From Octopus bimaculoides (lineage: Eukaryota): a stretch of DNA of 37,032 bases. Position numbers and translations under genes: made by a program. The DNA is taken from assembly GCF_001194135.2 (NCBI RefSeq), contig NC_068989.1:76143211-76180242 (forward strand). The letters run 5' to 3'. The notes beneath the pieces are model-generated. The model saw only the letters and a list, made by a program, of their open reading frames with translations. It was not told where the DNA came from and did no database searches. Positions 1 through 37,032 of this stretch are shown here, piece after piece. The first letter of the stretch is position 1. Each line of letters starts with the position of its first letter.

Positions 1-41
<41 letters not shown>
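1..41. repeat. (TA)n microsatellite
   Basis: Perfect AT dinucleotide run at the window start. Confidence 0.98.
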
Positions 42-42
<1 letters not shown>

Positions 43-92
43 GTTTTCCGCGATAAATTGAGAAACGGTGACGAGTGACAGTTCTATAAATT

Positions 93-243
93 ATAATAAT
101 ATTTATAAGCTTAATGCTTATAAGCGGTCACCGTTTATTGACTAAAGAAAATAGTCTAGTATTGGGATACACAATATTTAACTATTTTCTGTAGTCAATA
201 CAGGTTGATCGCTTATAAGGTTTAAGCTTATAAATATTATTAT
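93..243. mobile_element. Fold-back (hairpin) element, MITE-like
   Basis: Left arm 93-155 (ataataatatttataagcttaa...agaaaatagt) is the imperfect reverse complement of 181-243 (actattttct...ttataaatattattat). The outer 22 bp are perfect. Spacer about 25 nt. Confidence 0.75.
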
Positions 244-1545
244 TATTATTTACAGAAGATATATACATACATATACACATACATGTATACATAGATACAT
301 ACATTTGTATATATGCATACACACGCACACATCTGTACGTACATGGAAGCTTGCAGCGAATTGGCCGTGAGCTGATTTTTATTGAAATTTCTTATCGTTT
401 CACTTTACGTATATCGCTAACAACATTGTTACAAAATAATGAATGCCAGTGCATTCGTTTGTGTGTCGTCAGCAGAAGTGATTTCTAACATTTCAGGTAG
501 AGCTCTTCTCTGGATTATTATTTTTCTTCTTTACCTTGATCATAATAACTTTTAATTCTTCACCTAAGATGCAAAACCGTGTACCTACTTGGACCCAATC
601 CAGTTCAATGCACCAGTATTGATCTGTTGATAGCTATCAAAGAGAATAATCTCTGTATTTATAAAGATTAGTTTAAGAGCTAGCACAGGTTTACCAATTG
701 AATGTAAATCTCTTCATATACAGATATTAGAACTCATTAAAATGTCATGAGCTTCACATAATTTTCTTTGATGCTTCTTATAGTTTTGTTGCCTTGCTAA
801 TAATTAATTAATATATATAACTTGAGAATATTTATAATGGTTTATTTGCCAAGAAAATATAACAGCATCATAAATGCTTCATTAATTGATCATGATGTAT
901 GGAAAATAGGGAAGGAAACGATGAATTATGAATTTCGTTCGGCACTCAGGGGAATGAACGGTGCTTGTGAAACGGTTGAGGTCTTTGAAAACGGGGCCGA
1001 ATTGTGGAACTGATTCAACAAGTACGTTACGTAAGCTTCATAGTACCGCCAGAATTATATATCAATACTATTGTATAACATTGTTGACAATTGATTATTA
1101 TTCTGTGTATTATTCTATGTATTATTATATATATATATTATTCTATACATTATTCTATATGTGCTTTAAACAAACACTAATTGTTTTTCGCGGTCAATAT
1201 ACCTATAAAATATTGATTAGATAGCAATGCCTTTTATGTTGAATACATCAAATACATAGCTATTTCTTACTAATATTGATTATATTAGTGTTACAACATA
1301 TCCAGTATATTGACTGCGTTAATATTCTCGATAATTTGCTACGAAATACCAATTATCCAGTTAATTGGACAGTATTTTAACAGTATATTTAAGCGTTGAC
1401 TTCCTTATATGAAAACGTGGCATATAATAAGTATGAACTCGTGCTGTTGTTATGTTTGCTGTTTAGCTCCGAGGTGAGCTCAAATTTGGTAGATATATCA
1501 CGAAAGGCATTCCCGTCGCATCAGTTTTATTTTTATTTTTCTAGT

Positions 1546-1577
<32 letters not shown>

Positions 1578-1580
<3 letters not shown>

Positions 1581-2040
1581 AAGAAGAATGTTTTCTAGGA
1601 ATAATATATCATCAACTTTTTAAAGTTCCAGTTGGAAAGAAAGTAAGGGTAGACATAGAAGTTCTCTTTCTCAATGGATTTGCCAAAAGGTGGGTGATTG
1701 CGACAAAATATTGTTAGAGTGAATGGACCTATACTAAGCATGTGCCTGTAGACTGATGAACAAAAACTGGGCGAAGGCTAGTACCCTTGTTCGTCAGAGT
1801 GACTCTGGATCTGTGAGGTTCCCTGACTGGCTCTAGCTGGAGGTTCTCTTCTACCAGGAGGACTGCATCAAAGATGTGTTGACATATTTTGATAATATTT
1901 ATGCTTTTGACTCTTCCACCCCTCTTCTCTCTTTCTCTCATCTTTTATGTAAGTCATCCACTCACACTATAAACTGTTGTAATATTCCCTCAACTCAAAC
2001 TGTAAACTGTTGTAATATTCCCTACCCTATTCCCTATCCT
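1578..2040 (+). mobile_element. 5'-truncated 3' end of an L1/Tx1-like LINE (ORF2 C-terminus plus 3' UTR)
   Basis: With two frameshifts it reads IINFLKFQLERKVRVDIEVLFLNGFAKRWVIATKIVRVNGPILSMCL* (stop 1749-1751), which aligns with the copy at 27308-27480. It is followed by a pyrimidine-rich UTR and starts directly after a (TA)n run. Clade assignment is from recalled similarity. Confidence 0.7.
1961..2023 (+). repeat. 33-bp-period tandem duplication
   Basis: ctcacactataaactgttgtaatattccct (1961-1990) vs ctcaaactgtaaactgttgtaatattccct (1994-2023): 2 mismatches in 30. Confidence 0.9.
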
Positions 2041-2046
2041 AAAAAG

Positions 2047-2260
2047 ACGGTGAGCTGGCAGAAACGTTAGCACACCGGGCGAAATGCTTAGCGGTATTTC
2101 GTTGTCTTTACGTTCTGAGTTCAAATTCCACCAAGGTCGACTTTGCCATTCGTCCTTTCGGGGTCGATAGATTAAGTACCAGTTACCTACTGGAGTCGAT
2201 CTAATCGACTGGCCCCCTCCCCCCAAATTTCGGGCCATCTGCCTAGAGTAGAATAGAATA
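2047..2260 (+). mobile_element. tRNA-derived SINE, family 1 (gagctggcagaa head)
   Basis: A-box-like TGGCAGAAACGTT and B-box GAGTTCAAATTCC. Body is nearly identical to 13659-13825, and many decayed copies occur in the window. Confidence 0.85.
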
Positions 2261-2412
2261 TTACCTCCATATTTGATACTCCTTTGGAAAATAAAAAATA
2301 GATATCACTATTTTTATATCAAGACTCACAGCTTATTTGGCTGGGCATGATGGAAAGTGTCAGCTGTCCACAGCCAGCAAACTAAGGTGACATTTATTTA
2401 GTGGTCATGCTT

Positions 2413-2934
2413 NNNNNNNNNNNNNNNNNNNNNNNNNNNNNNNNNNNNNNNNNNNNNNNNNNNNNNNNNNNNNNNNNNNNNNNNNNNNNNNNNNNNNNNN
2501 NNNNNNNNNNNNNNNNNNNNNNNNNNNNNNNNNNNNNNNNNNNNNNNNNNNNNNNNNNNNNNNNNNNNNNNNNNNNNNNNNNNNNNNNNNNNNNNNNNNN
2601 NNNNNNNNNNNNNNNNNNNNNNNNNNNNNNNNNNNNNNNNNNNNNNNNNNNNNNNNNNNNNNNNNNNNNNNNNNNNNNNNNNNNNNNNNNNNNNNNNNNN
2701 NNNNNNNNNNNNNNNNNNNNNNNNNNNNNNNNNNNNNNNNNNNNNNNNNNNNNNNNNNNNNNNNNNNNNNNNNNNNNNNNNNNNNNNNNNNNNNNNNNNN
2801 NNNNNNNNNNNNNNNNNNNNNNNNNNNNNNNNNNNNNNNNNNNNNNNNNNNNNNNNNNNNNNNNNNNNNNNNNNNNNNNNNNNNNNNNNNNNNNNNNNNN
2901 NNNNNNNNNNNNNNNNNNNNNNNNNNNNNNNNNN
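2413..2934. other. Assembly gap (N run)
   Basis: N bases. Other gaps: 3296-3305, 4133-4142, 9408-9525, 10101-10909, 14813-15588, 26042-26921, 29288-29928, 30613-31542. Confidence 1.
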
Positions 2935-3109
2935 CTTATGTTTACTGTATTGAAAGTGTTTTGCGTAGAATGTGTGCAGTACCCAGTAGTGCAATTTTCT
3001 GTATGTTATATATATTTGTAAGTCCTGGTGTTTTTGTTATGTATTTGTCTGAATATTTTTTTATTATACCTAAGGCACCTACTATGATAGGAATTGTTTC
3101 TGTTTTTAG
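2935..3109 (-). mobile_element. 5'-truncated tail of an R4/Dong-like REL non-LTR retrotransposon (family A)
   Basis: Minus strand reads LKTETIPIIVGALGIIKKYSDKYITKTPGLTNIYNIQKIALLGTAHILRKTLSIQ*. The PI(I/V)xGALG and QKxALLGTAHILR motifs are typical of the C-terminus downstream of the REL domain in R4-clade elements. Confidence 0.8.

Positions 3110-3158
<49 letters not shown>
3110..3158. repeat. (TTA)n/(TAA)n microsatellite abutting the REL-LINE 5' junction
   Basis: About 16 perfect units. It produces the poly-Asn and poly-Leu ORFs in the track. Confidence 0.97.
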
Positions 3159-3160
<2 letters not shown>

Positions 3161-3164
3161 ATTA

Positions 3165-3430
3165 TTCAGGCAGCGAGCGGACAGATTCCTGCTCAAAAAT
3201 GATTAGCAGCATTTCTTCCGTTTTTATATTTCTGAATCTAAATTCCGCCGAAGTTGACTTTGCCATTCTCTTGTTTTTTTTTTTTTTTTTTTTTTNNNNN
3301 NNNNNTTTTTTTTTTTTTGTTTTTTTTCCGTGGACGATTAAATATCATACCAGCTAAGCACTGGGATCAATGTAATTGACTTTCTCCTCCCCTAAAAATT
3401 TCAGGCCTTGTGCCTATAGTAGAAACTACC
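3165..3430 (+). mobile_element. Decayed SINE family 1 copy with an internal poly-T and gap
   Basis: aaattccgccgaagttgactttgcc, ctgggatcaatgtaattgac and aaaatttcaggccttgtgcctatagtagaaa all match family 1. Confidence 0.65.
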
Positions 3431-3559
3431 ATTTATTATTATCGAACGTCTCCCTCCCTACTGACGGTTATACATTGTCGTTGTATTTCTTTTCCATTAC
3501 GGTAATCTTGTTTACACACAAAACCCCAACAACAACACACACTCACAACCACCCAAACA

Positions 3560-3605
<46 letters not shown>

Positions 3606-3715
3606 CACACACACACTCACTCTTTATTTTGTCCTGTACTATCCATGTTTTTCTCAATGTAAACCCTTTGTGGTTAATAAAGAAATCATTATCATCATCA
3701 TCATAATCATCATCA

Positions 3716-3768
<53 letters not shown>

Positions 3769-3780
3769 GTTGTTGTTGGT
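3560..3780. repeat. (CA)n and compound (ATC)n(ATT)n(GTT)n microsatellites flanking an aataaagaaa-type retroelement tail
   Basis: Direct reading. The tail ...ccctttgtggttaataaagaaa at about 3663-3685 resembles the Tx1/SINE tail. Confidence 0.85.
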
Positions 3781-4030
3781 GTAATTGATGACAATGTGTA
3801 GTTAAATACCTCGCTTCCACCTTCGCTGTAATTAATCGGTGCTAATTACCAATATGTCACCGCCGCCATTTTGTTAATGTCAAGTGTACCAAGTTTATTG
3901 CCACCACTGTGACCACTACACTAACCGCTTCGGCCACCATCACCACCATCACCACCACTACAACCACAACTACAGCTTTGGTCAGTAGACTTCTGTCAGT
4001 AACCATCTGTGGTGTCCAGTCAGTCAGCGC

Positions 4031-4033
4031 TTG

Positions 4034-4092
<59 letters not shown>

Positions 4093-4180
4093 TTATCTGT
4101 CGTCTGCCTTTCTGTCTGTCGTCTGTTTTTCTNNNNNNNNNNTCTATCTGTCGTCTGCCTTTCTGTCTGTCGTCTGTTTT

Positions 4181-4227
<47 letters not shown>

Positions 4228-4281
4228 GTCGTCTGCCTTTCTATCTGTCGTCTGTTTTTCTATCTATCTATCTATCTATCT
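4031..4281. repeat. Compound (CTAT)n satellite with three copies of a ~36-bp cassette
   Basis: Cassette tctgtcgtctgcctttct(g/a)tctgtcgtctgtttttc at about 4097, 4147 and 4224, embedded in (CTAT)n. Confidence 0.9.
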
Positions 4282-5004
4282 ACAAAGTAAGTGAACCTGC
4301 TGGCAGGTGTATATGTCGGTGTTGTGGATTATTAGTTCAACTACGTTCTGCAATGCTTCAAACGCCAGTCTTACTTATTGTGATATATATTTACTCGATC
4401 ATTCGTTTGCATACCCTCTCCCTAAATGTTTAAATGTTTCGCTCTGTGACAAACTTACTCAGCTACTGGACATCTACGTTCAAAAATATACACATTCACA
4501 AATCCGTTTATCCGTACAGTCATAACATATAATAAATACATTTGGGATATGCATTCGTAAGTACAAACATACACACACACAGCTCCACAGACCCTCCACA
4601 CACAACCCACAAGCATATATACATACATACACATACTTATATATTATACCCAATTAGTCTGTCACATACCTGCATATACGTACACATCCCTACGCGCATT
4701 TACAGATATATATATATACACACACACATATACATATATATATATAAACTTACCTACACATCTACCTACATCGAAATAGGTAGGTACACCATGTGCGGTT
4801 GTCAGTCGTGGCCGACAGTCAGCGCACATTGACTGCGGCTCCTGTACTCCGTTCCTAATTTAGATAATCATCAGCATATCTGTCGGGGCGACACTTCTGA
4901 ATTAACTGCGAAAACTCGACAAATTTTATCAAGGGACAAAGGGCCAAAAAGTAGATAAAAACAACAATAATTTAATTTAACATAATAAGCGATAGTCTCT
5001 AACG

Positions 5005-5724
5005 ATGGAATCGGAATTATGTCCAACACCTAAATCACCAAATCGCCCAAGTTTGGGTTCAAAATCATCGGAATCACTAGAAGAAACGAGCCCTTTGAAC
5101 TCAACTACAATGGAATGTACTGAATGCCCCGAATTCCCGGAATGCCCCGAATGCCCGGAATGCCCTGAATGCTCGGAATGTCCGGAATATCCAGAATGTC
5201 CAGAATATCCGGATAATGATCTTGAACCTTCAGAAAATGGCGAAGAAGCGTGTAATACGGAAGATAAAGAACTTGCATTGTCCATTTCAGAAGAATTGAT
5301 GGAACCGACCGATCCTACGATTTCGGTATCAGAAACTTTCTTAGAAGACATGGAAACAATTGGATCTTTAGATGACCTTACAGAAGCAAATTCAATGACG
5401 CAAGAATTTCCAGAATCTATGACCGAAGAAAATTCCTATGACCAACGAGACGACTTAACTCATCAAGTACCGGAAGAATCCTTAACTACTGAATCTGCCG
5501 TTTTGGCATTAGTCGAAAGTTTGGAAACTACTGGGGAAAGAACATTGGGAGTTCTGGATGTACCTGCAACGTTGGAAATCCCTTTTACAGAAACATTACA
5601 ACCAACAGGAAGTATTATGGATGGACCAATACTGACAACATCAGAACATCAACTTTATGTGGAGTGTAGAAAGTCTGTACTAATGGAACCGCAGGGTCCG
5701 GTAAGAACGAGAGAACTGGATAGT
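5005..5724 (+). CDS. First coding exon (240 codons) of an unidentified Glu/Thr/Ser-rich, probably disordered protein with an (E-C-P)n tract
   Basis: ATG 5005 in a good Kozak context (A at -3, G at +4) with an in-frame TAG upstream at 4993-4995. It is 720 nt of non-microsatellite open frame in AT-rich DNA. It ends at the phase-0 donor AGT/GTGAGT (5724/5725), after which composition becomes intron-like. An alternative phase-0 donor CCG/GTAAGA lies at 5700/5701. Confidence 0.8.
5113..5211 (+). repeat. Coding 9-bp minisatellite, 11 units, consensus GAA TGY CCN
   Basis: Units: ECT ECP EFP ECP ECP ECP ECS ECP EYP ECP EYP. Most variation is at third codon positions. Confidence 0.95.
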
Positions 5725-5864
5725 GTGAGTTTCTATGTTTGTTTTATGAATTTATTCATTTCAAAGCAATATGTCTCTTAACAGTTTGTCAATAGAATTT
5801 TGCAAGCATCAAATTTGGTTATTTTGTTTGGTATTTATATGTTAATAATATCTAATATTATCGT

Positions 5865-7250
5865 GTAAATTCCGTCGAGGTCGATGTTTTTTTTTGTCCT
5901 TCCGGCGTCGATAAAATAAATACTAGTTGATCGCTGGGGTCGATGTAATCGACTTCCTCCTCCCCTATCGAAATTGTTGATCTTGTACCAAAATTTGAAC
6001 CCACTATCTATATTATCATGTTTATAAGAAACAAACAACAAAAAAAGAAAATGGTTTCCATTGAAATACTTTGTAGGAAAAAGAGAGTAAACAGAGAAAA
6101 CACGTTACTCTAAAGTTATTCTATTTGTCTATTTTTTTTTTAGAGAAAATATTAAGAAACATTGCTTTCAAGATTTTAGACAGTTTTATTACTAAATGGT
6201 TGGTATGGCAGGATTTGAACTCAGAACGTAAAAACTTTCTCTAAATACCGCTGGTATTTTGTCCGTCGGCCTAGCAGTTTTGTCAATCCACGGCCGCTCT
6301 GAAGTACATATTTCCTTCCATGTATGCCAAAATATGAAACCGATATTAACAAAATATGAAACCAATATTAACAATAATGGAGCGAGCTGGCAGAATAGTT
6401 AGCACGATGAGCTAATTGCTTAGAGACATTTCGTCCATCGCTACGTTCTGAAATCAAATTCCGCCGAATTCGATTTTGCCCTTCATCCTTTCCTGGAAAT
6501 AAATCCCAGTTGAAATCGCTGTACTTGTTCCAAAATTTGAAACCAATACTAATGTTAACAGTAGATTTGCTGCATCGGTAGAGTATCAAACAAAAATTTA
6601 TATGGTATATTTAAATCCAGTTATTTTGTTTCTGAGTTCAAATTCCTCTACGAACAACTTTGACTTTCAGTTTTCTCAGCTTCTTTAACATTAGTTTCAA
6701 TAAAGTGCTGATCGATATACTAATTTGTACTCAATCCTTCCTAAATTTGAGACATTCTGACTATGTGAAAAATGGATATTATACATTGTTCAAGGAGAGT
6801 AGATTAACTTAATAGTTTGCGCGTCAGATACAATTTTTACACTATTGATTTCGCTACTTTACTTTCTGGGCTCAAGCCCCGTCAACGTTAAACATTGCCA
6901 TTCATCATTCTGGGGTCGATAAAACAAATATCAGTCAAATAACGGGTAGAATTAATTGATCATACTCATCCTGGGTATATTAACCTTGTGTCTGTATTAG
7001 AAATCAGTATTTTGCGGATTAGCAAAATCCTTAGGTATTTAGTTACAACCCTTTGCATTCTGAGTTTAAGCTCCGCCGATGTCAGCTCTTGTTTTCAGGA
7101 TTGTTAATAATATTATAGGTATCAGTGAAGTTACGAGTGCCTCGATTTAAACCATTTGGGGATCTTTTGCGCAAAAATCAACATGGCTCTATGTCAATGA
7201 GAGGTCAAATTTGCCTTTCATCATACCGGGGCCGACAATCTTCTCACAAA
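5865..7250. mobile_element. Cluster of decayed SINE family 1 fragments in both orientations
   Basis: Recurring ttctgagttcaaattc(c/g)gccgaggtcgac...ggggtcgat motifs at about 5865-6005 (+), 6205-6298 (-), 6380-6550 (+), 6570-6760, 6820-7010, 7015-7110 and 7195-7240 (+). Confidence 0.7.
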
Positions 7251-7527
7251 AACACACCGACCCATCTCTGGAATATAAGTGTCAAGAACGATTAGACGTT
7301 TTTGATCACTTATTTTGCCAGAAAAATTGACCTTTTCGAGATTGCCCCTCAAGCATTTATTAACAAAGCCAAGTGTGCCAATAATAGATGTAAATGGGAA
7401 TTTATAATTTGGTTTGAAAAGCTGTATATTTCGAAGTAGTTGCTCGTAAATATTCTCCTTGTTATTAATTTGCTAAGAAACGTTAGCATTTGCAGAGCAA
7501 GTCTATGTATGCATGTATGTACACTTT

Positions 7528-7748
7528 ATTTCACGCTGCTCCAGCCCACTCAGCTGGCAAAAATGAGTAGTTCCTGTATTTCAAAGGGTCATCCTTGTCA
7601 CACCCTGTGTCATGCTGAATCTCCCTGAGAACTACGTTAAGGGTGCACGTGTCTGTGGAATGCTCAGCCACTTGCACGTTAATTTCAGGAGCAAACTGTT
7701 CCGTTGATCGTATGAGCTGGGACCCACGTCGTCGTAACCGATAGAGTG
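7528..7748 (+). mobile_element. 3' part of SINE family 2
   Basis: Reverse-complement match to 33395-33600, e.g. gaatgctcagccacttgcacgttaatttca. Confidence 0.85.
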
Positions 7749-7801
<53 letters not shown>

Positions 7802-8109
7802 CTTCACCTAACTTATCTTATATAGGTATCTTAGGTACCAGAAATTTGAAAATATTGTGAGTTTTCATTACTTTCTAGTGCAGGATACAATGTAAAGACG
7901 GGCCATTTTATTCGCCTGTTAAACATATGCCTTTTAATCTTTCTAGTTTTACGGTCTTGCACAAACCCTCCTGGGAATGAAAGAGGAAACTATCCACAAA
8001 CCAGAGGTGCGGCACGAATGCTTGCTACGGAATGGACACCGCTACAGGCATTCACAGCACCAAATTGTGTTGATGTTAAACCCGGTGACGTATTAAATCT
8101 GTTACACAA

Positions 8110-8330
8110 GCAGGTCACAACGTGATTTGAACTCTGAACTCTGAACTTCAAGAAGCGGAATAAATACTACAAGTATGGGGTGCGACGTTCCTACATTTCC
8201 GCCAAACCATTAATGTACGTTTTTATCGACCACAAAAAATTAAAAGGCAAACTTGATCTTGGTAGGATTTGAACCACTGCGTCGGAATAATATGGAAAAA
8301 CATTCTACCCGATGCTTTAACAACTCTGCC
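8110..8330 (-). mobile_element. Decayed SINE family 1 fragments
   Basis: gatttgaactctgaac and aaaggcaaacttgatcttggtaggatttgaacc are reverse-complement B-box/body relics. Confidence 0.5.
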
Positions 8331-8646
8331 AAATATATGCAGAGCTTATATGTCACTTGTACTGGGTGACTTGTTTTGATTAGTCTAAATAAATTCATGC
8401 ATTATGTATGGAGGCCTAAAATTGACGTACGGAGTCCCTTTTGATAATCTCTCACGATATATACATATATACATACATATTTACATATACACACGCACGC
8501 CCCCACACGTACGTGTGTGGGTATGTATGTATACGGATTGACTGATGAATCAGTGAATTTGTTAAACAGACTGTTAAGTTTATACACACACACTTACACA
8601 CACACACACACACATACTTATACATGCGTGCATGTATAAGTATATA

Positions 8647-8709
<63 letters not shown>

Positions 8710-9525
8710 CGGTATTTAAACAACGTTGCTATATATTTGTATACGCATACTTATGAATGATTAGATGTTTGTTAATTAATACACTATGGAGGAATGTATG
8801 TATTTATTGATCCATTTATCTTTTATAGATTTCTATTAATGTATTGATCTATAAATATGTAACTCCATGTCTGAATATTGCACCTCCCTTCCTGCTCCAT
8901 CTCTCTCTCTCCCCTAAAAAATATACAAAATACATCTGTGTATGTGTGCGTGTGTTCGGGTGGCATAGGGCGCGCGTTAGTGTATGTATCGTTGGTGACA
9001 TTTAGCCCTGAATCCGCTCTGAACAATCAGATCTTAGACAGCATTGTGTTTTAAAAATTTGTCTGTTGTTTCTAGCATATAAAGAGGTCATGTAGAGGCA
9101 CCTTCTTTTCATGCATATTATTGCACTACAGTCCATGTGTCTTCGGGATTTACGAATATAACGTTATACGCATTTGTACATTCTATGTGTATATGTGAAT
9201 TGAACATACATACGTACACACACACACACACATATATATGTATATATAATACAAATAATATGTGAGTATATGCATATATACGTACATGTATGTACATACC
9301 TACATCTACATGTATATATAGATGCATATCTGGGTACAGGACGTCACAAAAAAAACGTGGACGAAATGAAAAACAGAACATAAACAGAGCACAGAAAACA
9401 CACAGGCNNNNNNNNNNNNNNNNNNNNNNNNNNNNNNNNNNNNNNNNNNNNNNNNNNNNNNNNNNNNNNNNNNNNNNNNNNNNNNNNNNNNNNNNNNNNN
9501 NNNNNNNNNNNNNNNNNNNNNNNNN

Positions 9526-9569
<44 letters not shown>

Positions 9570-9748
9570 GTACGTACATACATGCATACATACATACATG
9601 CATACATACATACATACATACATAGTTGTTACTTGCAAGCATGTATGCCCTGAAAACGTACAATGCAATATCATTAATTGTTTCCCGTGCTTATGTATTC
9701 ACGCGTGGTCAAAGACATCCTCTTGGCCTTTTAAGACTTGACCATCAG

Positions 9749-9822
9749 AACATCGAGGAAGACACAGCTGCTGGGAGAGAGCTGTGCAAGCACTCGACTA
9801 GAGTGTTACTCATTTCACTTAA
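9749..9822 (+). CDS. Candidate internal exon (NIEEDTAAGRELCKHSTRVLLISL)
   Basis: Acceptor ...ttgaccatcag, phase 0 compatible with the 5005 exon, open frame, strong donor AA/GTAAGC, locally raised GC. No homology recognised. Confidence 0.3.
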
Positions 9823-9996
9823 GTAAGCAGATTCAACGTGAACTGACACGCCTAGCTTAAGGACACAAAGCGTCACCTGATCCTGGAATCCAAGACATGT
9901 ATGTACAAGTGTATGAGTGGATATGCCTGTCTGACTTCACATTACTTCTGTCTCAGTCAATTTTTTTATGAATAATAAATTTGTGTCTACCAATAA

Positions 9997-10909
9997 GTGT
10001 AGGCGTGACTATGTGGTGAGAAACGTGTTTCCCAACCACATGGTTCAGGGTTCATTCGTACTACGTGGCACATCGGGCAAGTGTCTTCTATTTTAATCCT
10101 NNNNNNNNNNNNNNNNNNNNNNNNNNNNNNNNNNNNNNNNNNNNNNNNNNNNNNNNNNNNNNNNNNNNNNNNNNNNNNNNNNNNNNNNNNNNNNNNNNNN
10201 NNNNNNNNNNNNNNNNNNNNNNNNNNNNNNNNNNNNNNNNNNNNNNNNNNNNNNNNNNNNNNNNNNNNNNNNNNNNNNNNNNNNNNNNNNNNNNNNNNNN
10301 NNNNNNNNNNNNNNNNNNNNNNNNNNNNNNNNNNNNNNNNNNNNNNNNNNNNNNNNNNNNNNNNNNNNNNNNNNNNNNNNNNNNNNNNNNNNNNNNNNNN
10401 NNNNNNNNNNNNNNNNNNNNNNNNNNNNNNNNNNNNNNNNNNNNNNNNNNNNNNNNNNNNNNNNNNNNNNNNNNNNNNNNNNNNNNNNNNNNNNNNNNNN
10501 NNNNNNNNNNNNNNNNNNNNNNNNNNNNNNNNNNNNNNNNNNNNNNNNNNNNNNNNNNNNNNNNNNNNNNNNNNNNNNNNNNNNNNNNNNNNNNNNNNNN
10601 NNNNNNNNNNNNNNNNNNNNNNNNNNNNNNNNNNNNNNNNNNNNNNNNNNNNNNNNNNNNNNNNNNNNNNNNNNNNNNNNNNNNNNNNNNNNNNNNNNNN
10701 NNNNNNNNNNNNNNNNNNNNNNNNNNNNNNNNNNNNNNNNNNNNNNNNNNNNNNNNNNNNNNNNNNNNNNNNNNNNNNNNNNNNNNNNNNNNNNNNNNNN
10801 NNNNNNNNNNNNNNNNNNNNNNNNNNNNNNNNNNNNNNNNNNNNNNNNNNNNNNNNNNNNNNNNNNNNNNNNNNNNNNNNNNNNNNNNNNNNNNNNNNNN
10901 NNNNNNNNN

Positions 10910-10982
<73 letters not shown>

Positions 10983-11504
10983 CATATAATATATATATAT
11001 ATAAATATGATATATGTATATATATAATATATAATATGTATATATATATATATTATATATATATAATATATATATAATACGTATATATATATATATATAA
11101 TATATATACATATATATATATATATATGCATATATATATATATTTGTATATGTATATATGTATGTATAATATCTATACGTGTACACATACACACACACAT
11201 ATAAATATGTACGTATGTATGTATGTATGAATGTATTATGTATGGATATAGATAGATATGTGTATATCTATGCATATGTGTCTTTGTGCATGTGTTTGTC
11301 TCCCACGAGCGCTTGACAGCCAGTGTTGCTTTATCTACGACCCCCGTAACCCTAGCGGTTCGGCAAAGGAAAACGATAGAATAAAAACCAGGCTTTACAA
11401 AACGAAAAGTAAAAAAATATGTACTAGGGTCAATTTGTTCGACTAATCTCTTCAAGGCAGTGCTTCAGTATGACCACAGTCCATTGATTGGAACAAGTAA
11501 AAAA
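9997..11504 (+). mobile_element. tRNA-derived SINE, family 3, split by an expanded internal (TA/TG)n tract and a gap
   Basis: Head 9997-10100 (ggcgtgactatgtggtgagaa...cagggttcattc...gggcaagtgtcttcta). Tail 11275-11504 (gcttgacagcc...cgtaaccctagcggttcggcaaag...ggtcaatttgttcgactaa...aacaagtaaaa). The same order is seen in the partial copy at 12005-12242. Linking head and tail across the gap is an inference. Confidence 0.7.
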
Positions 11505-12004
11505 CTTAAAATAAAGCTCGATTGTCTGCTGACATGAATGTTTATGCCTGTAATGATTTGTGAATATTGCATGCACAATAGCACATAATATAATCGTGTT
11601 TGAAGAATTACCCGTTTTGCTTGTGGATATTTAAAGATATTTTCTCTGTGTAGAGGAAGAAAAAAAAACACAACAAAAGCAAAGCGTGTAACGAAGTTCT
11701 TTACTTGTCCTTTCAAACTTACCAAAAATAAGCCGACAAATTGACTGTTGGTCATTATCACTAGAAATGTGTTTTTACCTTTGACATATCGACGTAGGCT
11801 ATTGTTCAAAATAATGGCTAACTTGTTCTTTGTTTAAATCTATCTTAATTACCATCTTTTACGTTACAACATGGTATTTTCTTTTTAACTACCATCTCGA
11901 TTCAAGGCTAGAAAGAACAAGTGGACAATACATTTTGAAGCCGTACAGGTGTACAATATATTTAAAAGTCCAGTCATTCACTATAAGTCTCATATATTTT
12001 ACAT

Positions 12005-12242
12005 TAGGCTTCCACGCGGCACCATAAGCAAGTGTCTAATACTATAGTCTCGGTTCACTCAACCAGTGTCTTGTGAATTTGGTAGATGGAAACCCGTCGA
12101 GTTTATATATGTGTGTGTGTATGTGTGTGCGTGTGTGTTTGTATGTATGTGCATGTGCGTTTTATTGTCTGTTTGTCCACTCCTGCCACCACTTGACAAC
12201 CAGTGTTAGTTTGCTTACGCCCCCGTGATTTAGGGGTTCTCA
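12005..12242 (+). mobile_element. Partial SINE family 3 copy with a short internal (TG)n
   Basis: gcaagtgtct...gaatttggtagatggaaac...(TG)n...acttgacaaccagtgttagtttgcttacgcccccgtgatttag. Confidence 0.75.
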
Positions 12243-12319
12243 GGGAAGAGAAGAAAAGGGGAGAGAGAGAAAGCGAGAGAGAGAGGGTGAGAGAGAGAGA
12301 GAGAGAGTTCTGTGTGATT

Positions 12320-13569
12320 TAGTTGAAATAATGAAAACACCTTGTTTCTTGTTCAATGGAAATTTATTATTTAATACGAAGTTGGCTTTCCTCTGTCATC
12401 AATTACAACACACCTTTAATACGTCGAGGATTCACTCGTGCAGGTTCTTAAGGTTTCTCAAAGTAATTTTAAGTAATTTTAAGTAATTCCTCGAAGAAAA
12501 ATCTACTTTAGTTCGTCCAGCGATGATGATATTTGTAATATTAAAAGCGAAGCAGCTCCTCACTTTCTACTCCAAAATGTACAATAAATCCTCGATTTTA
12601 TTGAGGTCCGGTGATTGTTGGGTGGCGGGGAAGGGGCTTTCAAATGCTCTACTTCTCTTTTGTGTTCTTCATACCAATAGTAGTAGTCATGGAAGTCGAT
12701 GCATTATCGTTCTGGAAGATTGTGCTACCACCAGGGAACAATGTTTGTACCATTGGATGAATATGATTAGCCAAAATACTCACATCATCCATGTCGTTAA
12801 TTCTGCTTTGTAGAAGAACTAAAGAACCGGAAGAGTTCAATGATATGGCTGTCCAAATCATCACAGAACCTCGTTTTCGATCAGACAGTCAGAATCGAAA
12901 GCTTCGTCGTGCTCTTTCCAGATATAAGGTCACCCTGAAGTGGAAGGGAAAAGGTGTGAATGAATATTTGTCAAAGAAGACGACATTGCTTCATTTAGCC
13001 ATTGAACACTTCTGGTAGCCTAGACACCAATTTTTCTGCTTGTCAATGTCGATGGGGAGCAGGAAAAATTTAGCAATTTCAGTTTTCCCAAGGTATCCAG
13101 CTTTATGGAACTCACGACAAACGGTTTTGATTGACACAGAATTGACAAGCTAGTTGTTAAGTTCTGTCATTTTTGCTGCTGTAATTCGATGGTTTTTAGA
13201 CATAATTTGTTTCATAATTCTGTGATGCCTCTCTGTAAGGTTTGCCTTCCGTCTAGAATTATGCTTGTCAAAGTTGGTTTTACTGTGGTTTTGTTCTCCC
13301 GACATGATTTTTGAGACTGTAGTTGTCAGTCCTTCAACAAATTGTCCTCTTCAGAAATCAGATAAGACACGCATTTTTAATATAAAATATCTGCAAAAAA
13401 GGAAAACAGAAGGCTATATCATGAAGTACTTGGCATACATTCACATGAACACATATACACATACGCACGCGCGCACACACACGTGGAGTAGTTTTGAATT
13501 TGTCATATTGTCAATAGAAAAAAAAATAGTTAAATAAAAATGGGTGCTTCCATTATTTTGTGTAACCTG
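12320..13569 (-). mobile_element. Decayed full-length Tc1-family DNA transposon (about 1.25 kb)
   Basis: Degenerate inverted termini aaataatgaaaacacc (12326-12341) and ggtgcttccattatttt (13543-13559) flank a transposase pseudogene. Confidence 0.85.
12371..13374 (-). pseudogene. Tc1-like transposase pseudogene
   Basis: Recognisable blocks: MRVLSDF*RGQFV; KHNSRRKANLTERHHR; SVSIKTVCREFHKAG; VVFFDKYSF (first D); GSVMIWTAIS; HIHPMVQTLFPGGSTIFQNDNA (second D); QSPDLNKIE (E); IPRRIKGVL; GKPTSY*. Multiple stops and frameshifts. Confidence 0.9.
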
Positions 13570-13658
13570 GGCTCCTCCCCATATATAACCTGTATGCCCA
13601 ATTCTACATGCTCGCCGCCTTGTACATTTATAATATTAAAAAAAAACAGCGAGAAGAA

Positions 13659-13891
13659 GGCGGCGAGCTGGCAGAAACGTTAGCACCCCGGGCGAAATGC
13701 TTAACGGTATTTCGTCTGCCGTTACGTTCTGAGTTCAAATTTCGCCGAGGTCGACTTTGCCTTTTATCCTTTCGGGGTCGATTAAATAAGCACCAGTTAC
13801 GCACTGGGGTCGATGTAATCGACTTAATGCCTTTGTCTGTCCTTGTTTGTCCCCTCTATGTTTAGCCCCCCCCCCCGTGGCAATAAAGAAA
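13659..13891 (+). mobile_element. Near-intact SINE family 1 copy with a Tx1-type tail and probable target-site duplication
   Basis: A/B boxes intact, ends in gcaataaagaaa. Flanked by aatatt(a)9ca (13632-13648) and aatatt(a)7ca (13894-13908). Confidence 0.88.
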
Positions 13892-14429
13892 CGAATATTA
13901 AAAAAACATATTTGTAAAATCTTTTGTGTTCCTTTCTTGTCATCCGTTTGCACACTCACACACGCACGCAGGAACGCGCGCACACACAATCACAAACACA
14001 CATACACATACACACATATTCCCTCCCCTCTCTACATAACACTCTAGCACACACACACTCACGCACGCACGCACGGGCCAGTGTTGAGGTTTTTTGTGAG
14101 TCTACTTTGTAATTACTACTATTTTATAACTAGAAACCCAAGTATGACGTATGAAAGAAAACACAAAGAAAAAGAATACAATAGTGTCTGGAATACTGGA
14201 ATGTAATGACTATCTACAACTAAGTTTCTTTAACTAGTACCCGCAGGTCTAACACAGATAATAGTTGCATAATTGTACTCTCTTTCCCTACCTTCCTCTC
14301 TCTCTCATCCTCTCTGTCTGTGTTTATGTGTCTTTATCAGTCTGTATATCTATTACGCAACGTCTGATTTTTCAGTTATAATTCAAGGACGCTTTATATG
14401 AATATATGAATATTAAATCAATTCAGCTA

Positions 14430-14572
14430 CCTGAATGGTACTTTATAGTATCGACTACAGTTCGATGAACACCAAAGTTGACCTCGGCAGGAGTTAAACT
14501 CAGAATGTAAAACGGTCCTAATTGAAGAGCGTGGGCGTTTGGCCTGACGCTATGACGATTCTGTCAACTATT
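14430..14572 (-). mobile_element. Decayed SINE family 1 copy
   Basis: aaagttgacctcggcaggagttaaactcagaatgtaaa is the reverse complement of the family 1 B-box/body. Confidence 0.6.
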
Positions 14573-16629
14573 TAGCAATTTCTTTTTACTGAGTTATTTC
14601 TTCAAAATAAAGCAATGAGTTATAAAAGCTAATAATGCGAAAATTAAAAAAAATTGAAGATATGAAAACTTAGCGAACAGACGCAGGAGCGTACAGTTTT
14701 TCTTCTTCAATAATTTTTAAAAATGGGGTTAAATAAACATGGTCTGCCGAATTGCATGTTTGGTAAGAAAGTATTAGTAATTATGTTGGATGACTTGTAG
14801 CCCATAATTACTNNNNNNNNNNNNNNNNNNNNNNNNNNNNNNNNNNNNNNNNNNNNNNNNNNNNNNNNNNNNNNNNNNNNNNNNNNNNNNNNNNNNNNNN
14901 NNNNNNNNNNNNNNNNNNNNNNNNNNNNNNNNNNNNNNNNNNNNNNNNNNNNNNNNNNNNNNNNNNNNNNNNNNNNNNNNNNNNNNNNNNNNNNNNNNNN
15001 NNNNNNNNNNNNNNNNNNNNNNNNNNNNNNNNNNNNNNNNNNNNNNNNNNNNNNNNNNNNNNNNNNNNNNNNNNNNNNNNNNNNNNNNNNNNNNNNNNNN
15101 NNNNNNNNNNNNNNNNNNNNNNNNNNNNNNNNNNNNNNNNNNNNNNNNNNNNNNNNNNNNNNNNNNNNNNNNNNNNNNNNNNNNNNNNNNNNNNNNNNNN
15201 NNNNNNNNNNNNNNNNNNNNNNNNNNNNNNNNNNNNNNNNNNNNNNNNNNNNNNNNNNNNNNNNNNNNNNNNNNNNNNNNNNNNNNNNNNNNNNNNNNNN
15301 NNNNNNNNNNNNNNNNNNNNNNNNNNNNNNNNNNNNNNNNNNNNNNNNNNNNNNNNNNNNNNNNNNNNNNNNNNNNNNNNNNNNNNNNNNNNNNNNNNNN
15401 NNNNNNNNNNNNNNNNNNNNNNNNNNNNNNNNNNNNNNNNNNNNNNNNNNNNNNNNNNNNNNNNNNNNNNNNNNNNNNNNNNNNNNNNNNNNNNNNNNNN
15501 NNNNNNNNNNNNNNNNNNNNNNNNNNNNNNNNNNNNNNNNNNNNNNNNNNNNNNNNNNNNNNNNNNNNNNNNNNNNNNNNNNNNNNNNATATATATATAT
15601 ATACATGTATGTATGTGTATATATGTAATTATATATAAATTCAAGTGCTCATGATATAAGCGCAAACTATATGCATATATAAATCCTAACATTAAATCAT
15701 ACAATTTAATGTGAAATTCATAACATAAACACACGCACACACAAACATACATATAGATATATATATGTGGGCGTGTGTGTGTATTGTTGACTATTATATG
15801 ATAATGAAAAGAATTTACCATTAAATTGAATGACAACTGAATACATCTGGTGGAGTAGAAAGTTATTTTTGAACAAGAATAGTATTGACACTGTCAATAT
15901 TATTCTTATATATATGTATAAGAAAATACAGGTATGCGTATGTATGTGTACTTGTATGTGTATATCTATGTATGAATGTGTGTATGTATGCATGTATGCA
16001 TGCGTGTATGTATGCATGTGTGTATGTATGTATGTATGTATGTATACATAGATATATTGGCAATTGTGGCTAATCTATGAATTTTCTTATTTTCTTGACT
16101 AAATCTCTATGATTTTATTGAACGATATTTCCTGAAAGTTTTTTGGATAATGAACAGTGCCTTCTTATGTTATGGACAGCTGTACAGTTGGCTGGGGATC
16201 CCACAAATCTGGGGGTCAATACTAATTTACGTATGATGTAACTGGCTATCAATAAATAAACGTTACAGCCTCCAGTACATTGCTGTGAACAGGAGCTGCT
16301 GGAACAACTCTGTGCATGTGTCGCGTAAAATGACAAAAAAGAGGTAACGCGATGAATAAATAGCGTTACAATCTTCTTTCTTTAGTGAATACTGTAGTTC
16401 TCGTTGTCTACGAATCTATTTTATTTTTTCCCAAAATAACTATAGAAAACTTACGGTGCATCTTAGATTGTGAAGGTTATGTTTTTGTAAACCAATTTTG
16501 TGGGTTTTCTGTGTAAAACCAAATGCGTCGTCATTATGCAAAAGTATTTGTAGAAATGTTGACTTATACTGAAGCAGAACGTATTATTCCTACATCGTGT
16601 TAACACTAATACATCAATAATTAATTGCC

Positions 16630-16713
16630 CCTGTCTATCTGTCTATCTGTCTATCTGTCTATCTGTCTCTTTCTGTCTGGCTGTGTTAGTATGGAAATAT
16701 ATGTATATATAGA

Positions 16714-16762
<49 letters not shown>

Positions 16763-16970
16763 TGACACCCCACAAACCCATACTCTGTGTTTCGACATTG
16801 AATAGACATGCATTAGACAACACATGTGCCCACACACATGTACCTATACATACACACGTACATGCAAACACACACACACACACATACTTTGACGGCAAAG
16901 TACATGTATATGCATATCTATGTGCATGTTGGTCCGTGTATATAGAAAGATAGAAGGATAAATGGCTAAA

Positions 16971-17003
<33 letters not shown>

Positions 17004-17120
17004 GAGAGATAGAGTAGGAAAGATACAAATAGAGAGAGAAAGATATATGTATACATACATACACATATATATATATACATATCTATAGATATACACATAT
17101 GGGGAGGGAGAGAGAGCGAA
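16630..17120. repeat. Compound microsatellite block (TCTA, TG, CA, GA, TA)
   Basis: Direct reading. Confidence 0.92.
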
Positions 17121-17699
17121 TCAATGATGCAGAATAAGTGGATGAAAAGAAGACTGTGTGAGAGACGTGAATTGTTAAAAATGTAAAGAAAATTTCGTTG
17201 CTCTTTATTTCACTAATGGTTCATGTAATATTATTAAAACAATTCTTAAATCTTAAAAAGAAACATTTATATAATCCTTATACAAGCATGCTCAAAAACA
17301 AATGAACACATACATAAATCCATAGGTACATACAAGCATATATACATACATATATACATGCATATATACATATATAAGAGATTCATAAATGCGTTGATGC
17401 GTTGATTTTTATAATTATATGAATTCATGATAATTATGCTCAGCAGACGTTAAAATGTTCTTAAAAAGAAAAGTGAAAGGAAATCTGTCAATCTAATGAG
17501 AGATCCCTGAATATGCATAAGATTCCAGAAGTTCAGTGTGTGTATGTGAGTGTGTGTACTACATCGAGTGAAAAGTATCTTCAGATTTTCATTGATGGCT
17601 TTTGGCAACTCATATCTTCACGTTATATTATTAATTTGATGAAACTTGTCCAGTCGTAGCTAAATTATTTATTCTTTATTTTCATATCTAACATATGAA

Positions 17700-18335
17700 T
17701 ATAGTTTATGCTTTATTTTACAGCTTTCGTAATAAGTGGTGAAAAAATTCCAATCAGAACCATTTTATGTTTCCTGTAAATATGTTTATGTTATTCTTTA
17801 GCAAAAGACACACAACAGTTCAATAATGCCAAAATCTCATAATGCAAACCCAGCTAGGTAACGGATATCCGTTCCTGTTTTTTTATGGTAATAAAGGAAT
17901 CCATAATTATCTATAACAAGAAACCACTTGTCTTAATTCAAACCGGATTAGATTTTCTTGATAAGAGAACTGGCAGCTGAATGTTTTTCCAGTGTTTAAT
18001 TGATCGTACAATAGAATCGATGTATGTCGCAATAAAATACTAAAACGGTATCCAACTTGCTATGTTGTAGTAAAAAAAAAAAAAAATCCCCAGCAAACTT
18101 CAAAATGTGTCATCCTTCATGTATTCACACATAAATCTATAATAAATTATTTTGTGCATACACATATTGACATATCACCTTGACACAAGGCGCTAGGAAT
18201 ATATTATTTCGATTGAGTCAACACCAATAGAAATCTGGATTATCATTTTATCTACTATGCAGAGATACAAACCAAGACGAAAGTAAATAAATACTATAAC
18301 TCATTCAATTCAGTGATACGACAGCAATACGGCAT
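17700..18335 (+). repeat. Old ~600-bp direct repeat, copy 1
   Basis: Collinear anchors with copy 2 at an offset of about 1.58 kb: ccataattatct, ttgtcttaa, aaaccggattagattt (17940 vs 19517), ttccagtgtttaattgat, acaatagaatc, acttcaaaat, ttttatct. Boundaries approximate. Confidence 0.8.
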
Positions 18336-19314
18336 TTGTACAGATGTAAATTAGAATCATTTCGAAAATATGTATAATAATTTTCGTGTTACATTTCTTG
18401 TGAGATCATTTGACATTCATAAACTTTTACTGGTTCTGATCCCGACATATTACTAGTAACAATTTATGATTAATTTGTATTTATATTTATGGTATAGTTG
18501 TATAAAAATCATAGAAGACTTAGTCTTTACTCGCGAGTATGATACGATAGGATGTACCACGCTTTCACTAATTGTTTTTTCGTGTGTATGTAGTCGCGAG
18601 CAAGCACAAAATCCCTCTCGGAGGAATGTATAGAATATTCTGATCAGTAAAAGAAAACAAGAAGTATATGTTGGATTTTAACTTAGCAGCAGATTGTGAT
18701 ATATAGTGAATAGTTTACGAACAGTTTACAGCACAGGATACACTTCTTCAACTGGCGACTGGGGATCGCAACAATTTTGGTACTTCCGGCAGTATCGCTT
18801 CGTCCTGCAGTATGAAGCATTACTGATGCCCCGAATAAATACCCGAGTTCTTTCGGGATAGCTTGTAGTACGCATTTCTCCACCCTACCCCCCTCCCACC
18901 ACATACAAGCGCGTACGCAGAAGTATGAATGCACAAAGAGAAAGAGTGAAAGAGTGAGAGAGAGAGAGAAAGAGAGTGAGAGAGTAAGGAGAGAGACGTT
19001 ACAATTTATTTATTAAACATAATATAAATACTTTCCCTCTATACATAAATATAAAGAGAAACATGTTCGCACACATTAACAAAGAAAGAGAGGAAGGCAA
19101 AGAAAGAGGGAGAGGGGGAGAAAGAGAAGAGAGGGAGGGAGCCAAAGAGAGCAATATGAAATATCTGATGTCAAATAAGTCAACATCGAAATAGCAACAT
19201 CAAATAAGCAGCGCCAAAACGGTTGTGCCAAAACATCTCATAGCCTTTATTCCACTTGAAGAGACATTGTGCTGAAACTAGCAGTTCTATCACTTATGTA
19301 TATTATAGGCAATA

Positions 19315-19895
19315 CATAATTTATGCCGTATACAATCTCTGATAATGATTTTGTTTGTTAATTTGTTTACATTGTCCTTTAACTAAAAGCACCCTATAGT
19401 TTAATTATACTAAAAGTTCAACACAAATCTAGTTTGGCAACGGATAACAGTTCTCGTTTTTAAAGTAATAAAGTAAACCATAATTATCTTCAACAACAAG
19501 CCATTTGTCTTAACACAAACCGGATTAGATTTCCGTGATAAGAGAATTCAAAAATGAATGTTTCTTTCCAGTGTTTAATTGATTTTACAATAGAATCAAT
19601 TTTGAAGTTTGTCAAAATGAATGTATGTCATAGTTAAAATGTCAGTTGAGAAACTAACTTTCTGTGTGAAAAAATACACAACAGACTTCAAAATTTGTTT
19701 TCAATTTGTCTTGCCTCAAGTATTTACTCACACATAAATAATTTCGTACCTGTAAATATTGATATATTACATTGACATAAGGCAACAGAGATATATACTT
19801 TTGACTGAAAGCCGAGATTATTATTTTATCTGCACATACAGACTCACTATTTGATAGGTATTTATGTAGTTACAGTACATACCACAATAAGGCAG
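19315..19895 (+). repeat. Old ~600-bp direct repeat, copy 2
   Basis: See copy 1. Confidence 0.8.
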
Positions 19896-19934
19896 CCGAC
19901 TGACAGAGTCTCTGGAACGTTGCGTATCCGAGTG

Positions 19935-20320
19935 GGATCTTTCTGATTTGGCGGACACCATTTTTATTTAGTGTTTATTTAGTGTGTTTCCTACCGAAAT
20001 ACTTTAAAACTTCGTATACTTGTATATTTTGTCTTATAGAACAGAGAAAAACTTTTATATTCGAAGTTATTTCATGTTAAAAGTTGTCGTATTTCGGTAA
20101 ATTCAACCAATCACTAACGTCTAGTGAGGTGAAAACAATTACTGCTGTGGAATGTAAACAACACGTTGTGACGGTGTAACGGGATCTTTTCCCTTGAATA
20201 AAACTTTTCTCAACAACACTAAGAGTAAAATATGTTTTATATAACACATTCTACCAGTGTCCCAAGTTTGAAAGTGTTTCGTTAAGAAAACAAGTGGTGT
20301 CCGCCAAATCAGAAAGATCC
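19935..20320. mobile_element. MITE with perfect 26-bp terminal inverted repeats
   Basis: ggatctttctgatttggcggacacca (19935-19960) and tggtgtccgccaaatcagaaagatcc (20295-20320), plus degenerate subterminal inverted arms (gaaatactttaaaactt vs aagtttgaaagtgtttc). No ORF. Superfamily undetermined. Confidence 0.9.
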
Positions 20321-21681
20321 GTAGAGTGTTTTGTTGTTCGTTTCAAATTCCACGGTAGTCAGTTTTTTTTTGTTTTTGAAATAGCTTGCGTTCTGCCATC
20401 TCGGAAGTCTGATGGCTTGATAAAATGAATGCTAAAGTTGGTTCTGATTCTCTCGCTCGATCTTGTTTCATTGGAAAGCACATTGTCTATAAAATGAATA
20501 GCAATAGACTGCAACTGCTGCCCTTTTGTAATGAACTTGACCTCTTTGTTACAAACACATTATTCTAGGAAACTCTAAAGGAATTTAAATGCATCTTGAT
20601 CCAAGGACTGACATTTAGTTAATTATGGAATCAACAGGAAACGTGATAAAATGCTCTTTTCATGCTTTTATATCATGCGACTTGTTGGTCATTGAATCAC
20701 TCTTTGTATTGCAGTAAAATATTCTTCAGCATTTTGGGTTAACAGCGACATCAAATACCAAAGCTTCTAGATATGTAAAAATGTCAAGTTATATTCAACG
20801 GTTGAATGAATGAAACTAAGAAACGTGGTGAGCTCAACAATAAATCAAATGCGATTCTGTCAGATGCGATAAATATCGCAGAAGAATGCATTTTTCGGGT
20901 GCTTTAAAGAAAATAACATACTCTGTTTCTTTTGAAATGTTTGACTTTCTTCATCGTATATGTGCATCAGGTTTGTTCATAGACTGAGAGCTCCCTGCAC
21001 ACAAGAAGTGGTATCTGAAAAAATGCCAAGAGAAAAAGGAAAACTTACTTTAAGTAAAAAAGATTAGAACAAAAGTCTTTTTGCTGTATGAAAGGGAAAC
21101 GATAGGCACAAATAACCATTGAGAATCAGATCACAGCAAATAAGAAGGACCTAGAGGCATTATATGACGATGTGAAGATTTATGGGTTCATTTCTCTTGA
21201 CTACTGATGGTACCATGCGGCTGACTTACGAAAACGAAATTTCACAGTCAGAAGGTGCACTTTAAAATTGTTTTAAATACTGATTCATAAATTAATTAAC
21301 GAGAATATTCTTCAATCAGTTCCACAGAAGCGGGAAATTATATAGCTTGTTTATAAACCTGAGTGGGTATACATTTGAAACCTACAGATATAGTGGGAAG
21401 AAATTGTGTCGTCAACTTTCTTTAATATATATAGAGCGACTAAAACTTTAAAAGGATATCATCATCAAATATCTATTAAAAAACGAATAGACATAGGATA
21501 GATAGCAAACTATGGAGAAAACAGTTACAATGTAAGAACAAATTTCTGTGTCCACGATATTGTCAGCAGTTTGTTCTGATCATATTGCTACATGGGAGAA
21601 TTGTGATTTTGTTTGAAAAATCTTTTGCCAGTTAGTCATTTCATCGGTGCCATAAAAAGCATCGAAACTGAAGGAGAAATT

Positions 21682-21704
21682 CATCGCCATCGTCGTCGTC
21701 GTCG

Positions 21705-21738
<34 letters not shown>

Positions 21739-21757
21739 TATCATCATCATCATCATC
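21682..21757. repeat. (TCG)n(TCA)n trinucleotide microsatellite
   Basis: Direct reading. It is the source of the poly-Asp ORF. Confidence 0.95.
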
Positions 21758-22429
21758 TATAGTTAAGGTTATAAATAAGCATGTATAGACAATTAATGTT
21801 ATGCATATGTACGTACACACACACACGCACACACATATACATGTCTATATACGAATATGTGTGTACAAGTACTTCATATAAAGCATCATAAATTCATTTT
21901 TCATGAGCCTATCCTTAAAGATCAATTGAACTAGGACTGAAACATAACGATTCACCTGTTTAACGGTTAAATTGTCCTTAATAATCTCCAACAAAAAACG
22001 TCTTCCTTGCTTCTAGTCTGACAAGTGACAAGTATTGTTTGGAAATAATAACCACAAATAAATCAACAACTTGCTTCTCGATATATCAATATATTTTGTT
22101 CTTTCCTTCTACTAAATCATTCATGAAGGATTTAAAAACTCAACCCTGGACTGAATGCTTTTGTGAATGTAACAAATCTTTCGACTATGATATATTAGTA
22201 AATATGATATTTTGGAGACAGAATGGAGACGTTTTTCATCTCTTACTGTAATTCAATAGCTTTTCTAATATTTTTGTGTAACTGAGTTCCTGATCAGCAA
22301 CACGTACTTGGAATTTAGACTTGAACAAACTAAAGGTTTTCGTGAGTTCTAGGACTCATAAAGTCGGAGATCAATCTGCTTCCCATAGAATCTTGGTGTA
22401 TAATATTATACTAAAATCCACTGAACAGG

Positions 22430-22612
22430 ACACCGGTCGGTCGCAGGGTTAACTTTTGAGTCATTGGAAAGTGTCATTTACAGCTGAATGGATTAGAACA
22501 ACATGAAACAATGTGTTTTATGAAGAAAACAACGGACGGTTCTGTCCTGGAATCGAAACCACGATCGTAGGAACGTGAGTACAATACCCTAACCACTAGG
22601 CTACGCGTTTTA
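22430..22612 (-). mobile_element. Decayed tRNA-derived SINE
   Basis: Reverse complement gives gcgtagcctagtggttagggt... (A box) and gtggtttcgattccagg (B box), a head similar to family 2. Confidence 0.65.
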
Positions 22613-23757
22613 CACCCTGTAAATATACATGAGATAAATTTATGGGGTTAAATTTAATCAGTGCCAATACTCTCTTTCTGTCTGTCCATCTCTGTCTCTT
22701 TCTGGAAGAAATCGGTTGGGATAAACTCCGACTGATCTAGAACTGACCAAGATACGCCATATGCTCTGATGACTCCCCTGAGAATCCACCAGAATTTTAG
22801 GGTCTGAGGCCAGGCGAGCAATATTTATGTGCATATGATTTGACAGAGATTAACGTATTTTTTCTTTACTGTCACTGTTTTCTTTTAGATTTCTTTGTTC
22901 TTCTGTGTCTAACTTTCTGAAGAAGAACTTACGCGCGAATCGTCAAAGAAACTTTGGTTTCCTTAAGCTTTTGTTTAGTGTTAAATTAATAATCATACGT
23001 TGTTTTTATTTTCTCTTCTCTGTTATTTTTGGCATTAATTTTGGACATCTGCATACACACACACACACACACACACACAAAGACAAAGAGACACACACAT
23101 ATAAACACACACATACACACATAAACATGCACAGACAAACGCGCGCACACAACACATACACACAAACACAGACAAACGCATACACAACACACATAGACAT
23201 GCATGAACAAATACAAATACATACGAACACGTGATCAATATGGACGTTGAAATACAAGCTGGAGAGAAGAGGATAGGTCATTGTGACATTGATCTTCGCA
23301 AGATCGTTTAGATAAGTCAGATCAATTCGGTTTATGTTGAGTTTCAAAATCATTATATCGCCGACAATACGTTACACTTGAAGTAGGAGGTGTTACCAGA
23401 AGATTGACAGCTCGAGGGAGGAAAGACTGCCGGGAGGTAGTTAGTGCAGCGCTTAGTGTTTAGGACGCAACAGACGTGATAGAGAAGGAGAGACGTGTGG
23501 CTATCCGAGTTGATGTTATGCAACTGGCCAATTCACAATTCAGAAGATTAGACAAGCAATTTCTCAACAAGAATCCAGATTGCAAATGACACGCTGTTAT
23601 TAAAGTTGAAAGTGGCATTTATCCATCTATGTATGAACCTCTCACTTTCTCTCTCCCTCTCCCTCCTCCTCTCTCTTCCCCTCTCTCTCTCTGTATATAT
23701 ATTTATACACAGACACAAACACACACACATATATATTATGTGTGTGTGTGTGGTATA

Positions 23758-23803
<46 letters not shown>

Positions 23804-24021
23804 CAAAATAAGCAACAAGGATATTCAAGGTTAATGCAGTACGATCGTTTCATGCGACTCCATTTATTTAAGCAATGTGAGTATTACATTAAATGTAAAA
23901 TGCAGAGCATATATATATGTATAAATATATATATATGATTTATATATATTTTGGAATTGTTTGGATAATACCATACTTAATTCTGGTGCCTAAATTTAAG
24001 TACCATATTCACTTTGAATCT

Positions 24022-24053
<32 letters not shown>

Positions 24054-24139
24054 CAAACATGCACACATTAACACGCGTATACGTGCGATTTTTTCTTTGA
24101 GCTAAATTTAACTTGTTCTTGAGAGAGTTCAAGCCGGTT

Positions 24140-24365
24140 GCTAACAAAGCAACCAGACTTTTTGAGCTGAAGAATTTCTAGTGTTTGTAAGTATGTGGTT
24201 GAGTCGGTGTTTTCGTTGAACTGTCGATGCATCACTCAAATTCTGGAACGTCTTACACACACACACATATATATATATATATAGGTTTTTGTACAGATCT
24301 GTTGGTACATAACCTAAGGCACCCATGAAGATAGGTACAAATGCGAATTCAAATTCAGGGTGTAT
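24140..24365 (-). mobile_element. 5'-truncated REL-LINE tail (R4-like) interrupted by a TA/CA microsatellite
   Basis: Minus strand reads HPEFEFAFVPIFMGALGYVPTDLYKNL, then a microsatellite, then VCKTFQ. The 5' junction lies against acatacatacat. Confidence 0.7.
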
Positions 24366-24487
24366 ACAGACATGTATGTATGTCATTATTCAGTTTTAAT
24401 TCAAGATTTCTATCCTACATCCAAGGCTCCTTCATTGGAAATCCAACAACATCAGCAAGGTCTTTTGGCATGTATGTATGTATATGC

Positions 24488-24754
24488 TCAGTATTCGGAG
24501 TCAGAGAGTGCGTGCAGATTTATATGTTATATTTTACGTAAGTATATATGAATATAATTGAATGTCTAGACATGCGCACATATACTTAAATGATAAATAT
24601 CTGGAAAGTTTTACAGATCTTTACAGTTCCAGTGATGGCTTGGATCTGTAATCTTTCAATCAGCTTTCTCCTTTTTGGTCTTGAGAAGCCTAATTCCTCA
24701 AGATTGGTATTTAAGCAGTGTGTTACATATCCCAATTCCCCAATAATTAAAATT
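24488..24754 (-). mobile_element. 5'-truncated REL-LINE tail, family B
   Basis: Minus strand reads ILIIGELGYVTHCLNTNLEELGFSRPKRRKLIERLQIQAITGTVKICKTFQIFII* (stop 24586-24588). Bounded on both sides by (TACA)n on the sense strand. Homologous to 36699-36930. Confidence 0.85.
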
Positions 24755-25136
24755 GTATGCATGTATGTATATATGTATGTATGCTTGCATGTATGTATGT
24801 GTCTATGTATATGTATATTCTTTCTGGCTTAATTTCTTTGAGGTAAAAGACGCGGTCTCTACGTTTATTCAAGGTCTTAGCAAATTAATAGAAATGTCGT
24901 CTCAGATATTCAATAGAAGATACAATGGAAAAAAAATCAGTTTTATTATTCTGCCCCGTCTGAGTAGTAATTATTCAGCACTGAAAGCTAACAAAATACT
25001 ACTCAATTATACAATTATATTGTCTATGCCTAATGAATTGCATTTCAGCGCTCTGCTTTATTATTGGTGTGCAGAGAAAGCTATTGATAGTTTAATGGTT
25101 TTATCTTGGATAGAGCAAAAGTGGGATATACACAGA

Positions 25137-25155
25137 AGATCTATCTATCTATCTT

Positions 25156-25206
<51 letters not shown>

Positions 25207-25245
25207 GTCTGCTTGTCTCTCTCTCTATCCCCTCTCTCTTTCTCT
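25137..25245. repeat. (CTAT)n and (CT)n microsatellite
   Basis: Direct reading. Confidence 0.95.
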
Positions 25246-25658
25246 ACTTTTAGGCAAAAGATTTATCTTTGTTCTTTCCTCTATTGCACTGACGCGACTT
25301 TTAAGTTCTTTCTTCTCGTTTTGTTCTCACGTTCGTTCTTATATACATATGTGACTGTCTGTGTATATATGTATGTATGTTTGTGTGTATTGAATATATC
25401 AACATACAAAGTGTTTCGTCAATGCACTGACACCTCTGAGTAATGAATTTATACAATCAATTAGTTGAAGCTCAGGTTTCGGTTTCACTCCTCCTGCATA
25501 CTCTATATCACGATTGTCGAGACGGTGACGCGATAGAAATCGGACACTCAGAATTTGCACTGCGTATGAAGTATGAAGTTCGTCAACGACTGACTAAACT
25601 TTAGTACATTATACTCAGTTTCACTCTTTCTCTTTTGTTTGTATTTCCAAATATATGC

Positions 25659-25691
<33 letters not shown>

Positions 25692-25721
25692 TGTATGTAT
25701 GTATGTATGTATGTATGTATG

Positions 25722-25980
25722 ATTATATGTCTGTGCACACGTTTGAATATGGTGTGTACCAGAAGGCTTGCAAATCCAATGGGGGTCTTAAAAGACATGT
25801 TAGGATCCACAATGAGCAGAACTTACCTGGAGGTAATGGTAGTACAAATCAGAGGTGCAATCTGTGTGGATGTTTTTTCAAAACATTGTCTAGTTTAAAA
25901 AGCCACATCAGACGCCATGAAGGGGCTAAGGTGTAGGTGCAGGAGGTGGTCAAACTCTGTGGAAGGAGTAAACAACCACC
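25722..25980 (+). mobile_element. 5'-truncated tail of an RTE-like LINE with two C-terminal C2H2 zinc fingers, embedded in (ATGT)n
   Basis: Intact finger CNLCGCFFKTLSSLKSHIRRH (25856-25918; C-x2-C-x12-H-x3-H) and a degenerate finger YGVYQKACKSNGGLKRHVRIH. No TGEKP linker. Stop at 25934-25936, 44-nt UTR, then a microsatellite tail, which is the known RTE layout. Confidence 0.65.
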
Positions 25981-26942
25981 ATGTATGTATGTATGTATGT
26001 ATGTATGTATGCATGTATGTATGTATGTATGTATGTAGATANNNNNNNNNNNNNNNNNNNNNNNNNNNNNNNNNNNNNNNNNNNNNNNNNNNNNNNNNNN
26101 NNNNNNNNNNNNNNNNNNNNNNNNNNNNNNNNNNNNNNNNNNNNNNNNNNNNNNNNNNNNNNNNNNNNNNNNNNNNNNNNNNNNNNNNNNNNNNNNNNNN
26201 NNNNNNNNNNNNNNNNNNNNNNNNNNNNNNNNNNNNNNNNNNNNNNNNNNNNNNNNNNNNNNNNNNNNNNNNNNNNNNNNNNNNNNNNNNNNNNNNNNNN
26301 NNNNNNNNNNNNNNNNNNNNNNNNNNNNNNNNNNNNNNNNNNNNNNNNNNNNNNNNNNNNNNNNNNNNNNNNNNNNNNNNNNNNNNNNNNNNNNNNNNNN
26401 NNNNNNNNNNNNNNNNNNNNNNNNNNNNNNNNNNNNNNNNNNNNNNNNNNNNNNNNNNNNNNNNNNNNNNNNNNNNNNNNNNNNNNNNNNNNNNNNNNNN
26501 NNNNNNNNNNNNNNNNNNNNNNNNNNNNNNNNNNNNNNNNNNNNNNNNNNNNNNNNNNNNNNNNNNNNNNNNNNNNNNNNNNNNNNNNNNNNNNNNNNNN
26601 NNNNNNNNNNNNNNNNNNNNNNNNNNNNNNNNNNNNNNNNNNNNNNNNNNNNNNNNNNNNNNNNNNNNNNNNNNNNNNNNNNNNNNNNNNNNNNNNNNNN
26701 NNNNNNNNNNNNNNNNNNNNNNNNNNNNNNNNNNNNNNNNNNNNNNNNNNNNNNNNNNNNNNNNNNNNNNNNNNNNNNNNNNNNNNNNNNNNNNNNNNNN
26801 NNNNNNNNNNNNNNNNNNNNNNNNNNNNNNNNNNNNNNNNNNNNNNNNNNNNNNNNNNNNNNNNNNNNNNNNNNNNNNNNNNNNNNNNNNNNNNNNNNNN
26901 NNNNNNNNNNNNNNNNNNNNNTATATATATATATATATATGC

Positions 26943-26986
<44 letters not shown>

Positions 26987-27034
26987 GCATATATATATAT
27001 ATATTTATATATAGGCATACATATAGATAGATGT

Positions 27035-27481
27035 GTTTCTTTATTGGCCACACAGGGCTGAACACAAAGGGGATAAAATACAAAGCAGAGTTTATATTTT
27101 GGGGAAGAGAAAATAAAAGGTGGGGGAGAAATTCGATCAATAGGGATCGTGTATCACAGAAATGTCATAATGTAAAAGGGGAAACAGATTAGGTTTACCC
27201 GTTGAAAGAAAAGCCTACGGAAAAAAAGCTACGGTTACCTCGGGCAATAATGTCATGCAAAAAACACATTACAGTAAGGGACTCTTTTTTTCCTTACTTT
27301 TTCTGGATCATAGGATTATGCTCAAGATGGCTGCGTCATTCACACGTGCCATCCTTGCTACATTCACCCATCTTTTTTGAAACATTCACTAGACAAATAT
27401 TCCCTCTCTATTCTCAGCTTTCTCTTCAGGTGATACTTGAAGAAGTTGATGAGAGATTCACCAGAGAGGAAAGTGTATGTC

Positions 27482-27482
<1 letters not shown>
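27035..27482 (-). mobile_element. 5'-truncated 3' end of an L1/Tx1-like LINE
   Basis: Minus strand with one frameshift reads TFLSGESLINFFKYHLKRKLRIEREYLSSECFKKRWVNVARMARVNDAAILSIIL* (stop 27308-27310). About 270 nt of UTR ending in gccaataaagaaa. Confidence 0.8.

Positions 27483-27575
<93 letters not shown>
27482..27575. repeat. (GATA)n microsatellite
   Basis: About 23 units. Confidence 0.97.
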
Positions 27576-28257
27576 CATGTATCTCGCTTACACTCTGTGG
27601 GACTAGTAACATGGTGTAGAAGTCAATATTCATACGGTTCAGAACGAAGCGTTTGCCAAGTACAGAGCAGTAAAAGGAAAATGAAATGACAAAGGAATAA
27701 ACAACTAAGTGAATATCTCATAAATTTCATAGGCTATATAAATGTAAATATAATATGAATATAAACACACACATACACACACACGCACACACACATAATC
27801 AAGAGTGTCGTGCGTGTAGCGGAACCGTGGGAAGGACATTTATCATGACATAACAGAAGAAATTTTAATGTGATGCAACCCTAAGAGCGGTCACTCTTTT
27901 TTTGTTATATATTCTTTGATGCGATGTGAACATGCTCGTACTTTGAGAGCAATGAATGTGCAACGAATATTTCCATTCTTTGATGCGGAACTATTTGCAA
28001 TCATTAAGACTTAGTCGTGAAACAGAAGAAGAAAAACAGGCTCCGAGCAAAACAAAAATATAACAAAAGCCAAACAAACAAGATGAGCAAATAATTGAAT
28101 AAATCTTAATTAAACAAGCTATTTTATGTTCGTTATTTTCCTGTCGATCTTGCTTTCAAATAATACTTTTCTTTTGCTCGATTTTTTCTCATCTCATTCT
28201 CTATACATAAATGCATGTGAAATTAATTATTCTCTCTCTGTCTTCATGTATATACAT

Positions 28258-28461
28258 ATGTGCGCGCGCGCGCGCGCGCGTGTGTGTGTGTGTATGTGTG
28301 TGTGTGTGTGTGTGTGTATGTGTGTGTGTGTGTGTGTGTGTGTATGAATATATCAACATTCCAGGCAAACTTTCTCAAACATCTTTCTCTCACATACCGA
28401 AGTCTAAAACTAACGATATAATTACTTGTACATAAACAAAAAAACACGAGCGCTTAAACAA

Positions 28462-28510
<49 letters not shown>

Positions 28511-28545
28511 CATACACAGGCACGCACACACACACACACACACAC
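28258..28545. repeat. (CG)n(TG)n and (CA)n microsatellites
   Basis: Direct reading. Includes an alternating purine-pyrimidine run gcgcgcgcgcgcgcgcgcgtgtg. Confidence 0.92.
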
Positions 28546-29094
28546 ATGCACATATCAATATATATGCCTGTATGTATGTGTATTATTTAATCATACAAAA
28601 GCTGTCAAACCACGCTGCTAATAGTCTCAAAAGATATTTAAATTGGTTGAGAACTTTTGACTCATACTTGCCTGTGTTACTTCAAAAAGTGATTTTTTTT
28701 GTTCTTTGTGCTTTCATGATTTCATGTGTTTTTGCCTGCCCCCAAACAAATGACTTTGTTGGGGCGATACATGTCATATGAGTCAAACATGTATGATGAT
28801 AAGTATCCAACTACTTCAAATATTTTGGAAACTATTTGTAACATGGATTAACAGGTTACTCTAAAATATATACATATCCTCCTTATCCAATATATTGAGC
28901 ATTCTTGACTGCGTTATAGAAAACTTTCTACATTGATGTATTATACATATTCAAAGTACACACACACATACACACTCACGCACGCGAGCATGCGCACACA
29001 CATCACACACACACATATATATATATGTATACATATATACACATACATATCCTATACTTACATACATACATTTTTTTTCTTCTCTCCTTGTTTC

Positions 29095-29247
29095 TCTCCT
29101 TATTTCTTTCTGTGTTCCTTTCAGTTGAAGAGCGTAGGCTCGAAACGTCAACGACTTTCTCTATTCCCGAGCGTTATACTAATACATCCATTTGTTGTTT
29201 ACACCGCCTGTCTTCGTCTTTGGTTTATTTCGTAAATTCTCCCATAT
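29095..29247 (+). mobile_element. Penelope-like element terminal relic with a hammerhead-core-like motif
   Basis: ttgaaga-gcgtaggctc-gaaac-gtc at 29125-29149 has the (C/U)UGANGA...GAAAC-GUH order seen in Penelope termini. It is followed by an AT-rich tail and (TA)n. Confidence 0.55.
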
Positions 29248-29256
29248 ATACATACA

Positions 29257-29287
<31 letters not shown>

Positions 29288-29928
29288 NNNNNNNNNNNNN
29301 NNNNNNNNNNNNNNNNNNNNNNNNNNNNNNNNNNNNNNNNNNNNNNNNNNNNNNNNNNNNNNNNNNNNNNNNNNNNNNNNNNNNNNNNNNNNNNNNNNNN
29401 NNNNNNNNNNNNNNNNNNNNNNNNNNNNNNNNNNNNNNNNNNNNNNNNNNNNNNNNNNNNNNNNNNNNNNNNNNNNNNNNNNNNNNNNNNNNNNNNNNNN
29501 NNNNNNNNNNNNNNNNNNNNNNNNNNNNNNNNNNNNNNNNNNNNNNNNNNNNNNNNNNNNNNNNNNNNNNNNNNNNNNNNNNNNNNNNNNNNNNNNNNNN
29601 NNNNNNNNNNNNNNNNNNNNNNNNNNNNNNNNNNNNNNNNNNNNNNNNNNNNNNNNNNNNNNNNNNNNNNNNNNNNNNNNNNNNNNNNNNNNNNNNNNNN
29701 NNNNNNNNNNNNNNNNNNNNNNNNNNNNNNNNNNNNNNNNNNNNNNNNNNNNNNNNNNNNNNNNNNNNNNNNNNNNNNNNNNNNNNNNNNNNNNNNNNNN
29801 NNNNNNNNNNNNNNNNNNNNNNNNNNNNNNNNNNNNNNNNNNNNNNNNNNNNNNNNNNNNNNNNNNNNNNNNNNNNNNNNNNNNNNNNNNNNNNNNNNNN
29901 NNNNNNNNNNNNNNNNNNNNNNNNNNNN

Positions 29929-30267
29929 AAAGCGTATTTAATCTCCATACCTTCGTTTTATTTGCTGTTTTCATTTTAAATTTGCTTTAACCCTAACCCT
30001 AACCCTAACCCTAACCCTAGGGTTAGGGTTAATTGTTTCAGAATCGTTGTTTATGTAGTCGGCACTTAATGTATATCGGCTGAATGGACGTCAGTGATTG
30101 GTTGAAATTACAGAAATACAACTTTAAGATGGAATAAGTTATGGATTTCTTTTTTTTTAAAGAAGACTAAGAGAAAAAGATGTTTTATATGACACATTCT
30201 ACCAGTGTTCCAAGTTTCAAAGTGTTTCGTTAATGAAAAATGTGGCCCCCGTTTTAAAAAAGATCCG
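29929..30267. mobile_element. MITE related to 19935-20320 (left end lost in the gap)
   Basis: Shares ttttatat(g/a)acacattctaccagtgt(t/c)ccaagttt(c/g)aaagtgtttcgttaa and the terminal aaagatccg with the 19935 element. An internal block gacgtcagtgattggttgaa...aatacaacttt is present in inverted orientation. Confidence 0.75.
29988..30031. repeat. Interstitial telomeric repeat: (TAACCC)5 joined to TAGGGTTAGGGTTA
   Basis: Perfect 26-bp palindrome at 30006-30031 centred on CCCTAGGG. Confidence 0.95.
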
Positions 30268-30450
30268 TTAAATCTTCTTCAAATCCTATCCTACCACCCT
30301 GATTCACAAACTATGCAGGGTGAAAAAAAAAACTTATGTAAAATACAAAACTGTCCGACGAACGAGAACGTGAAACTCTGAGTATCAGTTTTTCTGATAT
30401 TTCTGCTGTTTTAAATAAAGTATAATACACATATATATAAATATGTGTGT

Positions 30451-30482
<32 letters not shown>

Positions 30483-31542
30483 ACATATAGTGCGTGTATA
30501 ACTGTATGTCGGTGCAAACATGTTACATATAAGTATAGGTTTGTACAAATGTAGCCTGGAGGGTGATGACGAAGCGAAATGGAATCTATCTCTGTATCTA
30601 TCAACCTACTTANNNNNNNNNNNNNNNNNNNNNNNNNNNNNNNNNNNNNNNNNNNNNNNNNNNNNNNNNNNNNNNNNNNNNNNNNNNNNNNNNNNNNNNN
30701 NNNNNNNNNNNNNNNNNNNNNNNNNNNNNNNNNNNNNNNNNNNNNNNNNNNNNNNNNNNNNNNNNNNNNNNNNNNNNNNNNNNNNNNNNNNNNNNNNNNN
30801 NNNNNNNNNNNNNNNNNNNNNNNNNNNNNNNNNNNNNNNNNNNNNNNNNNNNNNNNNNNNNNNNNNNNNNNNNNNNNNNNNNNNNNNNNNNNNNNNNNNN
30901 NNNNNNNNNNNNNNNNNNNNNNNNNNNNNNNNNNNNNNNNNNNNNNNNNNNNNNNNNNNNNNNNNNNNNNNNNNNNNNNNNNNNNNNNNNNNNNNNNNNN
31001 NNNNNNNNNNNNNNNNNNNNNNNNNNNNNNNNNNNNNNNNNNNNNNNNNNNNNNNNNNNNNNNNNNNNNNNNNNNNNNNNNNNNNNNNNNNNNNNNNNNN
31101 NNNNNNNNNNNNNNNNNNNNNNNNNNNNNNNNNNNNNNNNNNNNNNNNNNNNNNNNNNNNNNNNNNNNNNNNNNNNNNNNNNNNNNNNNNNNNNNNNNNN
31201 NNNNNNNNNNNNNNNNNNNNNNNNNNNNNNNNNNNNNNNNNNNNNNNNNNNNNNNNNNNNNNNNNNNNNNNNNNNNNNNNNNNNNNNNNNNNNNNNNNNN
31301 NNNNNNNNNNNNNNNNNNNNNNNNNNNNNNNNNNNNNNNNNNNNNNNNNNNNNNNNNNNNNNNNNNNNNNNNNNNNNNNNNNNNNNNNNNNNNNNNNNNN
31401 NNNNNNNNNNNNNNNNNNNNNNNNNNNNNNNNNNNNNNNNNNNNNNNNNNNNNNNNNNNNNNNNNNNNNNNNNNNNNNNNNNNNNNNNNNNNNNNNNNNN
31501 NNNNNNNNNNNNNNNNNNNNNNNNNNNNNNNNNNNNNNNNNN

Positions 31543-31593
<51 letters not shown>

Positions 31594-31767
31594 ACGTGTA
31601 TACACACACACACACACACACACGCATATATGAATTTTCAGTTTACAAAGAAAGACACAGATGACCAGTTACAAGGTAGCAAAATATCACATAAGCGCCC
31701 AAGGAATTAGTAATCACACTTGCGTGGGAGTTAATTCTGAGGAGGAATGAGTCTTCTTTTGGAAAAC

Positions 31768-31929
31768 ATAAGAATAATGGAAAATGGACACAAACGCTCA
31801 AGATGTCATTTAAACCATTTATGTCACCATATCATCGACATATATTTCGAACCATAAGTCGGTGATATGGTGATATAAGTTTTTAAAATAACATCTCGAG
31901 TGTTTGTCTCTATTTTTCATTATCCTTAT
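31768..31929. mobile_element. Fold-back element (72-bp arms, 18-nt loop)
   Basis: 31768-31839 is the imperfect reverse complement of 31858-31929, without indels. Mismatches are mostly transitions. Confidence 0.85.
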
Positions 31930-32212
31930 ATATATTTATATATGCGTGTGTGTATCATATACCTACCTGTCACATGTATATATACGTACATGTACAAAAA
32001 GTGGAAAATCTTGAGAATACGATGTTAATCGTGTCACGGCTTTAGTTTATCTTGAGCAATATCTCTTTCACTAATACCTCATTCCCATTCTGCTTACTTC
32101 ATCCTCTTCCCACGAGGCTGTAATGTCAAGCCAGTGACACAAAAGACTAAAACATCTGATTATTGCAGTGTTTAGTAGTTTTATGTGTTAGCATTCTTCG
32201 TTTTCATTTTAG

Positions 32213-32279
32213 TGGATTAATTAGAGAAGAAATTGCAGCGTCTGTTACTCCCTGTAGGACCTCCGTAGGAAGAAGATAG
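32213..32279 (+). CDS. Candidate terminal exon (GLIREEIAASVTPCRTSVGRR*)
   Basis: Strong acceptor cattcttcgttttcattttag. Only one frame is open, and it needs a preceding phase-2 intron. No homology recognised. Confidence 0.2.
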
Positions 32280-33388
32280 GTAGGGATTATCAGGTCGAAA
32301 ACTTTGCCTGTTTATTTGCAACAAAGCTTACAGCAATAAAAACGCAGAAGAGCCAAGTGACGGTTTTAAATCGTGTAACGGACGACATACATGAATAGCA
32401 GTCATATACTGATTCAAGTCGACCGAGCTTACCTTCTTACTACAAATTGCTGGCCATGTGCCACTGCGTGAAAATCTTTAATAAACTATCCTAGATGACA
32501 GTGCAGATTAACTAGAGAAAGTAACAGATTTCTTTTCAGTATTTCAAAACTTACCTGGAGTCCACATTTATTTTAACTCAGTAATAGCCTGAAGCCGACA
32601 ATTCGTATACCTCTGAGGACATTTTATCAATTTTTAAAGTTGAATTTCTAAGTAGATCTTTCAAGAAGCTATACCAGATATTTCTTTCTTAGTCAAATAA
32701 AAGTATGTCACGATCATAATTGTTTTCTCGGTATGAATGACAAAAATGAAGTGTGATACCTTAAAATTTAGTTATGGAGACAAATTTGCAGGTACACCTT
32801 ATTTAAAGTCATATTATCCTCTGAAGCGTTTGCGCATATATGCGTATTTCATCATCGATTAATTTCATCTACGTGCTGGCTCATCTTTTTAAATATCTCA
32901 AGAATTCGTAGAGCCGGTTTTTAACTTTCGATTCAACAGTAAATAGACGATTGATAATTGTTGTGCTGGATACGACAGGCATCGCACACAAATCCCTTTT
33001 CAAACCATTGCTCTCCTAGTGCTTATTTTCTGCCCATTAAGATGAGTCTACGAGGGAGCTTTTACATGAACACTGTATGCAATCTGCAAGAAATAAAAAT
33101 GTAATGACACCAAATCGTTTGAATAATGTATCCCAGCTTGAATAATGACTGAAAAGATTGAATAATGTGTCCCAGATTATATTATGACTGAAAAAAAGAT
33201 GGGATGGTTATGAGTAGATTGTTTTTGATGATAGATCTGCTCAATCAGATCCGAATAAGAACTAAACAACAGTAAGAACAACAGTACATGCAATGAAGTA
33301 TTAAGCATCATGTTCTGATACCCAACTAAATACTTGCAAACAAGATGTCAAGATGAAACAGGAATTAGTAGTTTAATACATTATGCAC

Positions 33389-33773
33389 TGTTGTTGGCAC
33401 TCCGTCGCTTACGACGTCGAGGGTTCCAGTTGATCCGATCAACTGAACAGCCTGCTCGTGAAATTAACGTGCAAGTGGCTGAGCATTCCACAGACACGTG
33501 TACCCTTAACGTAGTTCTCGGGGATATTCAGCGTGACACAGTGTGACAAGGCTGACCCTTTGAATTTCAGGCACAACAGAAACAGGAAGTAAGAATGAGA
33601 GAAAGTTGTGGTGGAAGAGTACGGCAGGGTTCGCCACCATCCCCTGCCAGAGCCTCTTGGAACTTTAGGTGCTTTCGCTCAATAAACACTCACAACGCCC
33701 GGTCTGGGAATCGAAACCGCGATCCTGTGACCGCGAGACCGCTGCCCTAACCACTGGGCCATTGCACCTCCAC
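33389..33773 (-). mobile_element. Full-length tRNA-derived SINE, family 2, with a perfect 14-bp target-site duplication
   Basis: A box TGGCCCAGTGG (33751-33761, minus) and B box GGTTTCGATTCCC (33706-33718, minus). TSD aatacattatgcac at 33375-33388 and 33774-33787. Confidence 0.93.
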
Positions 33774-34224
33774 AATACATTATGCACACAGTAATCATTG
33801 CTCAGGCTTATGCTTAAAGATATTCCGTTACTGACCATCTTATAGAAAAAAGAAATCCTGATACAAAGTATCTAAGACTGCATCATCCAGTGAGTTAGTC
33901 TTTCCATAAGATTGTGACCTGAGGGAGATTTAGTTACTATTTCTAGCAAGATCGATCGACCACATAAGATACACTGTAGGGAGTGAATTCGAAATGTGTG
34001 ATGTTAAATTCTTCATTTGTCTTTCATAGCTGGGCGTTAGTTCTATATACACAATAAAATAACTACAATCATATATTTAATGTGGGGGAATGCCTAATTA
34101 AAACGCCCCTTATTCTAAGGGACTAATTAAAGGTGAAGGCGTGTAATCAGGGGCACTAATTCCCTGTATTATCATAGGTCTGGCACTATATTTAAGAACA
34201 ATGACTTTGTGAAGTCTGAAAAAA

Positions 34225-34400
34225 GTATTAATGCACACGCACACTCGTACACCCACACACAATACACACACACACATGCACACACACATACACACACACG
34301 CTCACACACACATATGTGTACATATATATATACATGTACATATGTATATATACATATATATATCTATCTGTGCATACATAGATATATTTACACCTATCTA

Positions 34401-34431
<31 letters not shown>

Positions 34432-34579
34432 ATCTATCTATCTATCTGTCTATCTATCTAGCTGTTTGTCTGTCTGTCTGTCTGTGCATGTATGTATGTA
34501 TGTATGTATGTTTGCATGTATGTATGTATCTATGCAAATGCATAAGTATATACATACATACACACATGTATGTATATAT

Positions 34580-34615
<36 letters not shown>

Positions 34616-34805
34616 ACACATATACATATATACACAAATGTGGGTCTGCCTCGTGTACCTGTGTATATGTGTACCTCTGTGCATCTGTGTGCGTGTGTGT
34701 GCGTGTGTGTGTTTGTGTGTATGTGTGTGTGTGTGTGTGTGTGTTCGTGCGTGTTCTACAGAAATACGCCCATACATGCTGTCATTTATAAACCAATTAC
34801 TTTAT

Positions 34806-34877
<72 letters not shown>

Positions 34878-34885
34878 TTATATAT
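34225..34885. repeat. Long compound microsatellite block (CA, TA, CTAT, GTCT, ATGT, TG)
   Basis: Direct reading. Confidence 0.93.
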
Positions 34886-35654
34886 GTTTTTCTTTGAGTA
34901 CGGAGTGGGCGAAATGTGTGTTAATTACAGACCTTTGAAATGTCTATGTTGAAGAAACGGTGACGGTTTTAGCACGCAGAACTTAGTATTATTAGTAAGG
35001 AATATAAAGAGAGGCGGGTTGTTCTTGTTGAAATAATCCAATAAGAAGAATAATGGCTAAAAGCAGCAAAATAATCTGTATTTAAGCGTTCAGTGAGTGG
35101 AACGAGGTATGAGAGTGATTCCAAGAAGAAAAATTACAAGCCTTACTCATGGTTAAAATATCAATATAAATGCGGCGATTTGACAGAGTCATTAGCGCAA
35201 GAGATAGAATGCTTCGCAGCATTTGTTTCGTTACTGCGAGTTAAAACCTCACCGAGGTCAATGTTAGTTTAGTTTGTCTCTCTTCTGTTCGGGATTGATC
35301 TAAAATGGCAACGATTCTGACCAGTGGGCAGGTGTTACTCTAAGAATGTCTGACCCGATGTCTTGCAATACTGAACCGGCTGTTAGCGTTCTGAGTTCAA
35401 ATATCGCCATAATCTACTTGTAGGGCAGACCTACTTCGTTGTTCAACTTAACATAACCTCCTGACACCTTGGGTACATTTTATTGCAAGTACTTTGGCCA
35501 AATCTCCGTTATGAGGATAATTTCTTCTCTCGTCTCTGATGGTATCCTGGGACCACTGTTGCGACATACAGTATGTCTTGGGCAATTTCAGTTCTGGAGA
35601 AGCCTATCGCTCTTCAGGTCTGACCACAATTGAATTTTTTGCTGGAATGACCGA

Positions 35655-35710
35655 GATAGATAGAGAGATAAATAGATAGATAGACAGAGAGATAGATTGA
35701 TTGATTGATT

Positions 35711-35753
<43 letters not shown>

Positions 35754-35915
35754 GGATAGATCGGTAGATAGATAGATAGGTAGATAGGTAGGTAGGTGGG
35801 TAGATAAATAAATAGATAGATTGATAGATAGATAGGTAGACAGATAGATAGATTGATTAAATGATAGATAGATAGATAAAGAGAGAGACAGAGAGTGAGA
35901 GAGAGAAATAAATAT
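35655..35915. repeat. Compound (GATA)n/(GATT)n/(GGTA)n/(GA)n microsatellite
   Basis: Direct reading. Confidence 0.93.
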
Positions 35916-35959
35916 ATAAATAAATAAAGAAAACGAGAGAGAGAAATCGACTCGTGTAC

Positions 35960-36105
35960 AGGATTGGTACTCTATTTACCTACTCCTATAATAAAAGGGA
36001 AAAGTGACCCCTTCGATATTTGAACTCAGAACGCAGAGATGCACACCGATAACCACAAGGCAACCTATCCGACTCCCGAACGAATCTGCCACCTCGTGTT
36101 ACACG
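35960..36105 (-). mobile_element. Decayed SINE family 1 copy
   Basis: gatatttgaactcagaacgc (B-box reverse complement) and gaatctgccacctcg (head reverse complement). Confidence 0.55.
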
Positions 36106-36436
36106 AAGATGAATTATTCTGTGATGTATCGACGGTCCAATGCGTTATGTACTCTTTTAATACCTTTTTATTACTAAATTACCTAATTAAACACTACAGA
36201 TCAGCCGAGTCAACCAAATAAATTAAAAACTACAAATAAGTTTCTTGTTTCTTGCTTGAAATTATGCGATGGTTTTTAGTCGCTAACGGTCTTAAAAACA
36301 TGTAATATAAATTAATAGGCTATAATGAAACTAACCATGCATCGGTCCTCCTTTGAAAAGTGTATAAAGATTAAGGCCTCGTGAAAAGCAAGCAATATTG
36401 TGTCGCATAAAGATTTTAAAGTGCCATTAATGAGAA

Positions 36437-36489
<53 letters not shown>

Positions 36490-36698
36490 TAGAGAGGAAA
36501 ACAGCAAACAAATAAAAGCTTTTTAAATGCTTCTCCTCCAAATACAAATGGATAAGTAAAGATAAGTGATTTAATCAGACATGTCAAAACAAAGTGATGG
36601 AATCTGTGAATGATAAAATATATCAAGACTTGTTTAGCAAGATTCCATATGCATGCATACATATATAGACATACACACCTATACATACATACATACAT

Positions 36699-36930
36699 AC
36701 ACTGCCTAAAAACCAACCTCGAGGAGTTATGCTTCTCAAAATCAGAAAGGAGAAAGCTGATTCGAAGACTACAGATCCTATCCATCATAGGATCTGTAAA
36801 AATTTGTAATACTTTTCAGAAGTTTATCATTTACGTAAAAATGAGCATGTCTAGATATGCCACTATATGCATAAGAATACATACTCGAGTAAATTGTCTT
36901 TTTGATGTAGTTTTGTAGAAGATAGTGTTT
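36699..36930 (+). mobile_element. 5'-truncated REL-LINE tail, family B
   Basis: Reads HCLKTNLEELCFSKSERRKLIRRLQILSIIGSVKICNTFQKFII. The stop of the 24586 copy appears here as TAC (36832-36834). Starts directly after (TACA)n and is followed by TACA/TA repeats. Confidence 0.85.
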
Positions 36931-37032
36931 GTATTATATATATATCTATACATATACATATACATACACATCTATATGCATATGTATGCATATATATACA
37001 TATACATATATATATATATTTATTTACATATA

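What the first reader, a model, noticed from the sequence alone, without database searches (positions are those of the whole stretch)
5005..5724. Unidentified acidic protein with a (Glu-Cys-Pro)n tract giving chained CxxC motifs
Eleven tripeptides place Cys at every third residue in 8 of 11 units, including C-P-E-C-P-E-C-P-E-C-S-E-C. The three exceptions are all aromatic (F, Y, Y). Glu is invariant and codon variation is mostly synonymous, which suggests selection on the peptide. A period-3 Pro-rich chain should favour a polyproline-II helix with thiols aligned on one face and carboxylates on another. That geometry could serve soft-metal binding (Cu/Zn/Cd), disulfide cross-linking or multiple S-acylation. 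The flanks are E/T/S-rich and probably disordered. I recognise no family; the function is inferred.
Basis: partly seen in the sequence, partly recalled or inferred. Interest (0 to 1): 0.7.

Follow-up and report, generated by a model that had tools for sequence, protein, structure and literature searches.

The report
Acidic orphan protein with Glu-Cys-Pro repeat
The tract is real and lies in a genuine, selectively conserved first coding exon of an acidic, probably disordered protein with no recognisable relatives, but what its eight evenly spaced cysteines do (most likely bind soft metals) remains an untested inference.

Summary
Window 5005-5724 (+) is 240 codons of the only long non-repeat ORF in the window. 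Eleven units, ECT ECP EFP ECP ECP ECP ECS ECP EYP ECP EYP, occupy 5113-5211 and are encoded by a 9-bp tandem repeat.

The exon is truly coding. Against the one related genomic sequence found (L001/L002, another species), dN/dS is 0.11, and 28 of 42 differences fall on third codon positions. All indels are in frame. Residues 76-199 show 0 non-synonymous and 11 synonymous changes. A GTGAGT donor at 5726 and a non-conserved downstream stop indicate a first exon.

The tract changes unit number (11 versus 9) but has 8 Cys in both species. The three aromatic "exceptions" are single-base neighbours of Cys codons, so they need no special explanation.

No Pfam, PDB or library homologue exists. Other CP[E/D] tracts found elsewhere (a phage contig, a membrane-stalk protein, a CAP-domain protein) are convergent low complexity. 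There is no signal peptide, the pI is 4.05, and the AlphaFold model is low-confidence throughout.

Function is inferred only. Binding of soft metals (Zn, Cu, Cd) by the cysteine thiolates is my preferred reading at about 0.35. A tolerated coding minisatellite is nearly as likely. The tools here barely cover animal proteomes or transcriptomes, so orphan status and expression are untested.

The parts
4735..4934 (+). Conserved upstream block, a candidate core promoter and 5' leader. It has TATATAAA at about 4741-4748 and a predicted stable RNA fold.
   Evidence: Divergence from L001 is 5.5% here (3% over 4735-4834), against 26% at 4935-4984 and 17% downstream of the exon. The RNA fold z-score is -2.72, with 0 of 200 shuffles folding as well. 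No Rfam family matches. The role is inferred.
4791..4832 (+). Short upstream ORF (MCGCQSWPTVSAH, then a stop) in a strong ACCATG context.
   Evidence: Read. It is present in L001 with one S-to-N change. Its function is untested.
5005..5725 (+). First coding exon: 240 codons plus 1 base, phase-1 donor. The ATG has A at -3 and G at +4, and an in-frame stop lies at 4993-4995.
   Evidence: ORF. dN/dS is 0.11 with 29 synonymous and 13 non-synonymous changes (Fisher p = 2e-11). Differences by codon position are 8/6/28, and indels are 18 and 6 nt. In L001 there is no AG between the upstream stop and the ATG.
5005..5109 (+). N-terminal Ser/Pro-rich segment (residues 1-35) with three S/T-P sites and no hydrophobic signal sequence.
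   Evidence: Translation and motif scan.
5113..5211 (+). (Glu-Cys-Pro)-type tract of 11 units with Cys at residues 38, 41, 47, 50, 53, 56, 59 and 65. It is a coding 9-bp minisatellite.
   Evidence: TRF period 9; units and codons. The relative has 9 units and 8 Cys, with an 18-nt indel in the first block.
5230..5601 (+). Highly constrained acidic region (residues 76-199), with one predicted helix at residues 162-176.
   Evidence: 0 non-synonymous against 11 synonymous differences over 124 codons. A run of 161 identical bases spans 5227-5387. pLDDT is below 60 throughout.
5726..5731 (+). Candidate 5' splice site, GTGAGT.
   Evidence: The donor is identical in L001. The read-through stop at 5779-5781 is TAT in L001, and divergence rises to 17% downstream. 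No transcript evidence was available.

Best explanation
Shown: 5005-5725 is the first coding exon of a real gene that has no detectable relatives beyond one close species. It encodes the N-terminal 240 residues of a very acidic, non-secreted, largely unstructured protein. The (E-C-P)n tract is a coding 9-bp minisatellite. It gains and loses units by slippage but is held in frame and kept rich in Cys, Glu and Pro by purifying selection.

Inferred: the tract acts as a flexible thiolate module flanked by carboxylates that binds soft metal ions (Zn2+, Cu+, Cd2+). Its eight Cys at i/i+3 spacing form overlapping CPxC pairs. They could wrap ions in metallothionein- or phytochelatin-like thiolate clusters, or bridge two chains through shared ions. 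The strongly conserved acidic region downstream would carry a separate function, probably partner binding.
For: Coding and selected:
- It is the longest unique ORF in the window, expected 3e-4 times by chance.
- dN/dS is 0.11, with third-position bias and in-frame indels.
- Residues 76-199 show 0 non-synonymous changes.
- The exon is not part of any dispersed repeat in the window.

Tract under peptide-level constraint:
- Both within-tract diversity and between-species changes are biased to synonymous sites.
- There are 8 Cys in both species despite 11 versus 9 units.

Non-secreted: there is no hydrophobic N-terminus or transmembrane stretch, so the thiols should be reduced and free to bind metal.

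Chemical precedent: ribosomally made (Glu-Cys)n peptides, the 'synthetic phytochelatins' EC8-EC20, are reported to bind Cd (PMC4292183). CxxC and CPxC pairs are classic Zn/Cu ligand pairs (established knowledge).
Against: - No metal-binding family is matched.
- Single Cys positions are replaceable by Tyr or Phe, and unit number varies, so no fixed coordination site is defined.
- Non-synonymous divergence is 3-6 times higher in the tract than in the rest of the exon (dN 0.075 versus 0.013-0.026).
- The low dN/dS in the tract may be inflated by mis-registered repeat units.
- Only one other sequence was available.
- Metallothioneins lack aromatic residues and are small, and this protein is neither.
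- Expression, tissue and the rest of the gene are unknown.
Confidence: 0.35

Rival explanations
1. The tract is a tolerated coding minisatellite with no specific biochemical role. It must only stay in frame, soluble and harmless. The protein's function lies in the conserved acidic region and in exons outside the window.
For: - Unit number differs between close species, and Cys/Tyr swaps occur.
- dN in the tract is several-fold higher than in the rest of the exon.
- The relative's units are homogenised to CCT, which indicates unit turnover.
- Similar CP[E/D] tracts arise independently in unrelated proteins.
- The strongest constraint lies elsewhere, at residues 76-199.
Against: - Variation within and between species is still biased about 3- to 10-fold towards synonymous sites.
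- Cys count is the same in both species.
- Free surface cysteines are usually selected against unless they are used (general knowledge).
Confidence: 0.3
2. It is a disulfide cross-linking structural module. Rows of Cys on an extended, Pro-stiffened chain would form interchain disulfide ladders, as in the IgG hinge (CPxCP), or as in sperm-tail and cornified proteins with Cys tripeptide repeats.
For: - Period-3 Cys spacing on an extended chain favours interchain over intrachain bonds (geometry, established knowledge).
- Cys-Gly-Pro repeat proteins of Drosophila sperm (the Mst(3)CGP family) are a precedent for Cys-containing tripeptide-repeat proteins (PMC10645079).
Against: - There is no signal peptide, so the protein would sit in a reducing compartment unless it is expressed in a special cell type.
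- The register (C-P-E) and the strong acidity differ from C-G-P/C-X-P proteins.
- There is no sequence similarity to them.
- Tissue is unknown.
Confidence: 0.12
3. It is a multiple S-acylation (palmitoylation) site that anchors the acidic protein to membranes, like a cysteine-string region.
For: Eight clustered cytosolic Cys. Cysteine strings are known acylation sites (established knowledge).
Against: Every Cys is flanked by Glu and Pro. There are no basic or hydrophobic neighbours and no membrane-proximal element, a context unlike known acylated strings (sequence; knowledge-based judgement).
Confidence: 0.05
4. It is a heme-binding array. There are seven Cys-Pro dipeptides (residues 6, 41, 47, 50, 53, 59, 65), the minimal heme-regulatory motif.
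For: CP dipeptide count. CP motifs bind heme in Bach1, HAP1, ALAS1 and IRP2 (established knowledge).
Against: In the tract the residue after CP is always Glu rather than hydrophobic, and the net charge is strongly negative. Both disfavour binding of heme, whose propionates are anionic (knowledge-based, not tested).
Confidence: 0.05
5. It is not a functional gene, only a chance ORF or a decaying pseudogene.
For: No transcript evidence and no annotated homologue were obtainable here.
Against: - dN/dS is 0.11 with p = 2e-11, and indels are in frame.
- The ORF is kept in a second species while the flanks diverge 10-17%.
- The missing homologues are uninformative, because these libraries hold almost no proteins from this kind of genome.
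Confidence: 0.03

Closest known systems
Synthetic phytochelatins (alpha-linked (Glu-Cys)nGly, EC8-EC20) and natural phytochelatins ((gamma-Glu-Cys)n-Gly)
   Same: Alternating Glu carboxylates and Cys thiols in a short, flexible, ribosomally encodable repeat. Eight Cys here compares with EC8. These peptides are reported to bind Cd (PMC4292183).
   Different: Here a Pro follows every Cys, so the period is 3 rather than 2. The tract is embedded in a protein of at least 240 residues. Natural phytochelatins are made enzymatically with gamma-linkages. No metal binding has been shown for this tract.
Metallothioneins
   Same: A locally high Cys density (8 of 33 residues) with CxxC spacing and no other obvious fold.
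   Different: The protein is large and only 4.6% Cys overall. It has aromatic residues within the tract, is Glu/Pro-rich rather than Lys/Ser/Gly-rich, and gives no Pfam hit.
Cys tripeptide-repeat sperm proteins (Drosophila Mst(3)CGP family, Cys-Gly-Pro; mammalian ODF1 C-X-P repeats)
   Same: Tandem tripeptide repeats with one Cys and one Pro per unit, encoded by short DNA repeats (PMC10645079; ODF1 from my own knowledge).
   Different: The register is mirrored: Pro directly follows Cys and Glu precedes it. The context is strongly acidic, and there is no sequence homology. Tissue is unknown.
Immunoglobulin hinge core (CPPCP; IgG3 CPRCP repeats)
   Same: CPxCP strings on an extended, Pro-stiffened chain, with Cys at i/i+3 (my own knowledge).
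   Different: Hinges are secreted and disulfide-bonded. This protein has no signal peptide.
CPxC metal or redox pairs (zinc-ribbon and rubredoxin knuckles, Rad50 zinc hook, glutaredoxin/DsbA active sites)
   Same: The CPEC tetrapeptide is a canonical CPxC pair (my own knowledge).
   Different: Those motifs work inside a defined fold. Here they overlap in a low-complexity tract with no predicted fold.
Convergent CP[E/D] tracts found here (P0002-P0006)
   Same: Runs of CPECPE or CPDCPD of 6-10 units.
   Different: The proteins and contexts are unrelated: a phage contig next to a lysin, a metagenome contig, a membrane-stalk protein and a CAP-domain protein. Similarity is confined to the tract.

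Membership tests
Metallothionein | Small protein (under about 10 kDa) with 15-30% Cys overall | tested here: not met
   The exon alone is 240 aa and 26.5 kDa, with 11 Cys (4.6%).
Metallothionein | No aromatic residues; Cys in C-x-C, C-C or C-x-x-C arrays | tested here: not met
   F and two Y lie inside the tract. Only C-x-x-C spacing is present.
Metallothionein | Match to a metallothionein sequence family | tested here: not met
   No Pfam family at E up to 10 apart from two sub-threshold unrelated hits.
Metallothionein | Binds metals in thiolate clusters and is metal-inducible | not testable with these tools
   Needs biochemistry and expression data.
Phytochelatin | (gamma-Glu-Cys)n-Gly made by phytochelatin synthase, not ribosomally | tested here: not met
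   The tract is encoded in an ORF with alpha-peptide bonds and a Pro in each unit.
Mst(3)CGP / ODF1 C-X-P repeat proteins | Cys-Gly-Pro or Cys-X-Pro tripeptide register | tested here: not met
   The unit is Glu-Cys-Pro, that is C-P-E, with Pro immediately after Cys.
Mst(3)CGP / ODF1 C-X-P repeat proteins | Sequence homology to family members | tested here: not met
   phmmer against 1.84 billion representatives returned only tract-limited matches. That library is poor in animal proteomes.
Mst(3)CGP / ODF1 C-X-P repeat proteins | Male germ-line specific expression | not testable with these tools
   No transcriptome data are reachable.
Thioredoxin-fold CPxC oxidoreductases | CPxC at the N-terminus of a helix within a thioredoxin fold | tested here: not met
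   No Pfam thioredoxin, glutaredoxin or DsbA hit. The model is coil with pLDDT about 43 over the tract.
4Fe-4S ferredoxin-type motif | CxxCxxCxxxCP within a Fer4 domain | tested here: not met
   The spacing is CxxCxxCxxCxxC, and there is no Fer4 Pfam hit.
Heme-regulatory motif (CP motif) proteins | Cys-Pro dipeptide followed by a hydrophobic residue; heme binding | tested here: inconclusive
   Seven CP dipeptides are present, but each is followed by Glu or Thr. Binding is not testable here.
Secreted hinge or stalk CPxCP tracts | Signal peptide or membrane anchor placing the tract in an oxidising compartment | tested here: not met
   The N-terminus MESELCPTPKSPNRPS... is hydrophilic. An in-frame stop lies 4 codons upstream, and the relative has no acceptor AG there.

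The most novel reading that the evidence does not exclude
This would be a gene-encoded, phytochelatin-like soft-metal chelator: a ribosomally made (Glu-Cys-Pro)n module on an acidic carrier protein that buffers or stores Zn, Cu or Cd in the cytosol.
Probability: 0.15. Interest if true: 0.65.

Novelty: new variant of a known kind. Interest (0 to 1): 0.35.

Why it matters
If the tract binds metals, it would be a natural, ribosomally encoded counterpart of phytochelatins, built from a tripeptide unit not described before. It would also give a concrete candidate for non-metallothionein metal handling in an animal group known for accumulating Cd, Cu and Ag.

Independently of function, it is a clean example of a coding minisatellite. 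Unit number drifts while amino-acid composition, Cys count included, is held by selection. It sits beside an acidic region that looks disordered yet did not change at the protein level between the two species compared. If it is only a tolerated repeat, it is an ordinary lineage-specific low-complexity protein.

Tried and rejected
- **Family and structure searches.** A Pfam scan of the exon found only two sub-threshold unrelated hits. PDB sequence searches with the exon and with the tract alone found nothing meaningful.
- **Word-indexed protein search (5.8 billion proteins).** It found one true relative, P0001, and one tract-only match.
- **Exhaustive phmmer (1.84 billion representatives).** It found the same relative plus four tract-only matches. 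Two of their contexts were inspected and are unrelated, one a phage contig and one a metagenome contig.
- **Exact look-up of the window's own ORF.** It is not on record.
- **Metagenome scan with the non-repeat part.** No relative was found.
- **AlphaFold2, single sequence.** Mean pLDDT was 43.5, so I ran no fold search because it would be meaningless.
- **Search for downstream exons.** I scanned all plus-strand stop-free segments of 30 aa or more after 5726 against Pfam. Only a sub-threshold C2H2 finger fragment at 25598-25933 appeared. It is flanked by microsatellites and is not evidently part of this gene.
- **Internal repeats in the acidic region.** None stood above shuffled controls.
- **Dual coding on the minus strand.** Rejected, because the 124-aa antisense ORF is truncated in L001.
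- **RNA structure in the 161-nt invariant run.** Rejected, z = -0.5.
- **Rfam and tRNA scans of the window.** Both were empty.
- **Literature searches.** Searches for the run accession and for ECPECPECP found nothing useful.
- **Database coverage control.** A Tc1/mariner relic from the window found a single Logan hit. The absence of annotated homologues is therefore weak evidence.

Full report
**1. The observation**

The window is an AT-rich draft sequence of animal type: 35% GC, nine N gaps totalling 4696 bases, and abundant (TA)n, (CA)n and (TGTA)n microsatellites.

At 5005 an ATG opens an ORF of 258 codons that ends at 5781. The stop-free stretch 4996-5778 (261 codons) is by far the longest non-repeat ORF in the window. 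It is expected about 3e-4 times by chance at this base composition.

Residues 37-69 (nt 5113-5211) read ECT ECP EFP ECP ECP ECP ECS ECP EYP ECP EYP. CPECPECPECSEC occupies residues 47-59. Tandem Repeats Finder calls a period-9 array at 5122-5206 with consensus GAATGCCCG.

**2. Is it a gene?**

The only true relative in the libraries is P0001. It comes from two 1.3-kb Logan contigs, L001 and L002 (runs SRR11869384 and SRR11869391). These contigs also carry the flanking non-coding DNA, so they are genomic.

Divergence from the window varies by region:

| Region | Divergence from L001 |
|---|---|
| Exon | 6% |
| Upstream flank | 10% |
| Downstream flank | 17% |

Within the exon the pattern is that of a coding sequence under purifying selection:
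- 28 of 42 differences are at third codon positions.
- There are 29 synonymous and 13 non-synonymous changes, giving dN/dS of 0.11 (Fisher p = 2e-11).
- The only indels are 18 and 6 nt, both in frame.

The start codon is well supported. It has A at -3 and G at +4. An in-frame stop lies four codons upstream. In L001 there is no AG between that stop and the ATG, so the ATG is the start of the coding sequence rather than an internal exon position.

At 5726 there is a perfect GTGAGT, conserved in L001. The read-through stop at 5779-5781 is not conserved (TAA versus TAT), and divergence rises after it. I therefore read 5005-5725 as a first coding exon with a phase-1 donor. No transcript evidence was available, so a single-exon gene that reads through to 5781 is not excluded.

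The exon is unique within the window. Dispersed SINE-like repeats begin only at 5867.

**3. Anatomy of the product**

The 240 residues comprise four parts:
- a Ser/Pro-rich head (residues 1-35) with three S/T-P sites;
- the Cys tract (residues 36-72);
- a very acidic body (residues 73-200);
- a less acidic tail (residues 201-240).

Overall D+E is 58 against K+R 10, and pI is 4.05. There is no hydrophobic N-terminus or transmembrane segment. The single-sequence AlphaFold2 model is low-confidence throughout, with mean pLDDT 43.5 and one helix at residues 162-176. That is compatible with intrinsic disorder but is weak evidence on its own.

Against that picture, residues 76-199 have 0 non-synonymous and 11 synonymous differences. 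Positions 5227-5387 are identical base for base. This region is therefore the most constrained part of the exon, not a loose spacer. All five non-synonymous changes after the tract lie in residues 200-240.

**4. Evolution of the tract**

The relative reads ECT ECP ECP ECP ECS ECP QYQ ECP ECP. The landmarks ECT, ECS and the Tyr unit are shared. Only the block between ECT and ECS differs in unit number, five units against three.

Cys is present in both species in 7 of the 9 alignable units. One unit has Tyr in both. One is Tyr in the window and Cys in the relative. Total Cys is 8 in both.

Pro codons are mixed in the window (CCC, CCG, CCT, CCA) but mostly CCT in the relative, which indicates unit turnover. 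The tract behaves as a coding minisatellite.

Selection on the peptide is visible:
- Within the window, diversity among units is 0.55 and 0.76 at the Cys and Pro third positions. It is 0.47 and 0.35 at two non-synonymous sites and 0 at the other four.
- Between species, the tract has 9 synonymous and 6 non-synonymous changes (dN/dS about 0.1). Mis-registered units could inflate the synonymous count.
- dN in the tract (0.075) is 3-6 times higher than in the rest of the exon.

The 'aromatic exceptions' are single second-position changes of TGY, to TAT twice and to TTC once. Only Tyr, Phe or Ser can arise that way, so no selection for aromatic residues need be invoked.

**5. Homology**

- Pfam gave nothing.
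- PDB sequence searches gave nothing.
- The exhaustive phmmer search of 1.84 billion representatives gave only tract-limited matches (P0002-P0006).
- A metagenome scan gave nothing.

The tract-limited matches are unrelated proteins: one on a phage contig beside a lysin, one on a metagenome contig, a membrane-stalk protein and a CAP-domain protein. CP[E/D] runs therefore arise convergently.

As a control, a Tc1/mariner relic from the window found only one Logan protein. This shows that these libraries hold almost nothing from this kind of genome. 'No homologue' here does not establish orphan status.

A scan of plus-strand stop-free segments downstream found no recognisable domain exon within the window.

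**6. Mechanism**

Shown: the exon encodes a real, selected, non-secreted acidic protein with eight Cys at i/i+3 spacing. Each Cys is preceded by Glu and most are followed by Pro. Everything beyond that is inference.

- **Soft-metal binding by thiolates (about 0.35).** I favour this reading. In a reducing compartment the thiols are free. CxxC and CPxC pairs are standard Zn/Cu ligands. Alpha-linked (Glu-Cys)n peptides with 8-20 Cys are reported to bind Cd (PMC4292183).
An ideal polyproline-II helix spaces successive Cys about 9 A apart. Neighbouring Cys could chelate one ion only if the chain bends into CPxC turns. Otherwise ions or disulfides would have to bridge two chains.
- **Tolerated minisatellite (about 0.3).** This is the main rival, supported by unit-number drift, Cys/Tyr swaps and the higher dN in the tract.
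- **Interchain disulfide cross-linking (0.12).** This would resemble the IgG hinge or the Cys-Gly-Pro sperm proteins (PMC10645079). It requires an oxidising context, which the lack of a signal peptide argues against.
- **S-acylation and CP-motif heme binding (0.05 each).** Both are disfavoured by the uniformly acidic neighbours of the Cys residues.
- **A non-gene (0.03).** This is essentially excluded by the substitution pattern.

**7. Comparison and novelty**

The tract works most like a phytochelatin analogue or a metallothionein-like cluster. It fails the membership tests for both: size, Cys fraction, aromatic content, linkage and Pfam match. It is not homologous to the C-G-P/C-X-P repeat proteins, and its register is mirrored relative to theirs.

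I rate it a new variant of a known kind, namely Cys tripeptide-repeat or low-complexity thiol-rich modules. The caveat is that NCBI and cephalopod resources could not be consulted.

If it proved to be a metal chelator in an octopus, it would bear on the unidentified cytosolic Zn/Cu/Cd-binding proteins of cephalopod digestive gland (PMC5397501). I put that at about 0.15.

**8. Verdict**

Its function is unknown and the evidence base is thin, with one related sequence and no expression data. Interest is moderate, at 0.35.

Noticed in passing
window 5227-5387: A run of 161 bases is identical between the window and L001, although synonymous divergence elsewhere in the exon is about 0.17-0.2. It is not explained by a conserved antisense ORF (truncated in L001) or by RNA structure (z = -0.5).
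   Followed up: partly
window 4735-4934: An upstream block is more conserved (3-5.5% divergence) than the stretch just before the ATG (26%) or the intron (17%). It starts with TATATAAA at the edge of a microsatellite. It folds into stable hairpins (z = -2.72, 0 of 200 shuffles as stable). The one difference inside the first hairpin breaks a pair rather than compensating. No Rfam family matches it.
   Followed up: partly
window 4791-4832: A 13-codon upstream ORF (MCGCQSWPTVSAH) in a strong ACCATG context is retained in L001 with one Ser-to-Asn change. It may be a regulatory uORF.
   Followed up: no
window 5867-6017, 6382-6492, 13663-13825, 2052-2159, 3313-3443: Copies of a dispersed SINE-like repeat, 72-80% identical to one another. 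The nearest starts about 140 bases after the exon.
   Followed up: partly
window 12652-13350 (minus strand): A degenerate Tc1/mariner transposase relic, broken by stops. Its concatenated pieces match P0007 (HTH_Tnp_Tc3_2 plus DDE_3 domains) at E = 2e-27 and 37% identity.
   Followed up: partly
window 25725-25940 (plus strand): An isolated C2H2 zinc-finger fragment (CNLCGCFFKTLSSLKSHIRRH preceded by a degenerate finger) lies between two (TGTA)n microsatellites. It is sub-threshold in Pfam (E = 0.03) and is probably a relic.
   Followed up: partly
window 7534-7803 (minus) and 33319-33543 (plus): Two stop-free segments translate to near-identical peptides (…RRRG.QLIRSTEQ.A.EINVQVAEHSTDTCTLNVVL…). 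This indicates another dispersed repeat family in inverted orientation.
   Followed up: no
L003 188-460 (phage-like contig, SRR23854657): A 90-aa acidic protein with ten consecutive CP[D/E] units sits immediately upstream of a GH108-type lysin gene in a phage-like gene block containing a Mu-type portal gene. It is an independent occurrence of the same kind of tract.
   Followed up: no
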